DNA from: Acidimicrobiia bacterium
GTDB lineage: Bacteria; Actinomycetota; Acidimicrobiia; Spongiisociales; ZC4RG35
Length of the DNA: 64,000 bases
Assembly (NCBI GenBank): GCA_036380875.1
Contig: DASVDX010000086.1
Coordinates: 20,974 to 84,973 of the forward strand
Direction of reading: 5' to 3'
The notes beneath the pieces were generated by a model. The model did no database searches, was not told where the DNA came from, and worked only from the letters and a program-made list of their open reading frames with translations. The translations under genes were made by a program, and so were the position numbers. Positions 1 through 64,000 of the stretch are shown piece by piece (positions within the stretch are counted from its first letter, which is position 1; each line of letters opens with the position of its first letter).

Positions 1-152
1 GCCCGCTTCCCCCGGTGGCAGGTCCGGAGCGCAAGATCTTCCTCGAGCAGAAGGAGATCGACTACACCGACTTCACCTTGATCGCTGCCGCCAAGTGGTC
101 GGTGGAAGACGACCACCTGGTTCTTCGCATTCCCCTCCGCCCGAACGGGTGA
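1..152 (+). CDS. 3' end of an upstream CDS of unknown product (partial)
   Basis: Open frame running to a TGA at about 150-152. Encoded tail is ...KIFLEQKEIDYTDFTLIAAAKWSVEDDHLVLRIPLRPNG. The next gene starts 2 nt downstream. Confidence 0.3.
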   Translation, partial: PLPPVAGPERKIFLEQKEIDYTDFTLIAAAKWSVEDDHLVLRIPLRPNG

Positions 153-153
153 T

Positions 154-999
154 GTGAGCAGCCGGCTCGTCCTCATCTCCGGAAAGGGAGGGGTCGGGAA
201 GTCGGCGGTTTCGGCCGCGTACGCCCTGGCGGCCCGCCGCCGCGGCGAACGAGTGCTCGCCATCGACATGCTCGATGGCAGCGGCCTCGGGGCCCACCTC
301 GGCGAGCACGACCTGACCTTCAAACCCCGTCCGATCGGCGAAGGGTTGGAAGCGTCGACGATCGACCGGGCCGAAGCGCTCCTCGAGTACCTGCGGGTCC
401 AAGTCGGCATCCCCGCCATCGCCACGATCGGCCCGGCGGCCCGCGCCTTCGACGCCCTCGCCTCGACCGCCCCGGCCATCCGGGAGGTCGTGACGATCGG
501 AAAAGTGCTGTGGGAGGTGAAACGCGGCGTCTGGGACCTGGTGGTCGCCGATGCCGCCCCCACAGGCCAGATCGGGAGCTACCTGCGGGCGGCGCGCACG
601 GTTCGGGAGTTGGTCGCCAGCGGCCGCATCCTCGACCAGGTGGAGTGGATGGAGCAGATCCTCACCGACGCGGAGCGGACCAACCTGGTCCTGGTGACCC
701 TCCCGGAGGAACTGCCGACGGTCGAAACCGCCGAGACGATCGAGTGGATCCGCAACGAGGGAGTGGTCGGCGCCATCACGGTGGTGGCCAACCGGGTGCT
801 TCCTCCGCTCGAAGCCGACGTGCCCGAGAGCGACGGGCCAGTGGCCGAGGCCGCCGCTCTTCACCAGTCGCTGTGGGAGGAGCAGCAGCACTGGCTGTCC
901 CAACTGCCGGTCGACACGTCCCTCCCCTACCTGTTCGGGACACACACTCCGGCAGAGGTGGCTGAGCGCCTCGCCGACTTCCTGGAGGCTGAGGGATGA
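154..999 (+). CDS. ArsA/GET3-family P-loop ATPase (anion-transporting ATPase-like), first of a pair
   Basis: GTG start. N-terminal deviant Walker A motif LISGKGGVGKSAVSAA. Family architecture of the ArsA/Mrp/MinD superfamily. Stop overlaps the start of the next gene (ATGA). Confidence 0.85.
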   Translation: MSSRLVLISGKGGVGKSAVSAAYALAARRRGERVLAIDMLDGSGLGAHLGEHDLTFKPRPIGEGLEASTIDRAEALLEYLRVQVGIPAIATIGPAARAFDALASTAPAIREVVTIGKVLWEVKRGVWDLVVADAAPTGQIGSYLRAARTVRELVASGRILDQVEWMEQILTDAERTNLVLVTLPEELPTVETAETIEWIRNEGVVGAITVVANRVLPPLEADVPESDGPVAEAAALHQSLWEEQQHWLSQLPVDTSLPYLFGTHTPAEVAERLADFLEAEG

Positions 1000-2015
1000 C
1001 CAAGGCGCTGGTGGTCACTGGCGCCGGCGGTGTCGGAAAGACCACCATCTCGGCCGCGTTGGCAGTCACGGCGGCTCGCTCGGGCCTGCGGACGCTGGTC
1101 CTCACCGTCGACCCGGCCCAGAGGCTCAGCACGGCCCTCGGCATCGCCATCGGCAACGAGCCCGAGCCCCATCCCGAGGAACAAGGCCTGTGGGTGGCGA
1201 TGCTCGACGCCACCGCCTCCTGGCAGGAGGTCGTGCGTCGTCACACCGACCCGGAGGTGGCGGAGCGTCTGATCGACAACGAGTTCTTCGCCGCCGCCAC
1301 CTCCCATTTCCCGGCGTCGCAGTCGTTCGCCGCCGCCGAGCAGGCCGCCACCTACATCGACGCCCGGGCATGGGACCTCGTAGTCATCGACACTCCGCCG
1401 GCGGCGGGCGGCATCGACTTCTTCACCGCCCCGGCCCGTATGGCCGACCTGGTCGGCGGGCGGCTCCTGCGATGGCTGACCGGCGCCCGTCTGCCCGGCC
1501 GCCGCTTCCTGTTCGACCGGACGGCCAAGCCGATGCTGCGGCTGGCCGACCAGGTGCTCGGCTCGAACCTCCTGGAGCGAATCGCCGAGTTCTTCATGGA
1601 CCTGCGAACCACCTACGACGGGGTCGCCAAGCGGGCGCGCCAGATAGAACGTCACATGCGGCGGGCGACGACGATCGTCGTCACGACTTCGGACCCCGCC
1701 CCGATGCGGGAGGCGGTCCGCTTCTTCCACGCCCTTCCCGAGGTGGCTTCACCGCCGGCTGCGGTTTTCTTCAACCGCAGCCTCCCGGAGAGCTGGATCG
1801 ATGCCCGGGCTCCCCGTGGCACCGACGCGGCTCTCGCCGCCAACCTGGAACGGTGGGGCGTGGAGTCACAGAAGCAGCGGTCGGCTCGCCGCGAGCTCGG
1901 GGAGCGCCATCGGGTGGCGATCGTCACTGTCCCGTGGCAGCGGCGGCCGCCGACAGACCTCGACTCACTGGCGGAGCTCATCGAGACCGCCGAATCCGTC
2001 CCGCAGTTGTGGTGA
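996..2015 (+). CDS. ArsA/GET3-family P-loop ATPase, second of the pair
   Basis: ATG overlapping the upstream stop. Walker A motif VVTGAGGVGKTTISAA, then DPAQ and DTPP motifs typical of ArsA-like ATPases. Paired arrangement like mycobacterial Rv3679/Rv3680. Confidence 0.85.
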   Translation: MTKALVVTGAGGVGKTTISAALAVTAARSGLRTLVLTVDPAQRLSTALGIAIGNEPEPHPEEQGLWVAMLDATASWQEVVRRHTDPEVAERLIDNEFFAAATSHFPASQSFAAAEQAATYIDARAWDLVVIDTPPAAGGIDFFTAPARMADLVGGRLLRWLTGARLPGRRFLFDRTAKPMLRLADQVLGSNLLERIAEFFMDLRTTYDGVAKRARQIERHMRRATTIVVTTSDPAPMREAVRFFHALPEVASPPAAVFFNRSLPESWIDARAPRGTDAALAANLERWGVESQKQRSARRELGERHRVAIVTVPWQRRPPTDLDSLAELIETAESVPQLW

Positions 2016-2651
2016 TCAGCTGACGAGAGGCGACGCCAGGACGTACTGGCCGACGATGAACACCGGCGGGACGACGGGCTGAGCTACCTGGGTGCGGCCG
2101 ATCCATTCCTCGACCAGAGTCAGCGCTTCGGCCGTGACCCGATGCCTGCTCTCCTCGCCGAGTGCCATGGCGACGGCATTGGCGAAGTACTCGGCGGGCC
2201 AGGTGACCGGGTCTCCGTCCTTCCACCAGGGCTTCGATGGGGAGATCCCCTGAGCGGCCCGGAACTCCTCGCCCACCGACTCGGCCGCACCGCAGGTGAA
2301 GTCGAGGTGATGGGCGAGTTCGTGGAACACAACGAGACGGGGAAGGTCACCGGGCTTTACGTAGAGCGTCCCCGACGAAGGGGCGTAGGCGGCCCGGGGG
2401 CCCAAGTCGGGTTTGGCGACGATCCGAGGCGGCGTGGCCAGGAGGCACGAAGCATGTGCCGGGACGCCGGCGACGAACTCCTCCCACAGATCCTCGACGG
2501 CGGCAGCATCCGATCCGGACAGGCCGGCGATCTCGATCTTGGCCGGGAAGCGGGTCACAGACACGTGGTCGGTGACGGTCAGGGCGCCCGCGGGTGCAGC
2601 CCAAAGAAAGAAGGTGAAGACTACGCCCGCAATAGTGTGCACTCCCCGCAC
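2016..2651 (-). CDS. Secreted hypothetical protein with an HExxH zinc-metallopeptidase-like motif
   Basis: Hydrophobic N-terminal signal-like segment (VVFTFFLWAAPAGA). Motif VFHELAHHLDF matches HExxH. No further family assignment possible from sequence alone. Confidence 0.5.
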   Translation of the reverse strand: MRGVHTIAGVVFTFFLWAAPAGALTVTDHVSVTRFPAKIEIAGLSGSDAAAVEDLWEEFVAGVPAHASCLLATPPRIVAKPDLGPRAAYAPSSGTLYVKPGDLPRLVVFHELAHHLDFTCGAAESVGEEFRAAQGISPSKPWWKDGDPVTWPAEYFANAVAMALGEESRHRVTAEALTLVEEWIGRTQVAQPVVPPVFIVGQYVLASPLVS

Positions 2652-2757
2652 CTACCCACTATCGGCTCGAGTGACTATGGAACTTGATGAAAAATCTACC
2701 CGAAAGGACTAGTCACTCGCGGGGCGAAGCGGGCGAGGGCACGCCCGAGGCCATGGA

Positions 2758-5700
2758 TCAGATGACGGCTTTTTGGCCGAGCAGCTCTTTCAGCTCGGCG
2801 AACAACGCCGAGCGAGGCTCGACTCGGTGCTGGTCCGACAGTTTCAGCACCTTGTGGCCGTTGTCGCTCGTCATGTGGAGATAGACCGGCGCCGGGCCGG
2901 GATGGTTGGCGAGGATCTGCTTGAGGCGGTTCACCACGTCCGGTGACAGGCGGACAGCGGGCACCCGCAGCCGCACCGACTGGTCTTCGCGGATGTCGAG
3001 CTCGCGGATGTCTTTCACGACCACCTTGACCTCGTCGCCTCGATGGTCGAGATGCCCGTCGACGATGAGAATGGCGTCCTCCACGATGACGTGACCGACC
3101 TCCTGGACGGTGCGGGGGAAGCAGAGCGCTTCCACCGAGCCCTCCAGGGTCTCCAATTGGAAGAAGATCATCGGCTCGCCGTTCTTCGTCCACCGCCGGG
3201 TGATACCCGACACGAGGCCGCCGATCTTCACCGGGGCGCGGTCTTTCATGTCCTCCAGGTCGGCGAGCGAGGTCGGGGCGACAGAAGCGAGAGTGTTGCG
3301 GGCCCGCAGCAGGGGATGGTCGGAGATGTACAGGCCGAGCATCTCTTTCTCGAACCCGAGCTTGACCTTGGTCTTCCACTCCTCGTCGGGGATGTCGAGA
3401 TGCCCGTTGGCGGCGGCCACCTCCTCTCCGCCGAACAGCGAGAACTGGCCCATGTCCTCGTTGCGGCGCCGCTCCAGCGTGGCGTCGAGCATGTTCTCCG
3501 CCACGAGGAACAGGCCCTTCCTCGGGTGACCGAGGCCATCGAACGCTCCCGCCTTGATCAGTGACTCGACGGTCCGCTTGTTGAGGACGATCGGGTCGAC
3601 CCGGTCGATGAAGTCGTTGAAGTCCTGGAACGGGCCCTCCCGGCGCGCCTCGAGGATCTTTTCGACGACGCCTTCGCCGACGTTGCGGATGGCAGACAGG
3701 CCGAAGCGGATCCGCCCGTCGTGGACGGTGAAGTCCATGCCCGACTCGTTGACGTCGGGCACGAGCACCTCGATGCCCATCTGGCGACACTCGTTCAGGT
3801 AGACGGCAGTGCGGTCCTTGTCCCGCTTGGTGGCGGTGAGGAGCGCCGCCATGTACTCGGCCGGGTAGTGGGCCTTGAGGTAGGCGGTCTGGTAGGCGAG
3901 CAGCCCGTAGGCGGCGCTGTGGGAGCGGTTGAAGCCGTAACCGGCGAAGTGGGCGATGAGGTCGAACAGCTCGGCGCCTTCCTGCTCCGAGTAGCCGTTC
4001 TCGACGCAGCCGGCGACGAACTTCGCCTTCTCGGCGTCCATCACCGACTTGATCTTCTTGCCCATCGCCTTCCGCAGGTTGTCGGCTTCGGCCATCGAGT
4101 AGCCGGCCATCGCCTGGGCGACCTGCATGACCTGCTCCTGATACACCATGATCTGATAGGTGTCCTCGAGGAGCGGGGCGATCGCCGGGTGGAGCGGCTC
4201 GATGGGCTTGCGGCCGTTCTTGCGGTCGGCGTAGAGGTAGTGCATGTTCGCCCCCATCGGCCCGGGCCGGTAGAGGGCGTTGATGGCGACGATGTCCTCG
4301 AAATTGTCGGGCTGGAGGGCGCGGATGAGAGCACGCATGGCCCCACCCTCCAGTTGGAACACGCCCACGGTGTCGCCGCGACGCAGGAGGTCGAAGGTCT
4401 TCTCGTCGTCGAGCGGGACGTTGTCGATGTCGATCCGCTCGCCGTGGGTCTCCTCGATGAGCTCCAGCGTCCGCTCGATGATGGAAAGGTTGCGCAGCCC
4501 GAGGAAGTCCATCTTCAACAGCCCCAGGGCCTCGACCGCACCCATCTCGTATTGGGTGACGATTTCGGCGCCCTCCCCCTTCTGTTGGATCGGGACGAGG
4601 TCGGTCAGCGGCTGCGGTGATATGACGACGGCGGCGGCATGGATCGAGTCCTGGCGGCGCAGGCCCTCCAGATCGCGGGCGGCGTCGACCACCTCCCGGA
4701 CCGCCGGGTCGCTCTGGTAGAGGTTGCGCAGCTCCTGGCCGTTGGCGTACCAGTCCCGGACGATGGCGTCGGCGGTCTCGTCGGGCGGGTTGAGGACCTG
4801 GTCGATGCTCGCTTCCTTGCCGAGGATCGGCGGCGGCATCGCCTTGGCGATCTTGTCACCCAAGCCGTATGGATGACCCAGTACCCGGGCGGCGTCGCGG
4901 ATGGCCTGCTTCCCCTTGATCGTGGAGAAGGTGATGATCTGGGCCACGTGATCCGAGCCGTACTTCTCGGCGGCGTAGCGGATCATCTCGCCCCGGTAGC
5001 GCTCGTCGAAGTCCATGTCGATGTCCGGCATCTGCCGGCGGCCCGGGTTGAGGAAGCGCTCGAAGATCAGCTTGTAGCGGATCGGGTCCAGGTCGGTGAT
5101 CCGGAGGCAATAAGCGACGATCGAGCCTGCCGCCGAGCCCCGTCCCGGGCCGGTGCGGATCCCCTTCTCCCGTGCGAAACGGATCAGGTCCCACACGATG
5201 AGGAAGTAGGCGGGGAACCCCATCTCGTCGATGATCTTCAGCTCGTGCTGGATCCGCTCCCGCACCTCTTCGGGCAGGGGGTCGCCGTACCGCTCCTTCG
5301 CACCCGTGTAGACGAGCTCCTCCAGATAGGACAGCTCGGTGTGGCCCTGCGGGACGGGGAACTGGGGCAGGAGGATCTTGCCGAACTCGAGATCCACGGT
5401 GGACCGTTCCACGATCCACAGGGTGTTGTCGCACGCCCCGGGGAACTCGTCTTCGGGGAACAGCCTCCTCATGTCCTCGGCCCGCTTCAGGTAGAAGTCG
5501 TTTCCGTGGAACTTCAGCCGGTTCTCGTCGGACTTCAGTGAGCCGGTCTGGATGCAGAGCAGGACGTCGTGAGCAGCGGCGTCCTCGGGTCGCGAGTAGT
5601 GGGCGTCGTTGGTGGCGAGAAGCGGGGCGTTGAGACGCCGGGATATCTCGAGCAGGTCGCCCATGATCTTCTGCTGGGCGGGGATGCCGTGGTTCTGGAT

Positions 5701-6255
5701 CTCGATGAAGAAGTTGTCCCGCCCGAAGATGTCCTGGAACTTGGCGGCGGCGGCCAAAGCAGCGTCGAAGTCGCGGGGCTTGGCGCTGGAGTTCTCTTCG
5801 AGGCCGTAGTCGGGGCCGAGGAGCTGGGGCACCAGGCCACCGAGACAGCCGGAGGTGGCGATCACACCCTCCGAGTGCTCGGCCAGCAACTCGAAGTCCA
5901 TCCGCGGCTTGTAGTAGTAGCCCTCGAGGAACGCCCGCGAGGACAGCTTCATCAGGTTCTTGTAGCCGGTCTCGTTTTCGGCGTAGAGCAGCAGGTGATA
6001 GCGCTGGTTGGCCGCTCCTACCGGCCGGTCGAACCGGGAGCCCTCGGTCAGGTATGCCTCGATCCCGATCACCGGCGTCAGGTCGTGGCTCTTGGCCGCT
6101 TTCACGAAGTCGACCACGCCGTAGAGGACGCCGTGATCGGTGATCCCCACTCCCGGTTGCCCGTCCTCGGCGGCGATACGGACCACGTCCTTGATCCGCG
6201 CCGCACCGTCCAACATCGAATACTCGGTATGGAGATGGAGGTGAGCGAATGACAT
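2758..6255 (-). CDS. dnaE: DNA polymerase III alpha subunit
   Basis: 1165 aa. N-terminal PHP domain (MSFAHLHLHTEYSMLDGA), polymerase core motifs and a C-terminal OB-fold region. Collinear with DnaE1 of Actinobacteria. Confidence 0.97.
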   Translation of the reverse strand: MSFAHLHLHTEYSMLDGAARIKDVVRIAAEDGQPGVGITDHGVLYGVVDFVKAAKSHDLTPVIGIEAYLTEGSRFDRPVGAANQRYHLLLYAENETGYKNLMKLSSRAFLEGYYYKPRMDFELLAEHSEGVIATSGCLGGLVPQLLGPDYGLEENSSAKPRDFDAALAAAAKFQDIFGRDNFFIEIQNHGIPAQQKIMGDLLEISRRLNAPLLATNDAHYSRPEDAAAHDVLLCIQTGSLKSDENRLKFHGNDFYLKRAEDMRRLFPEDEFPGACDNTLWIVERSTVDLEFGKILLPQFPVPQGHTELSYLEELVYTGAKERYGDPLPEEVRERIQHELKIIDEMGFPAYFLIVWDLIRFAREKGIRTGPGRGSAAGSIVAYCLRITDLDPIRYKLIFERFLNPGRRQMPDIDMDFDERYRGEMIRYAAEKYGSDHVAQIITFSTIKGKQAIRDAARVLGHPYGLGDKIAKAMPPPILGKEASIDQVLNPPDETADAIVRDWYANGQELRNLYQSDPAVREVVDAARDLEGLRRQDSIHAAAVVISPQPLTDLVPIQQKGEGAEIVTQYEMGAVEALGLLKMDFLGLRNLSIIERTLELIEETHGERIDIDNVPLDDEKTFDLLRRGDTVGVFQLEGGAMRALIRALQPDNFEDIVAINALYRPGPMGANMHYLYADRKNGRKPIEPLHPAIAPLLEDTYQIMVYQEQVMQVAQAMAGYSMAEADNLRKAMGKKIKSVMDAEKAKFVAGCVENGYSEQEGAELFDLIAHFAGYGFNRSHSAAYGLLAYQTAYLKAHYPAEYMAALLTATKRDKDRTAVYLNECRQMGIEVLVPDVNESGMDFTVHDGRIRFGLSAIRNVGEGVVEKILEARREGPFQDFNDFIDRVDPIVLNKRTVESLIKAGAFDGLGHPRKGLFLVAENMLDATLERRRNEDMGQFSLFGGEEVAAANGHLDIPDEEWKTKVKLGFEKEMLGLYISDHPLLRARNTLASVAPTSLADLEDMKDRAPVKIGGLVSGITRRWTKNGEPMIFFQLETLEGSVEALCFPRTVQEVGHVIVEDAILIVDGHLDHRGDEVKVVVKDIRELDIREDQSVRLRVPAVRLSPDVVNRLKQILANHPGPAPVYLHMTSDNGHKVLKLSDQHRVEPRSALFAELKELLGQKAVI

Positions 6256-6326
6256 AGCTGTGATTCCGTCGACTCTAGCGAGTCGTCACCTCAGGGTCGC
6301 CTACCCCCGAAACCGGGCCTTCGCGA

Positions 6327-7187
6327 TCAGAAGGTGACGACCAGGACAGCGGCGGCAGCGGCCACGACGCCGGCGATCAGGGTCCGGATCAGCTCCGCCT
6401 GCGGTCCTTTCACCCGAGACCACAGTTCCCCGATCAGGAACCCGGCGATGAACCCGCCGAGGTGGGCCTGCCAGGAGATGCGGGGAAAGATGATCGGGAG
6501 GGCGGCATTGATGAGGAGGATGAAACCGAGTTGGCTGAGGAGCGATCTGCCCCACGCCGTGTTGCGCCGGCGCACCGCCAGGTTGAGCCACACGCCGAAG
6601 AGGCCGAAGACGGCACCGGATGCCCCCACTGCCCGGAAGCCGCCCGAGGTGAGGAACTGCGCCGCCACTCCGCCCATCCCCGCCGCGGCGAGGTAGAGGG
6701 CGAGGAACGCCTTCGAGCCCACGCCCCGCTCCACCTGCGGCCCCAAGACGTAGAGGGCCCACATGTTGAACAAGATGTGAGTGAAGGAGGCGTGGAGAAG
6801 GACGGTCGTGAATATCCGCCAGAACTCACCCTGTGCGACCAGGCCGCTGTCGTGGATCAGGAGGCCGCCCACCTGGCCTTGCAGGAAGTAGGTGATGATC
6901 GTGACGATCAGGATCCCCTTGGTCACCGGAGGGAGACCCGCGGCCAAGGTCCGTGGACGTCGGGGTGTCGCTCGAGGAGGAACGGGGATCTCGGATTGTT
7001 GGCCGGCCTCGGAGACACATTGGGGGCACCGCTGGCCAACGGCGGCATCGATGGAACACGAAGCGCAGATCGGCCTTCCGCATCGAGAACACGAGAGGCG
7101 GGTTTCCCGCTCGGGGTGCCGATAGCAGACCCGGGTGGCGGGCTCGACGGGTGAATCTGGCGTCACCACCTGCACGGTAGTGACCAC
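6327..7187 (-). CDS. Rhomboid-family intramembrane serine protease with an N-terminal Cys-rich zinc-ribbon
   Basis: Multi-pass TM core with the catalytic GASGAVFG (Ser) and HLGGFIAGF (His) motifs. N-terminal CxxC...CxxC...CxxC cluster (CYRHPERETRLSCSRCGRPICASCS...CPQC). Confidence 0.8.
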   Translation of the reverse strand: MVTTVQVVTPDSPVEPATRVCYRHPERETRLSCSRCGRPICASCSIDAAVGQRCPQCVSEAGQQSEIPVPPRATPRRPRTLAAGLPPVTKGILIVTIITYFLQGQVGGLLIHDSGLVAQGEFWRIFTTVLLHASFTHILFNMWALYVLGPQVERGVGSKAFLALYLAAAGMGGVAAQFLTSGGFRAVGASGAVFGLFGVWLNLAVRRRNTAWGRSLLSQLGFILLINAALPIIFPRISWQAHLGGFIAGFLIGELWSRVKGPQAELIRTLIAGVVAAAAAVLVVTF

Positions 7188-7213
7188 TCGATTTCACGAG
7201 AAGGCAGCGGGCG

Positions 7214-8122
7214 TCAACGGAGCCGGTCGAGCACGGAGGCGAGTTCGCCTGGCAGCGGTGACTCGAAGGTGAGCTGCTCTCCCGTCCGGGGATGGGCGAA
7301 GCCGAGGCGCCTCGCGTGGAGGAAGAGCCGGGGCACCTCGACCCGATCGGGGCCGGGGCGATAAACGGGGTCACCCGCCAGTGGATGGTCGATGGCCGCC
7401 AGGTGCACGCGGATCTGGTGTGTGCGGCCCGTCTCGAGGCGCACGGTGAGGAGCGACATCTGCGCCTCGGGAAACGACCGCTCGACCTGGTAGTGGGTGC
7501 GGGCGGGTCGGCCGGCGGGATCGATGCGGCGGCGTGTGGGACGATTGGGATCCCGGGCGATGGGGGCATCGACGGTGCCGGTGGGAACGTCGAAGAGGCC
7601 GTCCACCAGCGCCGCGTACTCCCGCACCATCTCCCGCCGCGACACCTGCTCCCGCAGGCCCGCATAGCCGACCTGCGAGGCGGCGGCCACCAACAGGCCC
7701 GACGTGTCGCGGTCCAGGCGATGGACGATTCCCGGACGGTCGGGATCGCCTATGCCGGCGATCTCGGGCCGGCGATGCAGGAGCCCGCCAACGAGTGTCC
7801 CCCGATCGCGTCCCGCGCCGGGATGGACCACGAGCCCGGCCGGCTTGTCGACGACGATCACGTCTTCGTCCTCGTAGACGACATCGAAGGTGATCTCTTC
7901 GGGTTGGATCCCCTCCGCCTCCTCTGGCGGGGGGAACGACAGCACCTGGCCGGCCGCCACCCGGTGACGGGCCGGCGGTGTCTGCCCGTCTAGGGTCGCC
8001 TGGCTCTCGTCGACGATGCGGCGGGCGGCCGCCCGTGACATGGCGCCGAGGACGGAGACGACCTTGTCGAGACGCTCGCCGTCGAGTTCCTCGGGGACCG
8101 TGAAGGTCAGTCGTTCACCCAT
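7214..8122 (-). CDS. rluD: RluA-family 23S rRNA pseudouridine synthase (RluD-like)
   Basis: S4 domain followed by the catalytic HRLDRDTSGLLV motif. ATG (MGERLTF) chosen inside the longer track ORF 7214..8491, whose N-terminal extension runs antisense through lspA. Confidence 0.85.
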   Translation of the reverse strand: MGERLTFTVPEELDGERLDKVVSVLGAMSRAAARRIVDESQATLDGQTPPARHRVAAGQVLSFPPPEEAEGIQPEEITFDVVYEDEDVIVVDKPAGLVVHPGAGRDRGTLVGGLLHRRPEIAGIGDPDRPGIVHRLDRDTSGLLVAAASQVGYAGLREQVSRREMVREYAALVDGLFDVPTGTVDAPIARDPNRPTRRRIDPAGRPARTHYQVERSFPEAQMSLLTVRLETGRTHQIRVHLAAIDHPLAGDPVYRPGPDRVEVPRLFLHARRLGFAHPRTGEQLTFESPLPGELASVLDRLR

Positions 8123-8595
8123 GAGCCGATCAACAGGACCACCACGGCCACCGTTATAGATGCGTCGGCGAGGTTGAACGTGGGGATGAACCAGAGGTCT
8201 ATCCAGTCGATCACGGGCCCGTCGAGGAGACCCGGTCCGCGGGCGATGCGGTCGACGAGGTTCCCGGCGGCGCCTCCCATGACCAGCCCCATGCCGACGA
8301 CTTCGATCGTGCCGTGGGGCTTGCGCAGAAACCAGAGAATGAGGCAGATGGCGACGATCGCCGCCACGCCGAAAAGGGCCCCGGCTCCCTGGAACATCGA
8401 GAAAGCAGCTCCGGTGTTCTCGACGAACCGGAACTGCAAGAAACTTCCGATGACGTCGACGGGTTCGGAAGTGAAAGTGGCGGACGCCCAACGCTTCGTG
8501 AGGGCATCGAGGAGAACCACCGCCGCCGCAATACCGACGGCGATGGCGTACCCGTTTCGGACGGTGAGCCGGTGCCTTCGCCCGGCCCCGCTCAT
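8107..8595 (-). CDS. lspA: Lipoprotein signal peptidase (signal peptidase II)
   Basis: 162 aa, 4 TM segments. Conserved FNLAD and VVDxI-like regions. Start at MSGAGRR inside the track ORF 8107..9069. 16-nt overlap with rluD. Confidence 0.85.
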   Translation of the reverse strand: MSGAGRRHRLTVRNGYAIAVGIAAAVVLLDALTKRWASATFTSEPVDVIGSFLQFRFVENTGAAFSMFQGAGALFGVAAIVAICLILWFLRKPHGTIEVVGMGLVMGGAAGNLVDRIARGPGLLDGPVIDWIDLWFIPTFNLADASITVAVVVLLIGSWVND

Positions 8596-8963
8596 CGACG
8601 CGAGGCGCAGTTCACGCAGAACGTGGCGTACGGAAGGACGTCGAGTCGGGCCGTGGGAATGTCCTGGCCGCAGGACTCGCACACGCCGTACTCTCCGCTT
8701 TCGATTCGCTCGAGAGCGTGCTCGACTTTGTGGAGCAGGTCGATGGCGTTTTGCTGCATCGACAGCTCCTTTTCGTACTCGAATTTCATCGATCCGGCTT
8801 CGGCGTTGCCGGGATCGGGGCTCCGCTCCGCCGAGGCCTCGGTTTGGCGAGCCTCTTCCAGAGCCTGAGCGGCCTCTTCGATCATCTCGGTCAGACGCTC
8901 GCGCTCTTCTTCTAGCCGGGTTCGATACTTGTCGAGTGTCGACTGGGCCAGCTTGCGGGCCAT
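8592..8963 (-). CDS. DksA/TraR-family C4-type zinc-finger protein
   Basis: 123 aa. Coiled-coil N-terminus and C-terminal CxxC-x17-CxxC (CESCGQDIPTARLDVLPYATFCVNC). Start at MARKLAQ inside the track ORF 8592..9872. 4-nt overlap with lspA. Confidence 0.7.
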   Translation of the reverse strand: MARKLAQSTLDKYRTRLEEERERLTEMIEEAAQALEEARQTEASAERSPDPGNAEAGSMKFEYEKELSMQQNAIDLLHKVEHALERIESGEYGVCESCGQDIPTARLDVLPYATFCVNCASRR

Positions 8964-9086
8964 CAAACCTCCATTCGGGCGCCAGGACGATAGCAAACAC
9001 CGGTCGACACCGAACCATTCCCAAACGCCTATGTGCTGGGGTATTTCGGTGTGAGCGCCCCACGGGCATGTCGGTACCATTCGAGG

Positions 9087-12000
9087 GTGACTCGATCGAA
9101 CTTCCAGCGGGTCTCTGCCCAGGTCGATTTGCCGTCCCTCGAGATGGAGGTCCTCGACCTGTGGGACCGGATCGACGCGTTCCGCCGCAGCGTCTCCGAG
9201 AGGCCTCTCGACAAGGAATACGTCTTCTACGACGGGCCCCCGTTCGCCAACGGCAGCCCGCACTACGGCCACCTCCTCGCCTCGGTCGTGAAGGACGTCG
9301 TCCCCCGTTACTGGACGATGCGCGGTTACCGGGTGGAGCGGCGCTGGGGCTGGGATACCCATGGGCTCCCGGTGGAGATGGAGGTCCAGAAGCAACTGGG
9401 CCTGTCCGGGCCCCGGGAGATCGAGGAATACGGGATCGACCGTTTCATCGCCGCCTGTCGGGCGCTGGTCGAGGAGACCGCCGACGAGTGGGAGTTCATC
9501 GTTCGCCGGCTCGGACGGTGGGTCGACATGGAGAACGACTACCGCACGCTCGACCTCACCTTCATGGAGAGCGTGTGGTGGGTGTTCAAGCAGTTGTGGG
9601 ACCAGGGACGCATCTACCGTTCCGTCAAGGTCCTCCCCTACTCGTGGGGCGCGACCACACCGCTCGCCAACTTCGAAGCCAACCTCGACTACCGAGACGT
9701 CGAGGACCCGTCGATCACGGTCCGCCTCCTCGTCACCGACCCCACCGGCCCGGCCGAGGCCGGCGACTATCTGTTGATATGGACGACCACGCCGTGGACT
9801 CTTCCCGCCAACCTGGCGGTGGCGGTCGGAGAGGACATCACCTACGCCCGCGTCGCCGACGACGGCGCCCACTACTGGGTCGCCGAATCGCTCGTCACGA
9901 CGGTGTTCGACGAGGAGGCGTTGGTCGTGTCGACCGCTCCCGGGTCAGCCCTCGTGGGCGTCGGCTACGAACCCCCGTTCGACTACTTCATCGACCAGCG
10001 GGACGCGGGAGCCTTCCGGGTGATCCCCTCGGTCGACGTCACCACCGACGAGGGCACCGGGCTCGTCCACATGGCGCCGGCCTACGGCGAGGCCGACTTC
10101 GAGGCGCTGCGCGCCGCCGGCCTCGACCTGCTCGTGGATCCGGTCGACGCCCAGGGCAACTTCACCGACGAAGTGCCCGATGTGGCCGGCGTCAACGTGA
10201 AGGAAGCCGACGCCAAGCTGATCGAACTGCTCCGGGATTCCGGCAAGCTCGTCAAGGCGTCGACGATCGTCCACTCCTATCCCTTCTGCTACCGCACGGG
10301 CACGCCGCTGATCTACAAGGCCATCCCGACCTGGTTCGTGGACGTGTCGTCGATGGCCGGCCGGCTGGCGGAGCTGAACAAGAACATCCACTGGGTGCCG
10401 GCCTACGTCGGCGAAGGGCGCTTCGGCAACTGGCTGGAGAGCGCTCGCGACTGGGCCATCAGTCGCAACCGCTACTGGGGCTCCTGCCTGCCGATCTGGG
10501 AGTGCGAGGACTGCTCCCACCAGCTCTGCGTCGGTTCGATCGACGAGCTCGAGGGGTTGTCGGGGGTGCGCCCCGACGACCTGCACATGCACGTCGTCGA
10601 CACGATCACGATCACCTGCCCCGAATGCGGCGGGAAGATGGAGCGCGTCCCCGAGGTGCTCGACTGCTGGTTCGAGTCGGGCTCGATGCCGTACGGGCAG
10701 ATCCACTATCCATTCGAGAACAAGGAGCGCTTCGAGGCGACGTTCCCTGCCCAGTTCATCTCCGAGGGCCTCGACCAGACCCGGGGCTGGTTCTACACCC
10801 TGCACGTGCTGGCGACGGCGCTGTTCGACCGCCCCGCCTTCCAGAACTGCGTCGTTTCCGGCCTGATCCTCGCCGAGGACGGCCGGAAGATGTCGAAGAG
10901 CCTCCGCAACTACCCGGACCCCGAGGCGGTCTTCGCCGAGTTCGGCGCCGATGCCCTGCGCGCCTACCTGCTCGACTCTCCGGTGCTGCGGGCCGAGCCG
11001 ATCCGCTTCTCCAACGAGGGGATCCGCCACGTCGTCCGCACGGTGCTGCTGCCACTGTGGAACACCCACTCCTTCTTCACCACGTACGCGGTGGCTGACA
11101 ACCTGACCCTCGACGACCTGCGCCAGGCCCCGCCTCCCCAGGAGCGGCCGCTCCTCGACCGCTGGATCCTGTCCGTCCTCCAGAGCCTGATCGCCACGGT
11201 CAACGAGCAGATGGAGGGGTACTACCTCTACAACGTCATCCCCCCGACGCTCGGATTCATCGACGACCTGACCAACTGGTACGTGCGCCGCTCCCGGCGT
11301 CGCTTCTGGACGGCGAGAGGCGAGGACGACGCCGACAAGCTGGCCGCGTTCGCCACTCTGTACGAGGTGCTCACCACCTTCATCCGAGTGCTGGCACCGG
11401 TGCTGCCGTTCATCACCGAGCGCCTCTACCAGGACCTGGTCGTGGAGCCGGGCGCCGACGGCCCCGACTCGGTGCACCTCGCCGAGTTCCCAACGGCCGA
11501 CGAGTCGCTGATCGACCGGGAGCTGGAGGCGGCGATCTCGGTCGTCCGCCGAGTGGTGTCGGCGGGTCATGCCCTCCGCAAGCGGCATTCGCTGCGGGTG
11601 CGCCAGCCGCTGTCGCGGTTGACGGTGATCACCCACGACGAGAAGGCCGCCGCGGCGGTGCGCACCCATGCCGACCTGATCGCCGACGAACTCAACGTCC
11701 ACGCGGTCGAGACGTCACGCGACGACGCCGGGCTGGCGGACCTGTCGGCCAAGGCCGATTTCCGCCGTCTGGGGCCCCGGTTGGGCGCCGATGTGAAGAC
11801 GTGCGCCGCCGCCATCGCCGCCCTCGGCAACGCAGAGATCGCCCGCCTGCTCGAAGGCGAGGCACTGGAGGTGGCGGGGTACCCGATCACCGCCGAGGAC
11901 GTGATCGTCACCCGCACCCCCCGGGAGGGCACCGTGGTCGAGACGGACGGCGAACTGGCTGTGGCTCTCGACACGCGCCTCGACGACGAGCTGATCGCCG

Positions 12001-12248
12001 AGGGTCTGGCCCGCGATGTCGTCAACCGCATCCAGCAGCTGCGCCGTGCCGCCGGCCTCGACGTGGCGGACCGGATCCGCCTGCAGTGGACCACCGACGA
12101 CGAGCGGCTCCGGCAGGCGGTGGAGCGCCACCGCGATTACATCGCCAGGGAGACGCTGGCGACCGAGATGGTCGAGGCAGACGGTCTCGAAGGTCAGCCG
12201 ACGGAAGTCGACGGCGCGGCGCTGGTGGTGACCGTCGAAAAGGTCTGA
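9087..12248 (+). CDS. ileS: Isoleucine--tRNA ligase
   Basis: HIGH motif (PPFANGSPHYGHLL), KMSKS motif, and zinc-binding cysteines near the C-terminus. Aligns with actinobacterial IleS from about ...VDLPSLEMEVLDLW. Start uncertain: in-frame ATG at 9033, or GTG at 9051 or 9087. Confidence 0.95.
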   Translation: MTRSNFQRVSAQVDLPSLEMEVLDLWDRIDAFRRSVSERPLDKEYVFYDGPPFANGSPHYGHLLASVVKDVVPRYWTMRGYRVERRWGWDTHGLPVEMEVQKQLGLSGPREIEEYGIDRFIAACRALVEETADEWEFIVRRLGRWVDMENDYRTLDLTFMESVWWVFKQLWDQGRIYRSVKVLPYSWGATTPLANFEANLDYRDVEDPSITVRLLVTDPTGPAEAGDYLLIWTTTPWTLPANLAVAVGEDITYARVADDGAHYWVAESLVTTVFDEEALVVSTAPGSALVGVGYEPPFDYFIDQRDAGAFRVIPSVDVTTDEGTGLVHMAPAYGEADFEALRAAGLDLLVDPVDAQGNFTDEVPDVAGVNVKEADAKLIELLRDSGKLVKASTIVHSYPFCYRTGTPLIYKAIPTWFVDVSSMAGRLAELNKNIHWVPAYVGEGRFGNWLESARDWAISRNRYWGSCLPIWECEDCSHQLCVGSIDELEGLSGVRPDDLHMHVVDTITITCPECGGKMERVPEVLDCWFESGSMPYGQIHYPFENKERFEATFPAQFISEGLDQTRGWFYTLHVLATALFDRPAFQNCVVSGLILAEDGRKMSKSLRNYPDPEAVFAEFGADALRAYLLDSPVLRAEPIRFSNEGIRHVVRTVLLPLWNTHSFFTTYAVADNLTLDDLRQAPPPQERPLLDRWILSVLQSLIATVNEQMEGYYLYNVIPPTLGFIDDLTNWYVRRSRRRFWTARGEDDADKLAAFATLYEVLTTFIRVLAPVLPFITERLYQDLVVEPGADGPDSVHLAEFPTADESLIDRELEAAISVVRRVVSAGHALRKRHSLRVRQPLSRLTVITHDEKAAAAVRTHADLIADELNVHAVETSRDDAGLADLSAKADFRRLGPRLGADVKTCAAAIAALGNAEIARLLEGEALEVAGYPITAEDVIVTRTPREGTVVETDGELAVALDTRLDDELIAEGLARDVVNRIQQLRRAAGLDVADRIRLQWTTDDERLRQAVERHRDYIARETLATEMVEADGLEGQPTEVDGAALVVTVEKV

Positions 12249-12251
12249 GGG

Positions 12252-13166
12252 TCAGACCGAGCCGCGTTCCCAGGGGCGGCGACCCGAGGCGGAGCTGTCG
12301 CCGATGTCGGCCCGCGACGCCTCCCGTGCCATCCGGTCGGCGAGGGTGCCGAAGTCGGTCTCTTCCTCGTGGACGGGCTCTTCCGAGGGGTCTTCCTCGG
12401 CCGACTCGCCGTACTCGTCGGTGCTGGCTTCGGGTTCTTCTTCCGTGAAGCCCTCGGCCGTCTCCTCGTCGTCGTCGTAGTAGCCTCCGGGCTCCTCGGA
12501 GCTGTCCTCGGCAGGCGACGGCTCGCCGTAGTCGCCGTGCTCTCCCCAGCCGCCTTCGTCCTCTGTCGCTTCGGCGGCGTCTTCCTCCCAGCCGGCCTCC
12601 GGCTCGGCGTAGTCGTCGGACGTGGCGCCCCAGTCGCCGATCTCGGCCGCGTCGTCGACGGGCAGTTCCTCGGCGGCGGGCTCCTCCGGCGACCCGATGT
12701 CGGTGGCCGCCTCGGCGATCGCCGCGTCCATCGAGTCGAGGTTGGCCTCGGCGGCGGCGGCGAGGTCGACGATCCGGCGCTTCAGGTCGGCGACGGTCGC
12801 CCGCATCCGGGCGATTTCCTGGGTGAGGCGCATGCGCTCGGCGTCGCGCTCGGCGAGGAGGCGGTCGGCTTCGCCCTGCGCGCTCTGGCGGATGGTCTCG
12901 GCCTCGGCTTGCGCTTCGGCGATGATGGCGTCGGCCTGCTTCTGGGCGGCGACCAGCGCCCGGGAGATGGCGGTTTCTTCCTCGCCGCGTGAGGCCAACT
13001 CGGCCTCGAGCGCCCGGATGCGGTCCTGGGCGTCCCGCAACCGCTGGTCGTAGTCCTTCAGGGTCGCGACGACCTCGTCGAGGAAGTCGTCGACTTCGTC
13101 CATGTTGTAGCCCCGCAGCTCGGGCCCGAATGTCTTCTGCTGTACGTCGATCGGTGTCAGAGGCAT
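12252..13166 (-). CDS. divIVA: DivIVA-domain cell-division/polar growth protein (Wag31-like) with a long acidic C-terminal tail
   Basis: N-terminal MPLTPIDVQQKTFGPELRGYNMDEVDDFLDEV is the DivIVA signature. Coiled-coil middle. About 110-aa D/E-rich C-terminal extension. Start chosen at MPLTP. Confidence 0.85.
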   Translation of the reverse strand: MPLTPIDVQQKTFGPELRGYNMDEVDDFLDEVVATLKDYDQRLRDAQDRIRALEAELASRGEEETAISRALVAAQKQADAIIAEAQAEAETIRQSAQGEADRLLAERDAERMRLTQEIARMRATVADLKRRIVDLAAAAEANLDSMDAAIAEAATDIGSPEEPAAEELPVDDAAEIGDWGATSDDYAEPEAGWEEDAAEATEDEGGWGEHGDYGEPSPAEDSSEEPGGYYDDDEETAEGFTEEEPEASTDEYGESAEEDPSEEPVHEEETDFGTLADRMAREASRADIGDSSASGRRPWERGSV

Positions 13167-13250
13167 GGAGGGGCTTCTCCCTGAAGCGGCTTTCAGAAAC
13201 TCGGAATCGGTTTCCTGCAGGATACGTCCCCGACCGGGGCTACCCAAGGA

Positions 13251-13502
13251 TCAACAGATGATCCGCTGGAGGAAGGACAGGCCGATCAGGAGGATGATCG
13301 GCGACAGGTCGAGTGCCCCTCCTCCCAGTCGCACCGGGGGGATGATTCGGCGCAGAGGCAGGATCACCGGGTAGATGATCCGATCCAGGAAGACGGTGAC
13401 CCGGGCGAGGGGATGGGTGGCGGGAACCTGCACCCAGGAGAGGATCACCCAGGCGAGCACGGCGATGGCGTAGAGCCGCAGAGCGACGCAGAGGATTTCC
13501 AC
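13251..13502 (-). CDS. YggT-family membrane protein
   Basis: 83 aa, two TM helices. Conserved position between sepF and divIVA in Actinobacteria. Confidence 0.75.
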   Translation of the reverse strand: MEILCVALRLYAIAVLAWVILSWVQVPATHPLARVTVFLDRIIYPVILPLRRIIPPVRLGGGALDLSPIILLIGLSFLQRIIC

Positions 13503-13503
13503 G

Positions 13504-14043
13504 TCAGTCGACGTCGTCGAGCTGGTACACGCCCAGATCGGCGAGACGCCGCTTCTCGTCCCGAGACAGCGTCACCCGCGGAGGGAGCACCAGCACCAGG
13601 CCATCCCCGACTTTGCGCATCGTGCCGTCGAGGGCGTAGATGAGGCCGCTGGAGAAGTCGATGACCCGCCGCACCAGTTCGGAGGAGGCGCGGCGGAGGT
13701 CGAGCACCACCGGGACCTGGTCACGGACCCGGTCGGCCAGGATCTTGGCGTCGCCGAACTCCTCGACGACGAGCACGTCGGACTGCACCTCGACCGGCCG
13801 GACCGGGCGAACGGTCTGCTGGCTGCCGGGAATGGCCGCCCGGGTGGGCGGTTCGACCCGACGGCCTTCGACACTGCCCACACCCTCGACCCGCCGCGGA
13901 GCAGGCGGAGAAGTGCGGCGCTCCTCGTAAACGGGCTCGGGACGCGCCGGCCGGGGCCGCGGCTCCGGCTCCACGTCGTATGCGGGCTGGTCCTCATCGA
14001 CCAGTCCGAGATATACGAGCGCCTTGGAAAGCAATGACGACAT
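13504..14043 (-). CDS. sepF: Cell division protein SepF
   Basis: N-terminal amphipathic membrane-binding helix (MSSLLSKALVYLGLV), Pro/Arg-rich linker, and C-terminal FtsZ-binding SepF domain. Conserved dcw position. Confidence 0.85.
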   Translation of the reverse strand: MSSLLSKALVYLGLVDEDQPAYDVEPEPRPRPARPEPVYEERRTSPPAPRRVEGVGSVEGRRVEPPTRAAIPGSQQTVRPVRPVEVQSDVLVVEEFGDAKILADRVRDQVPVVLDLRRASSELVRRVIDFSSGLIYALDGTMRKVGDGLVLVLPPRVTLSRDEKRRLADLGVYQLDDVD

Positions 14044-14051
14044 TGGTTCCT

Positions 14052-14714
14052 CTATGGGGCAGTGCTGTGTGCGTCAAAGATAGCCCGTCCCACACGTATA
14101 ACGGTGGCACCCTCTTCCACCGCCACCTCGAAGTCGTCGGTCATTCCCATCGACAAGCCGACCGCTTCCGGCACTCTCGCTGCCACCAGGTCGCGGACCT
14201 CGACCATGCGTTTGAAGAACGGCCGGGCGTCCTCGGGATCGTCGACGATCGGGAGGATGGCCATCACTCCGATGATGGGGATGCCCAGCCCGGAGAAGGC
14301 CACGGCCGCCTCTATGGCGTCTTCGGGGTCGACCCCGGATTTCTGCGGCTCCCTTCCGATGTTGACCTGGAGGTAAGCCGGCGGGGGCGCCCCGGCGCCC
14401 TTCAGCCAGGCGAGAGCCAGCGACTCGCGATCCAAGGAGTGCAGCACGGAGGCGATGGGCCGGACCACCCTCGCCTTGTTGGACTGCAGGTGGCCGACGA
14501 AATGCCAGCGGATGTCGGACGGCAGCTGGGCGGCCTTGGCCTGGAGCTCGTCGGCCCGGTTCTCGCCGAAGTCGCGGTGACCGGCTTCGTAGAGGGCGGC
14601 TATGGCTTCCGGCGGCTGGCCCTTGCTCACCGCCACGACCGTCACCTCCTCCGGCCGGCGACCGACACGCTCGCATGCGGCAGCGACTCTCTCGAGCACC
14701 GACTGGAGGCTCAT
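14052..14714 (-). CDS. yggS: YggS-family pyridoxal-phosphate homeostasis protein (alanine racemase N-terminal fold)
   Basis: PLP-lysine context VAVSKGQP and conserved [10 protein letters not shown]. Start at MSLQSV inside the track ORF 14052..14870. Confidence 0.85.
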
Positions 14715-15319
14715 GGCACCCACCCCAGCGCTGCCATCCGCGCCGTCGTGCCTGTGCGGCGATGACTGAACCCTCCGCCGCAAGCGGTGCAGCGGTCGTC
14801 GATCCACACGTCCATGCCGCGCAGGCGCCGGGCAGCGGCGGCCCGCAAGTCGACCGAGCGGGTGCCCCAAGTCGTGGACGACACATCCTCACGGAAGACT
14901 TCGGCCACTTCGTCGCCGACCTCGAAGCAGCAGGGGCCGATGCCAGGACCGACCTCGGCTCGGGTCGGCGCCGCACCTGCCTTCTCCATGAGACTGATCG
15001 TGCTGTCGAGGACTCCCGCCGCCAGGCCGCGCCATCCGGCGTGGGCCACCCCCACAGTCCCGGGTCCGTGGAGGACGACGCCGAGACAGTCGGCGGTGAA
15101 CACAGCCAGCGGCAGGTTCGGAACCGTGGTCACGAGAGCATCACCTTCTCCCGCCTCACCGGGGCGATCCACCTCAATCGCGATAGGCCCGTGGACCTGA
15201 TTCACGGTCGCCCATTCGTCGGGGATCCCCAGACGGGCGGACACCCGCCGACGCACCTCCGGGTCGTGGCGGGCGTCGCCGTCGGTAGGCGAGGTGAACG
15301 CCACCCCGTCGAGGGTCAT
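14711..15319 (-). CDS. pgeF: YfiH/PgeF-family purine nucleoside phosphorylase / peptidoglycan editing factor (laccase-domain protein)
   Basis: DUF152 fold with the [10 protein letters not shown]...HAGWRG catalytic His/Cys pattern. Conserved position between ftsZ and yggS. Confidence 0.8.
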
Positions 15320-16395
15320 CCCTGGACGAAGGACGGGATGTCGAGGTCGTCTTCTTCTTCGGTGGTGCCGGTATCGCGCACCGGAACGGAAGGACGCTCT
15401 CGCTCCGGGGTCCTGCCGGGGGCGGGGCGCCGCGCACGTCCCTTGTCGAAGCCCGCAGCGATGACCGTCACCTTCATCTCCTCGCCGAGGTCGTCGTCGA
15501 TGATCGCCCCGAAAATGATCTCGGCCTCGGGGTCGGCGTGGTCGGCGACCACCTGCGCGGCCGTCGTCGCCTCATGCAGGGTCATGCTCGAGGGGCCGGC
15601 GATCGAGAGGAGCACGCCGCGGGCGCCGTCCATCGACGTCTCGAGCATGGGGCTGTTGATCGCCCGCTGGGCTGCCTGGGAGGCCCGGTTCTCGCCGGTG
15701 GCCCGGCCGATGCCCATCACGGCCGAACCGGCGTTGGCCATGATCGTCTTCACGTCGGCGAAGTCGACGTTGATGAGGCCGGGGGTGGTGATGAGATCGG
15801 TGATTCCGGCGACGCCGTTCATCAGCACCTCGTCGGCGAGCCGGAAGGTCTCGGTGATCGGCGCCGACGGGTCGCCGACGTCGAGCAGGCGGTCGTTGGG
15901 GATGACGATGAGGGTGTCCACCGCCTCGCGGAGAGCCTGGATGCCTTCCTCGGCGTGGACGGCTCGCCGTCGGCCCTCGAAGCCGAACGGACGGGTGACC
16001 ACGCCGACGGTGAGAGCACCGAGGTTCCGTGCCACCTCTGCCACGATCGGAGCTCCGCCGGTGCCGGTGCCGCCGCCTTCGCCGGCGGTGATGAACACCA
16101 TGTCGGCGCCCTTCAGGACCTCTTCCAGTTCTTCACGGTGAGCCTCGGCGGCGGCGCGTCCTACCTCGGGGTTGGCGCCCGCCCCGAGTCCGCGGGTCAC
16201 CTCGCGGCCCAGGTCCAGTTTCACGTCGGCGTCCGACATGAGCAGGGCTTGAGCGTCGGTGTTGAGGGCGATGAACTCCACTCCACGGACGCCGGCCTCG
16301 ACCATGCGATTGACGGCATTGACGCCGCCGCCTCCGACTCCGACGACCTTTATCACCGCCAGGTAACTACCGGTCGATCCGGCGCGGTTGTTCAT
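15316..16395 (-). CDS. ftsZ: Cell division GTPase FtsZ
   Basis: Tubulin signature GGGTGTG and the T7 loop. C-terminal DDLDIPSFV peptide. Confidence 0.97.
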
Positions 16396-16447
16396 CTCAA
16401 ACCTCCAAATGTGAGCTCCGGTTGCCTGAAGCTTTACACGAGGTTGA

Positions 16448-16461
16448 GGTTTACGTAAACC
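16448..16461. promoter_or_regulatory. Perfect 14-bp palindrome GGTTTACGTAAACC in the ftsQ-ftsZ intergenic (ftsZ promoter) region
   Basis: The local region is unusually AT-rich. A GAGGTTTA motif is repeated twice. A second inverted repeat CTTGAG-N7-CTCAAG lies at about 16463-16481. Confidence 0.3.
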
Positions 16462-16488
16462 CCTTGAGTTTTACCCTCAAGTAGAGGT

Positions 16489-17295
16489 TTAGGGTTGCTT
16501 GGTCTGGGTGGTGTCGCCGCCTTCGGCGTCGTCGGTCGGTTCCTGGGAAGACTCCTCCCCCGCTCCGGGTGGCAAAACAGCCGGATTCGCCGGTGCCATC
16601 ACCGTGAGTATCGACCCTTCCTCCACCCCTCGATCGAGGATGGCGGCTGTCACCCGGGCCTTTTCCGCCCCGTCGAATGGACGGCCGATCCGGACCATGA
16701 ATCCCGCCACGGTCCCTTCGAGACCTTCCTCCCCCATTGTCACGATCGCACCTTCCCGGTATTGATCGGGCAGCGCCGCCAGATATTCGATCGCTCCCAC
16801 CACATCCAGATTCCCCTCAGCGTCCTCCGAAGTGAGGTGGGTGAAATCCGCCAATGGCAGGGCTTCAGGGCGTTGCTCGACCGCGTCCAGCAAAACGGAG
16901 TCGGCGGCGGCCAGCCACCATCCGTCGGCGAGGCGGATCCCGACAGCCGGAGTGCGTTCGGTGATCTCGACGAGGACGGTCGTGGGCCAGTCTCGCGCCA
17001 CCGTCGCGTCCGCCACCCAGGGATCCTCCAACAAAGCGTCGCGGGCGCCATCGACGTCGAGCAGGAGCAAGGGACGGCCGGGGTGGATGCCGTGTTGGGC
17101 CAGGACCTTCTCCACGTCGACCCGACGGGCGCCCTCGATGTGGATGTCACCCACCGACATGAACGGCGACTGCATGAACCAGACGATCACCCCGCCGACG
17201 GCGAGGGCGATGAGGAGGCGCATGAGGCGCCCCAGGTTGGAACGAGCCCTGTCTTCCGCCACCCGGCGACGTCGTTCGGCCAGGCGGCGATCCAT
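16489..17295 (-). CDS. ftsQ: Cell division protein FtsQ/DivIB
   Basis: Single TM segment followed by POTRA and FtsQ beta domains. The start could instead be 17307 (MGIEM), which would overlap the murB stop. Confidence 0.75.
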   Translation of the reverse strand: MDRRLAERRRRVAEDRARSNLGRLMRLLIALAVGGVIVWFMQSPFMSVGDIHIEGARRVDVEKVLAQHGIHPGRPLLLLDVDGARDALLEDPWVADATVARDWPTTVLVEITERTPAVGIRLADGWWLAAADSVLLDAVEQRPEALPLADFTHLTSEDAEGNLDVVGAIEYLAALPDQYREGAIVTMGEEGLEGTVAGFMVRIGRPFDGAEKARVTAAILDRGVEEGSILTVMAPANPAVLPPGAGEESSQEPTDDAEGGDTTQTKQP

Positions 17296-17296
17296 C

Positions 17297-18205
17297 TCAA
17301 TCCCCATCCTCGAATCCCACGAACTGGATCTCCGGTTCGAGGTGGATACCCGTCTCTTCCTCCACCCGCCTCTGCACCGCGTCGATGAGGCGGCGCACTG
17401 CCTCGGCAGAGGCACCGGCTTCCGCCTCGATGAAGTTGGCGTGGCGGGGCGAGACCCGCACCGGTCCGAGGGCGAACCCTTTCAACCCGAGGCGGTCGAT
17501 GATGGCTCCGGCCGCCTCGCCCGGCGGGTTCTTGAAGACCGACCCGGCGTTCAGTGTGCCGCCCGGCTGATGTTCCTTCCGCCACCGGGTGATCCTGCGC
17601 ATCTCGGCCGCCGCCTTCTCGGGCTCCACGGACTCGGTGTGGAAGCGAGCGGCGACGACTACGTCGGTGGAGGCGATGGCGGAATGGCGATAACTCAGAT
17701 CGAGGGATGCCGCTGGCACCCAACGGTCGCGGCCGTCGGCGAGGGACACGACCCGGGCCTCGACCAGCACGTCGACCACTTCCCTTCCGAAACAGCCGGC
17801 GTTCTGGCGGACAGCTCCCCCCACCGACCCGGGGATCCCGACTCCCCACTCCAGGCCACCCCGACCTTCGGCGGAAATGCCCCGGGCCACGCGGGGCAGG
17901 GAAGCTGCCCCGCCGGCGTCGACGATGCCCTCCGAGTCGATGCTCGCCTCGGCGAACTCGTTGCCCAACCGGACGACGACCCCGCGGAAACCCTTGTCGG
18001 CGATGAGTAGGTTCGATCCTCGACCCAGCACCAGGACCGGCATCGGCTCGGCTCGCAAGGCCTCCCCGACTTCCTGGAGTGTCTCGATGCGGTCCACCAC
18101 GACGTAGAGGTCGGCGGGCCCGCCCAGCTTGTAGGTGGTCATCGGCGCCAGTTCCACGTGGCGGCGGGCGCGGCCCGAGGAGACGAGGCGCTCCCAACTG
18201 GTCAC
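17297..18205 (-). CDS. murB: UDP-N-acetylenolpyruvoylglucosamine reductase
   Basis: FAD-binding PCMH domain (GGPADLYVVV ... LVLGRGSNLL) and the MurB C-terminal domain. 4-nt overlap with murC. Confidence 0.85.
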   Translation of the reverse strand: MTSWERLVSSGRARRHVELAPMTTYKLGGPADLYVVVDRIETLQEVGEALRAEPMPVLVLGRGSNLLIADKGFRGVVVRLGNEFAEASIDSEGIVDAGGAASLPRVARGISAEGRGGLEWGVGIPGSVGGAVRQNAGCFGREVVDVLVEARVVSLADGRDRWVPAASLDLSYRHSAIASTDVVVAARFHTESVEPEKAAAEMRRITRWRKEHQPGGTLNAGSVFKNPPGEAAGAIIDRLGLKGFALGPVRVSPRHANFIEAEAGASAEAVRRLIDAVQRRVEEETGIHLEPEIQFVGFEDGD

Positions 18206-19578
18206 GCCGGGCCCTCCGCCATCTGCAGCTGGAGCGCCTGGGTGAGCTCGGAGGCGGTGAGGGTGATGTCACCGGCTCCCATGACGACGACCATGTCTCC
18301 CGGTTCGGCGAGTTCCGCCACTCGCGGGGCGACGTCGGCGCGGTGCGGCAGGTACTGGACCCAGGCGGCGCCGGCCCGCCGGGCGGCGGAGGCGACGAGC
18401 TGGCCGGTGACGCCGGGGATGGGGTCCTCGCGAGCGCCGTAGACGTCGGTCACCACCACCCGGTCGGCGAAGGCGAGCGCGGCGCCGAACTCACGGTGCA
18501 GGTCACGGGTGCGGGAGTACAGATGGGGCTGGAACACGGCCCAGAGACGGGTCGGCCTGAACTCGGCCGCTTCCCGCAGAGTGGCTGCGACTTCTGTGGG
18601 ATGGTGGGCGTAGTCGTCGATCACCCGCACGCCGGAGATGGTTCCCTTCGGCTCGAACCGGCGCCTGACCCCGGCGAAGTGCTCCAGACCGGCGGCGGCG
18701 GCTTCCACGTCGTGGCCGAGCTCCCCGAGCAGGGCCAGTGCCCCGGCGGCGTTGCGGGCGAGGTGGAGGCCGGGCCGGGGGAGCTTCACCTGGACTTCGC
18801 CGGTCGGCCCCGCCAAGCGGAAGCGAGACGTGCCGTCGCCGGGGGCGAACCCGCGGATCCGCCAGGTGGCGTCGGGCGAGGTGCCGTAAGTGGCGGCGCC
18901 CACCCGGGCGGCGACGCCGGCCGCCCCGGGGTCGTCGAGGCAAGCGATGACGGGCCCGTCGACGGAACGCGCCACCCGGACGAATGCCTCCTCGAGCTCG
19001 TCCTGGGAACCGAAGTGGTCCATGTGGTCCTGCTCGACATTGGTGACCACGAGGCCGCGGAGCCGGACGTGCTCGAAGGTCCCGAACGCCTCGTCTACTT
19101 CGAGCACGAGCAGGTCGTCGGCTCCGAGGTGGCCGTTGGTCCCGAAGGCGACCAGCTCCCCTCCGACCACGAACGACGGGTCGAGGCCGGCGGCCCGGAT
19201 TCCCGTGACGAGGAGAGCCGTCGTGGTCGTCTTGCCGTGGGTTCCGGTGGGCCCGATCACGGGCCACTTCTCGGTGATCACCTCGAGGAGCTCCGGGCGC
19301 CGCCACACCGGCAAGCCGGCGCGGCGCGCCGCCTCCAGCTCCGGGTCGCGGTCGGGGACCGCCGACGAAGCTACGACGAGATCGGCCTCGCCTATTCGTT
19401 CGGGACGGCTCCCTTCCCACACCTCGATCCCGAGCGCCGACAGGAGGTCGGTCGTCGTTCCGGCTCGCAGGTCCGAGCCGCTGACGCGGTGGCCGCGGCC
19501 GGCGAGGATCTTGGCCAGGGCGCTCATGCCGGCGCCGCCGATACCGACGATGTGGATGCGCTCGGGGAGATCGGTCAT
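18202..19578 (-). CDS. murC: UDP-N-acetylmuramate--L-alanine ligase
   Basis: N-terminal Rossmann motif HIVGIGGAGMSALA and central GTHGKTTTT P-loop. The dcw position also supports MurC. Confidence 0.9.
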   Translation of the reverse strand: MTDLPERIHIVGIGGAGMSALAKILAGRGHRVSGSDLRAGTTTDLLSALGIEVWEGSRPERIGEADLVVASSAVPDRDPELEAARRAGLPVWRRPELLEVITEKWPVIGPTGTHGKTTTTALLVTGIRAAGLDPSFVVGGELVAFGTNGHLGADDLLVLEVDEAFGTFEHVRLRGLVVTNVEQDHMDHFGSQDELEEAFVRVARSVDGPVIACLDDPGAAGVAARVGAATYGTSPDATWRIRGFAPGDGTSRFRLAGPTGEVQVKLPRPGLHLARNAAGALALLGELGHDVEAAAAGLEHFAGVRRRFEPKGTISGVRVIDDYAHHPTEVAATLREAAEFRPTRLWAVFQPHLYSRTRDLHREFGAALAFADRVVVTDVYGAREDPIPGVTGQLVASAARRAGAAWVQYLPHRADVAPRVAELAEPGDMVVVMGAGDITLTASELTQALQLQMAEGPA

Positions 19579-20654
19579 GTCGATGCCATCTCGATCAAGG
19601 CCTGGGCGATGACCGTCGCCGCCTGGGGCTTGGCGATCTTCCTGGCGGCGTCGGCCATTCGCCTGCGGGCGTCGGAGTCGGACATCAGAGCTTCGACCTT
19701 CGGGGCGAGCTCATGGATGCGGTCTTCGGTGACGACGACGGCCGCCCCGGCTTCGGCCAGGGCGGCGGCGTTGAGGGCCTGATGGCGGCCGGAGCCGAAG
19801 CCACCCGGGACGAGGATGGCCGGCGTGGCGGTGGCGGTCAGCTCGGCCACCGATCCCCCGGCTCGGGCGACCACGAGGTCGCAGGCGGCGAAGAACGCAT
19901 CCATCTCGCCGATGAAGTCCAGCACCACCCATCGATGAGGGGAAACCGAAGCGGCGGCCGACACCTCCTCGTAACCCTGGCCGGCGAGGTGGAGGACCTG
20001 GAGCGACGGCCCGTCCCACGCCGCCAACATGTCGATCACAGCCCGGTTGATCACCCCCGCCCCGAGGGACCCTCCGAACACCCCGAGGACCGGAACGTCC
20101 GGTTCGAGCCCGAAGCGGACGAGGGCGTGGGGACGCAGCCGCTCCCGGTCGAACTCGGCCAGCGGCCGCCGGAGCGGGTTTCCCACCCACTCGGCTTTGG
20201 GCAGGCGGTGGGTGATCGGAAAGGAACCGAAGACGCGGGTGGCGAAACGTGACACGACTCGGTTGGCCAGACCCGCCTCGGCGTTCTGTTCGGCTACCGC
20301 GACGGGCACTCCCACCGACCGCGCCGCCAGACCGGCGGGGACGGTGACGTAACCCCCGAGCCCGAGCAGCGCCTTCACCTGGCGGGCGACCAGCTCGGCA
20401 CGGATCGTGCGGACGGCGGCCATCACCACGCGGGGGATCCCCAGGTTGCGGAGCGTGAGCTGGCGGGAGAGACCGCGCAACTCGACGGACAGGAAGGGGA
20501 ACCCGGCCTCGGGGTACACCTGGGCCTCGAGGCGCTGGCCGCCTATGTAGAGGATCTCATCGCGGGAGACGCCGAGGTCGACGAGCGCCTCCCCCACCGC
20601 CAGCCCCGGGTAGACGTGACCCCCGGTGCCGGCGGCAGCGATGGCAAAGCTCAC
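19575..20654 (-). CDS. murG: Undecaprenyldiphospho-muramoylpentapeptide beta-N-acetylglucosaminyltransferase
   Basis: GT28 N- and C-terminal domains (AAAGTGGHVYPGLAV). GTG start chosen at 20654. The track ORF 19575..21926 is a spurious N-terminal extension running through ftsW in another frame. Confidence 0.9.
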   Translation of the reverse strand: MSFAIAAAGTGGHVYPGLAVGEALVDLGVSRDEILYIGGQRLEAQVYPEAGFPFLSVELRGLSRQLTLRNLGIPRVVMAAVRTIRAELVARQVKALLGLGGYVTVPAGLAARSVGVPVAVAEQNAEAGLANRVVSRFATRVFGSFPITHRLPKAEWVGNPLRRPLAEFDRERLRPHALVRFGLEPDVPVLGVFGGSLGAGVINRAVIDMLAAWDGPSLQVLHLAGQGYEEVSAAASVSPHRWVVLDFIGEMDAFFAACDLVVARAGGSVAELTATATPAILVPGGFGSGRHQALNAAALAEAGAAVVVTEDRIHELAPKVEALMSDSDARRRMADAARKIAKPQAATVIAQALIEMAST

Positions 20655-21808
20655 CCTCTCCCGCCTTGCTGGCTTATGTTGACGAGCACGCCCAGCGCTC
20701 CCATCGACGCGACCAGCGCCGTGCTCCCAAAGCTCACGAAGGGCAGGGCGATGCCGGTGATGGGCAACACGCCGAGCACGCCTCCGATGTTGATCAGCGC
20801 CTGGAAGGAGATCCAGGCGGTGATGCCCGTGGCCAACATCTTGCCGAACAGGTCCGGAGCCCGGGAAGCCACCGCCCACCCGGCGACGGCGAGGGCGCCG
20901 AACAACCCGATGACCGTCATGGCGCCGATCAAACCGGTCTCCTCGCCGATGATGGCGAAGATGAAGTCGGTGTGGGCGTTGGGTAGGTAGAACCAACGCG
21001 CCCGGCTGGCGCCGAGGCCGACGCCGAATATCCCGCCGTCGCCCAGGGCGTAGTAGCCCTGGATCAGTTGGTAGCCCTCGGCCGAGGCGTTCGACCACGG
21101 GTCGAGGAAGCCGACGATGCGGTCCATGCGGTAGTCGGCAGCGACGGCCAACAGCGCTGCGGCGATGGCCCCCATCAGCCCCATCAGGATGACGCGGTGT
21201 CCGGGGGCGGGGCTGACCCACAGAACGGCCATGGCCACGAGCCCGATGAGGATCGTCGTCCCCAGGTCGGGCTGCTTCATGAGCAGGACGGCGACGGTCC
21301 CGACGACGAAACCAACGGGGACGACTAGGTGTCCCCAGGTCTGGAGGTTCCGGGCCTTGCGTTCGAGGAGGGCCGCCAGGAGGGCGATCACCGCGAACTT
21401 GGCCAACTCCGACGGCTGGAAGTTGACTGGGCCCAGCACCAGCCAACGGCGGGCGCCGCCTTCTTCCGTGCCCATCATCAGAACGGCGATGAGGCCGACG
21501 ATGGTGAGGGCGAACAGCGGCAGGGCGACCCGGCGGTAGAACGAGTACGGGACGCGGCTCGCCACCACGAGTGCGACGAGGCCGAGCCCGACGCCTATCA
21601 GCTGTCGCTTGAAGAAGTAGAAGCGGTCGGCGGCCTGGTCGATTCCCACGGTCGACGATGCCGACATGGTCTCGCCGAGGCCGATCACCACCAGCACCAT
21701 CGCCACCAGCAGCAGGACGGTGGTCGTCCGATTGTTCGACTTCGCCCGTTCGGCGCGGGCGCGGGCGGCCGTCCTGATCCGGGCGATCGACGTGACGTTG
21801 CTGGTCAT
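20651..21808 (-). CDS. ftsW: SEDS-family peptidoglycan glycosyltransferase FtsW
   Basis: 10 TM segments with conserved SEDS loops. dcw position between murD and murG. Confidence 0.9.
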   Translation of the reverse strand: MTSNVTSIARIRTAARARAERAKSNNRTTTVLLLVAMVLVVIGLGETMSASSTVGIDQAADRFYFFKRQLIGVGLGLVALVVASRVPYSFYRRVALPLFALTIVGLIAVLMMGTEEGGARRWLVLGPVNFQPSELAKFAVIALLAALLERKARNLQTWGHLVVPVGFVVGTVAVLLMKQPDLGTTILIGLVAMAVLWVSPAPGHRVILMGLMGAIAAALLAVAADYRMDRIVGFLDPWSNASAEGYQLIQGYYALGDGGIFGVGLGASRARWFYLPNAHTDFIFAIIGEETGLIGAMTVIGLFGALAVAGWAVASRAPDLFGKMLATGITAWISFQALINIGGVLGVLPITGIALPFVSFGSTALVASMGALGVLVNISQQGGRG

Positions 21809-23109
21809 GAGCGGAGCTCCTCCTTCTCGAGGCGGCCGACTGCGGCCGAAAACGCCTCGCCTCGCTCGGCGTACGACTGGAACTGGTCGAAGCTGGCGGC
21901 GCCGGGAGCGAGCAACACCGTGTCACCGGGCTGTGCCAACTCGGAGGCGATGCGGACCGCCTCGTCGAGCGTCTCGGCCAGATGTCCCCGGTCGCCTGCC
22001 TCCTCCACCAGGGTTGGCCCGGCGGTGCCGATCCCGATCACCGCCTTCACGTTGTCGGCCTGGGCCAGGGGCCGGAGGTCGAGGCCTTTGGCCAGGCCGC
22101 CGGCGATGAGCACCACCGATGGGTAGGCGGCGACTGCAGCGAGAGCGGCGTGCGGGTTGGTGGCCTTGGAGTCGTCGACGTAGTCCACCCCGCCGACGCG
22201 AGCGACGACCTGGCGGCGGTGGGAGCCGGGCTGGAACTCTCGGAGCACGGCCTCCACTGCCGCGGGGTCGGCGCCCCGGTCGAGGGCGAGGACGGCGGCG
22301 GCGGCCATGTCGACCACGTGGGCCGGGTCGGCGGAGCCGAGTTCCTGGAGCGGCACCGAGATCCCGGGCAGGTGCAGGCGCCCGCCTTCCACACCGGAGC
22401 CTCCTTGGGGCAAGAAGGACGCCGACACCGGGTGGAGCACCGAAAGGGCGGTGCGGGCGATCCTCGCCGCTCCGGGGTCGTCGGCGTCGTAGACGAGGAG
22501 GTCGTTTTCGTCCTGCCGTTCGAAGATCCGCGCCTTGGCGGCGGCGTACGCCTGTGGGCTTCCATGCCAGTCGAGGTGGTCCTCGGCGATATTGAGGATG
22601 GCAGCGGCGCGGGGATGGAAGCGGTCGATGAAGCGCAACTGGAAGCTGGAGACCTCGACCACCGCCACCTCCCAATCGCCGTCGACGGCGTCGGTGAGCG
22701 GAGTGCCGATGTTTCCGACCGCCACGGCCGAGACACCGGACTCCTGGAGCATGCGGGCGCAGAGGGTGGTGACCGTGGTCTTGCCGTTCGTGCCGGTGAC
22801 CGCCACGACCGGCCGGTCGTCGAGGAGGCGCCACGCGTATTCGATCTCGCTCCAGATGGGAACTCCGGACTCGAGCGTCTCGACGATGGGAAGCGACCGC
22901 TCAGGGAAACCAGGGCTCGTGACGACGAGGTCGACTCCTTCGAGCAGCCCCGAGTCCCAGGCACCCGACACGGCACCCGCCCCCATCGACAGGATGTGTC
23001 CCGGTTCGAGCGGCGACTCGTCGTACACGGTCACCGCGTGCCCCTGCTGACGCGCCAGTCGACAAACCGCCGTCCCCGACACCCCGGCCCCGAGCACGAG
23101 CAACCTCAC
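21805..23109 (-). CDS. murD: UDP-N-acetylmuramoylalanine--D-glutamate ligase
   Basis: N-terminal VLGAGVSG Rossmann motif and central VTGTNGKTTVT P-loop. GTG start at 23109 has a GGAGGGG Shine-Dalgarno sequence 3 nt upstream. The track ORF extends to 23232 across a heptamer repeat and into mraY. Confidence 0.85.
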   Translation of the reverse strand: MRLLVLGAGVSGTAVCRLARQQGHAVTVYDESPLEPGHILSMGAGAVSGAWDSGLLEGVDLVVTSPGFPERSLPIVETLESGVPIWSEIEYAWRLLDDRPVVAVTGTNGKTTVTTLCARMLQESGVSAVAVGNIGTPLTDAVDGDWEVAVVEVSSFQLRFIDRFHPRAAAILNIAEDHLDWHGSPQAYAAAKARIFERQDENDLLVYDADDPGAARIARTALSVLHPVSASFLPQGGSGVEGGRLHLPGISVPLQELGSADPAHVVDMAAAAVLALDRGADPAAVEAVLREFQPGSHRRQVVARVGGVDYVDDSKATNPHAALAAVAAYPSVVLIAGGLAKGLDLRPLAQADNVKAVIGIGTAGPTLVEEAGDRGHLAETLDEAVRIASELAQPGDTVLLAPGAASFDQFQSYAERGEAFSAAVGRLEKEELRS

Positions 23110-23140
23110 GAGCCCCTCCCTGAGACCGAGGCGGGGAGCT

Positions 23141-23168
23141 TCCGACTTCCGACTTCCGGCTTCCGACT
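23141..23168. repeat. Tandem heptamer (TTCCGAC x4; minus-strand reading GTCGGAA) in the mraY-murD intergenic spacer
   Basis: Direct reading of the plus strand: TTCCGAC TTCCGAC TTCCGGC TTCCGAC, immediately after the mraY stop. Each unit carries a GGAAG Shine-Dalgarno-like core. Confidence 0.6.
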
Positions 23169-24232
23169 CATTGCAGGATCCCTTCGACGGCCAGGAAGTC
23201 CCCGTAGAACAGCCCCAGGCCGAGGGCGACACCCAAGGCGGTCAGGATCCAGAAGCGGATGACGACGGTGGTCTCCGGCCAGCCTTTGAGGTCGAAGTGG
23301 AAATGGATCGGCGCCATGCGGAAGATCCGCTTTCCGGTCAGCCGGAAGCTCGCCACCTGCAGCATCACCGACAGGGTCTCGGCGACGAAGATCCCGCCGA
23401 CGATCACCAACAACAGGTGAGTGTTGGTGAGGAGGGCGAGGGCGGCGAGCAGCCCGCCGATGGCCTGAGAGCCGACATCTCCCATGAAGATCCTCGCCGG
23501 CGGTGCGTTCCACCACAGGAAACCGAGGAGGGCGGCGAACATCGCCGCCGACAAGGTGGCCAGCTCGAGGGGGTCGACGGCCTGGTAGATCCCGGTGGGA
23601 GCGGCGTTGCGGAACTGCCAGAAGGCGATGATCGTGTAGGCGCCGACGACGAGAGCTCCGGAGCCACTGGCGAGGCCGTCCATCCCGTCGGCCAGGTTCA
23701 CACCGTTGGCGGCGCCCGTCAGCATGATCAGGACCCAGATGAAGAAGAAGGCGCCGAGGTCGATGCCGAGCGGCCGCACGAACGACACCTCGGTCACGAC
23801 GTCGGCGGCGGACGCTCCCGCTGCGAAGAGGATGGCGATGACGAGCTGGGCGGCGAACTTGGCCCCCTTGCTCAGCCCCAGGGACCGCCGGTTGGTGAAC
23901 TTGATGTAGTCGTCCACGAAGCCGACGATCGCCATCCCGACCAGTGCCATCCCCGCCAAGAGCCCGCCGGCGCCGAACGGGACCAGCTGGAAGGAGAACC
24001 CGGTAGACGGGGTCCACACGCGTACGTGGGCCATCACGTAGCCGATCAGACAGGCGAGGACGAAGACGACCCCGCCCATGGTCGGAGTCCCCTGCTTGTG
24101 AGCGTGTTGGCGCTGGATGTCGTCCTGGATGAACTGGCCGATTTGACGGCGGCGCAGGAGGCGGATGGCATAGGGGGTGCCGAAGATCGACACGAGCAAC
24201 GAAACGGCGGCGCCGATCAGAAGCGAGATCAC
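23168..24232 (-). CDS. mraY: Phospho-N-acetylmuramoyl-pentapeptide transferase
   Basis: 10 TM segments. DD and NxxNxxDGxDGL motifs. C-terminal HHFDLKGW. Confidence 0.95.
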   Translation of the reverse strand: MISLLIGAAVSLLVSIFGTPYAIRLLRRRQIGQFIQDDIQRQHAHKQGTPTMGGVVFVLACLIGYVMAHVRVWTPSTGFSFQLVPFGAGGLLAGMALVGMAIVGFVDDYIKFTNRRSLGLSKGAKFAAQLVIAILFAAGASAADVVTEVSFVRPLGIDLGAFFFIWVLIMLTGAANGVNLADGMDGLASGSGALVVGAYTIIAFWQFRNAAPTGIYQAVDPLELATLSAAMFAALLGFLWWNAPPARIFMGDVGSQAIGGLLAALALLTNTHLLLVIVGGIFVAETLSVMLQVASFRLTGKRIFRMAPIHFHFDLKGWPETTVVIRFWILTALGVALGLGLFYGDFLAVEGILQ

Positions 24233-25716
24233 GGGGCCATCCTCCCCTGCTCGATGAGCGCCTCTCGGGCGACCAGGCGGTCGTCGAAGGGCAGGATGCG
24301 GCCCTGGACCTCCTGGCCCCGCTCGTGGCCCCGCCCGAGGATCAAGACGACGTCGCCGTCGCGGGCCAGCTCGATGGCGGCGGCGATCGCCTCCCGCCGA
24401 TCCACGATGCGACGCACTCGCTCCGTGTCATCGATGCCGGAGACCACCTCGTCGATGATCACCTCCGGGGGCTCGCTGCGCGGGTTGTCGGAGGTGACGA
24501 TCACCTCGTCGGCGGCCATCGCCTCCCGCCCCATGTGCGGGCGCTTGGCCCGGTCCCGGTCGCCGCCGGCCCCGAACACGACGATCAGCCGGCGGCTGCC
24601 GCCGTCGGACACCCACTCCCCTTGCCCGGTGCGGCGCACCGAGGCGATGGCGTTGGCGATGCTCGCTGGAGTGTGGGCGTAGTCGACGAGGACCGTCACC
24701 GGGGCGTCTCCCGAGACGACCTCGAACCTGCCGGGCACCCCTCGGAACTGCCTGAGTCCGGCGGCGATCGCCTCCAGGGGGATCCCGAGGGACAACGCAC
24801 AAGCGGCAGCGATCAAGGCGTTGTCGATGTTGAAATCCCCGCCCAGAGGCAGCTCGATGTCCACTTCCCCTTCGGAGGTGACCATCACGAACGAGGACCC
24901 GTCGACTCCCACGCTCCGGTCGCGGGCCATCACGTCGGCGTCGGTCCCGACCGTGAGGTACGGGATCGTCATCGAGCGAGTGAGACGCTCCCCGGCCGGG
25001 TCGTCGATCCACACGACCGCCCGCTCGGACAGGTCGGGCTCGAACAGACGGGCCTTGGCGGAGAAGTAACTCTCCATGTCGCCGTGAAAGTCGAGATGGT
25101 CCTGGGAGAGGTTGGTGAATGCGGCCACGGCGAACCTCGCCGCATCGACTCGATGCATGGCGAGGGCGTGGGACGACACCTCGGAGGACACGATCTCGGC
25201 TCCCATTCGCACCATGGTGGCGAGCAGGCGCTGGAAATCGGTAGCTTCGGGGGTGGTGCGGGTGTTGGGGATGCTCGTGGCGCCCACCCGGGTGTGGACG
25301 GTGCCGATCAGCCCCACCTTGCGGCCGGAGGCGATCCCGATCGACTCGACCATGTGGGTCACGGTCGTCTTCCCGTTCGTGCCGGTGACACCCACCAGGG
25401 CGAGGCGGCGGCTCGGATGGCCATGGACCTCCGCCGCCACCGGGCCCATCGCCTCCCGCACGTCTTCGACGAGGAGTTGGGTGGCTTCCGTGGGGCACTC
25501 CCGTTGCACCAGCACCGCCGGGCTGCCGGCCGACACCGCCGCCTCGACGAAATCGTGGCCGTCGACCCGGCTGCCGACCACCGCGGCGAACATCGTCCCC
25601 GGCCCGGCTTGGCGGCTGTCGTGGGTGACGTCGCGGACGGTCACGGTGGGATCGCCGAGGACCCGGCCCCCGACCACCTCGGCCAGTTCGGCGACGGAGC
25701 TATTCCTCGAGGCCAT
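24229..25716 (-). CDS. murE: UDP-N-acetylmuramoyl-L-alanyl-D-glutamate--2,6-diaminopimelate ligase
   Basis: Aligns along its length with E. coli MurE. Shared motifs: LVGVTGTNGKTT, SSHALAMHRV...FTNLSQDHLDFHG, and the mDAP-specifying DNPR motif (VTSDNPRSEPP). 4-nt overlap with mraY. Confidence 0.9.
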   Translation of the reverse strand: MASRNSSVAELAEVVGGRVLGDPTVTVRDVTHDSRQAGPGTMFAAVVGSRVDGHDFVEAAVSAGSPAVLVQRECPTEATQLLVEDVREAMGPVAAEVHGHPSRRLALVGVTGTNGKTTVTHMVESIGIASGRKVGLIGTVHTRVGATSIPNTRTTPEATDFQRLLATMVRMGAEIVSSEVSSHALAMHRVDAARFAVAAFTNLSQDHLDFHGDMESYFSAKARLFEPDLSERAVVWIDDPAGERLTRSMTIPYLTVGTDADVMARDRSVGVDGSSFVMVTSEGEVDIELPLGGDFNIDNALIAAACALSLGIPLEAIAAGLRQFRGVPGRFEVVSGDAPVTVLVDYAHTPASIANAIASVRRTGQGEWVSDGGSRRLIVVFGAGGDRDRAKRPHMGREAMAADEVIVTSDNPRSEPPEVIIDEVVSGIDDTERVRRIVDRREAIAAAIELARDGDVVLILGRGHERGQEVQGRILPFDDRLVAREALIEQGRMAP

Positions 25717-27442
25717 CGGGAGTCACTCCGAGACGGTGGAGGGCCTGCTGCATGATCTCGGCGAAGACCGGCGCCGCCGCCTGGCCTCCGGTGCGGTACT
25801 CCCACGCCGGCTCGTCGACCATCACGGCGACCACGAGCTTGGGATCGTCGATGGGTGCCAGGCCGACGAAGCTGGCCCGCGTGACGTCGGTGTAGTTTCC
25901 ATTCTCGTCCAGCTTGTCGGCGGTCCCCGTCTTGCCCCCCACCCGATATCCGGGCACGGTGGCGTTCCCGCCCGTCCCCGACTCGACCACACCCGCCAGC
26001 AGCTCCCGCATGATACGGGCGGTCTCGGGTGAGACGACCCGATGCGTCTCCTGCTCGCTCTGGGTCTCGTTCCCGTCGACGTCGATGATCGACGACACCA
26101 AGCGGGGCTCCGTCCACACTCCGTCGTTGGCGATGGCCCCGTAGGCGGCGGCCATCTGCAGCGGCGAGACGGCGAGCGAGTAACCGATTGCGGCCGACAG
26201 CGGGCAGGTGGAGCATCCGGCGGGCATGTTGAGCAGGCCGCCCGACTCGCCGGTGTAGTCGATCCCTGTCGGAGCGGTGAGGCCGAAGCGCTCTATGTAG
26301 TCCTCGATGAGGCTCGGAGGCATCTTCTGGGCGATGCGGATGATCCCGACGTTGGAGGACACCGTGAAGATGTCCCGCACCGTCATGTCCCGGGTCTCGT
26401 GCTCGTCGAAGTCCTCGTAGCACCCATAGATGTCGTCGGTGTCCGACTTGCAGGCGCCCGGATGGAGCTCGATCTGGTCCGCCACCGCCCCGAAGACGGT
26501 CCCCACGTCGACGATTCCCTCCTCGATCGCCGCCGCCACCGTCACGGTCTTCTGGATGGAGCCGGGTTCGTATGGCTCGCGGACGACGGCATTCGAGAAC
26601 GGCGCCCCGTCCGTGGTGGTGCGGGCGACCGGGTCGAAGACCGGCGCTCCCGCCATGGCGAGGACGTTGCCGGTCTCCGCTTCCAGCACCACAGCCCAGC
26701 AGCCCTTTGCCTTGGTGCGCTCCAGGGCCGCGACGCAGGCGTCCTGGGTGGCGTATTGGAGCGGGAGGTCGATGGTGGTCACGAGGTCGGCACCGGGGAC
26801 GGCGGGGATCTCTTCCCGCCGGCCCTGAGGGATCGGGGTGCCCGAAGGCGACTTCTCGAATATCTGTCGGCCCGGCGTCCCCCGCAGGAGCTCGTCGTAG
26901 TAGAGCTCCAGCCCTTCGAGACCGTTCCCATCGATGTCGACGAACCCGACGACATGGGCGGCGACCGAGTCGGCCGGGTAGCTGCGGGTCATCTCCGGCT
27001 CGAAGAACACGCCGTCGAGCCCGAGTTGGCGGATCTTCTCTGCGGTCTCGTGGTCGACCTGCCGCTTTAGGTAGACGAAGTCGGAGTCCGACTCGAGAGC
27101 GGCGAGCAGCTTCTCCTGGTTGGCGCCCACCAGGCCTCCGACCTGCTGGGCGATGTAGAGGGGCTCGGTGACGAGGTCGGGGACGGCGTAGATCGTCTCC
27201 GCTTCAACGGTCATGGCGAGCAGGTCGCCGTTGCGGTCGTAGATGCGGCCGCGATCGGGGGCGAGGACCCGTTCGACGAGGCGCTGGTCGAGCCCGCGTT
27301 CGCGCAACTCGGCAGCCTGGACGACCTGGACCTGCACGAGGCGATAGGCCATGCCCAGCCAGGCAAGGACCAGGAACAGGCCGAGGGCCGCCAGTCTCAG
27401 CCTGCCGGGTGCGAACCGTCTGCCAGCACGACGGGGCGCCAC
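25700..27442 (-). CDS. ftsI: Penicillin-binding protein (class B transpeptidase, FtsI/PBP3-like)
   Basis: N-terminal TM segment, PBP dimerisation domain, and transpeptidase motifs SxxK (STCP...), SxN and KTGT (GKTGTADK). Confidence 0.9.
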   Translation of the reverse strand: MAPRRAGRRFAPGRLRLAALGLFLVLAWLGMAYRLVQVQVVQAAELRERGLDQRLVERVLAPDRGRIYDRNGDLLAMTVEAETIYAVPDLVTEPLYIAQQVGGLVGANQEKLLAALESDSDFVYLKRQVDHETAEKIRQLGLDGVFFEPEMTRSYPADSVAAHVVGFVDIDGNGLEGLELYYDELLRGTPGRQIFEKSPSGTPIPQGRREEIPAVPGADLVTTIDLPLQYATQDACVAALERTKAKGCWAVVLEAETGNVLAMAGAPVFDPVARTTTDGAPFSNAVVREPYEPGSIQKTVTVAAAIEEGIVDVGTVFGAVADQIELHPGACKSDTDDIYGCYEDFDEHETRDMTVRDIFTVSSNVGIIRIAQKMPPSLIEDYIERFGLTAPTGIDYTGESGGLLNMPAGCSTCPLSAAIGYSLAVSPLQMAAAYGAIANDGVWTEPRLVSSIIDVDGNETQSEQETHRVVSPETARIMRELLAGVVESGTGGNATVPGYRVGGKTGTADKLDENGNYTDVTRASFVGLAPIDDPKLVVAVMVDEPAWEYRTGGQAAAPVFAEIMQQALHRLGVTPDGLEE

Positions 27443-27463
27443 CGGGTCACCTCCCGGCGGGAT

Positions 27464-27874
27464 TCATGAAGACGGCCCCGGCGTGTCGGCGGCGACAGTG
27501 GCTGCGTAGTCGGGGTCGGTTATGCCGTCATCACGGCCGACTCCCTCGACCAGCAGCTGCTCGCGCTCCTGCGGGATGACGAGCCCCAACTCCTCGGCTA
27601 GCGGTGCGATGCGGGCCGGGCTCTCGAGTTCGGCGATCTCCACGCGGAGCTTCTGGTTGATCGATTGCTGTTCGGCGATCGCGGCGTTGAGCTCGGCGAG
27701 CTCGAACGCCGCCCGGTCGAGCGCCGTCCTCGCCAGCACCAGGGCCAGGAAGGCGGCGATGGTCACGAGCGAAACCGCCAGCCATGGGGCCATCGACAAG
27801 CGCCGGGCCTGCTTTCCGGCGATGACGCGAAGCCCGGGAACGCGAGCAGGAGAACGGAGTGGGCGAGCGGTCAT
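27464..27874 (-). CDS. ftsL: FtsL-like septum-formation initiator (small bitopic coiled-coil protein)
   Basis: 136 aa. One TM helix followed by a coiled-coil (AELNAAIAEQQSINQKLRVEIAELE). Position between rsmH and ftsI. 4-nt overlap with rsmH. The track ORF 27464..28384 is an overextension. Confidence 0.55.
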   Translation of the reverse strand: MTARPLRSPARVPGLRVIAGKQARRLSMAPWLAVSLVTIAAFLALVLARTALDRAAFELAELNAAIAEQQSINQKLRVEIAELESPARIAPLAEELGLVIPQEREQLLVEGVGRDDGITDPDYAATVAADTPGPSS

Positions 27875-28830
27875 GAGGCCTTCCTCTCGAGCTTCTCCGC
27901 TGCACGCAACCTGGCCGACCGGGCTCGGGGATTCCGCTCGACTTCCTCGGGCGAAGGTTCGATCGGGCGGCGGGTGAGGATTCGCAGCTCGGATGCCTCC
28001 CCGCACACGCAGACGGGAAGGTCGGGCGGGCACACGCAGCCGCCCGCACCGAGTGCGAAGCGGCGCTTGACGATGCGGTCCTCCAGGGAGTGGTAGGAGA
28101 TGACGGCGCACCGCCCGCCGGGGGCGAGCACCTCGAGGGCCTGATCGAGCCCGGTGCGCAGCGCCTCCAACTCCTGGTTGACGGCGATCCGCAGCGCCTG
28201 GAATGTTCGCCTGGCGGGATGGCCCTTGCGGCGGGCGGCGTGCGGCACGGCCGACGCCACGACCTCGGCGAGCTGCGTGGTGGTTCGGATGGGCCGGTTG
28301 GCGACGATGGCATCGGCGATGCGGTTGGCGTACCGCTCCTCGCCGTAGCGGCGGATCACGGCCGCGAGTTGGCGGCGGTCCCACGTGTTGACGATGTCGG
28401 CCGCCGACCGGGCGGTGTCGGGGCCCATCCGCATGTCGAGGGGACCTTCGTGGCGATACGAAAAACCCCGCGTCGCCTCGTCGAGTTGATGGCTGGACAC
28501 ACCCAGGTCGAAGAGGATTCCGACGGGGGCCTCGACCCCGGCTTCGTCGAGCAGGCGCCCGAGGTCGGCGAAGTTGCCCTGCAGGACGGTGACGTCGGGG
28601 TGGCCGGCGAGGTCGGAATGGGCGAGCGCGTCGGGATCACGGTCGATTCCGACGAATCGTGTTCCTTTCTGCATCTCGTCCATCAATCTCCTCGTGTGCC
28701 CCCCTCCGCCGAACGTGGCGTCGACCACCACGCCGGCGGGGAGGGGCTTGAACACCTCCGCGACCTCGGAAGCGAGGACCGGCTCGTGGTAGCTGTGCTC
28801 CCCCCGATCGGTTCTCGGTCCCTGGGTCAT
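27871..28830 (-). CDS. rsmH: 16S rRNA (cytosine1402-N4)-methyltransferase
   Basis: SAM-binding GVVVDATFGGGGH and the conserved DLGVSSHQLD motif. Start at MTQGPRT. The upstream ATG at 28857 is also possible. Confidence 0.9.
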   Translation of the reverse strand: MTQGPRTDRGEHSYHEPVLASEVAEVFKPLPAGVVVDATFGGGGHTRRLMDEMQKGTRFVGIDRDPDALAHSDLAGHPDVTVLQGNFADLGRLLDEAGVEAPVGILFDLGVSSHQLDEATRGFSYRHEGPLDMRMGPDTARSAADIVNTWDRRQLAAVIRRYGEERYANRIADAIVANRPIRTTTQLAEVVASAVPHAARRKGHPARRTFQALRIAVNQELEALRTGLDQALEVLAPGGRCAVISYHSLEDRIVKRRFALGAGGCVCPPDLPVCVCGEASELRILTRRPIEPSPEEVERNPRARSARLRAAEKLERKAS

Positions 28831-28943
28831 GGTCAGCCCCCCGGGCGCTGGCACCAATAGGAAGCGGGCGGAGTCAGGGGCCTTCCTTTGGTTACCGGGG
28901 GGCTGACCATGAACCAGAGCCAGCCGTTGTCTCGTCGGGGTCG

Positions 28944-29414
28944 TCAGAAGCCGGGTGTCTCCTCGCTCTCGCGGTACAGGGCGTCGGCAGCGGCCTGCTC
29001 CTCCTCGAACGCAGTCACGTCCCAGATCTCGATTCGGTCGAACACGCCGACCACGGCGACCTCGCTGGCGTTGTGGATCCCGGCGTACTCGCGCAGGCGC
29101 GGCTTGATCACGATCCGTCCCTGGGAATCCATCTTCTGGAGGTCGGCCGCGGCGAACTTGGCCCGGATGTCGCGGCGGGTCTCGCGGACCCGGGGGCGCT
29201 GGATCTCCTCTTCTGCCACCTGACGGAACTTGTCTTCGGTGAACACGACGAGGTTCCCGTCCGGGCCCTTGGTGACCACCACGTTGCCGCCTTCCTCCTT
29301 GATGACGGCGCGGAACGGGGCGGGCATCACGACCCGCCCTTTCTCGTCCAACGTGTGGATGTAGTCCCCAAGGAACACTCGTTCGCTCGCATGGTCAGTT
29401 GCTCGTCCTTCCAC
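28944..29414 (-). CDS. mraZ: Transcriptional regulator MraZ
   Basis: Two SpoVT/AbrB-like MraZ repeats with the DxxGR signatures (LDEKGRVVMP and MDSQGRIVIKP). An alternative GTG start at 29378 (VFLGDY) would match the canonical MFLG N-terminus. Confidence 0.85.
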   Translation of the reverse strand: MEGRATDHASERVFLGDYIHTLDEKGRVVMPAPFRAVIKEEGGNVVVTKGPDGNLVVFTEDKFRQVAEEEIQRPRVRETRRDIRAKFAAADLQKMDSQGRIVIKPRLREYAGIHNASEVAVVGVFDRIEIWDVTAFEEEQAAADALYRESEETPGF

Positions 29415-29429
29415 CCCCTGCGGGGTGAG

Positions 29430-29470
29430 TGCGTGCCACTATGCCCCACTTTCCCCCACTTTGTCAACCT
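29430..29470 (-). promoter_or_regulatory. Putative Pmra promoter with three 10-bp-phased GTGG(G) direct repeats (candidate MraZ operator)
   Basis: Minus-strand reading: TTGACA aaGTGGGGgaaaGTGGGGcataGTGGCAcgc. The -35-like TTGACA and a CATAGT -10-like hexamer sit about 18 nt apart. The repeats are spaced like published MraZ operators (GTGG[A/T]G-N4, TGGGN-N5). Confidence 0.5.
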
Positions 29471-29668
29471 ATCCCCCCACAACAAGGGCGCGAGACCCAC
29501 CCAGGGGGGCATCGGAGGACGCGACGAACCGGTCGCGAGTCGTAGGTGGTACGTGGTAGGTCGGCAGAGATCAGGAAGGCGCGACTCGCGACCAACCACC
29601 CAATCCCGGCGAGCGAAGCGAGCCGGCGACGACCGAGAGCTGGCGCCTGCCAGGCGGCAGCTCTCTAA

Positions 29669-30169
29669 TCAGCCGGCGGCTTTGAGATAAGGCTGCCAGG
29701 CCGGGTCGAGTGAGTAGCCGGCGGAGGCGTAGATCCAGGCGTAGTTGCGCGGCGCCTGCGGTTTGACCTGGAGGACGAGTCCCGCCTCTTGGGGCAGGCG
29801 GTCGCCTTTGCGCATGTTGCAGGTCCGACAGCAGGCCACGACGTTCTCCCAGGTGTGCTCACCGCCCCGGGACCGAGGGAGGACGTGGTCGATGCTCTCG
29901 GCCTGACCGCCGCAGTATTGGCAGGTGTACCCGTCCCGTCCGAAGACGGCCCGTCGGGTGACAGGCACGCTGTGGCGGTAGGGCACCTTGACGTAATAGG
30001 TGAGGCGGACGACCGACGGCACGGTGATCGTGGCCTTCTCCGACGACCACGTGATGTCCCGATCGACAACCGAGATCGCCCGGCCACGCATCACTAGGAC
30101 CACTGCCCGTCGACTTGGAACGACCGACAGCGGCTCGTAGGTGGCGTTGAGGACTAGAGCCCTGGCCAT
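29669..30169 (-). CDS. Small HNH endonuclease
   Basis: HNH core CQYCGG...DHVLPRSRGGEHTWENVVACCRTCNMRKG with CxxC zinc ligands. Confidence 0.75.
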   Translation of the reverse strand: MARALVLNATYEPLSVVPSRRAVVLVMRGRAISVVDRDITWSSEKATITVPSVVRLTYYVKVPYRHSVPVTRRAVFGRDGYTCQYCGGQAESIDHVLPRSRGGEHTWENVVACCRTCNMRKGDRLPQEAGLVLQVKPQAPRNYAWIYASAGYSLDPAWQPYLKAAG

Positions 30170-30206
30170 CGGCTACCTATCTTCGTCGGTAGCCGCAGAC
30201 TACCGC

Positions 30207-30950
30207 CTATCGGCGCTTCTGAGCACGCTCTTCGAGCATCTGCGACGCCACTTCCAAGAGTGCGGCCGGCCAGTTGCTCTCCACGACGCTCACCGTCGAG
30301 ACCCGTGGGGTGGTGCCCTCGTTGCCGGCGATCACGGTGAGGACCCGCACTCCTTCGATCGCCGACAGGTTCAGTCCGATGACGCTCATCGGCTCCCGGC
30401 CGGACGTCTCAGAGGCCATGTCGAGCACGGCCTGGACGATCGCCCGCGCCGAACTGGGCACCTGGCGGGTGACCGTCCTCTCGCCTTTGGTGAAGACGAC
30501 CTGGGCGACCGAATGCTCCCCTGCGGGCGTCACGGAGAGCTCGACCCTCTCTCCCGCCGGAGTGATGAGGGCGGCCGAGGCAGTGCCCGAGGAGACGACC
30601 CGCACCGGTGTCGGAGGCACCACGATCTCGGACGGCGACTCGTCGACGTCGAGGATCTCGTGCCGCGGCGGCTCGTCGTGATAGTGCGAGTTGCTCGACG
30701 TGGGCGGTGCCGCCACGCCGGCGGTGGCGAGCACCCGGGGGGACCGGGTGCCGTAGGCGACGAGGAGGCGTCGTACTCCCTCGAGGACGGCCAATTCGTC
30801 GGCGTCGTCGGTGAGCCGGACCGTTATTCCTTCGAGGCCGTCCTCACCCAGCTCCAGTTCGATGCTCTCTACCCCGGGAACCGATTCGAGTCGAGACTTC
30901 AGACCGTTCATCTGCTCCTCCGCTGCACGGCGCGGAGCTGCCGCCGCCAT
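30207..30950 (-). CDS. Hypothetical protein with three internal ~60-aa repeats
   Basis: No recognisable catalytic motif. Repeated G[VI]E.I.L...V.L blocks. The start may be the internal MNGLKS at 30911. Confidence 0.5.
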   Translation of the reverse strand: MAAAAPRRAAEEQMNGLKSRLESVPGVESIELELGEDGLEGITVRLTDDADELAVLEGVRRLLVAYGTRSPRVLATAGVAAPPTSSNSHYHDEPPRHEILDVDESPSEIVVPPTPVRVVSSGTASAALITPAGERVELSVTPAGEHSVAQVVFTKGERTVTRQVPSSARAIVQAVLDMASETSGREPMSVIGLNLSAIEGVRVLTVIAGNEGTTPRVSTVSVVESNWPAALLEVASQMLEERAQKRR

Positions 30951-31238
30951 TCGAGAAAATGTACGAGATCCTCCACCTGGACGGATGCGTCAGGAGCGCC
31001 ATAGGCCGTTGCGATCCGCCAACGGATCAGAGGCCGGGAGGGAAGGATCCCCCGGCGAGAACGAAATGCCCAGGCCGTTCGCAGCGCCTCCGCGGCCAGC
31101 AAGGGACGCGCGGCCAGCTCGACCCATTTCACCTACGCCTCCTTTCGATTGAGCCACCCCGAGGACCATCACCCTACCCCCGGATTGCGATCTGTCGACG
31201 GTAAAGTCGAGGGACGTTCGTCCTATCGGGAGTGAGGT

Positions 31239-32213
31239 TTGTCCAGCGCCGAAATCCAGTGGTTCTCCCGGCGTTTCCACGAGATCGCCTCGAACGTAGA
31301 GCGGGTGATTCAGGGGAAGCGCGCGGTGATCGATCAGGTACTGGCATGCCTCGTCGCCGAGGGTCATGTCATCGTCGAGGACGTCCCCGGAGTCGGGAAG
31401 ACGCTCCTCGCCAAGTCGCTCGCGCGATCGATCGAGTGTGAGTCGTCCCGCATCCAGTTCACTCCCGACCTCCTCCCCTCGGACGTCACCGGGGTGTCGG
31501 TGTGGGACCGTCAGCGGGGCGAGTTCACGTTCAAGCCGGGACCGATCTTCTCCAACATCGTCATAGGCGACGAGATCAACCGGGCCAGCCCCAAGACACA
31601 GGCGGCGATGCTCGAGGCGATGGAAGAACGCCAGGTCACCTACGACGGCGTCACCCGGCCACTCGAGGCACCCTTCATGGTGATCGCCACCCAGAACCCT
31701 CTCGAGCACGAAGGCACCTACCCCCTCCCCGAGGCGCAACTCGACCGGTTCATGATGAGGGTGGAGCTGGGCTACCCCTCTCACACCACCACCCTGGAGA
31801 TCCTCGACACCCACGGCGTCCGCTCCACCTACCTGGACCTGATGCCGGTGGCCTCGGCCAAGGACGTGCTGGCGATGGTGGAGGTCGCCCAGACCGTCAA
31901 CGTCTCCGAGCCGGTGAAGCACTACATCATCGATCTCGTCGAGGCGACCCGGAGCCATCCCGACATCTACCTCGGGGCGTCGACTCGTTCGGCCCTGTTC
32001 CTGCTGCGAATCGCCCGGGTGTGGGCGGCGGCCGCCGGTCGTGACTTCGTGCTGCCCGACGACGTGAAGACGCTGGCTGTCCCCGTGCTCGGCCATCGGA
32101 TGGCACTGCGGCCGGAGGCAGTGATCCGGGGCTCGGAGATGGGACAGATCGTCGCCGAGATCCTCGATCACCTCGAGGTCCCCGGGACCGTCCAGCGTTC
32201 CACCGCCAGCTGA
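31239..32213 (+). CDS. MoxR-family AAA+ ATPase
   Basis: Walker A EDVPGVGKT, Walker B and sensor regions. Typical size of about 320 aa. ATGA-type overlap with the downstream DUF58 gene. Confidence 0.9.
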   Translation: MSSAEIQWFSRRFHEIASNVERVIQGKRAVIDQVLACLVAEGHVIVEDVPGVGKTLLAKSLARSIECESSRIQFTPDLLPSDVTGVSVWDRQRGEFTFKPGPIFSNIVIGDEINRASPKTQAAMLEAMEERQVTYDGVTRPLEAPFMVIATQNPLEHEGTYPLPEAQLDRFMMRVELGYPSHTTTLEILDTHGVRSTYLDLMPVASAKDVLAMVEVAQTVNVSEPVKHYIIDLVEATRSHPDIYLGASTRSALFLLRIARVWAAAAGRDFVLPDDVKTLAVPVLGHRMALRPEAVIRGSEMGQIVAEILDHLEVPGTVQRSTAS

Positions 32214-33397
32214 TGCTCACCCAACGCGGCTGGGGAACGGCGGGCGCAGGCACCGCACTCGCCCTGCTCTGGTTTCTTTTCGGCGAACCGGAACTCGGCG
32301 TGGCGGCACTTCTCCTCCTCACCGCGGTCGTCGCGGCTCTCGTGTGGATCCGACGCGGGCAGCCCCACGTCGAGATCCGCCGACATACCTCCCCTACCGC
32401 CGTCCACGACGGCGACCACGCCTCGGTCACTCTCCACATCACCAACGAGGGAGTACCGCTGCGACAGCTCACCGTCACCGACGAGGTCGCCGGGCTGGGG
32501 ACGGCAGAGTTCGCCACCGCCAGCCTTCCCCGCAACGCCACGTACAGGGCGACGTACCGGGTGCTGTGTCGGCCCCGGGGCGTCTACCCGATCGGGCCGA
32601 CCGGCCTGACCGTCTCGGACCCGCTCGGTCTGGCGTTTCTGTCGACCAAGGCCGGGCGCGTCGACACCCTGGTCGTCTACCCGGCGGTGGAGGATTTGAC
32701 CGAGCTCCCGGAGGTTCTGGGACGCAACATGGCGATCCGGGCCCACCGTCCCGAGCACAGCCAGCGCGGCGGTGAGGACTTCTACACGCTCCGCGAGTAC
32801 CAGCAAGGAGACGACCTCCGCCGGATCCACTGGCCGTCGTCGGCCCGCCACGACCGGTTGATGATCCGCCAGCTCGAGATCCCCTGGCAGGCCCGCTCGC
32901 TCGTGATCCTCGACGTGCGCGCCGAGGCGTACTCCAACCCGTCTGCCTTCGAGGCAGCCGTGTCGGGAGCGGCGTCGGTGATCCACCATCTCATGAACAA
33001 CGCCTTCGACACGCAGGTGTGGATGGGCGGGCCGACCGTGACCGTGAGCACCGGATCCGGCTACGCCGTGGCCATGGAGCGCCTCGCCCAGGTGAAGACC
33101 CAGGAGGGTCTCGAGTTGGCGGCGGCGGCGTCACGCCTCCGCTACCAGGGCGGCGGCGGAATGCTGGTGATGGCCACCGGCTCCCCCGACGCCTCGCTCC
33201 TGGGCCTCGCCCGGGTGCTGGCCCCCGAGTACCCGACGGCGGCGATCCTGGTGGCAGACAACGGGGCGGCATCCTCGGTCACCGACTTCCAGCGGGCCGG
33301 GATCCTGACCGTGACCCTCGACAGCGCCGGAGGCTGGGCGCCGTCTTGGAACCGAGCAATGAGGACGACATGGCACGCCGTCTCGGCTGGTTCGTAG
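32213..33397 (+). CDS. DUF58-domain protein (VWA-like partner of MoxR)
   Basis: Conserved DFYTLREYQQGDDLRRIHWPSSAR block diagnostic of DUF58. N-terminal TM segment. Confidence 0.8.
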   Translation: MLTQRGWGTAGAGTALALLWFLFGEPELGVAALLLLTAVVAALVWIRRGQPHVEIRRHTSPTAVHDGDHASVTLHITNEGVPLRQLTVTDEVAGLGTAEFATASLPRNATYRATYRVLCRPRGVYPIGPTGLTVSDPLGLAFLSTKAGRVDTLVVYPAVEDLTELPEVLGRNMAIRAHRPEHSQRGGEDFYTLREYQQGDDLRRIHWPSSARHDRLMIRQLEIPWQARSLVILDVRAEAYSNPSAFEAAVSGAASVIHHLMNNAFDTQVWMGGPTVTVSTGSGYAVAMERLAQVKTQEGLELAAAASRLRYQGGGGMLVMATGSPDASLLGLARVLAPEYPTAAILVADNGAASSVTDFQRAGILTVTLDSAGGWAPSWNRAMRTTWHAVSAGS

Positions 33398-35649
33398 GCG
33401 TCGGAGCGATCCTCCTCGTCCTCGCCCGGCTCACACAGGTGCTCGAGCCGGCCGTGGACACGCCCGACTGGAGGCTCATCGTCCCCGCCGCCGCCCTCGG
33501 CGGAGTCCTCGTCACCTGGGCCACGGCCCGTCTCAGCCCCGACCGCCAGGTGGTCATCCACGTCGTCGCCCTGTTGGTGCTGGTGCTGCGGATCACGGTG
33601 TCGGATACGCTTCGCTTCGGGATCCTCCCCACGGCTGACACGATGCCGGCGCTGGCGGAGCGGATGGCCTACGCCCTCGACATCATCCGCTACGGCGCCC
33701 CTCCGGTGCTGGCGGTCGTCGGGCTGGTGGCCTTGTCTGCGGTTGCGCTCTGGGTGATCGGAGCGGTGTGGGCGTGGTCGGTGACCTCGGGCCGAACCTG
33801 GGCGGGGATCGTGGCGCCTCTCGGCTTCTATCTCTACCTCGCGGTCGTCGACCGCGACCCATCCACCTTGGTGTGGCACATCGCCTTCGCCGTGGTGGCC
33901 GCGCTCGGTCTCGTGGCCACGTCCAACGCCGTGCCGTCGGGTGCGGGCCACCTCCGCTCGCCCGACGAGAGTGCACTTCCCCGCTGGGAGCCGGCACCGG
34001 CCGGCCGCATCGCCTCGGTGACGGCTGTGATCGGTGTCGCCGGCGTCCTCGTCTTCGGCGGTTTCGTGCCCGAAGGGGGCGCCATCAACTGGAGGGCTCC
34101 GGGAGGGGAAGGGTTCGGCGCCGGCAGCGGCTTCGCCTCCAGCCGCTTCGTGAGCCTGCGCCAGAGCATCCTGTCGCTCTCCGATGAGCCGGTTTTCGTG
34201 GCCACGGTGGAGCCCGACCGCCCCGAGGGAACCGCCGGCTATTGGCGGCTGCTGACACTCGACCAGTACACCGGCCAGGAGTGGATCGCCCGCGGGCAGG
34301 CGTTCTCCGAGCCGGGGAGCGGCGACGTCGAGGTCCCTGCCGACCAGACGCAGACGATCACCCAGACGATCCGCATCGAGTCGCTGCGCGACGACCGCCT
34401 GCCATCCGTCTACCTGCCCCAGCGAGTGGAGTCGGCGGATCCGGTCATCCGATCCGGCACCGCATTGGCCGCCGACGGCAGCCTCCGCCTCAACGCCCTC
34501 ACGTTCCAGGGTCTCGCCTATCGAGTCGAGTCCACCGTCCCGGTTCTCGACCTCGACACCCTGGCCAGCGAAGACGGCCAACTCACTCCCCTGTTCGCCG
34601 AAGCCGTCGAGGAAGGACTCCTCGACATCGAGCCCACCGACCCCGACGTCCCGACCCGGCCGGCCGAGATCGACTCGTACCTGTCGCTGCCGGCGATCGA
34701 CCCGGCCATCACCCGGTTGGCAGCAGAGGTCACCGCCGGGGCGTCGTCGCCTTTCGAGCGAGCCTTGATGCTCGAGGACTTCCTCCGGACGTTCGAGTAC
34801 AGCACCGACGTCTCCACGGGACATTCCGCCCTCGACCTGGCCGCCTGGTTGACGGACCCGGAGAGCCCCAACTACCGCACCGGCTACTGCGAGCAGTTCG
34901 CGGCAGCGATGGCGGTGATGGGACGCGTGGTGTCCTTGCCCACGCGGGTGGTGATCGGGTTCACCGGCGGCGAGGTCATCGAGACGGCCGACGGGCCGCT
35001 CATCGTGGTTCGGGAGCGAAACGCCCACGCCTGGGTAGAGGTCTGGTTGGACGGCCACGGCTGGGTCGGGTTCGACCCCACCCCCCGATCCGACGGGGCC
35101 ACGACGCCGCTGGCTCGGACCCTGGGACTAACGAACGTCGACCAACTCACCGAGCGGATCGAGTTCGGGGAGGAGGGCTTGAGCGGGAATATCCCGGACT
35201 TCGTCGACGATCCGGGAATGGTGGGTGTGGACATCCGGGAAGGAGGCCTGGGAGGCGCAGGGGGCGGGCCGCCGCCGCTGATCCTGATCGCGGTGACGGT
35301 GGTACTCGCCGCCGCTGCGACGCTGCCGGCGCTCAAGGCGTGGCGCACCGGGCGGCGCATGCGTCGTGCCCGCCACGGGGACATCACCGCGGTGTGGGAG
35401 GAAATCGTCGACCGCCTCACCGACTTGGGCCACGCGCCGGCCCCCAATCAGACGCCGATCGAGTACGCCGAAGCGATGGCGCCGGAGCTAGTCCCGCTGG
35501 CATGGGCCTATTCGGCGGCGTTGTACGGAGGACGCCAGCCCGCCGACGTCGACGCCCACCTCCATGCGGCCGGGCAGTGGCTGGACGAGGCGTTCGAACG
35601 GTCGGAGCGGACGCGCGCAGTCTTTTCGCTCAGGTCACTGCGTAGATAG
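33370..35649 (+). CDS. Transglutaminase-like domain membrane protein
   Basis: Multi-TM N-terminus. C-terminal transglutaminase core with catalytic Cys (YCEQFAAAM), His (HAWVEVW) and Asp (GFDPT). Start at MARRLGWF inside the track ORF 33019..35649. Third member of the MoxR/DUF58/TGase triad. Confidence 0.8.
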   Translation: MARRLGWFVGVGAILLVLARLTQVLEPAVDTPDWRLIVPAAALGGVLVTWATARLSPDRQVVIHVVALLVLVLRITVSDTLRFGILPTADTMPALAERMAYALDIIRYGAPPVLAVVGLVALSAVALWVIGAVWAWSVTSGRTWAGIVAPLGFYLYLAVVDRDPSTLVWHIAFAVVAALGLVATSNAVPSGAGHLRSPDESALPRWEPAPAGRIASVTAVIGVAGVLVFGGFVPEGGAINWRAPGGEGFGAGSGFASSRFVSLRQSILSLSDEPVFVATVEPDRPEGTAGYWRLLTLDQYTGQEWIARGQAFSEPGSGDVEVPADQTQTITQTIRIESLRDDRLPSVYLPQRVESADPVIRSGTALAADGSLRLNALTFQGLAYRVESTVPVLDLDTLASEDGQLTPLFAEAVEEGLLDIEPTDPDVPTRPAEIDSYLSLPAIDPAITRLAAEVTAGASSPFERALMLEDFLRTFEYSTDVSTGHSALDLAAWLTDPESPNYRTGYCEQFAAAMAVMGRVVSLPTRVVIGFTGGEVIETADGPLIVVRERNAHAWVEVWLDGHGWVGFDPTPRSDGATTPLARTLGLTNVDQLTERIEFGEEGLSGNIPDFVDDPGMVGVDIREGGLGGAGGGPPPLILIAVTVVLAAAATLPALKAWRTGRRMRRARHGDITAVWEEIVDRLTDLGHAPAPNQTPIEYAEAMAPELVPLAWAYSAALYGGRQPADVDAHLHAAGQWLDEAFERSERTRAVFSLRSLRR

Positions 35650-35652
35650 TCG

Positions 35653-35675
35653 GCAGACGGCAGACGGCAGACGAG
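35653..35675. repeat. Tandem heptamer GGCAGAC x3
   Basis: cGGCAGAcGGCAGAcGGCAGAcg immediately after the transglutaminase stop. Confidence 0.5.
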
Positions 35676-35749
35676 GCGACAGCCGACGCGAACCGCGCCA
35701 AGTCGAGGCGCTCAGACGGGCGCGACCCGATCAGACGCGAGTACGCCGA

Positions 35750-35785
35750 CGCGCGGGGGGTACGGGGGGTCGCCCCCCCGCCCGA
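35750..35785. terminator. GC-only hairpin between convergent genes (candidate bidirectional terminator)
   Basis: GGGGGGtacGGGGGGtcgCCCCCCCgccc. A G6/C6-7 stem lies between the transglutaminase stop (+) and the merR stop (-). There is no U-tract, so an intrinsic terminator is only an inference. Confidence 0.35.
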
Positions 35786-35804
35786 GCGAAGCTCGGGAGA
35801 ATCG

Positions 35805-36308
35805 TCACTGCGCTTCTTCGCGGACGTCGTCTTCGACGCGGCGCAGCACCTCGAGGAACTGTTCCCGGTCGAGCTCGAAGCGGGTGACGTCCTCTTCCAC
35901 GTCACGGGCGATCTCGTCGATGGCGACGAAGAACGCCAACTGACCGTTGCGGAGGGCGTCGAGCAGTTCGCCGTCGCTGCTGGCCACACTGAAGATCGAC
36001 TTGCCGTCGGTGACCAGCTTGACCGAGGCCAAGTGGTCGTCGAAGGGGGCGTGGCGACGGAGATACTCCCAGGCCCGTCGCACCCTCTGCAGTGACATTC
36101 CGTTGTCGAGAAGCCCCTTTACCACCCGGAGAGCGACCAGGTCCCGAAAGGAATAGAGGCGCCGCACCCCAGGTCGTCCCCCGCTGCTCTGGATCGAAGG
36201 CTTCACCAACCCGACCCGGTCCCAGTACCTCAACTGATGTGGCGTACAGCCCGTCAACCTGGATGCCTGGTCGGCAGTGAATGCCTGTTCCGACAATGCT
36301 TCTCCCAA
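35805..36308 (-). CDS. MerR-family transcriptional regulator (Rv2175c-like)
   Basis: N-terminal HTH FTADQASRLTGCTPHQLRYWDRVGLVKP. Actinobacterial synteny near the dcw cluster. Confidence 0.8.
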   Translation of the reverse strand: MGEALSEQAFTADQASRLTGCTPHQLRYWDRVGLVKPSIQSSGGRPGVRRLYSFRDLVALRVVKGLLDNGMSLQRVRRAWEYLRRHAPFDDHLASVKLVTDGKSIFSVASSDGELLDALRNGQLAFFVAIDEIARDVEEDVTRFELDREQFLEVLRRVEDDVREEAQ

Positions 36309-36403
36309 CGTCTCTCAGCGCCGGAGAGGAAACCGGCGAAACTTCCTCACACTTGCTTCCGCCACGAGACGACGGAAGGATCGGTCACTCTAGCCGACCG
36401 AAT

Positions 36404-36739
36404 TCAGCGGCGTCCGAACGGCCTCCGGGGCCAGATCGAACGGTCCTCCGAACCCGAATCGGGATCGCCGAGTGACCAACCGCGCCGATGGATTTCGTGG
36501 GCGAGCGCGGTCGCCGAGACCACCATGAGAGTGAATCCGGCCAAGGCGACGAGGGTCTGGCTGGTGAAGAACGCCACCACGATGGCGAGTCCACCGATGA
36601 GCCCCACCAACGGGAGCCGAATGCCGATGCCGCGCGAGCGGTCGATGTTCTTGACAGCCTGCACGAGGTCGGGATCGTCCTCGTAGAACTGCCTTTCGAT
36701 CTCCGCCAGAATCCGTTGCTCTCGATCGTCGAGCGGCAT
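36404..36739 (-). CDS. DUF3040-domain membrane protein
   Basis: MPLDDREQRILAEIERQFYEDDPDL N-terminus characteristic of DUF3040, followed by two TM helices. Start at MPLDD inside the track ORF 36404..36904. Confidence 0.6.
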   Translation of the reverse strand: MPLDDREQRILAEIERQFYEDDPDLVQAVKNIDRSRGIGIRLPLVGLIGGLAIVVAFFTSQTLVALAGFTLMVVSATALAHEIHRRGWSLGDPDSGSEDRSIWPRRPFGRR

Positions 36740-36890
36740 CCTCTTCGTCCTCGCGATGGGGGTTCCCTGCGACCCCGTCTTGGCGCCCAGTATACGAAGG
36801 CCGGAAGCAATGCGACATGGCCGCTGCGAACGATTTTGCGCCTTTCCCCGGCTTCCAGCTTGAAGGCCCGAATCACTACCCTCGCGGGCG

Positions 36891-37493
36891 ATGGCGGCCC
36901 GCATCCACCTCGTCCGTCACGGCGAGGTCCACAACCCCGACCACCTCGTGTATGCGTCTCTGCCCGGGTTCAGGTTGTCTCCCCGGGGCGAGGCCCAAGC
37001 ACGCGCCGTGGCGCGTTATCTCGGCCGACAGCCGATCGTCGGCGTGTGGTCGTCGCCGCTCGAACGGGCGCTGCTCACCGCCGAGCCGCTCGCCCAACGG
37101 GTAGGGCTTCCCGTGAAGACCGATGACGCCCTGACTGAATGGCAGCTAATGGCCCGCTGGGCCGGCATCAGCTGGGAGGACATACCCAAGAAGTTCCCCG
37201 GCGAACTCGAGGCCTTCCTCGATGATCCGACCCGGCTTGACTTCTCCCCCGAGTCTTTGGACGACCTCGCGCGTCGCATCGCCGGCACGGTCCAGCGGCT
37301 CCACGAGTCGCACCCTCACGGCGACATAGTGGTCGTGTCCCACTCGGCCCCGATCCGGGCCGGTGTTCTCCGTCTCACGGGATCGTCTCTGAGCGACTTC
37401 TGGGCAGACGAGCCCGGTCACGGCGCCGTGACGACACTCCGACCGGGAGCACCATGGGAGATCGAGACAGTCTGGGTTCCGGAGACGGAATGA
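36891..37493 (+). CDS. Histidine phosphatase family protein (phosphoglycerate mutase-like)
   Basis: Catalytic RHGE motif (LVRHGEVHN) and a C-terminal His (VVSHSAPIRA). Confidence 0.8.
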   Translation: MAARIHLVRHGEVHNPDHLVYASLPGFRLSPRGEAQARAVARYLGRQPIVGVWSSPLERALLTAEPLAQRVGLPVKTDDALTEWQLMARWAGISWEDIPKKFPGELEAFLDDPTRLDFSPESLDDLARRIAGTVQRLHESHPHGDIVVVSHSAPIRAGVLRLTGSSLSDFWADEPGHGAVTTLRPGAPWEIETVWVPETE

Positions 37494-38230
37494 GGCGCCT
37501 CACGTTCGTTTCCCTGGCGCTGATCGTCTCCACCGCGGCGTGGACGATCCAGTTGGCTGTCGGTGCCGAGGGCTATTCGGGCGCCTCGGTGGTGCTGATG
37601 GCGCTCTCGATGTGGGTGTCCACGGTGGTGTCCCTCACCGGCATGCTCGTCGCCCGCGCCCGCTGGGCCCGCCGGTTGGGTGTGGCGGTGACGGCGGCCC
37701 ACGGTGCGCTAGCGGTCGTCACCAGCCCCGGGATCGTGTGGGGCGTCGCCCTGGCGGCGAGCGCGGTCACTGCGGTGAGTGTCGCCGGCCCGTGGCTCGA
37801 CGGAATCGTCAGGGGAAGACCTTCGGCGTCCGGGCCACCCGAAAGAGTCGTGCTGATCGCCTTGTTGCTGTTGGGAACGCCATTCGGTCTCGGCGTCATC
37901 GGAGCGGCGGACACACCCGCGCTCGTCGTCGGACTGGCGGCGCTGGTGGCGGCGTTCTGGTTCGTTAGGACGATGCCCGCTGCCCTCCTCGTGGTGCGTG
38001 TCGTGTGGCCGCTGCTCGCCGTCGGATTGTCCTATCCGATGGGCTGGCCAGGGACGACGGTGTCGCTTTTCGCCGGGATCGCCGTCGGGGCCCTCGCCTG
38101 GCATCCGAGCGTGCGGAACTCGGTCCATCCGCTGGTCGAGCCCGGCTCCCGGGTCCCCATCCCGCCGGAGCTCACCCCGCGTGAGGTGCTCGACGCCGCC
38201 GAGATCGATGACAGGGGGCGGCCACTGTGA
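37490..38230 (+). CDS. Polytopic membrane protein, hypothetical
   Basis: About 7 hydrophobic helices. ATG overlaps the stop of the phosphatase gene. The track ORF begins 36 nt earlier. Confidence 0.5.
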   Translation: MRRLTFVSLALIVSTAAWTIQLAVGAEGYSGASVVLMALSMWVSTVVSLTGMLVARARWARRLGVAVTAAHGALAVVTSPGIVWGVALAASAVTAVSVAGPWLDGIVRGRPSASGPPERVVLIALLLLGTPFGLGVIGAADTPALVVGLAALVAAFWFVRTMPAALLVVRVVWPLLAVGLSYPMGWPGTTVSLFAGIAVGALAWHPSVRNSVHPLVEPGSRVPIPPELTPREVLDAAEIDDRGRPL

Positions 38231-38550
38231 AGCGCCGGCCCAACCCCTGGATCGTCGTCCCCTCTCTGGTGGCCGCCGGGATCGCGGCGTGGCTGGGAGG
38301 AACGGTGGCTGCCATGTCGTGCCGCTACGGCGAACTCGAAGGGACGTTGGTCACCTTGTGCGAAGTGGGCGGCTCGAACCTGGGATGGACAGTGGCAGTG
38401 GCCGTCCTCTCTTTCCTGATCGTCGGTTTCGGCATGGCCGTGGTGCTGGCGCTGGTGTTCCGTTCCATCGCCGAATGGCGCGACCACCAGGAGCGTTCGA
38501 CCGGGCCGAAGGAGCGGCCCGAACCGTCAAATGCGGCTGAGGACCAATGA
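38227..38550 (+). CDS. Small membrane protein, hypothetical
   Basis: 107 aa, two TM helices. 4-nt overlap with the upstream gene. 3' end overlaps the convergent fabF by about 24 nt. Confidence 0.4.
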   Translation: MKRRPNPWIVVPSLVAAGIAAWLGGTVAAMSCRYGELEGTLVTLCEVGGSNLGWTVAVAVLSFLIVGFGMAVVLALVFRSIAEWRDHQERSTGPKERPEPSNAAEDQ

Positions 38551-39777
38551 GACGTTGTGGCCGCCGAACCCGAACGAGTTCGACACGGCGTGAGTCACCT
38601 CGGCTTCTCGAGCCTCGTTGGGTACGTAGTCGAGGTCGCACTCGGGGTCGGGCGTCGCATAGTTGATCGTCGGGGGCAGCACCCCGTGACGGATGGCCTG
38701 GATGCAGGCGATCGCCTCCACCGCTCCCGCCCCGCCGAGGGTGTGGCCGGTCATCGACTTGGTCGATGAGACGGGCACCCGGCGGGCCGCCTCCCCGAAA
38801 GCGATGTGGATGGCAGCGGTTTCGGTGGCGTCGTTGGCGGGGGTCGACGTTCCGTGGGCGTTGATGTAACCGACCTCGTCGGGTTCGATCCGAGCGTCCT
38901 CCATCGCCAGCGTCATCGCCCTCGCCGCCCCCGTGCCCCCAGGCCGGGGCAGGGTGATGTGGTAGGCGTCGGCGGACATGCCGTAGCCGGTCACTTCGGC
39001 CAGGATCTCGGCGCCCCGCGTCTCGGCGTGCTCCAGCGATTCGAGCACCAACGCACCTCCCCCCTCCCCCATGAGGAAGCCGTCACGGTCCTTGTCGAAG
39101 GGCCGTGAGGCGTGCTCGGGATCGTCGTTGCGGGTGGTCATGGCCCTCGCCTGGGCGAAACCGGCCATCGCGTAGTCGGTGATCCCGGCTTCGGCACCAC
39201 CGGCCACCATCACGTCGGCCGCTCCCCGGCGGATCAGCTCGGCGGCATCGCCGATGGCGTTGGCCGACGCCGAACACGCCGTCACGACGCAAGTGACCGG
39301 GCCGAGGAGATGGTGCTCGATGGAGGCGATCCCCGCAGCGATGTTGGGAATGATCTTCGGGATGCCGGTGGGGGTCACCCGGTCAGGGCCGCGTTGACGC
39401 AGCAGGTCGATTTCGTCGATGAAGGACTGCATGCCTCCGAAGCCGGCGCCGGCGACCACCCCGGCCCGTGCCGCAGCCGGATCGTCCTCCTCGTACGAGA
39501 TACCTGCCTGGGCGAGTGCCTCGCGGACGGCGATCAGGAAGAACTGGGTGTAGCGGTCGAGCCGACGCAGTTCGCGCGTGTCGAAGTGCTGGGTCGGGTC
39601 GTAGTCCGACACCTCCGCCGCGATCCGCGTCTTGTGCTGGGAGGCGTCGAACAGAGTGACCGGCCCGGCCCCGGACCGTCCGGCCACCAGACTCTCCCAG
39701 AAAGGACCGACACCGATCCCGATGGGGGTGATCGCCCCCATCCCGGTGACGACCACCCGCCGCCTGTCGGAGGACAC
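38527..39777 (-). CDS. fabF: 3-oxoacyl-ACP synthase II (KAS II)
   Basis: Active-site Cys context (VVTACSASAN) and the His-His pair (HGTSTP...GHTLGGAG). 416 aa. Confidence 0.92.
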   Translation of the reverse strand: MSSDRRRVVVTGMGAITPIGIGVGPFWESLVAGRSGAGPVTLFDASQHKTRIAAEVSDYDPTQHFDTRELRRLDRYTQFFLIAVREALAQAGISYEEDDPAAARAGVVAGAGFGGMQSFIDEIDLLRQRGPDRVTPTGIPKIIPNIAAGIASIEHHLLGPVTCVVTACSASANAIGDAAELIRRGAADVMVAGGAEAGITDYAMAGFAQARAMTTRNDDPEHASRPFDKDRDGFLMGEGGGALVLESLEHAETRGAEILAEVTGYGMSADAYHITLPRPGGTGAARAMTLAMEDARIEPDEVGYINAHGTSTPANDATETAAIHIAFGEAARRVPVSSTKSMTGHTLGGAGAVEAIACIQAIRHGVLPPTINYATPDPECDLDYVPNEAREAEVTHAVSNSFGFGGHNVSLVLSRI

Positions 39778-39779
39778 GG

Positions 39780-40019
39780 TCAGAGCTTGGAGTGGACCAA
39801 GTCGACGGCCTGGCCGACCGTGTGGATGTTCTCCGCCTCCTCGTCGGGGATCTTCACGCCGAACTCGTCCTCGAGTGCCATGAGCAGCTCAACGACACCG
39901 AGCGAGTCGACTTCGAGGTCTTCCTCGAACGAGGCGTCTTCGGTGATCTTGTCGGCATCGAGGCCGAGTTCGGTGACCAGTACTTCCTTCAGACGCTCCG
40001 CAACCTCGGCGCGATCCAT
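39780..40019 (-). CDS. acpP: Acyl carrier protein
   Basis: 79 aa. Phosphopantetheine attachment motif [11 protein letters not shown]. Start at MDRAEV inside the track ORF. Confidence 0.9.
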
Positions 40020-40095
40020 CTCTGTTCCTTTCTCTCTCGTGGGTGACCCGTCCGACAATCGCCTGATGGGGCCGGAATCGAGTCAGGCAATCTAC

Positions 40096-40848
40096 CTAGA
40101 TGGCGAGTCCTCCGTCGACCATCACCACTTGTCCCGTTATGTACGAGGCCTCTTCGGAGGCGAGGAAGCCGGCGAGGGCGGCCACCTCCTCCGGGCGCCC
40201 GAAGCGACCCAATGACACCGCCGCCAGGCTGGCGGCCTTCACCTCTTCGCTCAGGGCGTCGGTCATGTCTGTCTCGATGAAGCCGGGGGCGATCGTGTTC
40301 ACCGTTATGCCCCGGGAGCCCACCTCCTTGGCGACTGTCTTGGCGAAGCCGATCAGTCCCGCTTTCGAGGCGGCGTAGTTCGCCTGACCCGGGTTGCCCG
40401 CCACTCCCGCCACCGACGCCACGCAGATGATCCTGCCCCACTTGGCTCGGAGCATCGAGCGCAGCGCCGCCTTGGTGCACAGGTATGCCGAGCGCAGGTT
40501 CGTGGCGATGACGGTGTCGAAGTCCTCGGTCGACATCCGCAATAGCAGGTTGTCGCGGTTGATGCCGGCGTTGTTCACGAGGATGGCCACTTGGCCGAGA
40601 CCCTCGGTGACGGCATCGAACATCGCCGACACCTGGCCTTCGTCCGAGACATCGGCTTGGACGGCCATGGCCTTCCCGCCCATCCGCTCGATCTCGGCTA
40701 CGACCTCTTCGGCGGCGTCGGCGCGGGCTGCGTAGTTGACCGCCACCGGGTGCCCTCGACGGGCGAGCTCGAGGCAGATGGACCGTCCGATTCCCCGAGA
40801 CCCTCCGGTGACGAGGGCTACGCGACTGCTGGCGTCGGCTTCGCTCAC
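40096..40848 (-). CDS. fabG: 3-oxoacyl-ACP reductase
   Basis: SDR family. Cofactor motif TGGSRGIG and catalytic YAASKAG. GTG start at 40848. The track ORF 40096..41841 overextends into fabH. Confidence 0.9.
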   Translation of the reverse strand: MSEADASSRVALVTGGSRGIGRSICLELARRGHPVAVNYAARADAAEEVVAEIERMGGKAMAVQADVSDEGQVSAMFDAVTEGLGQVAILVNNAGINRDNLLLRMSTEDFDTVIATNLRSAYLCTKAALRSMLRAKWGRIICVASVAGVAGNPGQANYAASKAGLIGFAKTVAKEVGSRGITVNTIAPGFIETDMTDALSEEVKAASLAAVSLGRFGRPEEVAALAGFLASEEASYITGQVVMVDGGLAI

Positions 40849-41993
40849 TGGTCCCTCGGAAGCTCGGGTCTGCCGTAGAACTCGAGGTTGGGCTGGAGGA
40901 GGTCGAAGGCGTCCTTGTCGCTGGGCGGGAGCTCGGCGTCGCTCGTGCCCAGCGGCGTCGTGCGATCCCCCCAGCGCAGCACTGCGGCCGCCCACGACAG
41001 GCCGGCACCGAAGGCGGCGAACACGATGACGTCTCCGGGCGACACGCGGCCCTCTTCCAGCGCTTCGGTGAGAGCGACAGCGATCGTCGCCGCCGAGGTG
41101 TTGCCGTAGGACCCGATGTTGACGAAGACCTTGGAGTCGGGCAGTCCGAGGCGCTTGGCTGCGGCGTCGATGATCCGTACGTTCGCCTGGTGGGGGATGA
41201 AGAGGTCGACGTCTTCCAATTGCAGCCCGGCGCCTTGGATGGTGCGGACGGCGGCCTCGCTCATGGTCGTGACGGCGCGACGAAACACCTCGGGACCGTT
41301 CATGCGGATGCCGCCCTCTTCGGGGCGGACCGGCCCGGGGTCGCCGGCGTTGCCGTCCCTGGGGACACGGAGGATGTCCCACACCGAGCCGTCCATCCCC
41401 AGCTCGGAGTTGAGGAGGCCCACGGGCTCTTCGGTGGCCTCGAGGACGATCGCTCCGGCGGCGTCGCCGAACAGGACGGCGGTCGAGCGGTCGGTGAAGT
41501 CGAGGTGGTAGTGGAGCTTCTCGGCGCCGACCACGAGCACCGTGTTGTGGGTGCCGGCCCGGATCATGTTGGAGGCGACGACGAGGGCGTAGATGAAGCC
41601 CGAACAGGCGGCGTTGATGTCGAAGGCGGCGGCGTTGTAGGCCCCGAGCTTGTCCTGCAGGATCGAGGAGGTGGAGGGGATGATCGAGTCGCCGGTACAG
41701 GTGGCGAGGACGATCAGGTCCACGTCGGTGGGTTCCTTGCCGGCGGCAGCGAGGGCGCGGCGGCTCGCCACCTCCGCCATGTCCGATACCTCGACATGCG
41801 AGATCCGGCGTTCCTTGATCCCGGTGCGAGTGGTGATCCACTCGTCACTCGTGTCGGTCAGTTTCTCCAGGTCGTGGTTGGACAGAACCGCGGGCGGCAG
41901 GCACTTGCCCCAACCGGTGATTTCGGCATTCGGCACGTTCACCTCCTCGGGCTCAACTGATGCTACCCAGGGCGTCGGTCGCAACCCCGACAT
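40845..41993 (-). CDS. fabH: 3-oxoacyl-ACP synthase III (KAS III)
   Basis: Catalytic Cys (AACSGFIYAL), His (HQANVRII) and Asn (GNTSAAT). The ATG at 41993 overlaps fabD by 41 nt. An alternative GTG at 41942 gives a 10-nt spacer. Confidence 0.9.
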   Translation of the reverse strand: MSGLRPTPWVASVEPEEVNVPNAEITGWGKCLPPAVLSNHDLEKLTDTSDEWITTRTGIKERRISHVEVSDMAEVASRRALAAAGKEPTDVDLIVLATCTGDSIIPSTSSILQDKLGAYNAAAFDINAACSGFIYALVVASNMIRAGTHNTVLVVGAEKLHYHLDFTDRSTAVLFGDAAGAIVLEATEEPVGLLNSELGMDGSVWDILRVPRDGNAGDPGPVRPEEGGIRMNGPEVFRRAVTTMSEAAVRTIQGAGLQLEDVDLFIPHQANVRIIDAAAKRLGLPDSKVFVNIGSYGNTSAATIAVALTEALEEGRVSPGDVIVFAAFGAGLSWAAAVLRWGDRTTPLGTSDAELPPSDKDAFDLLQPNLEFYGRPELPRDQ

Positions 41994-42909
41994 CGTCGAG
42001 CGACGACACGGCGATCACGTTGGAGCCCCGCACTGTGCGGCGTGCCAGGCCTGCGGTCACGTCCCCTGGGCCCACGTGGACGAAGGTGTCGATGCCCGAT
42101 GCGGCCATCTTCTCGAGTGTTTCCGAGAACCGGACCGGCGAAACGACCTGGTCGACGAGGGTCGGGACGAGATCTTCGCTCGTGACGGGACCTGCCGTCA
42201 CGTTGGAGTAGACCGGGAAGCGTCCCTCTGAGATCTCGACACCTTCGAAGGACGCCGCCAGCCTGTCCGAGGCGGACTGCATGAAGGGGGAATGGAAGGC
42301 GCCGGCGACCGCCAGTCCGACCACTCGGCGCAGCCCGAGCGCGGATGCCTTTTCCTCCAGCCATTCGATGTCGTCGACACCTCCGGCGACGACCACCTGA
42401 CCGGGAGCGTTGATGTTGGCCACCCACAGGCTCCCGCCTTCCGACCGGCGCACGGAGCAGGCGGCTTCCACGACTTCCAGGTCGGCCCCGATCACCGCCG
42501 CCATCGACGACGGGTTGGCATCGGAAGCGTCGGCCATCGCCCGTCCTCGCTCGGCGACGACGGCGAGTGCGTCCGAATACGAGAAGACTCCGGCGGCAGC
42601 CAATGCCGTGTACTCCCCCAGCGAATGCCCGGCGGCGGCGACCGGAGGAGGAACGTGAGCCGAAAGCTCCTCCCAGAGGGCGTACGAGAGTGCGAACAGC
42701 GCCGGCTGGGCGTGTTCGGTGCGGGTCAGCCGCTCCTCGGGCCCTTGGAGACAGACCTCACGGAGTGAGAAGCCGAGCACCTCGTCGGCGGCATCTCCCA
42801 GGAGGTCCGGGCGCGCCTCGAAGAGGTCGGCACCCATGCCCACGAACTGACTCCCCTGGCCGGGGAACAAAACGGCATAACCCATCGGATTGCTTGGACT
42901 CGGAGGCAC
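41953..42909 (-). CDS. fabD: Malonyl CoA-ACP transacylase
   Basis: GQGSQ and the nucleophile motif GHSLGE. GTG at 42909. An internal ATG at 42885 (MGYAV) is also a plausible start. Confidence 0.9.
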   Translation of the reverse strand: MPPSPSNPMGYAVLFPGQGSQFVGMGADLFEARPDLLGDAADEVLGFSLREVCLQGPEERLTRTEHAQPALFALSYALWEELSAHVPPPVAAAGHSLGEYTALAAAGVFSYSDALAVVAERGRAMADASDANPSSMAAVIGADLEVVEAACSVRRSEGGSLWVANINAPGQVVVAGGVDDIEWLEEKASALGLRRVVGLAVAGAFHSPFMQSASDRLAASFEGVEISEGRFPVYSNVTAGPVTSEDLVPTLVDQVVSPVRFSETLEKMAASGIDTFVHVGPGDVTAGLARRTVRGSNVIAVSSLDDVGVATDALGSIS

Positions 42910-43049
42910 CGGCGGAGGTTACCTGGCGCCGTTCCGACCGATATCTCGTCGCTCGTGCGTCGAAGATCGCTGATCATCGAGCCAGTTCGTTCTTCGGCCA
43001 CCGTCGTCCTCTGAGCATTCTTGTCCCAGCCGCGTTGTACGGTCGAGGC

Positions 43050-44354
43050 ATGTTGGGGGAACGACGAGGAAGCACCCGACAGGTGCTCCCCGAGGGGATC
43101 GAGGATCAGGCACCCAGCACCGAGCTCGCCGTCCTCGTCGAATCCATCGACGACACCGATCTGAACGGCTACGAGCTCGTCCTCTATATCCAGGCGATTT
43201 GGAGGCTGTTGGCCCACTTCCAGGCCAAGGCCTATCACGCCATCGTCGAGCTCGCCCACACCCCACCCTGCGACCCCGACGATCCACCAGACCGCACTGA
43301 GGTACCCGACGAGTTCATCCCCGACGAATTGTCGGCTGCGCTCCGCCTGACGAACAAGGCATCCCACATGCACCTCGGCCTGGCCTTCGCCCTGGCACGT
43401 CTGCCGGCGGTCTGGGAAGCATTGCACTCGGGGCGCATCGATATCGCCCGGGCCAAGGTCATCTGTGAGGAGACGACCGAACTCGATGTCGAAGCCGCCC
43501 GGAAGATCGTCTACTGGATCCTCGATCGAGCACCCGAACTGACGACCGGTCAGCTCGGGCGAACGCTCCGCAAGCGAATCATGTCCGAGTATCCGGATGC
43601 AGCGCGCAAGAGGTACAGGCGGGGTGTGGAGGACCGCAAGGTGGAAGCTCGCTCCAACCCCGATGGCACCGCGGACCTCCTTGGCCGCCAGCTGCCGGTT
43701 GAGCGGGTGGGCGGCATCATGAACCGCATCGACGACATCGCCCGGAGGCTCAAACGACAGGGCGACCCGCGCCCGGTCGACCAGATCCGCGCCGACATCT
43801 ACTGCGACTTGCTCGAAGGTCGGAACCTCCCCGCCGTCCGACGCGGCGGCGGAGGCGTCAAGATCAGCGTCGACTTGGAGACCCTCATCGGCTTGGCCGA
43901 CGACCCCGGAGAGGTGGACGGTTGGGGCCCGGTGGTGGCCGACCTCGCTCGTTACGTCGCCCGCCAGAACACCAACGGCACTTGGGAGTTCGAGATCACC
44001 GACCCCGACACCGGTCTCCCCCTCGTCACCGGCACCACGCGGCGGCGACCCACCGCCGAACAACGCCGCTACATCGAGGCCCGAGATCGAACCTGCGTGT
44101 GGCCGACTTGCCCCGTCCCGGCGCACCGATGTCATATCGACCACACCCGCGACCACCATCTGGGCGGGCCGACGCACACTCGCAACCTCGACCCGTTGTG
44201 CCCCCATCACCATCTCGGGTCGAAGCACCGGGCCGGTTGGAAGCTCGAGCAGCCCGCACCGGGAATGTTCGTGTGGACCAGCCCGAGGGGCCACCGGTAC
44301 GTGGTCCGGTCACCGCCCGGGGTAGTGGCCCCTTCCCGGGGCGTTCGTACCTAG
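43050..44354 (+). CDS. DUF222 plus HNH-nuclease domain protein (REP13E12-family-like element)
   Basis: 434 aa. N-terminal DUF222-like helical region. C-terminal HNH core (CVWPTC...HIDHTRDHHLGGPTHTRNLDPLCPHHHLGSKH). Start is the in-frame ATG inside the track ORF 42567..44354. Stop overlaps the convergent isochorismatase gene. Confidence 0.7.
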   Translation: MLGERRGSTRQVLPEGIEDQAPSTELAVLVESIDDTDLNGYELVLYIQAIWRLLAHFQAKAYHAIVELAHTPPCDPDDPPDRTEVPDEFIPDELSAALRLTNKASHMHLGLAFALARLPAVWEALHSGRIDIARAKVICEETTELDVEAARKIVYWILDRAPELTTGQLGRTLRKRIMSEYPDAARKRYRRGVEDRKVEARSNPDGTADLLGRQLPVERVGGIMNRIDDIARRLKRQGDPRPVDQIRADIYCDLLEGRNLPAVRRGGGGVKISVDLETLIGLADDPGEVDGWGPVVADLARYVARQNTNGTWEFEITDPDTGLPLVTGTTRRRPTAEQRRYIEARDRTCVWPTCPVPAHRCHIDHTRDHHLGGPTHTRNLDPLCPHHHLGSKHRAGWKLEQPAPGMFVWTSPRGHRYVVRSPPGVVAPSRGVRT

Positions 44355-44902
44355 AAGACGTCCGCCGCTTCGACGACCTCGGCGTTGTAGAACGTCGTGA
44401 GATAGGAAAGCGCCTCGCGCTGGAACCGGTCGTATTCACCGTCGGTCAGCGGTTCGAACACGCAGGTGCCGTCCGAGACCACCGCCAATTCGATCCCCCG
44501 GCGAAAGGCGTCGTAGCTCGTGTGACGGCAACAGCAATTCGTGTGTTGACCGACGATCACCATCCGCTCGATCTGCTGGACACGGCACGTGGCATCCAGG
44601 TCGGTGTCGGTGAACGCCGAGTAGAACCGCTTGGGTACGACGATGTCGCCTTCCGCCGGTGCCAACTCCGGGATCACCTCGGCGCCCGTCGAGCCGGCCA
44701 AAGCGTGCTCACCGAACACGGCGAACTCGAGGTCGTTGGGCTGGTGGGCGTCGTTGGCGTAGACGACGACCCAGTCGTCCCGGGTACGGGCTTCTTCGAC
44801 GAGATGGGCGATCGGGTCGATGATCTCCTTGGCGGCCGGATTGGCCAGGGTCCCGTCGACGAAGTCGTTGAGCATGTCGAGGATCACGAGTGCCGTCTTC
44901 AT
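44351..44902 (-). CDS. Isochorismatase-family cysteine hydrolase
   Basis: D/K/C catalytic triad context (ALVILDMLNDF ... VVPKRFYSAF ... VIVGQHTNCCC). Start at MKTAL inside the track ORF. Confidence 0.8.
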   Translation of the reverse strand: MKTALVILDMLNDFVDGTLANPAAKEIIDPIAHLVEEARTRDDWVVVYANDAHQPNDLEFAVFGEHALAGSTGAEVIPELAPAEGDIVVPKRFYSAFTDTDLDATCRVQQIERMVIVGQHTNCCCRHTSYDAFRRGIELAVVSDGTCVFEPLTDGEYDRFQREALSYLTTFYNAEVVEAADVF

Positions 44903-44981
44903 CGGCTTCCTCCAGTAGTGGGCATCCGAGGCCATTGTCGTCGCTGGCCGGGGACTGCGCACAGGGACCGATGAAAAACGG

Positions 44982-46016
44982 TCAGTCCTGCGAGATCCCC
45001 GCCACGAGACGATCGACGTCCGCTCTGTCTACGTCGCGATGGGTGACGAGGCGCCACCACCCCGCCGCCGGAGCCCCGGTGATCACCCCGTTGTTCCCGA
45101 GCCGCTCCCGTATCGCCCCGATGGAGTCGGGCAGACCGGCCACGTCGACCCGCACCATGTTCGTCTCGACGGTCGTGGGGTCGACCGCTTCGGGCCAGCG
45201 TTCCGCCAACTGCTCGGCGAGATAGCGGGCGAGCTCGTGATCCTCGGCCAGCCGCTCCCGGTCCCGCAGGGCGATCCGGGCGGCGGCGGCGATGACTCCC
45301 ACCTGCCGCATGCCACCCCCGAGGCGCTTGCGGAGGTACCGGACCTCGTCCATGAGGTCGGCGGGTCCGCAGACGATCGACCCGATGGGAGCACCGAGAC
45401 CCTTCGAGAAGCAGAACTGGATGGTGTCGGCCGTCGCCGCGAACTCGGCGGCCTTCGTGCCGGTGGCCGCTTCGGCGTTGAAGATGCGGGCACCGTCGAT
45501 GTGGACCCGCAGGCCGCGTTCCCGGGCTCTCGCCGACGTCTCGGCCATCACCTCGAGAGGGATGACTCTCCCGCCGGACAGGTTGTGGGTGTTCTCCCAG
45601 GCGAGGAGCGAAACCCGGGGGAACATCGAACCGGCGAGCTCCATCACTGTGTCGACCTGCTCAGGGGTGATCTGGCCGCCGTCGGTCGAAACGGTGCGCC
45701 AGCCGATGCCGGCGTGGGCTGGGCCCCAGCCTCTTTCGACGTTGCGGATGTGGGCGAACTCGTCGACCAGTACCTCCTCACCGGGACGCGTCTGGGCCAT
45801 CACTGCGAGTTGGTTGCCCATCGTGCCGGTGGGGACGAAGACCGCCGCCTCTTTTCCGACCACCGAAGCGGCATCTTCCTCCAAGGCGTTGGCGGTCGGG
45901 TCGTCGGCGTACACGTCGTCGCCGACTGCCGCCTCGGCCATGGCCCGGCGCATGTCCTCGGTCGGGCGTGTGACCGTGTCGGACCGGAAGTCGGCGGTGC
46001 CGTCAGAGAACGCCAT
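44982..46016 (-). CDS. ltaE: Low-specificity L-threonine aldolase
   Basis: PLP fold-type I. N-terminal [10 protein letters not shown] and the PLP-lysine region [13 protein letters not shown]. Confidence 0.85.
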
Positions 46017-46025
46017 GAGCGGCGA

Positions 46026-47204
46026 TCAGAGCCCTTGCAGGGCCCGGCGGAGGGAGCGGCAGGCCTGTCCGATCCGGTGCTCGTTCTCGACGAGGGCGAA
46101 GCGCACGAACCCCTCCCCTGCGTCGCCGAAGCCGATACCCGGCGAGACCGCCACCTTGGCGTGTTCTAGGAGATGGAAGGAGAACTCGAGGGAGCCCATG
46201 TGGACGTAGGGGTCGGGGATCGGCGCCCACACGAACATCGTGCCCTTGGGCGGCTCCACCTTCCAGCCGGCCCGATCGAGGCCTTCCATCAGGGCGTCGC
46301 GTCGACGGCGGTAGATCTCGTTGACTTCTGTGACGTATTCGTCCTCTTCGTTGAGGGCGATGATCGAGGCGATCTGGATCGGCTGGAACGTGCCGTAGTC
46401 GAGGTAGGACTTGAGCTTTCCCAACGCGGCTACCGCTTCGGGGTTCCCGACGACGAACCCAACACGCCAGCCCGCCATCGAGTGGCCCTTGGTGAGCGTG
46501 TAGAGCTCGACGGCGACCTCCTTCGCCCCCGGCACCTCGAGGATCGACGGGGGCACGTACCCATCGAACGCCACGTCGGCATAGGCGAAGTCGTGAACCA
46601 GGAACACCCCGTTGTCGTGGGCGAAAGACACCAGTCGCTCGAAGAACGGCAGGTCGACGCAGATCGTCGTCGGGTTGTGCGGGAAGGAGATGATGATCAC
46701 CCGCGGTTTCGGCCACGAGTCCCGGAAGACCTTCTCGAGCAACTCGAAGTAGTCCTCTTCGGGCGTGACCGGCACCTTGCGGATCTCGGCCCCGGCCAGC
46801 ACCGGCGCATAGATGTGGATCGGATACGAGGGGTCGGGGACGATGGCGGCGTCCCCCGGCTGCACCAGCGTCCACATCAGGTGCGCCAAACCTTCCTTCG
46901 CTCCGATGGTGTTGATGACCTCGGTGTCCGGGTCGAGCTCCACCCCGAACCGACGGGCGTACCGGTCGGCTACCGCCTTGCGCAGGTTGGGCAGCCCGCG
47001 GGAGGCCGAATAGCGATGGTTGCGGGGGTTTCGGGCGGCTTCCACGAGCTTCTCCACCACCTTCGGCGGGCTCGGGATGTCGGGGTTGCCGAAACCCAAG
47101 TCGACGATGTCGTCACCCGACCGGCGAGCGGCGAGCTTCCGTTCGTTCACCAGCCCGAAGACATAGGGCGGCAGGTGCTCGATCCGGCGAAATTCCATCT
47201 CCAC
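46026..47204 (-). CDS. Class I/II PLP-dependent aminotransferase (AlaA/AspC-like)
   Basis: SFPHNPTT, the PLP-lysine motif [16 protein letters not shown], and the overall AAT-I architecture. Confidence 0.85.
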
Positions 47205-47217
47205 CAGAGTAGAACGC

Positions 47218-47640
47218 TCACCCAGAAAGCCGGTCGACCCACCGCTTCAACGGAGGCGGCACCAACTGGGCGGTGGCGTCGAGCACGGTCTGGACCATGT
47301 CGAGCAGGTCGGCGGGACCATCCCAATGGCTCATCACCACTTCCTCCCCTGCCTTCCGGAGGAGGTGGTCGACGGCGAAAACGAGCAGCAGGACGTCGTC
47401 GACCTTGCCCAACCCAGGAATGAAATCGGGGATGAAGTCGACCGGCGAGACGAGATAGGCGAGCATCCCGCCTACGAGCAGCTTGGAGCGCCGTGGGACC
47501 CGCGGGTCGCGGACCAACCGGGTGAGGAGCTTCACCAGGTTGGGAATGAGGAGCACGATGTCGGCGAGAAGTGACTTGAGCTGCAGTCCCCCGCCTCCTT
47601 CGGGAGGGATGATCTCGTCGGGTCGGATCGAATCACTCAT
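47218..47640 (-). CDS. DUF1232 (YkvA-like) membrane protein
   Basis: 140 aa. Conserved [10 protein letters not shown]...[18 protein letters not shown] block. ATGA overlap with the glucokinase stop. The track ORF 47218..48564 overextends antisense through the glucokinase gene. Confidence 0.6.
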
Positions 47641-48515
47641 TGGGTTTCCTCCAGAGCAGCAACGGCGGCTCCGATGGCGCCTGCTTCCTGTCCCAAGGCA
47701 CTGGGGACCATCTTCGCCAGGGGACGATGCCCGGCGCCTTCCGTTACCGACAATCGACGGCGTACCGGGTCGAGGAGGAGGTCGCCGGCCCCTGCCGCCG
47801 CTCCGCCGACGACGATCACGTCGGGGTCGAGGGCCAACACCAGTGTCTCGATGCCGACGGCCAGCCACTCCCCGGCCTCGGTGATCCGGGCGATGGCTTT
47901 TTCGTCGCCACCGAGGGCGGCTTCCACGAGGTCCTCGGCCTTGGCTTCGGGGCCGAGCAGTTCCCGGGCGTCGGCGCCGAAGCGGGTGCCGGAGACCTTC
48001 GTCTCCCAACAGCCGCGTCGGCCGCAGGCGCATTGGTCGCCGTTGGTGTCGATGGTGATGTGGCCGACCTCGCCGGCATGGCCACGGCCCCGGTACACCT
48101 GGCCGCCCAGCACTGCGCCCATGCCGATGCCGGTGCCGAGCGTGATCATCAGCATGTGCTCGGCACCCTTCCCGGCCCCCAGCCGGTGCTCGGCGAGCGC
48201 CGCCATGTTGGCGTCGTTGTCGACCGTGACCGGGACCCCCAGCTTCTCCATGAGCGGCCGGCGGAAGTCCACGGCCGTGCCCGGCAGGTGAGGGGCCCAC
48301 ACGAGCTGGCCGGCCTCGTGGTCGACGAGCCCGGCCAGGCCCAGCCCGAGAGGGAGGCCGGCGCCGAGTTCGGTGGCGACGGAGGCGACGGCTCCGATGA
48401 TCTCGGAGGGATCGGCAGGCGTCGGCCGCCGCGTCCGTGACACGATCTCCCGGTTGGAGTCGAGACGCACGGCCTTGACGAAAGTCCCTCCGACGTCGAC
48501 CCCGACGGCGCTCAT
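47637..48515 (-). CDS. ROK-family glucokinase
   Basis: N-terminal VGVDVGGT ATPase motif. ROK signature and zinc cysteines (CACGRRGCWE). Confidence 0.85.
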   Translation of the reverse strand: MSAVGVDVGGTFVKAVRLDSNREIVSRTRRPTPADPSEIIGAVASVATELGAGLPLGLGLAGLVDHEAGQLVWAPHLPGTAVDFRRPLMEKLGVPVTVDNDANMAALAEHRLGAGKGAEHMLMITLGTGIGMGAVLGGQVYRGRGHAGEVGHITIDTNGDQCACGRRGCWETKVSGTRFGADARELLGPEAKAEDLVEAALGGDEKAIARITEAGEWLAVGIETLVLALDPDVIVVGGAAAGAGDLLLDPVRRRLSVTEGAGHRPLAKMVPSALGQEAGAIGAAVAALEETQ

Positions 48516-48703
48516 TCGATCTCGATCCGTTCCCGGCGCGGGGCGCCGTCGTCGGCGGGCTCATCGGAGTCGTGACGCAGGTGGGAGAGTTCCTCGATCA
48601 CTGCTTCGAGGGCCCTGACGCTCTCGATGCCGGCCTTGAGCAGGTGGATCATCGCCCGCTGGGCAGCGCGCTTCAGGGCTTCGACGGTTTCGGCATCGGT
48701 CAT
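48512..48703 (-). CDS. Small helical hypothetical protein (63 aa), translationally coupled on both sides
   Basis: 4-nt overlaps with both ArsA-HSP20 (upstream) and the glucokinase gene (downstream). No known motif. Confidence 0.4.
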   Translation of the reverse strand: MTDAETVEALKRAAQRAMIHLLKAGIESVRALEAVIEELSHLRHDSDEPADDGAPRRERIEIE

Positions 48704-49875
48704 GACACTTCTCCGAAGCGTATGGACAGCACGCCATCGGCCAGCTTCGCCCCCTCCACCTGCCTGCGGTGGAGGCTGTCGGGAAGCACGAAGGAGCGTC
48801 GGTATGGGCCGACCTGGATGAAGAGCTCGTTCCCGTGGCGGTAGACGTCGAGTTCGCCCTTCTCTGCGAAGGGCACCGTCATCTCGAGGACCACCGCCCT
48901 GTCGAGGTCCTCCACGCGGAACGGGCTGCGGGCCTGGAAGTCCCGGATCGGGTCGGCGTCCCCGTAGAGCTCCTCGGCCATCGTCCTCAGCTTCGTCACG
49001 CCCACCATCTCCTCGTCGAAGAGGCGGAGGCGAAGCCGGGGGACGTCGGCGAAAGCGGCGTCGACCGTGTCGAGATGCGATTTCTGGATCGTGCGCCAGC
49101 GGGAGAAGTACGGGTCGGAGACCTGGTCCGGAAGCACGCGGTTCACGATCACCCCGTCGACGCCGTAGCCGAACAGGGACAGGTACGTGTATGTGCGGCG
49201 CGCTTCGTCGATCACCATCTTCTCGGGGTTGACGACAAGCCGGGCCGAGGTTACTTCGGGATTGGCGAGCAGTTCTTTGACCTGTTCGATGCCGGTGAAG
49301 ACGGTGGTGGCGGCGTCGAACACGCCCTCTTCGGGCACGGGCAGGTCCGTGACTCGGGTCAGCAGGGGTCGGGCGGCGCGAAGGATGCGCCTTTCGGTGG
49401 GCAGGATCCGCTCGAAGTACCAGGAGAGCACCTCGGGCAAGGACAGGAGGCGAAGCGTTTCGGCGGTGGGGGCGCAGTCGACGACGACGGCGTCGTATTC
49501 ACCCGACCGAGCGTGGCGGTTGACCTCGAGCAGGGCGAATAGCTCGTCCATTCCCGGGAACACCAAGAACTCCTCCGCCTCGAGACCCGACACACCACCC
49601 CAGTCGAGGACGTTCATCAGCTGGTCGCGGATGGCCCCCCAGTACCTGTCGAGCTGACGTTGAGTGTCGATCTGCTGGCCGAACAGGTTGGGGGCCACCT
49701 CGATCGGATCGTCAGCCAGGCCCACGTCGAAGGCGTCGGCGAGTGAGTGAGCCGGGTCGGTCGACGAGATGAGTGTGCGATGTCCCGCATCGGCGGCAGC
49801 GAGGGCGGTGGCGGCGGCGACGGTGGTCTTGCCGACTCCACCTTTGCCCGTCACCAGGACGATGCGCACGGACAT
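48700..49875 (-). CDS. ArsA-family ATPase fused to a C-terminal HSP20-like (ArsA_HSP20) domain
   Basis: Walker A LVTGKGGVGKTTVAAA, then the DPAHSL and DCAPT motifs. C-terminal beta-sandwich-like segment (ELDVYRHGNELFIQVGPYRRSFVLPDSL...GVLSIRFGE). Confidence 0.8.
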   Translation of the reverse strand: MSVRIVLVTGKGGVGKTTVAAATALAAADAGHRTLISSTDPAHSLADAFDVGLADDPIEVAPNLFGQQIDTQRQLDRYWGAIRDQLMNVLDWGGVSGLEAEEFLVFPGMDELFALLEVNRHARSGEYDAVVVDCAPTAETLRLLSLPEVLSWYFERILPTERRILRAARPLLTRVTDLPVPEEGVFDAATTVFTGIEQVKELLANPEVTSARLVVNPEKMVIDEARRTYTYLSLFGYGVDGVIVNRVLPDQVSDPYFSRWRTIQKSHLDTVDAAFADVPRLRLRLFDEEMVGVTKLRTMAEELYGDADPIRDFQARSPFRVEDLDRAVVLEMTVPFAEKGELDVYRHGNELFIQVGPYRRSFVLPDSLHRRQVEGAKLADGVLSIRFGEVS

Positions 49876-49877
49876 CG

Positions 49878-50333
49878 TCAGGTCGAGCGTTCTTGCACGC
49901 GTCTGCGCAGTCCTCGCAGGGCGGTGGTGACGATCTGCTTCTCGGCTTGGCGACGGACGAACCCCGGAAGCACGAAGGACGGGACGACGGACAGTGCGTA
50001 GACGACCTCGGTCACCCCGTCTCCGGTCTCGGTGAACGTGTACGAGCCTTCGAGCATGGCGATGTCGGGGCTCGGATCAGCCTTCCACGACATCCGGTGG
50101 GGCGGGTCGTAGTCGTAGACCAGCTCGTAGGAGATCTCTTTGACGAAGCCTTCGAGCACGAACGCCGCCCTGTGCGGCCGGCCCTCGGAATCCCTCTCGA
50201 GAACCTCGACCCGCTTCACACCCGACGCCCACTCGGGATAGGACTCCACGTCGGCCGCCACCTCGAAACAGGCGGCGGCGGGGGCGTCGATCTCGATCGA
50301 ATGGACTGTGCTCTCTGCCATCGCCGGTTGCAT
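49878..50333 (-). CDS. SRPBCC-superfamily (polyketide cyclase/START-like) protein
   Basis: About 150-aa fold signature (HSIEIDAPAAACFEVAADVESYPEWA...). First gene of the operon. Confidence 0.7.
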   Translation of the reverse strand: MQPAMAESTVHSIEIDAPAAACFEVAADVESYPEWASGVKRVEVLERDSEGRPHRAAFVLEGFVKEISYELVYDYDPPHRMSWKADPSPDIAMLEGSYTFTETGDGVTEVVYALSVVPSFVLPGFVRRQAEKQIVTTALRGLRRRVQERST

Positions 50334-50398
50334 TCCTCCTAATCGTACTCTCTGCTCGCGAGTTGCTAACGGCTGTATGCGCCGCGCAAACGGGGCGG

Positions 50399-51178
50399 TC
50401 AGCTAGCGATGGCAGCTGCCGGATCGAAGCGAAACGCCCGTCGCGTGGCTCGAAAGTAGCCGACGTTCAGGCACAGGGTCGACCCCACTCGCCACCGGGT
50501 GGCCTGCGGCTGGTGGATGTCGCCGAACAGGTGGAACCGGGGGCGATGCTCGAGGATGTAGTCGAGGATCGGCCGGGACGAGCGTTCCAGTCGACCGGTT
50601 ATCACGTCGTAGTGGAGGGGGCGGACGGCGGGCGACAGATGGGTACAGAGCACGTCCACCGAACCGATCCGGGAGAGTTTCTCGGCCATCTCCTGGTCGG
50701 TGACCTCTCCCCGGCCCCGGCTGGGCGTTGCGATCCCTCCACCGGCGAATCCGAACGTGAAGCCGTCTATCTCGACGACTTCCCCGTCGACGAACCGCAT
50801 CCCCTCGGGCAGAGATTCGGCCAGCAGGTCGGGCGTGTCGACGTTGCCATACGTTGCGTATCCGGTCGCTCCGGCGATGGCCTCTCGGAAGGCGGCGTAT
50901 TGCTTCTCGATCTGGTCCCTCATCGCCGCCCGCAGCTCTTCGGCGCGGCCCGCCATCCCCTGCTCCCACAGCTCTCGCATCGCCTCGTAGTCGGAGTCAC
51001 CCCGGTGCTGGGAGACCCGCCGGCCGAAGTCCTCCCCCATGACGTCGGAGATGATCCCCTCGCCGGTGCGGTAATCGATGAGGTTGATGACGTCGCCGAG
51101 GATCAGAAGAGTCTCGCCGGTCGCGATCAGCCGGGCCAGGGCGTCGAACTCGCCGTGCACGTCGGAGACGACGAGCAC
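50399..51178 (-). CDS. Metallophosphoesterase (calcineurin-like)
   Basis: Metal-ligand motifs VVSDVHGEF, GDVIN and GDIHQP. GTG start 2 nt after the upstream stop. The track ORF 50399..51448 overextends. Confidence 0.7.
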   Translation of the reverse strand: MLVVSDVHGEFDALARLIATGETLLILGDVINLIDYRTGEGIISDVMGEDFGRRVSQHRGDSDYEAMRELWEQGMAGRAEELRAAMRDQIEKQYAAFREAIAGATGYATYGNVDTPDLLAESLPEGMRFVDGEVVEIDGFTFGFAGGGIATPSRGRGEVTDQEMAEKLSRIGSVDVLCTHLSPAVRPLHYDVITGRLERSSRPILDYILEHRPRFHLFGDIHQPQATRWRVGSTLCLNVGYFRATRRAFRFDPAAAIAS

Positions 51179-51180
51179 GC

Positions 51181-51501
51181 CTAGCCGGTCTCCGTTTCCG
51201 CGGTGGCGGCCGCCGGGTCGTCGTGGCCCGTCCACCCGACGTACCAGACGGCGGCAGCCGCACCGATGAGCGCCAACACCAGCGCCAGCGGCCAGGGGAT
51301 GCCGAGAGGCGAGAACTCGGCGGACATTCCGGCCATCCCGAAGCCGACCATGCCCGCCACCACCCGGCGGCCGACAAGCCCGAACCTCTCCTCGGGATCG
51401 ATGGCGGGACGCTCGATGTTCACCGCGAACGACCGAGCGATCAGCCAAGCGAACAAGGCGACTACCCCGACGACGAGGACTGAGGCGTAGACCTTGACCA
51501 C
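51181..51501 (-). CDS. Small two-TM membrane protein, hypothetical
   Basis: 106 aa, two hydrophobic helices. Tightly linked upstream of the metallophosphoesterase. Confidence 0.45.
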   Translation of the reverse strand: MVKVYASVLVVGVVALFAWLIARSFAVNIERPAIDPEERFGLVGRRVVAGMVGFGMAGMSAEFSPLGIPWPLALVLALIGAAAAVWYVGWTGHDDPAAATAETETG

Positions 51502-51538
51502 GATCTGAGCTTAGGACCGGGCGCGGCCGGAGCCTGCC

Positions 51539-53206
51539 TCAGCTCGTGACGGCGCCGTGCTCGGCCGAACCCACCAGGCGGGCGTACTTGGCCAGCGCCC
51601 CTGTCGTGTAACGCGGCTCGTGGGGCTTCCAATTGGCACGCCGCTCCGCCAGCGTCTCCTCGTCGACCATCAGGTCGAGTGTGCGGGTCGAAAGACGCAC
51701 TCGGATGGTGTCCCCGTCCTGCACCAAGCCGATGGGCCCGCCCACCTCCGACTCGGGTGCCACGTGGCCGATGCACAGGCCGGTCGTGCCGCCAGAGAAT
51801 CGCCCGTCGGTCACGAGCAGCACCTCTTTCCCCAGCCCGGCGCCTTTGATGGCGGCGGTGATCTGGAGCATCTCCCGCATGCCAGGGCCGCCCTTGGGCC
51901 CTTCGGTGCGGATCACGACCACGTCGCCGGGCCGGATCTGGTGGTTGAAGAGCGCCTCGAGAGCCGCCTGCTCCCCCTCGAAGACCCGGGCCGGGCCTTC
52001 GAACTCGTCGAGTTCGATGCCCGCCACCTTCACGACGGCGCCCTGCGGAGCGAGCGTGCCCCGGAGGACGGCGATCCCGCCCTCGGAGGCGATCGGGCTC
52101 TGCGGCGGGTAGATCACGTCCTGATCTTCGGGGAACACCACGTCGGCGACGTTCTCGGCGAGCGTCTTGCCGGTGACGGTCAGGACGTCGCCGTGGAGCA
52201 GACCCTCGTCGAGCAGCGCCTTGAGCACCACCGGCACCCCGCCGATCCGGTCCAGATCGACCATGTGATAGCGGCCGAAAGGCTTCAAGTCGCCGATGTG
52301 GGGTGTGCGACGGCTGATGCGGTCGAAGTCCTCTAGCTCCAACTCGACGCCGGCCTCGTGGGCGATGGCCATCAGGTGGAGGACGGCGTTGGTGGAGCCG
52401 CCGAGGGCCATGACGGTGGTGATGGCGTTCTCGAACGCCGGGCGGGTCATGATCTGGCGGGGACGGATCCCCTCGTCCAAGAGACGCATGGCAGTTTCGC
52501 CGGACTGACGGGCATACTCCCGCAGCCGGTGGTCGACCGCCGGGACCGACGCCGACCCGGGAAGCGACATGCCGATCGCCTCACCGACCGAGGCCATGGT
52601 GTTGGCGGTGAACATGCCGGCGCAGGACCCGGCGCCGGGGCAGGCGCTTCGCTCCAACTCGAGCAGGTCGGATTCCTCGATCCGGCCCTCGGACAGGGCG
52701 CCGATCCCCTCGAACACGTCCACGATGGAGATGTCGCGTCCCCGATAGCGGCCGGGGAGGCTGGACCCGCCGTAGAGGAACACCGCCGGCAGGTTGAGGC
52801 GGGCCGCCGCCATGAGCATGCCGGGAAGCGACTTGTCGCAGCCGGCGATGGTGACCATGGCGTCGAACCGCTCGGCGTGCATCACCAGCTCGACCGAGTC
52901 GGCGATGACTTCCCGGGACACGAGAGAAGCGCGCATGCCTTCGTGTCCCATCGAGATGCCGTCGGACACGGCGATGGTGGCGAACGTGAGGCCCACTCCC
53001 CCGGCCTCGATCACCCCTTGTTTCGCTGCAGCCGCCAACTCGGGGCCGCTGAGGTTGCACGGCGTCACCTCGTTGCCGGCCGACACCACTCCCACCTGCG
53101 GTTTGGCGAAGTCCTCGTCGCTGAGGCCCACCGCCCGGAGCATGGCTCTCGCCGCGGCCTTCGCAGGACCTTCGGTCACATCCTGGGAGTGGATCTTGTG
53201 GGTCAT
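51539..53206 (-). CDS. ilvD: Dihydroxy-acid dehydratase
   Basis: ILVD/EDD signatures including CDKxxP ([10 protein letters not shown]) and SDGRFSGGT. Start taken at [13 protein letters not shown] by comparison with actinobacterial IlvD. The track ATG at 53296 is the alternative. Confidence 0.92.
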
Positions 53207-53286
53207 GGACGTGATGATATGGTGCCCGGACGGAGTGCGGTCCGCCGCGACCCTATCCTCGGGCTTTCGACCATCCATCACCTCTT

Positions 53287-55406
53287 TTGCTGTCACACAT
53301 CCCTGTCCTGAACCACCTCGAATATCCCGTGCCTCGATCTTTCGATCGGGTAGTCGACATCGCCCACAACCTGTGGTGGACCTGGCACGACGCCGGGCAG
53401 GCGCTGTGGTCGGCCATCGACCCCGACCAGTGGGAAGAGACCCACAACCCGATGGACATCCTCCACCACACCGAGCGCCACCGCTGGATGGAACTGGAGA
53501 AGCGCGAGACCGTTCAGGAGCGTTACCGGGAAGCGGTCAGGCGCTTCGACGAGTACCTGACCGATGAGGACACCTGGTACAACCGCCGCGGCGGCGGCCT
53601 CGAGGGGCCAGTCGCCTATCTGTGCACCGAGTTCGGCGTCCACAACACCATTCCTCTCTACTCGGGAGGGCTGGGGATCCTCGCCGGCGACCATCTCAAG
53701 TCGGCGTCCGATCTCGGTATCCCCCTCGTCGGCGTCGGCCTGTTCTACCGCCGTGGCTATTTCCGCCAGGAGATCGACGCCGACGGCGATCAGCAGCACA
53801 TCTCGCCGGTCCTCGACGAGCACCGCCTCCCGATGGCGCCCGTGGCGGCGCCAGGTGGCGGTCAGCTGCAGGTCGAGATCGAACTGCCAGGACGTTCGCT
53901 CACGGTGGCGGCGTGGCGACTGGCCGTGGGCCGGGTGCCGCTGATCCTCCTGGACACGGACCTCCCCGAAAACGATCCGGCCGACCGGCCGATCACCCAC
54001 ACGCTGTACGTCCGGGGCCGGGAGATGCGCTTCCTGCAGGAACTGGTGCTGGGTGTCGGCGCCGTCCGGGTACTCGACGCCCTCGGACTGGAGCCGGCGG
54101 TGTGGCACGCCAATGAGGGTCATGCCGCCTTGTCGGTGATCGAACGGGCCGCCCAACTGGTCGAAGGTGGCTCCACCCTCGAGGAAGCCCGGGAGACGAT
54201 CCGCCGCCGGACGGTCTTCACCTTGCACACCCCGGTGCCGGCCGGCAACGAGACGTTCGAGCGGGCGATCCCCGACAAGTACCTGCCGCCTTGGGCGGCC
54301 CGGCTGGGCGTCGACATGGCCGGCCTGGGCGAGCTCGCCCGGTCCCACGATCCCCACTACTTCGACATGGGGGCGCTGGCCATCAGATTCGCGTCCTTCG
54401 TCAACGGCGTCTCGCAACGCCACGGCGAGGTGGTCACCCGGGACTGGTCGTGGCTCATCGGCCACGGGGCCGAGGCGATCACCAACGGTGTCCATCCGCC
54501 GACGTGGATGGGACGGGGGGCGTCACGTCTGCTCCGCAGCCGCTTCGGCGACGAGTGGGCCGAGTACCTGCTCGAGAACCCCGAGGAGCTGAAGCTCATC
54601 GACGCCCTCTCGAGCGACGAGCTGTGGAACCTGCACCAGGTGCGAAAAGAGGTGCTCGTGACCTTCGTTCGGGGCCGGCTCCAGCGACAGATCGCCCGTC
54701 ACGGCGGAAGCCCCGACGATCTGCGAGCCGTGGAGCGTCTCCTGTCTCCCGACGTGCTCACGCTGGGTTTCGCCCGCCGGTTCGCAACCTACAAGCGGGC
54801 GACGCTCATGTTCCGCGACGTAGACCGCCTCACCTCGATAGTCGCCAGCGACGCCCGGCCGATCCAGTTGGTGTTCGCCGGCAAGGCCCATCCCGCCGAC
54901 GACCACGGCCAGGCGCTGATCCGCCACCTGGTCGAACTGTCCCGCACCCCGGGGCTGGCTGGCCGCCTCTTCGTGGTCGAGGACTACGACGCCCGGATGG
55001 CCCGCTTCCTCGTGCAGGGCTGTGACGTCTGGGTCAACAACCCGCGCCCGCCGATGGAGGCGTCCGCACGTCGGGGATGAAGGCGGCGATGAACGGAGTC
55101 CTCAACCTGTCGGTGCTCGACGGTTGGTGGGCCGAGGGATACGACGGCGAGAACGGTTGGGCGTTCGGGCACGCCGATCCGAGCGACGACTACGAAGCGT
55201 CCGACCGTCACGACGCCGACGACTTCTACCGGGTGCTCGCCGACGAGGTGGCGCCGCTCTACTACGAGCGGGATTCCGACGGCATCCCCCACGCGTGGGT
55301 GGAGAGGATGCGTCGTTCCATCGCCTCGTCGCTGGTCCGATTCTCCTCCCACCGGATGGTGGCCGAGTACCTGGAGCGCGCCTACCTGCCGCTCGGCCGC
55401 GGCTGA
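53287..55406 (+). pseudogene. glgP: Alpha-1,4-glucan (maltodextrin/glycogen) phosphorylase, GT35, interrupted by a -1 frameshift
   Basis: Track ORF 53287..55080 ends ...VNNPRPPMEASARRG*. Track ORF 55077..55406 (frame +2) starts MKAAMNGVLNLSVLDGWWAEGY. Restoring one G in tccg^cacg near 55066 gives the universal EASGTSGMK PLP-lysine motif in a single frame. Confidence 0.75.
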
Positions 55407-55451
55407 CGTAGCCGAAGCGTTTCTGTCCCTCCCGTTTCGTAGGTTGGCGGC

Positions 55452-55631
55452 ATGCTCATCGACTGTGAGACGTGCTGCATGCGCAACACCGACGCCTGCG
55501 ACGACTGTGTGGTGTCGGTGATCCTCGGCTCGACCCCGGTCGAGGTCGACGACGACGAGCTTGCAGCCCTCGACAACCTGGCCGCCCAGGGACTGTGCCC
55601 TCCACTGCGCTTGGTGCCCATGGCAGGTTGA
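55452..55631 (+). CDS. Unannotated 59-aa Cys-rich small ORF (CxxCC-x6-CxxC...C)
   Basis: ATG...TGA frame reading MLIDCETCCMRNTDACDDCVVSVILGSTPVEVDDDELAALDNLAAQGLCPPLRLVPMAG. Below the 60-aa track cutoff. Ends about 35 nt before the queG start. Confidence 0.35.
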   Translation: MLIDCETCCMRNTDACDDCVVSVILGSTPVEVDDDELAALDNLAAQGLCPPLRLVPMAG

Positions 55632-55665
55632 GCCGTTCGGCTCGGCGCCGGCTCGGGCATACGCT

Positions 55666-56757
55666 TTGGGGGTGGATCTTCGGGCACGTGCCATTCAGGC
55701 GGGACTCGCCGCCGGTCTCGACCAGATCGGCGTCGCCGGCGCCGAGCCGTTCGACGACGTCCGCCAGGCCTTGGAGGCCCGTCTCGCCAGCGGAGCCGCC
55801 GGTCGGCTTCGGTTCACTTTCAAGGACCCGACGAGAGCCACCGACGTGCGACGCAGCTTCCCGTGGGCGCGGCGGCTGGTGGTGGGCATTCGTTCCTACC
55901 TGCCCGAGGCGGGCACGGCCCCGCGCCGGCCCGGTCACGGTCGGATAGCCCGTTTCGCCGTCGGCGATCCCTACCCACCCCTCCGTCACGGCCTCGAGGC
56001 GATCGCCGAGGTGCTGCGCCAGGCAGGTGCCCAAGCGGAGGTCCTGGTCGACGACGACCGCCTGGTCGACCGGGGAGCGGCGGTGCGGGCGGGAGTGGCG
56101 TGGTGGGGCAAGTCCACGATGGCGATCACCCCCGGCCTGGGACCGTGGTTCGTGATCGGTTCGGTGGTGACCGACGCCGAGTTGGACGTCGACGAGCCCA
56201 TGCGGCGCGGGTGCGGAACCTGCGACGCCTGCCTCCCGGCTTGCCCCACGGGGGCGCTCGTGGCTCCCGGAGTCCTCGACGCCCGACGGTGCCTCGCCGC
56301 CATCGCCCAGTCTCCGGGTGTGATCCCCCGCGAGTTCCGGGAAGCGATGGGCGACCGGCTCTACGGGTGTGACGATTGCCTCGACGCCTGCCCGCCCGGC
56401 ACTCGCCTCAGGATCCGCTCCGCGGCCGAGCGTGGCTCCGTCGACCTGCGATGGGTGCTCGAAGCCGCCGACGAGACGCTCCTGTCTCGGTTCTCCCACT
56501 TCTATATCCCCCGCCGGTCGCCTCGTTTCCTGCGCCGCAACGCCCTCGTGGCGATGGGAAACGACGGCGACCCCGGCTTGCTCCAGATCGTGGCATTTCA
56601 TGCCGGTCATCCCGACTGGCTGCTGCGGGCCCACGCCGTCTGGGCGCTGGCGCGCATCGGCGGCGAGGCGGTGCGTCCTCTGCTGGAGCAGCTGCGTGCC
56701 CGCGAGCGGCATCCGGATGTCCGCGCGGAGCTCGAGGCCGAGCTGGCCGTCGCCTAG
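55666..56757 (+). CDS. queG: Epoxyqueuosine reductase
   Basis: Aligns with E. coli QueG. Two 4Fe-4S clusters (CGTCDACLPACPTG, YGCDDCLDACP) and C-terminal HEAT-like repeats. TTG/GTG start near 55666-55672. The track ORF begins at 55561 in the same frame. Confidence 0.85.
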   Translation: MGVDLRARAIQAGLAAGLDQIGVAGAEPFDDVRQALEARLASGAAGRLRFTFKDPTRATDVRRSFPWARRLVVGIRSYLPEAGTAPRRPGHGRIARFAVGDPYPPLRHGLEAIAEVLRQAGAQAEVLVDDDRLVDRGAAVRAGVAWWGKSTMAITPGLGPWFVIGSVVTDAELDVDEPMRRGCGTCDACLPACPTGALVAPGVLDARRCLAAIAQSPGVIPREFREAMGDRLYGCDDCLDACPPGTRLRIRSAAERGSVDLRWVLEAADETLLSRFSHFYIPRRSPRFLRRNALVAMGNDGDPGLLQIVAFHAGHPDWLLRAHAVWALARIGGEAVRPLLEQLRARERHPDVRAELEAELAVA

Positions 56758-57989
56758 CGGACGTCGGGTCCGAGGTCCGAGGACGGCAGCCAGGCGACGT
56801 CGGGCGGGAACACCAGGTCGACCGCCCAGTCGGTGGCGACCCGGGCCTTGCGCATGAGCGACGGCAGGCGCAACAGGTAGTAGCTGCGGTACAGGAACCA
56901 GCCGAAGAACCCGGAGACCGGCAGACCCAGGACCTGGCCGACAGCGTTTCGGTGGCCGAGGGAGACGAGTTCTCCCCAGTTGCGGTAGCGAAACGCGGGG
57001 ACACGGTGGCCCTGGAGCAGCGCCGGGAGGCGCTTGCCGAGATACTTGCCCTGCCGGAGGGCGAACTGGGCGGTGGGCGGCGAGAACCCTCCCCGCCCGT
57101 CCGGCACGAGCGCGGCGTCACCGAGGGCGAAGATCCCCGGTGCGGCCTGGAGGTGGGCGTCGACGACGAGCCGACCCCGCTCGGTGGGCAGGCCCAACTC
57201 CTCCACCAGCGGATTCGGCCGGACCCCGGCTGCCCAGACCACGGTCTCCGCCTCGATCTGTCGCCCCGATTCGAGCATCACGCCGTGACGGCTGACGGCC
57301 TTCACCTTCTCACCCAAGACCAGGTCGACGCCGCGGCGGGTGAGGGCCTCCTCCGCCTTGGCGGACAACCGCCGGGAGAGGGTGGGGGCGACTCGGTCCA
57401 CGGCATCGACGAGGGTGACGGCAGGATGCGGGGCCGACGTGAAGAACTTCCGCGACGCCTCCCCGAGCAGGTCGGCGAGCGCCGCCGCCAACTCGGCTCC
57501 GGAGTAGCCGGCACCGACGATCACCACGTGCGTGAGGCGACGGTCGCTCTCCTCGGTGGCCGTCTCCAGCAGGGCCAGGATCCGATTGCGGATGCGGAGG
57601 GCGTCGGCGATGGTCTTGAACGGGAGCGCCCACTCCGCCACCCCTTCCACCCCGTACGTGGCGGGAACGGAGCCGAGCGCCACCACGATCCCGTCGGCGG
57701 CGATCTCGACCGGTTCGAGCCCGAAGGGCCGGGCGACTTTCACGGTGCGGTTGGCGGCATCGACCGATTCGACGGCGCCGGCCACGACCCGGGCCTTCGG
57801 GACGAGCTGGCGGATCGGGGTGATGATGTGCCGGGGGTCGAGGTCCCCGGCGGCCACCTCCGCCAACATCGGAGTGAAGAGAAGGAAGTTCTGATCGGAG
57901 ACGATCGTGACCCTCGCCCTGTCGCCGAGGGCGGCGGCGGCGGTCAACCCTGCGAAGCCGCCACCGAGGATCACGACAGATGGGGTCAT
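56754..57989 (-). CDS. ndh: Type II NADH:quinone oxidoreductase (NDH-2)
   Basis: Two Rossmann GxGxxG motifs (VVILGGGFAGL, VVIVGAGYSGAE) and C-terminal membrane-anchoring helices. Start at MTPSVV inside the track ORF 56754..58202. Confidence 0.85.
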   Translation of the reverse strand: MTPSVVILGGGFAGLTAAAALGDRARVTIVSDQNFLLFTPMLAEVAAGDLDPRHIITPIRQLVPKARVVAGAVESVDAANRTVKVARPFGLEPVEIAADGIVVALGSVPATYGVEGVAEWALPFKTIADALRIRNRILALLETATEESDRRLTHVVIVGAGYSGAELAAALADLLGEASRKFFTSAPHPAVTLVDAVDRVAPTLSRRLSAKAEEALTRRGVDLVLGEKVKAVSRHGVMLESGRQIEAETVVWAAGVRPNPLVEELGLPTERGRLVVDAHLQAAPGIFALGDAALVPDGRGGFSPPTAQFALRQGKYLGKRLPALLQGHRVPAFRYRNWGELVSLGHRNAVGQVLGLPVSGFFGWFLYRSYYLLRLPSLMRKARVATDWAVDLVFPPDVAWLPSSDLGPDVR

Positions 57990-58023
57990 GTCGCGATGGT
58001 ATACGGCGTGCCCGGCGATCCTT

Positions 58024-59214
58024 TCAGGCGAGGGTGTAGCCCGCATCGATCCAGGCGACCAGGGCCTCCGACCACACGCCCTGGGCGCCCTTCGCCTCAG
58101 CCGCCTCCCGCACCCTCCGATCCGAGGTGACGACGACGTCGCCCGGACGGGCGGCGTCGATGATCCACTCGTCCGCCGACCCCTCGAAGAGCACGCGCAC
58201 ACGCCGGCTGGTCGGGATCTCCGCCTGATCGACCGACGAGTCGAAGATCACCACAGCCAGGGTTCCCGGCGGCGACAGGGTGACGAGGCGGCCGGCGCTT
58301 TCGACGACCCGGCGCCGAACGCCGGCGCCGCCTTCCGGGGACAGCAGGTGGGCGAGGTTGTAACCGTCGATCAGCCAGCGAACGCGTCGATGGAGCAGCC
58401 AGTGGATCGCCTCGATACGGTCCGGCCGGAGGTCCTTCGGGATCCGCAGCGCCTCGGCGGCGACCACCGAAGGCTCCTCGCCGAGCCCTGGAGGGCGACG
58501 CAACGCCGCCGTGATCCGATCCAACTCGACCGCCAGAGCCTCGGGCTCGGTCGGGAACCACCCCCGCGTCTCCAGCACCGGGGGACCTCCGCCACTTCTC
58601 CGCTCCTTCTCGAGGAGTTGACGAAGGCCCTCGATCCGAGTCTGCAGGTCGGACACTTCGTCTCGCATCCGGTCGAGCTCGGCGGCGAGGCGGGTGGCCT
58701 GACGTTCCGCCTCCCGGGCCCGCTGCTCCGCGTCGCGGCGGGCGCGTTCGGCTGCCGCCAGACGGGCGGCGAAGCGTTGCTCCGTCTTCTGCTCGACCCG
58801 GGCCAGTTGCTCGGCTTCCGCCTTCGTCGCCGCTTGGAGCTCGGTGATCCGCTTCCGGGCAGCCGCCAACTCCCGCTCCAGAGCTCCCCGATCCCGCTCC
58901 TCTGCCCGGGCGGCGGCAGCGGCCGCCATGTCCTCCAAGCGCTCCTCCCAGCCTTCGGGACGACGGATGAACAGATCGGCCGGCGAGTCAGGGTCCAGTT
59001 CGGAGTCGGCGAGAACCTCCTCCCGCAGCCACTCGGAGGTGTCGAGCTCGGCGAGAGCTCGTTTCAGGATGGGGGGCGGCAGGCGCCGGTCAGAGCTCTC
59101 GGCCAGCCGCCGCAGCGGCGCCGGGACGTCCTCGTCGTCCATCCGTTGCAGCACCTTTCGCAGCCGCTCCGCGGCCGGCCTCAGGAGCTCCATCGTCCGG
59201 CGGTCGAGGTCCAT
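58024..59214 (-). CDS. Coiled-coil protein with a C-terminal YacP-like NYN (PIN-like) domain
   Basis: Long Ala/Glu/Arg-rich coiled-coil. C-terminal WLIDGYNLAHLL...VIFDS...VVTSDRRV, typical of NYN_YacP RNase-like domains. Confidence 0.65.
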   Translation of the reverse strand: MDLDRRTMELLRPAAERLRKVLQRMDDEDVPAPLRRLAESSDRRLPPPILKRALAELDTSEWLREEVLADSELDPDSPADLFIRRPEGWEERLEDMAAAAAARAEERDRGALERELAAARKRITELQAATKAEAEQLARVEQKTEQRFAARLAAAERARRDAEQRAREAERQATRLAAELDRMRDEVSDLQTRIEGLRQLLEKERRSGGGPPVLETRGWFPTEPEALAVELDRITAALRRPPGLGEEPSVVAAEALRIPKDLRPDRIEAIHWLLHRRVRWLIDGYNLAHLLSPEGGAGVRRRVVESAGRLVTLSPPGTLAVVIFDSSVDQAEIPTSRRVRVLFEGSADEWIIDAARPGDVVVTSDRRVREAAEAKGAQGVWSEALVAWIDAGYTLA

Positions 59215-59295
59215 GCCCCGACGCTACCGGCTGACAGGCCCTTTCACCGTCCACGAAAAGGGTGTTCGGGCATACCGGGGACCCGTTTAGCGTTG

Positions 59296-60492
59296 CGTCC
59301 GTCTATGGCATCCCTCTGGCGCACGCGCCCGTTTCCCATCATCTGGACGGTCGGTCTCTTCCAGGAGATCGCTTTTTCTTTGATGGTCAACCTCCCCGGG
59401 CGCCTCTACGAACTGGGGATCGAGGAGTCGGGCATCGGCATCGCCTACTCGATGTCCGCCCTCGCCGCCCTCTTGCTCCGCCCATGGTTCGGGCGCGTGT
59501 TGGACGTCGTCCACCGCCGCACTGTGCTTCGGGTTGCCGGAGTGGGGAACATCGTGGCCATCGCCGCCCTGGCCGTGATCGACGAGTCCGGCCTGCTCCT
59601 GTGGGGAGCGTTCCTCTTGCAGCGGATCGTCCAGGTCTTCCTCTACACGACCGCCCTCACCTACGCCGCCGACGCCGTCCCGGTCGGTTTGCGCACCCAG
59701 GGACTGGCTCTGTTCGGTCTGTCCGGCCTGATGCCCATCGCCTTCGCCAACCTCATCGGCGACGCCTTGTTGCGGCTCGGCGGCTATCCGGGTGTGATCG
59801 CCGCCGCCGGGGTGTCCAGCCTCATCGCCTGGGGGCTCGTCTGGGGGCTGCCGCTCCTCCCGGTCCTGGGCGAACGGCCCCGGCGCAGCTTCTGGGCGGT
59901 GGCGATCCAGCGTGACATGCTCCCGTTGTGGTGGATCACCCTGACGTTCTCGATGGGCATGGAGACGGTGTTCACGTTCATCCGCACGTACATCGACACG
60001 GTCGGCATCTCCACCATGGGCACGTTCTTCGTCGTCTACGGCGGAACCGCCACCTTGACGAGGATGCTCGGCGGGAGCCGCTACGACGCCCTCCCCCACC
60101 GCCCCATGGTCGTCTTCGGGGTCGCGATCCAAGGGATCGGGCTCGCCCTCGTCGCCTTCGCCAACGGCGTCGCCATGGTTCTGAGCGGCGCCCTCCTCAT
60201 GGGCCTCGCCCACGGCGGGGTGTTCCCCATCCTGTCGAGCGAGGTGGTGTCGCGGGCGCGGACCGCGGAGCGCGGCTCGGCGGTGGCGATGTTCACGTCG
60301 CTGTTCGACGCCGCGCTGTTGATCGTCGCCCCGCTGGGCGGGTTCCTCATCGAGTGGGCGGGCTACACCCGGGGCTTTTCGACCGTGGCCGCGATCCTCG
60401 TCGCCGGAGCGGCGGTCTACGCTGCCTGGGACCGACGCCTGGTGGCGTCGACCCGTGCCGAGGAACCGGCCGCTGCCGGCGAAGTGGTTTGA
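59296..60492 (+). CDS. MFS transporter
   Basis: 12 predicted TM helices. Start at MASLWRTRPF inside the track ORF 57907..60492. Confidence 0.8.
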   Translation, partial: RPSMASLWRTRPFPIIWTVGLFQEIAFSLMVNLPGRLYELGIEESGIGIAYSMSALAALLLRPWFGRVLDVVHRRTVLRVAGVGNIVAIAALAVIDESGLLLWGAFLLQRIVQVFLYTTALTYAADAVPVGLRTQGLALFGLSGLMPIAFANLIGDALLRLGGYPGVIAAAGVSSLIAWGLVWGLPLLPVLGERPRRSFWAVAIQRDMLPLWWITLTFSMGMETVFTFIRTYIDTVGISTMGTFFVVYGGTATLTRMLGGSRYDALPHRPMVVFGVAIQGIGLALVAFANGVAMVLSGALLMGLAHGGVFPILSSEVVSRARTAERGSAVAMFTSLFDAALLIVAPLGGFLIEWAGYTRGFSTVAAILVAGAAVYAAWDRRLVASTRAEEPAAAGEVV

Positions 60493-60526
60493 CCGCTTCG
60501 CTGCGTGTGGCATACTTGCCCGACAC

Positions 60527-60559
60527 ATGTCCTCGACACTGGTACTTCTTATCGGCTGA
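60527..60559 (+). CDS. ilvBNC leader peptide MSSTLVLLIG (10 aa)
   Basis: ATG tcc tcg aca CTG GTA CTT CTT ATC ggc TGA. Five consecutive Leu/Val/Ile codons. Located 126 nt upstream of ilvB and immediately followed by a 10-bp perfect hairpin and a terminator. Confidence 0.45.
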   Translation: MSSTLVLLIG

Positions 60560-60596
60560 CGCACACGCCCCCAAGACCGGCGTGTGCGTCACCTTG

Positions 60597-60620
60597 CCCT
60601 CCCCAGCGGGAGGGTTTTTT
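60597..60620 (+). terminator. Rho-independent terminator / attenuator (CCCTCCC cagc GGGAGGG TTTTTT)
   Basis: 7-bp GC stem, 4-nt loop and a 6-T tract on the + strand. Preceded at about 60560-60588 by the hairpin CGCACACGCC-cccaagacc-GGCGTGTGCG. Confidence 0.55.
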
Positions 60621-60685
60621 GTATCCAGAGGACGACCCCACGAGACGAAAACCACAGGCAGAGCGAACGACCACCGAGGCAAGCC

Positions 60686-62398
60686 ATGAGCAGCACAACC
60701 GGCGCCCACATCCTCCTGCAATCCCTGGCCTACGAAGGCGTGGACGTGGCGTTCGGTGTACCCGGCGGTGCCATCCTCCCCTTCTACGACTCGCTCTACG
60801 GCGGGCCGATTCGCCACATCCTCGCCCGCCACGAGCAGGGGGCCGGGCACATGGCCGAAGGCTACGCCTGGGCGACCGGGCGCGTGGGCGTGTGCATCGC
60901 CACATCGGGACCCGGCGCGACCAACCTCGTGACCCCACTGGCCGACGCCCTCGTCGATTCGGTCCCAGTGGTGGCGATCACCGGTCAAGTTCCGACGAGC
61001 GCGGTGGGAAACGACGCCTTCCAAGAGGCGTACACGACCGGCATCACGATGCCGGCTACCAAACACAACTACTTCGTCACCGATCCCGATGAGATCCCCC
61101 AGATCGTCCACGAGGCGTTCCACATCGCCGCCACCGGGCGGCCCGGGCCGGTGCTGATCGACTTCCCGAAGGACATCCTCAACGCCCCCACGGGATGGAC
61201 GGAGCCCGACGGGATCAACCTGCCCGGCTACAAGCCGACGGTCGACGGCCACATCCCCCGCATCCGCGAGGCGGCCGAGCTGATCGCCGCCGCCCGGCGC
61301 CCGATCCTCTACGTCGGCGGCGGCATCATCAAGGCCAACGCCGCCGGTCCGCTGCGCACCTTGGCCGAGCGCACGGCGGTGCCCGTCACCACCACCCTGA
61401 TGGGACGGGGCGCCTTCCCGGACGAGCACCCGCTGGCGCTGGGGATGCCAGGGATGCACGGCACCTACGCCGCCATCTCGGCCCTGCAACGGGCCGACCT
61501 GATCATCGCCATCGGGGTGCGTTTCGACGACCGCGTCACCGGAGACCCGAACACGTTCGCCCCCGAGGCGAAGGTGATCCACATCGACGTCGATCCGGCG
61601 GAGATCGGAAAGGTCCGTTACGCCGACGTGCCGATCGTGGGTGACGCCCGCCGCGTCGTCGAGCAACTGATCGAGGCCTGGGGCGACCGCGAAGTGCCCG
61701 ACCGCGAACCGTGGATGGAGATGCTGCGCCGTTGGCAGCGGGAGCATCCCCTTCGCTACACACAGGATCCCGACGGCCCGGTGAAGCCGCAGTACGTGAT
61801 CGAGGAACTGCACCGTCTCACCGGCGGCGACGCCATCCTCGTCTCGGGCGTGGGCCAGCACCAGATGTGGGCCAGCCAGTACTGGAAGTTCGACAACCCG
61901 CGCCGCTGGATCAACTCGGGTGGCCTGGGGACGATGGGCTTCGGGGTGCCCGCCGCCGTCGGCGCCAAGGCGGGAAAACCCGACGAGCTCGTCCTCGCCG
62001 TCGACGGCGACGGCTGCTTCCAGATGACGTCCCAGGAGCTGATCACGGCCGCCGTCGAGGGTCTGCCTGTCAAGGTGGTGGTCTTCAACAACGGTGCCCA
62101 CGGCATGGTGACCCAATGGCAGCGGCTCTTCTACGAAGACCGCTTCTCTGCCTCGCAACTCGGCGACGGCGTCGACTACGTCAAGCTCGCCGAGGCGATG
62201 GGATGCCATGGCTTCAGGGCCACCACCCCGGACGAGGTGTCGCCGACCCTGGAGAAGGCCTTGTCGACCAACGACAAGCCGGTGGTCGTGGAGGTCGTCG
62301 TCGACCGCGAAGAGATGGTGTTCCCGATGGTGCCGGCGGGCGGCTCCTGCGACGAGGTGTTCATCAGCCGGGACGAGAAAGTGAAGCTGGAGCGATGA
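60686..62398 (+). CDS. ilvB: Acetolactate synthase large subunit
   Basis: TPP and FAD domains ([12 protein letters not shown], the TPP motif [15 protein letters not shown]). Start at MSSTTGAH inside the track ORF 60584..62398. Confidence 0.95.
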
Positions 62399-62901
62399 AG
62401 CACACGCTTTCGGTCCTGGTCGAGAACAAGCCGGGAGTCCTGGCCCGGGTCAGCTCGCTCCTCGCCCGCCGCGGGTTCAACATCCACTCGCTGACGGTCG
62501 GGCCGAGCCACGAGCCGGGACTGTCGCGCATGACCATCGTGGTCGACGCCCCCGAGCTGGAGCAGGTCAAGAAGCAGCTGCACAAGCTCGTCAACGTCGT
62601 GAAGATCTCCGAGCTCGAGAAGAGCCAGTCGATCGAGCGGGAGATCCTCTTGGTGAGGGTCAACGCGCAACCTGCCCGGCGTCAGGAGCTACTGTCCCTG
62701 GCCTCCATCTTCGACGCCACAGCCGTCGATGTGGGGCCCAACTCGATCGCCTTCCAGGTCGTGGGCAAGCCGGAGAAGATCAACGACTTCCTCGACCTGG
62801 TCAGGCCGTACGGAGTCGTCGACCTGGCGAAGTCCGGTTGGGTGGCCATCGCCCGGGAGACGAAGGGTCGGGGCGCAGCGACGCTCCGAGCCGTCAACTG
62901 A
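62395..62901 (+). CDS. ilvN: Acetolactate synthase small (regulatory) subunit
   Basis: ACT domain [34 protein letters not shown] overlap with the ilvB stop. Read as the C-terminal part of the track ORF 61711..62901. Confidence 0.92.
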
Positions 62902-62921
62902 AGACAGGGAAAGAGGAACCA

Positions 62922-63926
62922 GTGGCAACGATCTACTACGAGAAGGACGCCGACCCAGCTCTGATCAAGGAACGGCGTGTGGCGATCATCGGCTACGGCA
63001 GCCAGGGTCACGCTCACGCCCTCAACCTGAAGGACTCGGGAGCCGACGTCGTGGTCGGGTTGCGCGAGGGCTCTTCCTCGTGGGATCAGGCGACCCAGGA
63101 CGGCCTCACGGTGAAGTCCGTCGCCGAGGCCGCCCGGTGGGCCAACGTCGTCATGCTGCTGGTGCCCGACGAGGTGATGGCTCAGCTCTACGAGGAGCAC
63201 GTCGCCCCCAACCTCGACGAGAACGACGCCCTGATGTTCGCCCACGGCTTCAACATCCACTACGGGGCGATCACCCCACCGGAGGACGTGGACGTGCTCA
63301 TGGTGGCGCCGAAGGGCCCCGGCCATCTGGTGCGCCGCACGTTCACGGAGGGATCGGGCGTGCCGTGCTTGATCGCCATCCACCAGGACGCCACCGGCTC
63401 GGCGAAGGAGTTGGGCCTGTCCTACGCCTACGGCATCGGCGGGACGCGCGGTGGTGTGCTGGAGACGACGTTCAAGGAGGAAACCGAAACCGACCTGTTC
63501 GGCGAGCAGGTCATCCTCTGCGGCGGCCTGGCAGAGCTGATCAAGGCGAGCTTCGAGACACTGGTGGAGGCCGGCTACCAGCCTGAGTCCGCCTACTTCG
63601 AGACGCTCCACGAGCTCAAGCTGATCGTCGATCTCCTCTATGAGGGCGGCCTGTCGTACATGCGGTATTCGATCTCCAACACGGCCGAGTACGGCGACTA
63701 CACGAGGGGCCGCCGGATCATCACCGAGGAGACCCGCAAGGAGATGAAGAAGGTCCTGGAGGAGATCCAGTCCGGGGCGTTCGCCAACGAGTGGATGGCC
63801 CAGGCTCGGGAAGGCGCTCCTCATCTCCTCGAGCAGCGCCAGGCAAACCGGTCGCATCAGATCGAACAGGTCGGCGCCCAGCTCCGCGGCCTGATGCCGT
63901 TCATCGAGGCCAAGCAGGCTCCCTGA
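62922..63926 (+). CDS. ilvC: Ketol-acid reductoisomerase
   Basis: NADPH motif [15 protein letters not shown] and the class I KARI C-terminal domain. GTG start with an AAGAGGA Shine-Dalgarno sequence 4 nt upstream. The track ORF starts at 62838. Confidence 0.95.
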
Positions 63927-64000
63927 GGCCCGGACCGAAGACGCGCACATGACTCTGGCTAGGTGGAAGGTTGTGGGTAGCGGATCCGGCACTTCGTGCG

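Follow-up and report, generated by a model that had tools for sequence, protein, structure and literature searches.

The mraZ gene of an Acidimicrobiia bacterium is very likely transcribed from a promoter of the principal-sigma (sigma-70/sigma-A) type that is combined with an operator for MraZ, the product of the gene itself. The gene lies in a 64-kb window, by which we mean the whole stretch of 64,000 nucleotides that was analyzed. This assignment is based on the sequence of the promoter and of its orthologs. MraZ is among the most widely conserved transcription factors in bacteria. To our knowledge, its operator has been characterized only in a few Proteobacteria, Firmicutes, and Mollicutes.

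The mraZ promoter and its GTGG boxes

The original prediction read the minus strand upstream of mraZ as TTGACA-aa-GTGGGG-gaaa-GTGGGG-cata-GTGGCA, and the string is matched exactly at 29434-29467. The elements drawn from it are also present: a perfect -35 hexamer (TTGACA, read at 29467-29462), a CATAGT -10-like element at 29443-29438, 18 nt past the -35, and repeats spaced one helical turn apart, the boxes starting at 29459, 29449, and 29439 in 10-bp steps (Table 1). The interval given for the feature, 29415-29668, fared less well, as it contains the feature but is about seven times wider than it (29434-29467 plus an auxiliary box at 29475-29480). That interval is the entire intergenic region between an HNH-endonuclease gene and mraZ, measured from the longest open reading frame.

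The hexamers fit the sigma-70/sigma-A pattern of a TTGACA-like and a TAnnnT-like element 16-19 nt apart. TTGACA-18-CATAGT has 10 of 12 matches and is the sole match of a promoter scan in 1.6 kb, where 0.2 were expected. The boxes in turn have the features of an MraZ operator: direct repeats with GTG(G/T) cores and at least three repeats with a 10-bp period (6 nt between 4-nt cores), the only exact triple within the window. They are placed upstream of mraZ at the head of the dcw cluster, with 56 nt from box 3 to the mraZ start. In context the boxes read caAAGTGGGG, gaAAGTGGGG, and cATAGTGGCA, which fit the published core, period, and 5' A-flank. Between the auxiliary box 0 and box 1, the sequence AAAGGTT/ATAGGTT is a degenerate in-register box that merges into the -35. 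Box 0 is presumably bound by MraZ as well, and if it is counted along with the degenerate AAAGGTT unit over the -35, the array may run to five phased units, with the -35 enclosed between them.

Table 1. Features at and around the mraZ promoter (positions in the window)
Feature	Position	Strand	Basis or remark
-35 hexamer TTGACA	29462..29467	minus	sequence, promoter scan, and conservation
MraZ box 1 (candidate), A-GTGGGG	29454..29460, core 29456-29459	minus	in spacer, 2 nt past -35
MraZ box 2 (candidate), A-GTGGGG	29444..29450, core 29446-29449	minus	in promoter spacer
-10 hexamer CATAGT	29438..29443	minus	terminal GT is the first two bases of box 3
MraZ box 3 (candidate), A-GTGGCA	29434..29440, core 29436-29439	minus	overlaps -10 and discriminator
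Auxiliary box 0, GTGGGG	29475..29480	minus	21 bp before box 1, upstream flank of -35
Predicted transcription start site (TSS)	29430..29432	minus	6-8 nt after -10, from promoter geometry alone
mraZ leader stem-loop (5'-proximal), UCACCCC-GCAG-GGGGUGG	29411..29428	minus	3-5 nt after predicted TSS
mraZ coding sequence, 144 aa, GTG start	28944..29378	minus	Pfam PF02381, 7.7e-25; presumed regulator of the boxes
Structured RNA element	28811-28927 (hairpin ~95 nt, 28822-28917)	minus	mraZ stop (28944) to rsmH ATG (28830-28828)
Terminator-like palindrome	29635..29665	minus	directly after HNH stop; 15-nt arms, 93% complementary

GTGGGG alone is without enrichment in this G+C-rich window (53 observed versus 68 expected). 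The 16-base pattern with at most two mismatches is expected 0.23 times per window, and an exact GTGG-N6-GTGG-N6-GTGG 0.04 times. AGTGG-N5-AGTGG, with 0.09 expected, is observed twice in the window, both times at the mraZ promoter. By itself, the array in a single sequence is suggestive and of only moderate weight; the array, its position, and its conservation taken together are far beyond chance. Double boxes elsewhere in the window are at background (3 others versus 3.8 expected in total), and a wider MraZ regulon in the window was rejected.

The gene behind the promoter is mraZ, as had been proposed, with a Pfam PF02381 (MraZ) match. Its true start is GTG 29378 (MFLGDY..., MFLGDYIHTLDEKGR...), which gives the length of the 144-aa database cluster representative P0001, and among relatives the start codon alternates between GTG, ATG, and TTG exactly at MFLG. 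A longer MraZ beginning at GTG 29414 was discarded on account of that cluster representative and start-codon variation, and of a 92%-identical relative (L041) and a sister clade that are without an in-frame upstream start. The mraZ GTG is without a clear Shine-Dalgarno sequence before it. In a phmmer alignment to 9qlr, K13, R15, and R88 of the window MraZ correspond to K13, R15, and R86 of the Mycoplasma genitalium protein; the three residues are invariant in MraZ of the clade. Both DxxxR motifs are present as D11-EKG-R15 and D84-SQG-R88.

Conservation among orthologous mraZ promoters

Orthologous loci came from a scan of reference genomes, which gave four metagenome-assembled genomes (MAGs) of an Acidimicrobiia-type lineage with MraZ identity of 78-92%, and from a metagenome scan, which gave 80 further loci with MraZ identity from 38 to 99%. 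As the loci are mutually related, sequence counts overstate the number of independent events. The original prediction had named conservation of the repeats in orthologous upstream regions as a check, and they are conserved: an exact triple of boxes is present in 62 of 72 distinct loci, at most 200 nt upstream of mraZ and on the coding strand (90 overlapping matches). In the remaining ~385 kb of the same loci, both strands included, there are 0. This count was run unanchored because the anchoring of the promoter alignment favored GTGG.

Across 70 distinct orthologous promoters, both hexamer positions are conserved. TTGACA is retained in 66. The -10 hexamer reads CATAGT in 55; in 70/70 its last two bases are GT, and its second and sixth bases are always A and T. 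The spacer is 17 nt long in 61 promoters and 18 nt in 9; the 18-nt spacer of the window clade has one additional A after the -35. Three GTGG cores are found at offsets 0, 10, and 20 in the same regions. Box 1 has a GTGG or GTGT core in 69/70 relatives, with T at core position 2 in 100%. For box 2, the core columns are 94-100% conserved and the preceding A is present in 65/70; the corresponding values for box 3 are 93-100% and 68/70. Of the 70 relatives, 46 have a [GA]TGG corresponding to box 0 at 19-22 bp before box 1. Columns of the hexamers and box cores carry 1-2.5 bits of information and the flanks from -30 to -22 and from +34 to +45 less than 0.35 bits; therefore, the promoter and boxes form a block preserved against diverged surroundings. 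The -35, the -10, and the boxes are conserved jointly, and thus at the shared GT of the -10 conservation by itself may reflect selection for either the promoter or the operator.

In Planctomycetota, Bacteroidota, Rhodothermia, and Patescibacteria, mraZ is likewise preceded by phased GTGG boxes. A fourth contiguous GTGG box at +30, absent in the window, is present in 37/70 relatives belonging to deeper clades (L076-L119 type, e.g. L089 at ~1430-1500), and loci of this type also have a conserved leader motif, GAUGAUGGAG, before the mraZ ATG.

The first homolog search returned no cultured Actinobacteria, and Mycobacterium proteins were retrieved with a separate probe sequence, which was used for retrieval alone. 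In Mycobacterium koreense and Mycolicibacterium confluentis (L120, L122), a TAnnGT -10 is fused to a GTGG box (GTGGGGAGTTGTGGGGTATTGTGGCGG and AGTGGGGGAGAGTGGGGTATGGTGGCGG), the fusions reading TATTGT-GG and TATGGT-GG. As in the window, the upstream regions have 10-bp phased GTGG boxes and the GT of the -10 opens a box. Unlike in the window, the promoters are without a recognizable TTGACA -35, and M. koreense has a second box cluster, GTGGATGGGGGAGTTGTGGGG (L120 1369-1392), ~55 nt upstream of the main one. Given that these two Mycobacterium-type loci match the Acidimicrobiia-type layout, the fusion of a box to the -10 is, by sequence comparison, apparently phylum-wide in Actinomycetota.

The leaders of mraZ and rsmH and the dcw cluster

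The 5'-proximal stem-loop of the mraZ leader has a predicted energy of -13 kcal/mol (z = -2.3). A hairpin is found at the same place in 8/8 closest relatives with differing arm sequences, and double changes occur in 4 of its 8 pairs. In the stem 87.5% of cells are paired versus 38-52% with a slid partner, a comparison in which the structure was derived from the same sequences. The stem-loop may be a stabilizer of the 5' end. Past it, a conserved stretch, GACGAGCAACUGACCAUGMGAGCGAAC (29381-29407, minus strand), holds an out-of-frame ATG at 29392-29390. The distance from this ATG to the mraZ start is 14, 20, 23, or 26 nt; in 18/18 distinct loci carrying the ATG, it leaves a remainder of 2 on division by 3. 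These spacings hint that it may open a short overlapping upstream ORF (MR[AT][ND][EG]...).

The gene order downstream is that of a dcw cluster, in agreement with the prediction: mraZ is followed by co-directional rsmH, ftsI, a Mur ligase gene, mraY, murD, ftsW, murG, murC, ftsZ, and divIVA. Gene identities, including those of mraZ, rsmH, ftsI, the mur genes, ftsW, and ftsZ, are from Pfam. By its position the promoter would drive the whole cluster; a strong hairpin intervenes between mraZ and rsmH, and internal promoters are possible. A single Mur-ligase gene (24229-25716, minus strand) lies between ftsI and mraY, the place where dcw clusters usually carry both murE and murF. Three ORFs (17187-18272, 14074-14976, and 30207-30950) lack any match in Pfam.

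On the other side of the promoter, the HNH-endonuclease gene ends with a stop codon at 29669. The palindrome directly after it (-25 kcal/mol, z = -3.3) is without a U-tract. Factor-independent terminators without a U-tract are common in high-GC bacteria. The palindrome is probably a terminator of this kind, to judge from its structure, and probably insulates the mraZ promoter (Pmra) from upstream transcription. Its place after the HNH gene is consistent with a separate transcription unit beginning at the mraZ promoter. A further terminator-like match at 29502-29486, with a 5-bp stem and 0.7 expected by chance, was rejected, and two inverted repeats (I2 and I5, 75-83% complementary) were taken as chance. 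A perfect 12-nt inverted repeat (GGTCGCGAGTCG / CGACTCGCGACC, 29531-29593) encloses a 39-nt stretch with TACCAC repeats of 7-nt period, which read as reverse-oriented GTGG on the other strand. It is also found in L002 and is absent from the 92% relative L001. The reverse-oriented CCAC repeats at ~29545-29565 were rejected as MraZ sites, as their 7-bp period misfits the geometry and they are absent from L001. A search of 28000-31000 against Rfam at E <= 1 gave no credible known RNA, the whole window gave none at the gathering threshold, and a tRNA search found none.

The spacer between mraZ and rsmH encodes a structured RNA element whose hairpin (28822-28917) has 23-nt arms that are 96% complementary, with a local fold of about -69 kcal/mol. 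The 3' arm holds the Shine-Dalgarno-like GGGGGG run and the ATG of rsmH. Within the element there are an inner hairpin and an invariant loop, CCCCUKACUCCGCCCGCUUCC, the core of which is present in 74/120 loci and is invariably encoded on the same strand as mraZ. For 57 distinct sequences, RNAalifold predicted 30 pairs, 10 of them with compensatory double changes (e.g. UA/CG at 36:21 and GC/AU at 29:28).

In location the element agrees with the Rfam mraW motif, RF01746, which is defined by the mraZ-mraW (rsmH) spacer. The RF01746 model had no match to the element even at E <= 10, and at its gathering threshold (50 bits) it found none in 20 related loci or in the whole window; as a positive control, Mycobacterium loci scored 72 and 80 bits. 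A covariance model built from the element (R1) found one copy in the window (114.5 bits) and weak same-place matches of 26-27 bits in an Actinomycetes MAG and an Acidimicrobiales MAG, with no match in the Mycobacterium loci and other phyla. The Mycobacterium loci carry RF01746 in this spacer in place of the window element. From the covariation and the mutual non-detection by RF01746 and R1, the element looks like an undescribed rsmH leader motif, absent from Rfam 15, that would sequester the start site. The function of RF01746 has itself been described as unknown (PMC5640933).

The 23-bp stem is a plausible RNase III site. The base of 16S rRNA methylated by RsmH is C1402. The loop (CUCCGCCCG) appears to resemble 16S rRNA 1397-1405 around C1402 (CACCGCCCG), the complement of the universal 1392R primer. 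From this likeness, it might be supposed, very speculatively and as pure inference, that RsmH binds its own leader as a substrate mimic, autoregulating translation. We consider unlikely a reading in which the hairpin is a second tier of layered control at the head of the dcw cluster after the operator. In that reading it would belong to a new class of cis-regulatory RNA standing in for Rfam mraW in the window lineage, with the ribosome-binding site and AUG of rsmH held in the 23-bp stem and with RsmH binding it as a substrate mimic.

Likeness to known MraZ operators and probable mode of regulation

The geometry of the window boxes is that of published MraZ boxes, as the original prediction held: GTG(G/T) cores with 6-nt spacers (PMC12957436), and in B. 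subtilis GTGG[A/T]G-N4 three times (bioRxiv 10.1101/2022.02.09.479790). MraZ operators are GTG(G/T) direct repeats 6 nt apart, mostly of three boxes, with four in some mycoplasmas; one MraZ subunit contacts each box through Lys13, Arg15, and Arg86 in the major groove, and the subunits bind cooperatively (PMC12957436). The Mollicutes site has also been given as AAAGTG[T/G] repeats (Fisunov 2016, as cited in PMC8475190). Repression by MraZ has been reported for E. coli, B. subtilis, and M. genitalium (PMC12957436, PMC8475190, bioRxiv 10.1101/2022.02.09.479790, PMC7761207). The sign of regulation is not universal for MraZ because in M. gallisepticum its overproduction raised FtsZ and dcw expression, according to the citation in PMC8475190. 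For Actinobacteria, repression by MraZ of its own operon has been called unresolved with regard to C. glutamicum (bioRxiv 10.1101/2022.02.09.479790).

The layout resembles that of B. subtilis, where the MraZ-binding repeats (MBRs) in Pmra are, as in the window, three direct repeats upstream of mraZ with 4-nt spacers and a 10-bp period; R15 and R86 are needed for repression there (bioRxiv 10.1101/2022.02.09.479790). They are the only triple repeat in that genome (bioRxiv 10.1101/2022.02.09.479790), as the window boxes are the only exact triple in the window. Like the window boxes they lie in the -35/-10 region, since swapping that region removed them (bioRxiv 10.1101/2022.02.09.479790). In the window, the sixth box base is G, C, or A rather than A or T, and there is an extra box upstream of the -35. 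The fusion of box 3 to the -10 is documented by conservation in the window lineage, where the operator is predicted from sequence.

The four-box operator of M. genitalium shares with the window the GTG(G/T) core, the 6-nt spacer, and an A-rich 5' flank (AAAGTGG in window boxes 1 and 2). By cryo-EM it is bound cooperatively with one subunit per box, the reading residues being K13/R15/R86 as against K13/R15/R88 in the window (PMC12957436). The M. genitalium boxes are contiguous and the TSS falls inside box 1 (PMC12957436), whereas the window has three contiguous boxes from the -35 to just past the -10, plus one detached. E. coli and Burkholderia cenocepacia likewise have phased direct repeats with a GTG/TGGG core in Pmra at the head of dcw; MraZ binding has been shown by EMSA, and autorepression has been shown in E. 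coli (Eraso 2014 as cited; PMC7761207). The proteobacterial repeats are found past the -10, over the TSS (PMC7761207), in contrast to the window boxes in the spacer and over the -10. The window placement suggests that MraZ would keep polymerase from binding instead of blocking it at the start site or beyond.

Repression specifically, by MraZ at the mraZ promoter, we regard as likely on these grounds, with less confidence than the combination of promoter and operator. Three AGTGG(G) boxes of 10-bp period lie on one helix face, with boxes 1 and 2 filling the -35/-10 spacer. Box 3 shares with the end of the -10 its GT, including the critical T at -7, which MraZ and sigma would contest. Box 0 is a fourth, auxiliary box two turns upstream on the far side of the -35. 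MraZ, encoded directly downstream with its GTG(G/T)-reading residues, would occupy neighboring boxes cooperatively, its ring oligomer opened and one subunit set on each box. Bound MraZ would mask the spacer together with the -10 and so keep RNA polymerase off, and the outcome would be negative autoregulation of mraZ and its co-transcribed genes (rsmH, ftsL, ftsI, mur genes, etc.). At the window promoter we infer MraZ binding, the TSS, repression as opposed to activation, and transcript length.

Could MraZ instead activate through these boxes? It might re-phase an over-long 18-bp spacer in the manner of MerR or recruit polymerase from box 0. The 18-nt spacer of the window clade is indeed sub-optimal, box 0 sits upstream of the -35 where class I/II activators sit, and the M. 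gallisepticum overproduction result cited in PMC8475190 points the same way. However, 61/70 relatives have an optimal 17-nt spacer with the same boxes, so that the spacer needs no correcting; box 3 lies over bases of the -10 that sigma has to flip out; and the boxes are direct repeats and not a dyad. As MraZ also represses in E. coli, B. subtilis, and M. genitalium (PMC8475190, PMC12957436, bioRxiv 10.1101/2022.02.09.479790), we think activation quite improbable. That the boxes are bound by another protein with a taste for G-rich direct repeats, of the AbrB/SpoVT fold or a nucleoid protein, while MraZ acts elsewhere, is very unlikely in our judgment. C. glutamicum MraZ has been reported, in the summary given in bioRxiv 10.1101/2022.02.09.479790, to act on ftsEX, yet the array accompanies mraZ in every phylum sampled and is nowhere else in ~385 kb. 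Moreover, its core, period, and preceding A match boxes with solved MraZ contacts (PMC12957436), and the reading residues of MraZ are conserved.

The repeats might also be intrinsic to the promoter, as a G-rich spacer and discriminator for polymerase with CarD/RbpA, or form a G-quadruplex tract. There are G-runs in the window (GGGGGG, GGGGG, and GGGG), and boxes and promoter elements are conserved as a single block. The conserved unit is nevertheless A-GTGG, with its T at 100%, and not the G-runs, which are unconserved; on this ground the G-quadruplex reading was rejected. Box positions 5-6 vary freely (GTGGCG, GTGGCA, GTGTCA), and G-quadruplex potential is thereby destroyed in most relatives. 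In other phyla, phased GTGG arrays lie downstream of or apart from the -10 (PMC7761207), so that they are independent of promoter position. A promoter-intrinsic origin thus seems to us hardly credible, and a promoter combined with an MraZ operator is the reading that we retain.

Acidimicrobiia-type lineages and mycobacteria have one architecture in common, in which boxes occupy the spacer and the final one merges with the -10. This shared architecture predicts that MraZ and sigma compete directly for the same bases. What seems modestly new, by comparison of sequences, is one operator and promoter design common across Actinomycetota, the type of switch itself being already known. While the general picture of MraZ is unchanged, the array provides a concrete candidate operator for the control of cell division in Actinobacteria, mycobacteria included.

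Follow-up and report, generated by a model that had tools for sequence, protein, structure and literature searches.

A conserved 63-residue protein encoded beside a Get3d-like ArsA_HSP20 ATPase in an Acidimicrobiia bacterium, and its candidacy as a tail-docking partner

Gene cluster organization

The window analyzed here is a stretch of 64,000 nucleotides from contig DASVDX010000086.1 of an Acidimicrobiia bacterium. Between positions 47218 and 50333 it carries five genes, all on the minus strand, whose coordinates in a first-pass annotation agree with the ORF list and Pfam. In reading order these encode an SRPBCC protein of the Polyketide_cyc2 type (49878-50333, 151 aa, Pfam E=2e-17), an ATPase with ArsA and ArsA_HSP20 domains (48700-49875; ArsA_ATPase 6.9e-88, ArsA_HSP20 2.3e-19 at residues 328-387), a mini-protein (48512-48703, 63 aa plus stop, delimited from sequence, orthologs and codon analysis), a ROK sugar kinase (47637-48515, 292 aa, Pfam ROK 1.1e-61) and a DUF1232 membrane protein (47218-47640, 140 aa, Pfam 3.4e-14). 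The spacers and overlaps of 2 to 4 nt reported in the first pass were read again from the sequence and stand: the SRPBCC/ArsA junction is TGAcgATG, a 2-nt spacer, and the ArsA/mini-protein, mini-protein/ROK and ROK/DUF1232 junctions are ATGA overlaps of 4 nt each. The ATG of the mini-protein gene thus overlaps the ArsA stop, and its own stop overlaps the ROK ATG.

Close packing extends past these five genes. A gene for a 106-aa membrane protein with two hydrophobic segments by hydropathy (51181-51501, minus strand) ends 2 nt before a metallophosphoesterase-like gene (50399-51178, minus strand, 259 aa), which in turn lies 65 nt from the SRPBCC gene; at the other end, an aminotransferase start is located 13 nt beyond DUF1232. 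An AGGAGG ribosome-binding site precedes the SRPBCC gene, and a promoter and terminator scan of the cluster gave nothing informative. The layout suggests that the cluster genes are co-transcribed and co-translated.

The cluster was compared with the best 80 related loci, all from Acidimicrobiia-type MAGs and with ArsA identities of 71-93%. SRPBCC is encoded directly upstream of ArsA_HSP20 in 79 of these and about 2 kb upstream in the remaining one (L073); it likewise directly precedes ArsA_HSP20 in loci L081-L085 and in actinomycetes. The product of 50399-51178 has VSDVHG, GD..N and GDIH motifs and scores slightly below the Pfam cutoffs (Metallophos_2 23.2 bits, Metallophos 20.9 bits), while its Nonomuraea ortholog exceeds the cutoff; it appears to be a calcineurin-like metallophosphoesterase, and its gene precedes SRPBCC both in the 80 loci and in those of actinomycetes. 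The gene for the 106-aa membrane protein, which matched no Pfam family, was detected by tblastn ahead of the cluster in almost all 80 loci. The DUF1232 protein has two or three hydrophobic segments by hydropathy.

The ROK kinase carries DVGGT near the N-terminus and CACGRRGC at residue 162 (the CxCGxxGC zinc motif), has no DNA-binding (HTH) domain and misses the cutoff of the glucokinase subfamily TIGR00744, which would indicate sugar specificity (177 bits against 260). Its gene is present in 38 of the 80 loci and absent from 42, in 40 of which DUF1232 directly follows the mini-protein gene. The kinase is therefore an optional member of the cluster, outside the invariant core. Of the link to a sugar kinase drawn in the first pass, what holds is that a ROK glucokinase recurs at this place in actinomycetes, but not that it is a constant part of the module.

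The ArsA_HSP20 ATPase

The ATPase consists of a Get3/ArsA-type domain (residues 1-309; 48949-49875, minus strand), delimited by Pfam, NCBIfam, motifs and an AF2 model, and an α-crystallin/HSP20-like domain, αCD (residues 310-391; 48703-48948, minus strand; PF17886 2.3e-19 and AF2). The profile scores are well above cutoff, with 295 bits for PF02374 (cutoff 24.3) and 258 bits for TIGR00345 (cutoff 135). The P-loop GKGGVGKT, switch I STDPAHS and switch II DCAPTAET are invariant in 86 ortholog sequences, switch II differing in its two final residues from canonical DTAPTGH, and Asn245 and an A-loop-like segment, LRLFDEEMVG, are kept in the orthologs. There is no CXXC, the sole cysteine being C134 in switch II. 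The AF2 model (pTM 0.82) has archaeal Get3 (3zq6) as its best fold match; its αCD is a seven-strand β-domain with strands between residues 320 and 387, and both the alignment and the model show that the chain terminates directly behind the last αCD strand and lacks a tail. Membership in the Get3/TRC40/ArsA family and the presence of an α-crystallin-type domain, as first annotated, are borne out by the profile scores, the model and the fold matches.

This was described as the fourth ArsA-family ATPase of the window; tblastn and a scan of every ORF in the window with an ArsA HMM found only three, of which it is the third. The other two genes (154-999 and 996-2015, plus strand) form an adjacent pair similar to mycobacterial BagA/BagB (Rv3679/Rv3680, PDB 6bs3), actinobacterial ATPases of the ArsA/Get3 fold. 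That pair has neither an αCD nor a small tail protein, and BagA/BagB are only weakly similar to the αCD-bearing ATPase (NCBIfam 55-58 bits against cutoffs of 400-521). An identity as arsenite pump ATPase was rejected: the protein has a single domain in 391 aa instead of two fused halves (about 580 aa), and it scores 112.6 bits for the arsenite pump equivalog TIGR04291 against a cutoff of 650. Neither arsB nor arsD occurs in the conserved neighborhood of the related loci.

The module as a whole had been presented as outside textbook systems. Its fusion of ArsA to HSP20 is not new: it is already covered by Pfam PF17886 and matches the architecture of Get3d, for which structures have been solved: NosGet3d All4481 (PDB 3igf/8egk) and Arabidopsis Get3d (PDB 8elf) (Barlow et al. 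2023, PMC10248533). Among PDB chains, Foldseek gave full-length structural alignments only to 8egk/3igf and 8elf, over 392-427 columns. The ATPase shares with Get3d a single Get3/ArsA ATPase domain followed by a C-terminal αCD (PF17886), and likewise lacks a CXXC zinc motif. It thus has Get3d architecture, a Get3 fold plus αCD, with a complete active site. Identity to Get3d is only 21-25%, however, and the NCBIfam NosAFP model aligns to residues 5-387 at 156.3 bits, below its cutoff of 325. Asn245 and the A-loop-like segment are kept here and lost in AtGet3d and NosGet3d, although some bacterial Get3d proteins also retain the A-loop and the β7 Asn (PMC10248533).

The Acidimicrobiia are not known as a photosynthetic class. 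Get3d has been tied to photosynthesis, and its αCD is of unclear role, with partners unknown (PMC10248533); beside the ATPase studied here stands a coupled gene for a small candidate partner, of a kind not described for Get3d.

By its ATPase domain the protein is nearer to archaeal Get3, with 34% identity to M. thermautotrophicus 3zq6, the best match in both sequence and fold. It shares the deviant Walker A, switches I and II and the A-loop with archaeal and eukaryotic Get3 (TRC40), and differs from canonical Get3 in the missing CXXC zinc motif and the additional αCD. Canonical Get3 takes up the transmembrane helix of a tail-anchored protein and hands it to a receptor of the Get1/2 type. Yeast Get3 works with Get1, Get2 and Get4, and Get3 partners bind via helices at the dimer. 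No Get1, Get2, Get4 or Get5 homologs were identified, and DUF1232 is only a candidate membrane partner.

The mini-protein and its conservation

The 63-aa ORF is a real gene and not a chance ORF of high-GC DNA. Its GC3 of 0.81 is similar to that of its neighbors, differences among 81 orthologs pile up at codon position 3, and single-base codon changes in these orthologs are synonymous in 49,395 cases and non-synonymous in 29,301, a pattern indicating that the gene is under purifying selection.

Three parts are distinguished in the product. Residues 3-47 (48563-48697, minus strand) are predicted by AF2 to form a long amphipathic α-helix, with pLDDT > 90 to about residue 40 and a conserved stripe of invariant alignment columns (R12, A13, R16, H20, A24, E27, A31, E38). 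Residues 48-58 (48530-48562, minus strand; alignment and AF2) are an acidic linker, variable in length and sequence and predicted to be disordered (AF2 pLDDT 54-66). Residues 59-63 (48515-48529, minus strand; 86 orthologs) form the tail R-I-E-I-E-COOH, which is of the sHSP IXI type and likewise disordered in the AF2 prediction. All 86 copies of the mini-protein end in [IVL]-x-[IVL]-[DE]-COOH, mostly as RIEIE, against a background of 2 of the 403 ORFs in the window; in one family member the motif occurs twice.

The check proposed in the first pass, conservation of the ORF beside ArsA_HSP20, came out positive throughout the related loci examined: in 80 of 80 the gene behind ArsA_HSP20 is a homolog of the mini-protein gene, and in 75 it overlaps the ArsA stop. 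Five more distant family members were also located (ArsA identity 60-71% where it could be read); the four with a readable upstream gene all follow SRPBCC-ArsA_HSP20, and the fifth is placed so close to the end of its contig that the gene before it is truncated. An exhaustive HMMER search of 1.84 billion representatives returned only 41 mini-protein clusters, all of 38-100 aa and none fused to another domain. These synteny counts are inflated, because most loci belong to one class, the Acidimicrobiia, and share ancestry.

Relatives in other lineages

The mini-protein had been called an orphan with no recognizable domain. It does lack any Pfam or NCBIfam match, but it is a remote, minimal relative of DUF5304 (PF17230). 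The hhalign comparison of the two gave E=2.5e-5 and a probability of 75% (mini-protein residues 15-62, DUF5304 81-144); the mini-protein against the small protein of locus L098 gave E=2e-5, and DUF5304 against the latter E=5e-4. All three comparisons meet on one helix, H-L-x-x-A-x-x-E-L. The Pfam DUF5304 HMM matched none of 28 mini-protein representatives, even at E<=10; a Nonomuraea protein matches it at 1.4e-7. In actinomycetes the DUF5304 gene occupies the same slot, with ArsA_HSP20 before it and the ROK glucokinase after it, and frequently overlaps the stop of ArsA. Common to both families are an H-L-x-x-A-G-x-E-L helix, a charged linker and the type of C-terminal tail, V-E-[HR]-I-D-L-[DGN] in DUF5304 (e.g. 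VERIDLD). DUF5304 is larger (137-190 aa against 56-65 aa) and has an N-terminal helix and an EYICRACPxCR cysteine motif that are missing from all mini-proteins.

The position of DUF5304 directly upstream of the ROK glucokinase raises the alternative that the mini-protein serves the kinase, modulating glucose kinase activity, glucose uptake or carbon catabolite control. The S. coelicolor glucokinase gene glk (glkA) is SCO2126, with SCO2127 upstream, and SCO2127 is, from its position, probably a DUF5304 protein; a role like that of SCO2127 would also fit the overlap of the mini-protein stop with the ROK start in this window, and the place after ArsA_HSP20 would then be inherited synteny. We regard this as unlikely. 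In the 42 Acidimicrobiia loci that lack ROK the mini-protein remains coupled to the ArsA stop, tail proteins follow ArsA_HSP20 in Bacillus, L098 and L099 with no ROK gene nearby, and the invariant neighbor is the ATPase, not the kinase.

DUF3926 (PF13080) of the Bacillus cereus group, also 63 aa, is encoded after ArsA_HSP20, overlaps the ArsA stop by 8 nt and ends K-S-I-V-I-E-COOH, the same tail type. A small membrane protein (HXXEE) follows. The other neighbors differ, with a MarR gene upstream and no SRPBCC, ROK or DUF1232. DUF3926 and the mini-protein have no significant sequence similarity (hhalign E=0.075), so that this case is one of position and design only. The tail type is found as well in the L098 (KIEVE) and L099 (VPVD) proteins. 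Small tail proteins of one design thus follow ArsA_HSP20 in actinomycetes, Bacillus, L098 and L099/L102, at ArsA identities of 37-43%. No such neighbor accompanies the αCD-less ArsA pairs at 154-2015 of the window and at locus L103. The small partner is not universal, since in Fusobacterium a tandem pair of ArsA_HSP20 genes is followed by no small ORF.

This distribution bears on two further explanations. The gene order could reflect nothing but shared ancestry within one class, the small ORF being functionally untied to its neighbors, as might be thought from 80 best loci that are all Acidimicrobiia-type MAGs at 71-93% ArsA identity. The stop-start overlap is nevertheless kept in 75 of them, the ORF is under purifying selection, and both the arrangement and the tail are seen again in Actinomycetes, Bacillota and two further lineages; this cross-phylum recurrence largely refutes the idea, to which we give very little credence. 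Equally improbable is a toxin-antitoxin-like or purely regulatory pair, made up of SRPBCC as an Rv0910-type 'toxin' and the mini-protein as its small antitoxin, with the ATPase unrelated. SRPBCC weakly matches the Rv0910 family toxin (NCBIfam E=9.6e-5), but its 22 bits are far under the cutoff of 100; the ATPase gene stands between SRPBCC and the small gene, whose coupling is to the stop of the ATPase gene; the context is syntenic and housekeeping in kind, not a mobile element; and Bacillus, L098 and L099 keep the small protein without SRPBCC.

Proposed function

A conserved 63-aa gene with an sHSP-like tail, placed after a crystallin-bearing ATPase, makes its product the first candidate partner of that ATPase. 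C-terminal IXI/V motifs of small heat shock proteins dock in the β4/β8 groove of the αCD, also in trans, and this groove is bound by the IPV motifs of BAG3 as well. The mini-protein resembles sHSPs in carrying Φ-x-Φ at the extreme C-terminus behind a flexible linker, and its I-E-I-E-COOH compares with the I-N-I-E-COOH that ends M. jannaschii HSP16.5 (1SHS); it differs in that motif and crystallin domain belong to different polypeptides, the domain being part of an ATPase.

We tentatively propose, at slightly less than an even chance, that the mini-protein is a dedicated small subunit of the ATPase whose Φ-x-Φ-[D/E] tail docks on the αCD as sHSP IXI motifs do. At the center of the module would stand the 'Get3d-like' ATPase, of Get3/ArsA fold with a C-terminal αCD and a complete catalytic site, and translational coupling would let the mini-protein be made in step with it. 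The tail would add a β-strand at the β4/β8 edge groove, so that an αCD lacking a 'C-terminal extension' is given one in trans. The helix would in this way be tethered close to the ATPase dimer, and through its conserved Arg/His/Glu face it could modulate the hydrolysis of ATP, opening and closing, or the transfer of clients. Three neighbors would be actinobacterial accessories suggestive of hydrophobic cargo or a membrane destination, namely the metallophosphoesterase, DUF1232 and SRPBCC, whose fold binds hydrophobic ligands; the ROK kinase would be a lineage-variable passenger or client. The module may be a chaperone or targeting machine, as the first pass read it.

Binding, docking site and regulatory effect are inferred here. 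When ArsA and the mini-protein were analyzed for covariation, the αCD was not enriched: its columns occur in 12 of the 60 highest-ranking pairs, compared with 51 of 149 variable columns. The αCD of Get3d, moreover, lacks sHSP oligomerization features and is packed against the ATPase dimer (PMC10248533), so that its β4/β8 groove might be occluded or altered.

The tail may instead be read by something other than the αCD, as an EEVD-like ligand for a TPR-type co-chaperone, a degron or a recognition tag, with the mini-protein as an adaptor or as a client engaged by the ATPase via the helix. The motif is strictly carboxy-terminal with alternating acidic and hydrophobic residues, much like the IEEVD/MEEVD ends of Hsp70 and Hsp90; KNIPIE, at the end of the MarR regulator in the Bacillus operon, is a similar tail and hints at a common reader. 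Yet none of the clusters examined has a conserved TPR or protease gene, the αCD-bearing ATPase is the only feature common to all tail-protein lineages, and the αCD-less ArsA pairs go without a tail protein. A reader of this kind is judged unlikely.

The mini-protein is a first candidate partner for a poorly understood chaperone or targeting ATPase.

Gene cluster

The window has a G+C content of about 67%; among public sequences it is closest to Acidimicrobiia metagenome-assembled genomes. All five minus-strand ORFs are exactly at the positions given in the first-pass annotation: an SRPBCC protein (49878-50333; Pfam Polyketide_cyc2), an ArsA-family ATPase (48700-49875; Pfam ArsA_ATPase, with ArsA_HSP20 at residues 328-387), a 63-aa ORF without a Pfam match (48512-48703; the mini-protein), a ROK-family sugar kinase (47637-48515; Pfam ROK) and a DUF1232 protein (47218-47640; Pfam DUF1232). 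Their tight packing was likewise borne out, the SRPBCC/ArsA junction reading TGAcgATG and the remaining three being ATGA overlaps. The ATPase had been counted as a fourth ArsA gene; it is the third, as the window holds only three ArsA-family genes. The other two (154-999 and 996-2015, both plus strand) are adjacent ArsA_ATPase genes without a crystallin domain, overlap by 4 nt and resemble a BagA/BagB pair.

The compact array extends past these five genes. A calcineurin-like metallophosphoesterase gene (50399-51178, minus strand) precedes SRPBCC by 65 nt and itself follows, after 2 nt, the gene of a 106-aa membrane protein with two transmembrane segments (51181-51501, minus strand); past DUF1232, aminotransferase, threonine aldolase and isochorismatase genes continue on the same strand. 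Eleven co-directional genes with short gaps thus occupy 44351-53296 (minus strand), in the order IlvD, membrane protein, phosphoesterase, SRPBCC, ArsA_HSP20, mini-protein, ROK, DUF1232, aminotransferase, threonine aldolase and isochorismatase. A 595-aa ORF (42567-44354, plus strand) at the array's end has an HNH-nuclease-like C-terminus (…CHIDH…GGPT…NL..LC..HH…) and resembles DUF222/13E12-type proteins. We infer that the cluster is co-transcribed. A promoter and terminator scan gave no promoter-like sites and, within the aminotransferase gene, one weak terminator-like site; shuffled sequence gave more. An Rfam scan of 43000-54000 gave no matches.

The ATPase

The 391-aa ATPase is of a known kind, a Get3 fold joined to an α-crystallin domain. 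Its active site is intact, and its host is unexpected for such a protein. It scores above the TRC40/GET3/ArsA cutoffs. Identity as an arsenite pump was rejected, the protein being single, half-size and far under the ArsA equivalog cutoff. Unlike Get3, it has no CXXC motif. The AF2 model (pLDDT 81.6, pTM 0.82) consists of a Get3 fold and a β-domain at residues 320-387. Archaeal Get3 (3zq6) is the nearest fold to the ATPase part, with 34% identity; full-length alignments were obtained only with NosGet3d (8egk/3igf) and Arabidopsis Get3d (8elf), at 21-25% identity. The chain stops directly behind the last β-strand, which leaves the crystallin domain without a C-terminal extension.

Proteins combining a Get3 and a crystallin domain are known as Get3d and have been linked to photosynthesis; the role of the crystallin domain was called unclear and the partners unknown (Barlow et al. 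2023, PMC10248533). Get4 binds Get3 near the ATPase dimer, where the crystallin domain of Get3d also sits (PMC10248533). The ArsA-HSP20 fusion, proposed as the centre of an uncharacterised module, is real, but its architecture was already described as Get3d. The new element is the conserved small tail-bearing protein, the probable partner of the ATPase.

The mini-protein and its gene

The 63-aa ORF is a genuine gene. Its codon-position G+C (0.75/0.41/0.81) is in line with that of its neighbours, differences among 81 orthologs cluster in third codon positions, and single-base codon changes are synonymous in 49,395 cases versus 29,301 non-synonymous. A scan with one genome per species gave 80 loci whose ArsA_HSP20 proteins are 71-93% identical to that of the window. 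In all 80, the ATPase gene is directly followed by a homologous ORF (56-65 aa), the start of which overlaps the ATPase stop in 75 (61 of the ATGA type, 14 by 1 nt). We infer translational coupling of the two genes.

A word-indexed profile search returned 858 clusters, all near 62 aa in length; none has a name or a Pfam domain. Exhaustive HMMER searching of 1.84 billion representatives gave only 41 mini-protein clusters (38-100 aa), in none of which the protein is fused to another domain; no natural ArsA-mini fusion occurs among the 120 ArsA homologs listed, which are close relatives only. Pfam, NCBIfam and lax Pfam scans of 28 representatives assigned no family. When the contigs of the five most distant members were inspected, four of the genes adjoined SRPBCC-ArsA_HSP20 downstream, and the fifth lay at a contig end with the upstream gene cut off. 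The ORF is thus kept beside ArsA_HSP20, and the absence or lack of conservation that the first-pass annotation had named as contrary evidence was not found. Explaining this arrangement by pure synteny is disfavoured, as is reading SRPBCC and the small gene as a toxin-antitoxin pair, which was rejected because the score is far under the cutoff and the gene order is wrong.

In the AF2 model, residues 3-47 of the mini-protein form a single long helix, with pLDDT >90 as far as about residue 40, and the tail is disordered. Invariant R12, A13, R16, H20, A24, E27, A31 and E38 form one stripe beside a hydrophobic seam of the helix; the acidic linker after it varies in length. All 86 sequences end in [IVL]-x-[IVL]-[DE]-COOH (RIEIE, RIEVE, KIEIE, RIDIE, HIPVE and similar), a pattern found at the end of 2 of the 403 stop-to-stop ORFs of the window. 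One distant member (L085, 4184-4435) carries two tandem motifs (...RQRIDVE ADDEGPQ RIPVD), consistent with the tail being a short linear binding motif.

Gene neighbourhood

In the Acidimicrobiia, the genes for metallophosphoesterase, SRPBCC, ArsA_HSP20, mini-protein and DUF1232 make up the constant part of the cluster. ROK is present in 38 of the 80 loci and absent from 42, so that the proposed link to a sugar kinase holds for part of the loci only; in 40 of the ROK-less loci DUF1232 directly follows the mini-protein. IlvD is found upstream only in ROK-containing loci (34/38 versus 0/42). The phosphoesterase precedes SRPBCC-ArsA_HSP20 in both Acidimicrobiia and actinomycetes, and the conserved cluster therefore exceeds the five genes originally reported.

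At loci L081 and L082 (6253-6672, minus strand) and on the contig with P0269, a convergent small heat shock protein (sHSP) gene (PF00011) immediately follows the mini-protein gene. It is absent from the window and the 80 close loci; being confined to one distant actinobacterial lineage, it was rejected as a general feature. No small tail-bearing neighbour occurs at two crystallin-less ArsA pairs, that of locus L103 and that of the window (154-2015), which is followed by a convergent gene.

Relatives beyond the Acidimicrobiia

The actinomycete example is Nonomuraea gerenzanensis, from a plasmid collection that includes some whole chromosomes, with the order metallophosphoesterase, SRPBCC, ArsA_HSP20 (43% identical to the ATPase of the window), a 145-aa protein of Pfam DUF5304 and ROK glucokinase; tblastn of that collection with a DUF5304 protein matched Nonomuraea only. 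Five actinomycete metagenome loci share this order, the DUF5304 start overlapping the ArsA stop in three. The M. tuberculosis genes Rv2185c-Rv2184c-Rv2183c may be the orthologous cluster.

DUF5304 proteins consist of an N-terminal helix, EYICRACPxCR, a helix with HLMAAGGELFAAFRGALDAL, a charged linker and the tail VE[HR]IDL[DGN]-COOH. The CxxCxxC of EYICRACPxCR is invariant among them (L086 7165-7602, L088-L095); the ArsA_HSP20 ATPases are without the Get3 CXXC zinc motif, and in the Acidimicrobiia mini-protein the cysteines are lost and the His is retained. DUF5304 might supply a metal site to the ATPase in trans.

The mini-protein profile did not match the single Nonomuraea DUF5304 sequence significantly (hhalign, E=0.026). 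A profile-to-profile comparison pairs residues 15-62 of the mini-protein with residues 81-144 of DUF5304 (E=2.5e-5, probability 75%). A 77-aa protein at L098, encoded after and overlapping ArsA_HSP20, containing ...HLTKAKIELLEAFKSLIEERI... and ending ...KKIEVE, matches both the mini-protein (E=2e-5) and DUF5304 (E=5e-4), and all three comparisons centre on one shared helix; its flanking genes appear Lon-like and KdsB-like from their ORFs. The mini-protein, described as an orphan and without a Pfam domain, is by these profiles remotely related to DUF5304.

At L099 and L102 a 74-aa Cys-rich protein ending VPVD starts 3 nt after the ArsA_HSP20 stop and is weakly similar to the mini-protein (E=0.019). 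The arrangement is paralleled in Bacillus, where the gene of a 63-aa DUF3926 protein shares 8 nt with the end of ArsA_HSP20. This protein ends KSIVIE, is followed by a membrane protein (HXXEE) and showed no sequence similarity when compared with the mini-protein profile. Just upstream of ArsA_HSP20, the Bacillus MarR regulator (L087 4356-4838, L104 2355-2837) ends ...KNIPIE-COOH, a second I-x-I-E tail in the operon, and may also be read by the crystallin domain. No small ORF follows the two tandem, overlapping ArsA_HSP20 paralogs of Fusobacterium vincentii (L105, 1736-2926 and 2923-4089), possibly a heterodimeric variant that dispenses with the partner.

Judging from its gene position, Streptomyces SCO2127 is presumably a DUF5304 protein. 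[quoted passage not shown] The ROK-less loci, which keep the mini-protein, weaken that explanation, as do Bacillus, L098 and L099. Literature searches found no papers on DUF5304, DUF3926, PF13080 or PF17230, only incidental mentions of DUF1232, only list mentions of Rv2184c and nothing useful on SCO2128, SCO2129 and SCO2130.

Proposed function

The small proteins share one design and an invariant Φ-x-Φ-acidic C-terminus (Φ, hydrophobic), and their genes are strictly paired with those of Get3/ArsA ATPases bearing a crystallin domain. We consider it likely that the mini-protein, in one way or another, works as a true partner of the ATPase. In sHSPs, a C-terminal I-x-I/V motif binds in the β4/β8 groove of an adjacent crystallin domain, and HSP16.5 of M. 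jannaschii (...KKGINIE-COOH) shares the I-x-I-E-COOH end of the mini-protein. By this likeness the mini-protein would supply in trans the C-terminal extension that the ATPase lacks; the docked tail would hold the conserved helix close to the ATPase dimer, and from there the helix might control the ATPase or the client cycle. The hydrophobic-ligand fold of SRPBCC and the presence of a membrane protein, DUF1232, would fit hydrophobic cargo handling or a membrane destination. Docking of the tail as a crystallin-domain ligand is a tentative proposal, which we rate at slightly under even; mutual information between ArsA and mini-protein columns in 86 pairs is dominated by clade markers, with no enrichment in the crystallin domain. 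Under this proposal the peptide DGAPRRERIEIE of the mini-protein would bind the crystallin domain (residues 310-391). The tail could instead be an EEVD-like ligand or a degron, but a matching reader is not conserved nearby.

Overall, the first-pass annotation observed correctly apart from the ArsA count, and its interpretation is supported in part. Were docking wrong, the new gene family and its strict gene-neighbour rule would still stand as a solid finding. A wider reading, which we regard as rather unlikely, is that helix-linker-Φ-x-Φ-[D/E] proteins, namely the Acidimicrobiia mini-protein, actinomycete DUF5304/SCO2127, Bacillus DUF3926 and unnamed relatives, are a general, previously unrecognised partner of crystallin-bearing Get3 ATPases across bacteria. 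The purpose of the crystallin domain would then be to read the partner's IXI-like tail, and Get3d of cyanobacteria and chloroplasts might be paired in this way too.

The only study of Get3d leaves open what its crystallin domain is for and which partners Get3d has (PMC10248533). To both questions the present locus and its relatives suggest an answer that is concrete and can be tested: a mini-protein whose invariant tail resembles a peptide type known to bind crystallin domains. They give DUF5304 and DUF3926 a genomic context and a possible biochemical role, and would link the long-puzzling SCO2127 to a Get3-like ATPase. If true, the wider reading would define a bacterial Get3 co-factor system and, in actinomycetes, connect a Get3-like chaperone with the carbon catabolite control that depends on glucokinase and has been attributed to SCO2127.

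What the first reader, a model, noticed from the sequence alone, without database searches (positions are those of the whole stretch)
55040..55100. Single-base frameshift inside glgP exactly at the PLP-binding EASGTSGMK motif
The GT35 phosphorylase reads ...VNNPRPPMEASARRG* and resumes in the +2 frame as MKAAMNGVLNLSVLDGWWAEGY.... Inserting one G (tccgcacg to tccgGcacg, about nt 55066) restores the universally conserved EASGTSGMK(A) segment containing the pyridoxal-phosphate lysine. So this is either an authentic inactivating mutation, making glgP a pseudogene, or a sequencing/assembly indel, and the genome gives no way to tell the two apart. The site is not a homopolymer, which makes a simple sequencing slip less likely.
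Basis: partly seen in the sequence, partly recalled or inferred. Interest (0 to 1): 0.55.

Follow-up and report, generated by a model that had tools for sequence, protein, structure and literature searches.

The report
One-base deletion splitting a glucan phosphorylase gene
A single missing G splits an otherwise perfectly conserved glycogen/maltodextrin phosphorylase gene in this one metagenome-assembled genome, while 14 other assemblies of the same population, including one of the identical strain, have the gene intact, so it is an assembly error or a very young private mutation and is ordinary either way.

Summary
ORF 53287..55080 ends ...PPMEASARRG*, and ORF 55077..55406 continues as MKAAMNG... 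in the -1 (=+2) frame. Adding one G at 55066 gives a 706-aa protein 100% identical to P0001. It matches TIGR02094 end to end, and EASGTSGxKA is invariant in 120/120 homologues.

The window comes from an NCBI "MAG TPA" Acidimicrobiia contig, where the truncated product is deposited as HEX7100342.1.

Fourteen other metagenome contigs span the site, 13 of them 99.4-99.9% identical to the window. All read TCCGGCACG. One, L040 (Logan SRR25158368), is identical to the window over 4,227 bp except for that G.

The deletion allele was found nowhere else. The gene shows no decay: all 14 variable sites are synonymous. No other window-only indel occurs in 55.8 kb, and no other gene is split. Recoding signals are absent.

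So this is not a lineage-level pseudogene. It is either a consensus or assembly artefact of this MAG (about 0.6) or a very recent sample-specific null allele (about 0.37). Only the reads can decide. Interest is low.

The parts
53287..55080 (+). Upstream piece of the alpha-glucan family phosphorylase gene. It is 597 aa from TTG 53287. NCBI deposits the 583-aa version from GTG 53329 as HEX7100342.1. It ends EASARRG* after four frameshifted codons.
   Evidence: Pfam DUF3417 plus Phosphorylase; P0121 is the exact 583-aa product; TIGR02094 profile 1-492.
55066..55066 (+). Site of the 1-nt deletion. The window has a single G where all relatives have GG (TCCGCACG versus TCCGGCACG). The lost base is the first or second position of the invariant Gly594 codon GGC.
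   Evidence: 15 of 15 loci spanning the site (14 distinct contigs) carry the extra G; the deletion allele is absent from genome contigs and metagenome contigs.
55054..55084 (+). DNA that would encode M-E-A-S-G-T-S-G-M-K-A, the segment holding the pyridoxal-phosphate lysine. As encoded it reads M-E-A-S-A-R-R-G-stop, and M-K-A falls in the next ORF.
   Evidence: aligned to EASGTSGEKA of solved structure 9l6i; invariant columns.
55077..55406 (+). Downstream piece, 109 aa, beginning M-K where K is the predicted PLP lysine, in the -1 frame relative to the upstream piece. Its ATG overlaps the upstream TGA (ATGA at 55077-55080).
   Evidence: TIGR02094 profile 496-600, 141 bits; this product is not on record anywhere.
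54636..55256 (+). SNP-dense stretch surrounding the break. All 14 variable sites of the gene among the compared haplotypes lie here and all are synonymous. The window carries no private substitution in the gene.

Best explanation
The gene is a normal, strongly conserved alpha-glucan family phosphorylase (TIGR02094 type, PLP-dependent phosphorolysis of alpha-1,4-glucans) of an uncultured Acidimicrobiia population. In this one deposited MAG contig the consensus lacks one G of a GG doublet in the Gly594 codon. The most likely reason is a local consensus or assembly error made while reconstructing the MAG from a strain-mixed metagenome, in a stretch where several co-existing haplotypes differ. On this view the organism has an intact, functional gene, and the split ORFs and the truncated database protein HEX7100342.1 are artefacts. 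What is shown: the position of the lesion, its uniqueness, the intact identical haplotype elsewhere, and the absence of decay. What is inferred: that the cause is technical rather than biological.
For: 1. Uniqueness. The deletion allele is absent from GTDB representative genomes and JGI metagenomes. The truncated product is recorded once, from NCBI only, on one 148.5-kb contig. Intact cluster-mates sit on about 200 contigs.
2. All 14 other contigs spanning the site (15 loci) have GG.
3. L040 from run SRR25158368 shares the window's allele at all 25 diagnostic SNP sites. It is identical to the window over 52947-57173 (4,227 bp) except for the G.
4. There is no sign of relaxed selection. All 14 variable sites in the gene are synonymous, including 3 downstream of the break, and the window has no private substitution in the gene.
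5. The break lies in the most SNP-dense part of the window, at 10-13 variable sites per kb against 0-6 per kb in most of the window. Graph assemblers are most error-prone in such places.
6. Short-read MAGs carry local assembly errors at about this density. One curated MAG had 13 in 1.13 Mb, and such errors propagate wrong CDSs to databases (PMC7111523).
7. The ancestral site is a GG doublet.
Against: The window is otherwise a clean assembly. It has no other window-only indel in 55.8 kb compared with independent assemblies and no other split gene. All seven substitutions that first looked private are synonymous third-position changes, so they look biological rather than technical. A doublet is not a classic error hotspot, and single-base consensus deletions are uncommon in Illumina-based graph assemblies, where the spanning k-mers normally have to exist in reads. 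The sequencing platform and assembler of this MAG are unknown to me. No read data were available, so the technical origin is inferred and not demonstrated.
Confidence: 0.6

Rival explanations
1. A genuine but very recent loss-of-function mutation. A 1-nt deletion arose in a sub-lineage that dominated the sample from which this MAG was built. The product is a 583/597-aa protein with ARRG in place of GTSG and without the PLP lysine, so it is catalytically dead. The allele is too young to have gathered any further change or to have spread to other sampled populations.
For: The assembly is otherwise accurate: no other private indel in 55.8 kb, and the substitutions that first looked private are all synonymous. 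The site is not a long homopolymer. Strain-private frameshifts are common in real bacterial genomes (general knowledge). A graph assembler normally needs reads that contain the deletion. The identical haplotype with the intact gene (L040) is what the immediate ancestor of a young null allele would look like.
Against: The gene is under strong purifying selection in this population, with 0 non-synonymous changes among 14 variable sites. It is intact in all 14 other contigs and in about 200 contigs of the 90% protein cluster. A null allele would therefore have to reach majority frequency in one sample despite being deleterious. No second lesion and no other assembly supports it.
Confidence: 0.37
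2. An established lineage-level pseudogene: glgP lost in this organism or species and now decaying.
For: Only the stop codon itself.
Against: The same species-level population (99.4-99.9% nucleotide identity), and even the same haplotype, carries the intact gene. The repaired translation is 100% identical to intact proteins elsewhere. There are no further lesions, and all polymorphism is synonymous on both sides of the break.
Confidence: 0.01
3. The break is tolerated through recoding or a split enzyme. One route is a -1 ribosomal slip on G-GGA before the TGA, which would give a full-length protein with ARRG in place of GTSG. The other is termination-reinitiation at the ATGA overlap, which would give two polypeptides that assemble.
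For: The stop and start overlap as ATGA (55077-55080), and a GGGG run precedes the stop. The frameshifted segment is only four codons long.
Against: There is no X XXY YYZ heptamer and no homopolymer longer than 4. The downstream RNA is no more structured than shuffles, z = -0.74. All 15 related loci are in frame, so nothing is conserved as a recoding site. Either product would lack the invariant G594, T595 and S596. The ATGA overlap is an automatic consequence of reading GGG ATG AAG one base out of frame.
Confidence: 0.02

Closest known systems
Alpha-glucan family phosphorylase, NCBIfam TIGR02094 ('more_P_ylases'); solved structures 9l6i, 9ma8, 20yr
   Same: The repaired protein matches the whole TIGR02094 profile (1-600 of 600, 740 bits, cut-off 191.7). 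It has DUF3417 plus Phosphorylase domains. It aligns to 9l6i over residues 14-700 at E = 2.8e-148, including EASGTSG-x-KA.
   Different: As encoded in the window, the gene is cut into pieces covering profile 1-492 and 496-600. G-T-S is replaced by A-R-R, and the lysine lies in a separate ORF. The solved proteins are about 850 aa with a longer C-terminus. Identity to them is moderate and was not quantified.
Thermococcales maltodextrin phosphorylase (NCBIfam NF041129)
   Same: There is a long collinear match, profile 5-684 of 816 at E = 4e-200, so the fold and probably the reaction are shared.
   Different: The score of 667 bits is far below the equivalog cut-off of 1500, so the protein is not a member. 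The host is bacterial (Acidimicrobiia), and substrate preference is untested.
Canonical glycogen/maltodextrin phosphorylases GlgP/MalP and rabbit muscle GP (TIGR02093; PDB 1ahp, 1a8i)
   Same: The C-terminal catalytic region with the PLP-lysine motif is homologous (query residues ~350-650, E ~1e-11 to 1e-12). From established knowledge of GT35 enzymes, the Lys of EASGTSNMK (Lys680 in muscle GP) forms the Schiff base with PLP.
   Different: The match is only partial and weak (90 bits against a cut-off of 553). The N-terminal half differs (DUF3417). Calling the gene 'glgP' is a functional analogy and not an orthology assignment.
Local assembly errors in short-read MAGs (Chen et al. 2020, Genome Res, PMC7111523)
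   Same: The change is isolated, breaks a gene, is found in only one assembly, and lies in a strain-variable stretch. The density is of the same order: 1 in about 56 kb here against 13 in 1.13 Mb there.
   Different: The defining test, lack of read support, could not be run. The errors described there are often larger than a single base.

Membership tests
Alpha-glucan family phosphorylase (TIGR02094, GT35) | Full-length match to the family profile above the curated cut-off | tested here: met
   the repaired protein scores 740 bits over profile 1-600 of 600 (cut-off 191.7). The upstream piece alone scores 568 bits (1-492). The downstream piece scores 141 bits (496-600).
Alpha-glucan family phosphorylase (TIGR02094, GT35) | DUF3417 N-terminal domain followed by the Phosphorylase (PF00343) domain | tested here: met
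   DUF3417 at residues 16-121 (E = 5.8e-26) and PF00343 at 356-593 (E = 3e-18). The same pair is precomputed for all 120 homologues.
Alpha-glucan family phosphorylase (TIGR02094, GT35) | Invariant EASGTSGxKA segment with the PLP lysine within one polypeptide | tested here: not met
   the window encodes EASARRG* and leaves the lysine in a separate ORF. The segment is invariant in 120/120 homologues and present in all 15 related loci. The gene is a member by descent, but the encoded product as deposited is not a complete enzyme.
Alpha-glucan family phosphorylase (TIGR02094, GT35) | Phosphorolytic activity on alpha-1,4-glucans with bound PLP | not testable with these tools
   This needs biochemistry. 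It is inferred only from homology to solved structures.
Established (decaying) pseudogene | The lesion is shared by related genomes, and/or there are extra lesions and relaxed selection | tested here: not met
   0 of 14 related contigs carry the deletion, and the identical haplotype is intact; all 14 variable sites are synonymous, and there is no second lesion.
Programmed -1 ribosomal frameshift or transcriptional slippage site | Slippery heptamer X XXY YYZ, or a long homopolymer, at the shift site | tested here: not met
   no heptamer in 55000-55079. The longest run is GGGG.
Programmed -1 ribosomal frameshift or transcriptional slippage site | Stimulatory downstream RNA structure | tested here: not met
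   55081-55180 folds at -41.1 kcal/mol against a shuffle mean of -38.8 (z = -0.74; 41 of 200 shuffles fold as well).
Programmed -1 ribosomal frameshift or transcriptional slippage site | The out-of-frame arrangement is conserved among relatives | tested here: not met
   all relatives encode a single in-frame ORF.
Assembly or consensus artefact | The consensus base or indel is not supported by the reads | not testable with these tools
   No read data are available. The source record could not be retrieved.
Assembly or consensus artefact | The change is confined to one assembly, while independent assemblies of the same strain lack it | tested here: met
Assembly or consensus artefact | The assembly shows other indel errors (a generally error-prone assembly) | tested here: not met
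   no other window-only indel in 55.8 kb; no other split genes. An artefact here would therefore be an isolated local error and not a platform-wide problem.

The most novel reading that the evidence does not exclude
The deletion is real, and the strain still makes a working phosphorylase. It would do so either as two polypeptides produced by termination-reinitiation at the ATGA overlap, with the 109-aa piece carrying the PLP lysine, or as a full-length protein made by a -1 slip on G-GGA before the stop, with ARRG replacing the invariant GTSG.
Probability: 0.02. Interest if true: 0.5.

Novelty: already known. Interest (0 to 1): 0.1.

Why it matters
It matters little for biology. The organism's population clearly keeps an intact alpha-glucan phosphorylase under strong selection, so no inference such as "this Acidimicrobiia lineage cannot degrade glycogen" should be drawn from this MAG.

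The practical points are about data quality. A truncated phosphorylase that lacks its catalytic lysine sits in a public protein database as an ordinary protein (HEX7100342.1). Metabolic reconstructions from this MAG would therefore either miscount the gene or treat a dead product as functional.

If the deletion proved real, it would be one ordinary example of a young null allele segregating in a natural population.

Tried and rejected
1. Looking for the deletion allele elsewhere. A pattern matching both alleles found only intact alleles in GTDB genomes and JGI metagenomes. Exact look-ups of the 109-aa and 597-aa products found nothing. The 583-aa product is recorded once, and its contig could not be retrieved.

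2. Testing whether the assembly is generally indel-prone. A GC3 frame HMM, Pfam scans of all untidy same-strand junctions and of the uncovered first 8.2 kb, and a direct indel count against 37 near-identical loci found no other broken gene. The other indels are polymorphic among the loci, or confined to single loci, in stretches the frame scan left non-coding (29504, 35650-35680). The rest lie in a divergent stretch at the end of contig L030.

3. Using the ratio of private indels to private substitutions as a discriminator (1 to 7). This was inconclusive, and it was later superseded when L040 turned out to share five of the 'private' alleles.

4. Recoding. There is no slippery site and no downstream structure, so it was rejected.

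5. Templated mutation by nearby quasi-repeats or palindromes (CGTCCGG/CGTCGGGG). I inspected these by eye. They would predict loss of a C and not a G, so this was rejected.

6. Literature searches on the TIGR02094 family name found only incidental mentions. A general search on MAG frameshifts mostly returned long-read papers.

7. Two look-ups failed because coordinates downstream of the indel shift by one base. They were repeated correctly.

8. Paralogue search. There is no second GT35 gene in the window.

Full report
OBSERVATION

The window reads GCGTCCGCACGTCGGGGATG at 55060-55079. ORF 53287..55080(+) ends ...VNNPRPPMEASARRG*. ORF 55077..55406(+) starts MKAAMNGVLNLSVLDGWWAEGY in the -1 (=+2) frame. 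The second ORF's ATG overlaps the first ORF's TGA as ATGA.

The upstream piece carries Pfam DUF3417 plus Phosphorylase. In NCBIfam the two pieces cover TIGR02094 ('alpha-glucan family phosphorylase') profile positions 1-492 and 496-600 of 600. They are therefore two halves of one gene, and only the frameshifted codons are lost.

Inserting one G at 55066 gives a 706-aa protein. It matches TIGR02094 end to end (740 bits; cut-off 191.7). It aligns over residues 14-700 to solved structures of the subfamily (9l6i, E = 2.8e-148), including the EASGTSG-x-KA segment. In an alignment of 120 homologues (58-78% identical), E591, A592, S593, G594, T595, S596, G597, K599 and A600 are invariant.

The only refinement concerns the site itself. 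In every relative it is a GG doublet within TCCGGC, so the lesion is a 2-to-1 run-length change.

WHERE THE WINDOW COMES FROM

The truncated product from the GTG start at 53329 (583 aa) is an exact match to NCBI HEX7100342.1, 'MAG TPA: alpha-glucan family phosphorylase [Acidimicrobiia bacterium]'. It is recorded on a single 148.5-kb contig. The window's MoxR protein is HEX7100317.1, and its longest listed contig has the same 148,502-bp length. The 597-aa and 109-aa products are not in the 15-billion-protein collection. The window is thus part of a third-party metagenome-assembled genome, and the truncated protein has been deposited as an ordinary protein.

RELATED SEQUENCES

The repaired translation is 100% identical over its full length to P0001 (Logan/ENA), P0124 (JGI) and P0132 (ENA). 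Using exact look-ups of window proteins I retrieved 45 loci from other metagenome assemblies that are 99.2-100% identical to the window (one short contig, L049, is 96.2%). They cover window 8202-64000.

Fifteen loci span the break. They represent 14 distinct contigs from 14 samples: ENA ERZ27254884, ERZ4232226 and ERZ27320705; JGI Ga0207873, 3300065440 and 3300065441; and eight Logan runs. All 15 read TCCGGCACG.

A pattern matching both alleles found only intact alleles in GTDB representative genomes and JGI metagenomes. Intact members of the 90%-identity protein cluster sit on about 200 contigs.

THE SAME HAPLOTYPE EXISTS INTACT

L040 (Logan, run SRR25158368) carries the window's allele at all 25 diagnostic SNP sites. 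These include five alleles that had looked private to the window. Over window 52947-57173 (4,227 bp: the whole gene, both flanks and queG) L040 differs from the window only by the extra G. Another contig from the same run, L024, is 100% identical to the window over 4.9 kb. The deletion therefore sits on a background that is otherwise indistinguishable from an intact, independently assembled copy.

NO DECAY

Among the compared haplotypes, 14 sites vary within the gene. All lie in 54636-55256 and all are synonymous, including three downstream of the break. The window has no private substitution in the gene. Together with the previous point, this excludes an established pseudogene.

IS THE ASSEMBLY ERROR-PRONE?

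It is not. Across 55.8 kb compared with independent assemblies, the glgP G is the only indel on which the window stands alone. The other indels are polymorphic among the loci, or confined to single loci, in stretches the frame scan left non-coding (29504; 35650-35680). The rest lie in the divergent end of one contig, L030.

A GC3 frame HMM located the glgP frame switch at 55060/55061. No other frame switch corresponded to a split gene. Pfam scans of every untidy junction and of the uncovered first 8.2 kb found distinct, complete families.

The seven substitutions that first appeared private are all synonymous third-position changes. The window's base calls therefore look biological.

The break does lie in the most SNP-dense part of the window, at 10-13 variable sites per kb against 0-6 per kb in most of the window. 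There the assemblies show mosaic combinations of alleles. Graph assemblers are most likely to produce unsupported local consensus in exactly this situation. Chen et al. 2020 report that all short-read assemblers occasionally make such errors, found 13 in a 1.13-Mb MAG, and note that they propagate incorrect CDSs to databases (PMC7111523).

RECODING

Recoding is rejected for four reasons:
- There is no X XXY YYZ heptamer, and no run longer than GGGG.
- The downstream RNA is no more structured than shuffles, z = -0.74.
- All relatives are in frame.
- Any recoded or split product would lack the invariant G594, T595 and S596.

The ATGA overlap follows automatically from reading GGG ATG AAG one base out of frame.

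WHAT IT IS

The gene is a normal, strongly constrained TIGR02094-type alpha-glucan phosphorylase of an Acidimicrobiia population. From established knowledge of GT35 enzymes, the lysine of EASGTS-x-MK forms the Schiff base with pyridoxal phosphate, and the glycine-rich segment before it contacts the cofactor phosphate. The product as encoded (ARRG-stop, with the lysine in another ORF) would therefore be inactive. That step is an inference.

The single-G deletion is private to this MAG contig. Two explanations remain.

(a) An isolated consensus or assembly error, which I put at about 0.6. It is favoured by the uniqueness of the allele, the intact identical haplotype, strong purifying selection, the SNP-dense context, and the published density of local errors in MAGs.

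(b) A very recent null allele that dominated the source sample, at about 0.37. It is favoured by the otherwise clean assembly, the non-classic error context, and the fact that graph assemblers normally need reads carrying the variant.

These tools cannot separate the two. Mapping the MAG's source reads to 55040-55100 would.

COMPARISON AND NOVELTY

The gene belongs by descent to TIGR02094. It is not an equivalog of the Thermococcales maltodextrin phosphorylase (667 bits against a cut-off of 1500). It is only distantly related to canonical GlgP/MalP (90 bits against a cut-off of 553). A one-base frameshift in a known enzyme gene, whether error or young mutation, is an already known and ordinary kind of finding.

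The practical value is as a caution. Loss of glycogen phosphorolysis should not be inferred from this MAG, and HEX7100342.1 should be treated as a frameshifted fragment.

Noticed in passing
window 53329-55080: The truncated 583-aa product, which ends EASARRG and lacks the PLP lysine, is deposited in NCBI as an ordinary protein (HEX7100342.1, 'alpha-glucan family phosphorylase') and is not flagged as frameshifted. The 109-aa remainder is not recorded at all.
   Followed up: partly
window 54636-57520: This stretch (3' half of the phosphorylase gene, queG, and the Pyr_redox_2/NDH-2-like gene) is SNP-dense, at 7-13 variable sites per kb against 0-6 per kb in most of the window. The assemblies show mosaic allele combinations, and within the phosphorylase gene all changes are synonymous. 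The cause could be recombination among co-existing strains or chimeric consensus paths.
   Followed up: partly
window 38799-39073 versus L030 (ENA ERZ27254884 k141_590035, contig end): One contig diverges sharply from the window and from six other loci over about 300 bp. It has roughly 24 gapped positions and dozens of mismatches inside the ketoacyl-synthase (fabF-like) gene 38527..39777(-). It may be a divergent allele or a chimeric contig end.
   Followed up: no
window 29504 and 35650-35680: There are indel polymorphisms among near-identical assemblies in stretches the frame scan left non-coding. At 29504, 5 of 7 loci lack one base. Just after the TgpA-like gene, a 7-nt insertion occurs in L011 and L028, and small indels occur in L008 and L009.
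   Followed up: no
window 29669-30950 (-) and 43080-44354 (+): Mobile-element-like genes sit inside an otherwise core, syntenic region. An HNH endonuclease plus a 234-aa hypothetical protein lie between mraZ and the MoxR/DUF58/TgpA genes. A DUF222 protein lies between the isochorismatase-family gene and the fab genes. Both are present in all related assemblies.
   Followed up: no
window 55452-55631 (+): A 59-aa ORF between the phosphorylase gene and queG has no Pfam match. It is called as a gene at the same position in many independent assemblies, and the exact window sequence occurs in three other contigs.
   Followed up: no
window 58024-59214 (-): A 396-aa highly charged, Glu/Arg/Ala-rich protein has no significant family match. 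It is conserved in position, between the NDH-2-like gene and an MFS transporter, in all related contigs.
   Followed up: no
window 154-2015 (+) and 48700-49875 (-): Two tandem ArsA-like P-loop ATPase genes overlap by 4 nt, and each has its own N-terminal P-loop, so they are paralogues and not a split gene. A third ArsA-like gene elsewhere carries an ArsA_HSP20 domain.
   Followed up: partly

Follow-up and report, generated by a model that had tools for sequence, protein, structure and literature searches.

The ilvBNC operon of the Acidimicrobiia bacterium studied here is probably preceded by a ribosome-mediated transcription attenuator responsive to charged Leu, Val, and Ile tRNAs, a member of the family of the Mycobacterium tuberculosis ilvB1 attenuator. 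The window (the whole analysed stretch of 64,000 nt from contig DASVDX010000086.1) carries the operon on the + strand at 60686–63926, with ilvB at 60686–62398, ilvN at 62395–62901, and ilvC at 62922–63926 (Pfam; gene calls on the source contigs). An MFS gene with its stop codon TGA at 60490–60492 lies upstream; the 193-nt gap between it and ilvB given in the initial annotation is exact (60493–60685), and the ilvB start codon, first placed at 60687, is the ATG at 60686–60688, as homologs align from residue 1. GAGG at 60676–60679 on the same strand is likely the Shine-Dalgarno (SD) sequence of ilvB.

Within the gap, an ORF scan and comparison with the family identify a short leader ORF on the + strand, MSSTLVLLIG (60527–60559; ATG at 60527, TGA at 60557–60559; 10 codons), which is essentially leaderless. 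Codon counts delimit its regulatory run CTG GTA CTT CTT ATC at 60539–60553 (+ strand), the Leu-Val-Leu-Leu-Ile series for which the ORF had originally been picked out. Among the 254 short ATG-initiated ORFs in the window it is the only one with at least five consecutive L/V/I codons at most two codons from the stop. Conservation was counted in 80 Acidimicrobiia relatives, and geometry, codons, and stop positions in 68 parsed members. A terminal run of three to seven L/V/I codons is present in all 68, and the comparison of ilvB upstream regions proposed in the initial annotation thus finds the L/V/I-rich mini-ORF kept across relatives. The spacer between the run and the stop is exactly one codon in 61/68 members, and the last L/V/I codon stands 7–8 nt from the hairpin base in 53/68.

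Codon choice within the runs is strongly skewed: GTA accounts for 85 of 120 Val codons in the family runs (71%, vs. 0.7–3.1% in genes), CTT for 23% of Leu codons (2.1–3.4% in genes), and ATT for 45% of Ile codons (1.2–3.6% in genes). The four neighbouring genes of the window use GTA for 1 of 141 Val codons and CTT for 3 of 145 Leu codons. Conservation of CGUAC, considered as a structural motif, is better accounted for by the rare GUA standing between a C-ending and a C-starting codon. Many leaders also carry extra L/V/I codons far upstream of the run, for example MKKSVNLISLLVLVLM and MRRRAGIIVPVGALVNAVVLIC.

A promoter scan places a -35-like hexamer TTGACC at 60489–60494, overlapping the MFS stop codon, and a -10-like hexamer CATACT with an upstream TG at 60511–60516 (both + strand). 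Together they make a sigma-70-like promoter (TTGACC-16 nt-TG-CATACT, 60489–60516) that ends 10 nt before the leader ATG, and from which we infer a transcription start at about 60522–60524. CATACT is the commonest -10 hexamer among the relatives, and TTGnnn-N16-19-nAnnnT, ending 6–13 nt 5' of the leader start codon, is found in 56/68 family members. No SD sequence was found 5' of the leader ATG (60527) in the window, and just 4/68 members have an SD-like sequence ahead of the leader start. The promoter right before the start codon and the lack of an SD sequence suggest, on sequence grounds, leaderless initiation of the leader ORF. The ORF is putatively translated, for which the joint conservation of its frame, stop position, and rare-codon choice gives indirect support.

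Two hairpins follow. Hairpin 1 (60554–60593, + strand; folding and covariation) has the leader stop codon in its stem base. The perfect 10-bp hairpin initially described at the leader stop, CGCACACGCC (60560–60569) paired with GGCGTGTGCG (60579–60588) across a 9-nt loop, is present but is only part of a longer stem: UGA/UCA pairing gives 13 continuous bp, with UGACGCACACGCC (60557–60569) paired with GGCGUGUGCGUCA (60579–60591) around the loop 60570–60578, and GG 60554–60555 with CC 60592–60593 adds two, for 13–15 bp in all (-26.6 kcal/mol, z = -5.8). A UU linker (60594–60595, + strand; folding), or 4 nt if the GG/CC extension is unformed, separates it from the terminator. The canonical intrinsic terminator reported about 65 nt before ilvB was recovered at 60596–60620 (+ strand; terminator scan, folding, and covariation). 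Its DNA reads (G)CCCTCCC-CAGC-GGGAGGG(T) at 60596–60615 with T6 at 60615–60620, 65 nt 5' of ilvB; in the RNA, GCCCUCCC (60596–60603), the loop CAGC, and GGGAGGGU (60608–60615) form an 8-bp GC-rich stem followed by U6 (U-tract 60615–60620; -15.3 kcal/mol, z = -3.4). It is the best of only three canonical terminators in the 64 kb on both strands, and the whole 99-nt leader folds with z = -6.1.

Parsing recovered the leader ORF, the stop-codon hairpin, and the terminator upstream of ilvB in 72/80 relatives. A covariance model built from the relatives matches 76/80, once per locus and always upstream of ilvB, with no match elsewhere in 568 kb. The carriers include a cultured organism, Aciditerrimonas ferrireducens JCM 15389 (model match at 2287–2368 of locus L060). 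Paired bases fill 96.1% of alignment cells, and double changes occur in 18/19 base pairs; the 193 double-change cells compare with 44.7 +/- 8.5 in shuffled alignments (0/500 shuffles as high) and at most 27 in slid controls. Compensatory changes affect all 11 pairs of hairpin 1 and 7/8 pairs of the terminator, the CCUCCC/GGGAGG core of which is kept across the family. Over both helices G.U pairs outnumber A.C pairs (60 vs. 17), from which it follows that the conserved structure is RNA of the + strand. The hairpin starts 0–3 nt into the stop codon in 68/68 members, always with the stop in the stem base; the linker between the helices is 0–7 nt (median 3), and the distance from terminator to ilvB ranges from 39 to 235 nt. 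A search of Rfam 15, which includes ppGpp and other riboswitches, T-box, and known leaders, returned no family at gathering threshold; the best match, Phe_leader (20.6 bits vs. a threshold of 55; E = 2.2), is driven by the hairpin-terminator shape.

These data bear on two explanations that do without translation of the leader as a signal. In one, the hairpins merely end the MFS transcript and the mini-ORF arose by chance. The element does follow the MFS stop codon immediately and matches no Rfam family, but it goes with ilvB and is not tied to the MFS gene, a homolog of which is upstream in only one element-carrying relative; a conserved promoter separates the MFS stop from the leader, and the ORF, unique among the short ORFs of the window, is kept with its rare codons across relatives. 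This explanation is refuted by the comparison of sequences, and we allow it practically no probability. In the other, hairpin 1 RNA or the DNA inverted repeat is a binding site for a regulator acting in trans, for instance an RNA-binding protein or a repressor with branched-chain amino acids (BCAA) as its signal, the mini-ORF being secondary. Conservation of a part of the stem (UAG-CGCAC...GUGCGC) across a whole class would be expected of such a site, and a protein was also the explanation that Seliverstov et al. offered for the LEU element of leuA (PMC1262725). The loop is nevertheless variable in sequence and length; the compensatory changes and the G.U excess indicate an RNA helix, not a DNA palindrome, and on these grounds the repeat was rejected as a DNA operator. 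A regulator would also leave the rare-codon L/V/I run and its fixed frame spacing to the hairpin unexplained, and in M. tuberculosis a codon mutant abolishes regulation (PMC13236596). A trans-acting regulator is therefore very improbable.

Regulatory codons followed by a hairpin and then a terminator recall regions 1:2 and 3:4 of the trp attenuator, and the last L/V/I codon is near the hairpin. In a classical mechanism of this type, a stalled ribosome would mask the 5' arm of hairpin 1, and the freed 3' arm would pair with the left arm of the terminator. That 3' arm (GGCGUGUGCG) alternates purine and pyrimidine, however, and is not complementary to the all-pyrimidine left arm CCCUCCC. More generally, a mutually exclusive antiterminator overlapping the terminator left arm was found neither in the window nor in the family. 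With ribosome footprints imposed the terminator was always in the minimum-energy fold, masks at every codon never replaced it, and folds with the terminator penalised revealed no hidden antiterminator; the best non-terminator fold in the window reaches -11.5 vs. -23.7 kcal/mol. A full-length masked fold was dropped as an invalid test because it fails on E. coli trpL. A pairing-probability test on truncated transcripts was checked on E. coli trpL, where P(left arm paired) goes 0.17, 0.70, 0.17; it is flat over the 68-member family (0.17–0.27) and in the window (0.22–0.32). A mutual-information scan of the family gave no third helix, and hairpin 1 and the terminator share zero nucleotides. Furthermore, a ribosome positioned on a run codon extends no further than the base of hairpin 1, 7–8 nt from the A-site codon, so that a stall would leave the 3' arm unfreed. 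The classical mechanism has accordingly very little chance of applying here.

Other routes from the leader to the terminator were tried and rejected. A 3-bp extension of hairpin 1 (GGC 60554–60556 with GCC 60596–60598) overlaps the terminator base in the window, with a similar overlap in M. tuberculosis, but as a relay it is unconserved in the family. The only pairing of the loop with a shoulder (AAGACC/GGUUUU) is weak, corresponding to the -11.5 kcal/mol fold, and has no covariation support. The mRNA 5' end (CACAUGUC) pairs with the 3' arm of hairpin 1 at -11 to -13 kcal/mol vs. -5.5 to -8 for shuffled sequences in the window and close relatives, but not family-wide (mean -7.3 vs. -6.8). The upstream GCGTGTGG (60503–60510) is unconserved as an alternative partner and, lying between the -35 and -10 hexamers, is not transcribed from the leader promoter. 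Stop read-through or starvation-induced frameshifting over the terminator finds no preferred frame, the three post-stop frames being open in 65, 63, and 56 of 68 members, and the frame pattern after the stop is also inconsistent in AT-rich Actinomarina. Finally, GGGAGG of the terminator as an SD sequence for a downstream ORF is followed by no conserved start codon.

The initial annotation had read the region as attenuation of ilvBNC as in Corynebacterium glutamicum. Of this reading, the leader-peptide attenuator stands (conserved in 76/80 relatives, covarying, and with rare codons), and the C. glutamicum-like antiterminator is absent. The folding check suggested there, a search for antiterminator pairing with the terminator left arm, turned out negative in window and family. 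By the criterion applied in the initial annotation the missing antiterminator counts against attenuation, yet the comparative evidence and the validated M. tuberculosis homolog outweigh it.

Of the known systems, the M. tuberculosis ilvB1 attenuator comes closest, and not Corynebacterium ilvB-II or the three-hairpin attenuator. The leader-peptide attenuator of M. tuberculosis ilvB1NC was validated in Nat Microbiol 2026: a terminated transcript of ~120 nt was seen, replacement of LVVI by AAAA abolished induction, and masking of the anti-terminator by a ribosome that has arrived at the stop codon is the mechanism proposed by the authors (PMC13236596); both ribosome footprints and a lacZ fusion are available for this leader homolog. 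The M. tuberculosis leader (L084) has the run CTC GTA GTA ATT at 1062–1073 and the hairpin base at 1080, 9 nt after the last run codon, with a linker of 0 nt to the terminator. Common to both are an L/V/I run with GUA, a hairpin base 7–9 nt past the run, an adjoining terminator with a U-tract (0 nt there, 0–7 nt in Acidimicrobiia), and an ilvB-ilvN-ilvC operon; in M. tuberculosis the start codon likewise lies close to the promoter, 8 nt after a -10-like hexamer. Model R1, built from Acidimicrobiia only, matches the M. kansasii leader with 27.8 bits (E = 8.4e-6) and the M. tuberculosis leader, weakly, with 14.6 bits (E = 0.02), these E-values being rough; the latter leader has no Rfam family either. 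The logic described for M. tuberculosis (stall, hairpin folded; ribosome at stop, hairpin masked) fits the Acidimicrobiia geometry. The systems differ in that the mycobacterial ORF crosses the hairpin 5' arm (tail GRRVGA) and stops in the loop, whereas the Acidimicrobiia ORF stops in the stem base in 68/68 members, which makes for a peptide of 10 residues in the window vs. 19 in mycobacteria. In addition, an extended stem in M. tuberculosis (GG...CC) can overlap the terminator base by 2–3 nt, with no conserved overlap in Acidimicrobiia, and the Acidimicrobiia terminator is a simple CCUCCC/GGGAGG hairpin, unlike that of ilvB1.

On this basis the attenuator would work as follows. Transcription would start a few nt before the leader ATG, and a 70S ribosome would load on the 5' end and make MSSTLVLLIG, the rare codons GTA, CTT, and ATT rendering the run sensitive to tRNA charging. 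The element on which the ribosome would act is hairpin 1, with the stop codon in its base. From the footprint geometry that we infer at the leader, a ribosome with any codon of the run in its A site would have its front edge at most at the base of hairpin 1, and the hairpin would remain folded; two translocations on, at the stop codon, most of the 5' arm would be unwound and hairpin 1 would collapse. If M. tuberculosis is a guide, the presumed read-through state, allowing transcription into ilvBNC, is the one in which starvation stalls the ribosome and hairpin 1 is folded; with hairpin 1 melted by a ribosome at the stop the adjacent terminator would act, releasing a transcript of ~98 nt.

How a folded hairpin 1 might prevent termination can be viewed in two ways. 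In the first, the stalled ribosome itself blocks the terminator, and termination follows at the stop codon or without a ribosome. Hairpin 1 loops out ~35 nt, so that only a few nt separate the terminator from the leading edge of a ribosome stalled at the run; closing the terminator hairpin would then need a collision of RNA polymerase and ribosome, and with the ribosome at the stop the hairpin is open and the terminator >20 nt away. The fixed spacing (hairpin base 7–8 nt from the last run codon, short linker) and the lack of pairing between the two helices agree with such a block, as does a truth table that is the same as for trp, with termination when there is no translation. We know of no precedent, however, for a ribosome stalled on the run as the blocking agent across hairpin 1, and a stall at the far-upstream L/V/I codons (MKKSVNLISLLVLVLM, MRRRAGIIVPVGALVNAVVLIC) would be as far from the terminator as the stop codon is. 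Ribosome proximity is known to suppress a terminator hairpin at pyrE/rph. It does so as well in attenuation of the pyrBI/pyrL type, in which a ribosome close behind RNA polymerase prevents terminator hairpins (PMC5021804). Taken together, a direct block by the ribosome seems unlikely.

The second way, within the preferred reading of an ilvB1-type attenuator, is a relay by adjacency. With a linker of only 0–7 nt, a rigid helix may hinder the lowest base pairs of the terminator in the RNA exit channel; our best guess is that the rigid, GC-clamped hairpin 1, with or without an abutting ribosome, may keep them open. Stable helices a few nt upstream of terminators do not, to our knowledge, block termination in other attenuators and riboswitches, so that adjacency alone may be insufficient for longer linkers. 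Hairpin 1 alternates purine and pyrimidine, and the terminator, 0–7 nt away, consists of an all-pyrimidine and an all-purine arm. That hairpin 1 is an antiterminator which has no nucleotides in common with the terminator and acts purely by position is a tentative proposal, which we hold less probable than not.

Other known attenuators share some of these features. Enterobacterial attenuators use rare regulatory codons, such as CUA in the E. coli leu leader. As in the enterobacterial trp, leu, ilvBN, ilvGMEDA, and his leaders, a ribosome reading regulatory codons would control an intrinsic terminator; those systems, however, need an antiterminator sharing terminator nucleotides and an SD-led ORF, in contrast to the leaderless Acidimicrobiia ORF, and E. 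coli trpL passes the masking test that the Acidimicrobiia family fails. With E. coli pyrBI and pyrE the element has in common that there is no RNA antiterminator and that, as proposed here, a physical neighbour would suppress the terminator. In pyrBI and pyrE, however, translation extends as far as the terminator or across it and UTP-dependent RNA polymerase pausing provides the signal, whereas the ORF in the window ends 37 nt before the terminator, with the hairpin filling the gap.

Among actinobacteria, the Corynebacterium ilvB-II motif and the C. glutamicum three-hairpin attenuator (PMC10272879, PMC11857589) likewise combine a BCAA-rich leader peptide, a start at or next to the transcript 5' end, and a terminator before ilvBNC. 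Their uORF of 15–17 codons is inside the first hairpin, whereas the Acidimicrobiia ORF precedes it, and their antiterminator shares nucleotides with the terminator (P1 loop/P2 right shoulder, or H2 overlapping H3), of which there are none in Acidimicrobiia. Seliverstov et al. described in 2005 candidate ilvB leader peptides and terminators in Corynebacterium, Mycobacterium, and Streptomyces, and remarked that parts of an attenuator seemed absent from them and that it was unclear how regulation took place (PMC1262725). In these candidates too, Ile, Val, and Leu codons form runs in a short ORF beside a poly-U terminator, but their ORFs overlap hairpins, and Acidimicrobiia, the one-codon spacer, and the stop-codon-in-stem geometry are absent from that paper. 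In Streptomyces coelicolor, replacing the candidate regulatory codons in front of ilvB reportedly made no difference, as far as the work is cited there (PMC1262725).

Attenuation itself has already been established by experiment in Corynebacterium and, as of 2026, in M. tuberculosis. What is added here is a well-supported RNA family of ~77 members with strong covariation that is absent from Rfam, and the extension of ilvBNC leader-peptide attenuation to Acidimicrobiia, a large, mostly uncultured class that includes the marine Actinomarina. The regular geometry and the lack of shared nucleotides sharpen the question raised in 2005 of actinobacterial ilvB attenuation without a textbook antiterminator, and the many natural variants provide a design table of linker length, stop-codon position, and hairpin strength. 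If hairpin 1 does act as a positional antiterminator, this would be attenuation not based on alternative base pairing, and it might extend to mycobacterial ilvB1.

The leader parts named in the initial annotation, a mini-ORF, a hairpin and a terminator before ilvB, are all present in the sequence. TGA at 60490-92 closes the MFS gene (Pfam MFS_1); the leader ORF of 10 codons (MSSTLVLLIG; ATG TCC TCG ACA CTG GTA CTT CTT ATC GGC TGA) runs from ATG 60527 to TGA 60557-59. The initial stem of hairpin 1, CGCACACGCC (60560-69) with GGCGTGTGCG (60579-88), is lengthened in folding to 13 continuous pairs through the added UGA-UCA pairing; GG/CC form two further pairs, and the full extent is 60554-60593. 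The intrinsic terminator is GCCCTCCC-CAGC-GGGAGGGT (60596-60615), with a T6 run ending at 60620. ilvB, ilvN and ilvC (Pfam) lie downstream as annotated, but the ilvB start is shifted by one base, to the earlier ATG at 60686, with GAGG at 60676-79. Folding energies are -26.6 kcal/mol for hairpin 1 (z-score -5.8), -15.3 kcal/mol for the terminator (z-score -3.4) and -46.3 kcal/mol for the 99-nt leader (z-score -6.1). This terminator is the best of three canonical ones in the whole window, both strands included, and the leader ORF is the only one of 254 short ATG ORFs in the window with at least five L/V/I codons adjoining the stop. The other two canonical terminator-like sites (perfect stem, then T-rich tail) are at 29318 (+) and 21336 (-); at 68% GC, this genome has few canonical terminators (64 kb scanned), and further CCTCC...GGAGG inverted repeats in the window (1216, 47343, 47594, 59019) are all without a T-tract. 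An Rfam search of the leader gave no family above threshold (Phe_leader, 20.6 bits against a cut-off of 55).

As relatives, the 80 ilvB loci nearest to that of the window were taken from species-representative genomes (57-82% identity; nearly all Acidimicrobiia MAGs); an identical ilvB protein is present on three JGI metagenome contigs. With a simple parser, the mini-ORF was found conserved, in the same arrangement upstream of ilvB, in 72 of the 80: a short ORF ending in an L/V/I run, its stop codon inside the base of a GC-rich hairpin, and a terminator with a CCUCCC/GGGAGG core and U-rich tail. The same arrangement also occurs in Actinomarina genomes of 36-40% GC. A covariance model built from 21 members matches 76/80 relatives, exactly once per locus, on the ilvB strand and just upstream of ilvB, and has no match elsewhere in 568 kb, rest of the window included. 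The alignment, which is fitted to the model and thus leans towards the structure, has 96.1% of cells paired, compensatory double changes in 18 of 19 pairs, and 193 double-change cells, versus 44.7 +/- 8.5 in shuffles (0/500 reach 193) and at most 27 in slid-partner controls. G.U pairs outnumber A.C pairs 60 to 17 over the two helices together, which argues for RNA on the + strand and against a DNA palindrome. An MFS homolog lies upstream of the element in one relative only, which argues that the element belongs to ilvB and speaks against a mere terminator of the MFS transcript. Four loci (L033, L052, L065, L080) carry an Acidimicrobiia-type ilvB and leader under record titles of Gammaproteobacteria, Verrucomicrobiales, Acidobacteriota or Streptosporangiaceae MAGs; these titles probably reflect mis-binning, and L080 is possibly a genuine occurrence outside Acidimicrobiia.

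Geometry was measured in 68 parsed family members. Their ORFs have 8-22 codons (median 12) and carry a terminal L/V/I run of 3-7 codons (median 5), which exactly one codon separates from the stop in 61/68; the stop is TAG in 57, TGA in 10 and TAA in 1. Hairpin 1 begins 0-3 nt into the stop codon in every one of the 68, and its base lies 7-8 nt from the first base of the last run codon in 53/68. A linker of 0-7 nt (median 3) joins hairpin 1 to the terminator, which lies 39-235 nt from the ilvB start. Codon usage in the runs is extremely skewed: GTA makes up 85 of 120 Val codons (71%) versus 0.7% in four neighbouring window genes and 3.1% in the relatives' ilvB; CTT, 23% of Leu codons versus 2.1% and 3.4%; ATT, 45% of Ile codons versus 1.2% and 3.6%, respectively. 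Attenuators such as E. coli leu characteristically use rare regulatory codons. In a subgroup (L038, L042, L054, L064; leaders such as MNGETFTTDRLLVVLR), the ORF contains an additional hairpin, formed by CGGAGA close to the start and UCUCCG where the run ends; a ribosome translating the ORF would need to open this hairpin. In the window, leader ATG and ilvB ATG are in frame, 159 nt apart, and the frame is open from GTG 60584 across the terminator into ilvB. Read-through or frameshifting into ilvB was rejected, no frame being favoured (three frames open in 65, 63 and 56 of 68 members); the open frame probably results from high GC content.

A promoter-like TTGACC-16-TG-CATACT (60489-60516) ends 10 nt 5' of the leader ATG, before which no SD was found in the window; its -35-like hexamer (60489-60494) overlaps the MFS stop codon. 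Across the family, a TTGnnn-N16-19-nAnnnT promoter ends 6-13 nt 5' of the start codon in 56/68 members and an SD-like sequence precedes the start in only 4/68; with the promoter so close and an SD mostly absent, the leader mRNA is predicted to be leaderless or nearly so family-wide, as likewise reported for the C. glutamicum ilvB leader. At the mRNA 5' end, CACAUGUC (60524-60531), which contains the leader start codon, is complementary to the hairpin 1 3' arm, GGCGUGUG (60579-60586); this pairing reaches -11 to -13 kcal/mol in the window and close relatives (-5.5 to -8 shuffled), was not found family-wide, and could hide the leaderless start codon once a ribosome has opened hairpin 1. Between the -35 and -10 hexamers, GCGTGTGG (60503-60510) resembles the hairpin 1 3' arm; in a transcript reading through from the MFS gene, it could pair with the 5' arm. 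No conservation of it was seen in the relatives checked.

A mutually exclusive antiterminator had been expected, but no alternative pairing overlapping the terminator left arm was found by several approaches in window and family. When a ribosome footprint was imposed at one codon after another, every minimum-energy fold kept the terminator, and the best terminator-free fold has -11.5 versus -23.7 kcal/mol. Equilibrium folding of full-length leaders misses the known E. coli trpL switch and is not a valid test; transcripts were therefore cut just 5' of the terminator right arm and left-arm pairing frequency was scored. Without ribosome, on regulatory codons and at the stop codon, this was 0.17, 0.70 (Trp codons) and 0.17 for trpL (positive control); 0.23, 0.17-0.25 (run) and 0.27 for the family, with no trpL-like switch; and 0.25, 0.22-0.27 (run) and 0.32 for the window leader. 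A mutual-information scan of the alignment returned annotated pairs only. In the window, hairpin 1 may be extended by 3 bp (GGC 60554-56 with GCC 60596-98), overlapping the terminator base; this was discarded as a family switch, the nearest relatives having CCC or GCC at the codon 60554-56, with no family signal. In the hairpin 1 arms, purines alternate with pyrimidines (CGCACACG/CGUGUGCG); in the terminator, one arm is purely pyrimidine and the other purely purine (CCUCCC/GGGAGG). These incompatible helix alphabets look like avoidance of cross-pairing.

A ribosome unwinds mRNA to about 11-13 nt past the first base of the P-site codon, equal to 8-10 nt past that of the A-site codon. Since 7-8 nt separate the last run codon from the hairpin base, and more separate the earlier ones, hairpin 1 would remain essentially intact during a stall on any run codon; by the time the ribosome has passed the spacer codon and reached the stop codon, it would have 7-10 nt of the 5' arm inside it, and hairpin 1 would be lost. 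The one-codon spacer would be the tightest packing with equal outcome for all run codons. This points to a folded hairpin as 'starved' and a melted one as 'replete'. A trp-type scheme, in which the stalled ribosome melts hairpin 1, does not fit, as the spacing leaves the hairpin folded during run stalls. UAG is read by RF1 only, and its preference, with the GC clamp at the stem base, might speculatively reflect a need for a hairpin firmly closed or firmly open. Our tentative preference is that the adjacent hairpin 1, when folded, blocks the lowest base pairs of the terminator positionally or sterically, against which it counts that in other systems helices a few nt upstream of terminators are not known to block termination; a variant with the abutting stalled ribosome as the blocking body seems unlikely.

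ilvB leader peptides with terminators were predicted in 2005 in Corynebacterium, Mycobacterium and Streptomyces, with attenuator components seemingly missing and the regulation mode unclear; codon substitutions in S. coelicolor were reportedly without effect, which is counter-evidence to an attenuator (PMC1262725). In the Corynebacterium ilvB-II motif and three-hairpin model, the uORF is within the first hairpin and the antiterminator has nucleotides in common with the terminator (PMC10272879, PMC11857589). The Acidimicrobiia layout differs on both counts, and the proposed match to C. glutamicum is not upheld. Validation of the M. tuberculosis ilvB1 leader came in 2026, with an abundant ~120-nt terminated transcript, ribosome footprints on the uORF, and induction by an IlvB1 inhibitor, lost with LVVI -> AAAA; in the authors' model, a stall at GUA lets the anti-terminator form and a ribosome at the stop codon masks it (PMC13236596). 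GUA is the named regulatory codon there, and GTA the favoured Val codon in Acidimicrobiia runs. In the M. tuberculosis leader (L084), 8 nt separate a -10-like hexamer from the ATG; the peptide is MDKAGKPGMLVVIGRRVGA and its run CTC GTA GTA ATT. The hairpin, CGCGTTGGTGC/GCACCAACGCG, starts 9 nt after the ATT first base and has the stop codon in its loop; the linker is effectively 0 nt, a single A pairing into the terminator stem (A1119-U1149), and the terminator is CCCTCG...CGAGGG then T6. The order is the same as in Acidimicrobiia (run, 1-2 codons, hairpin, 0-7 nt, terminator); the main difference is the translation stop, in the hairpin loop in mycobacteria and at the stem base in Acidimicrobiia. 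The Acidimicrobiia-only covariance model matches the M. kansasii leader (27.8 bits, E = 8e-6) and that of M. tuberculosis (14.6 bits, E = 0.02), neither of which is included in Rfam. The mycobacterial hairpin 5' arm encodes GRRVGA (GGT CGG CGC GTT GGT GCC; L084 1074-1091, equivalent in L085, M. kansasii), so this conserved peptide tail probably arises as a side effect of RNA structure.

The ilvC-leuA spacer (63949-64000, running past the window end; 6264-6350 in the fetched locus L001) holds a further mini-ORF, MTLARWKVVGSGSGTSCGGLLALLWPGV, with a Leu-rich stretch (CTC CTC GCG CTT CTG) upstream of leuA, recalling the actinobacterial 'LEU element'; an Rfam search of the spacer gave no match.

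Judged from sequence comparison, the ilvBNC leader appears to be a genuine, conserved BCAA-sensing leader-peptide attenuator and to add a new member, found across Acidimicrobiia, to the actinobacterial ilvB1-type family. Attenuation of ilvBNC as such is unsurprising; the point of interest is a ribosome-sensed hairpin and a terminator that have no nucleotides in common, yet are kept 0-7 nt apart.
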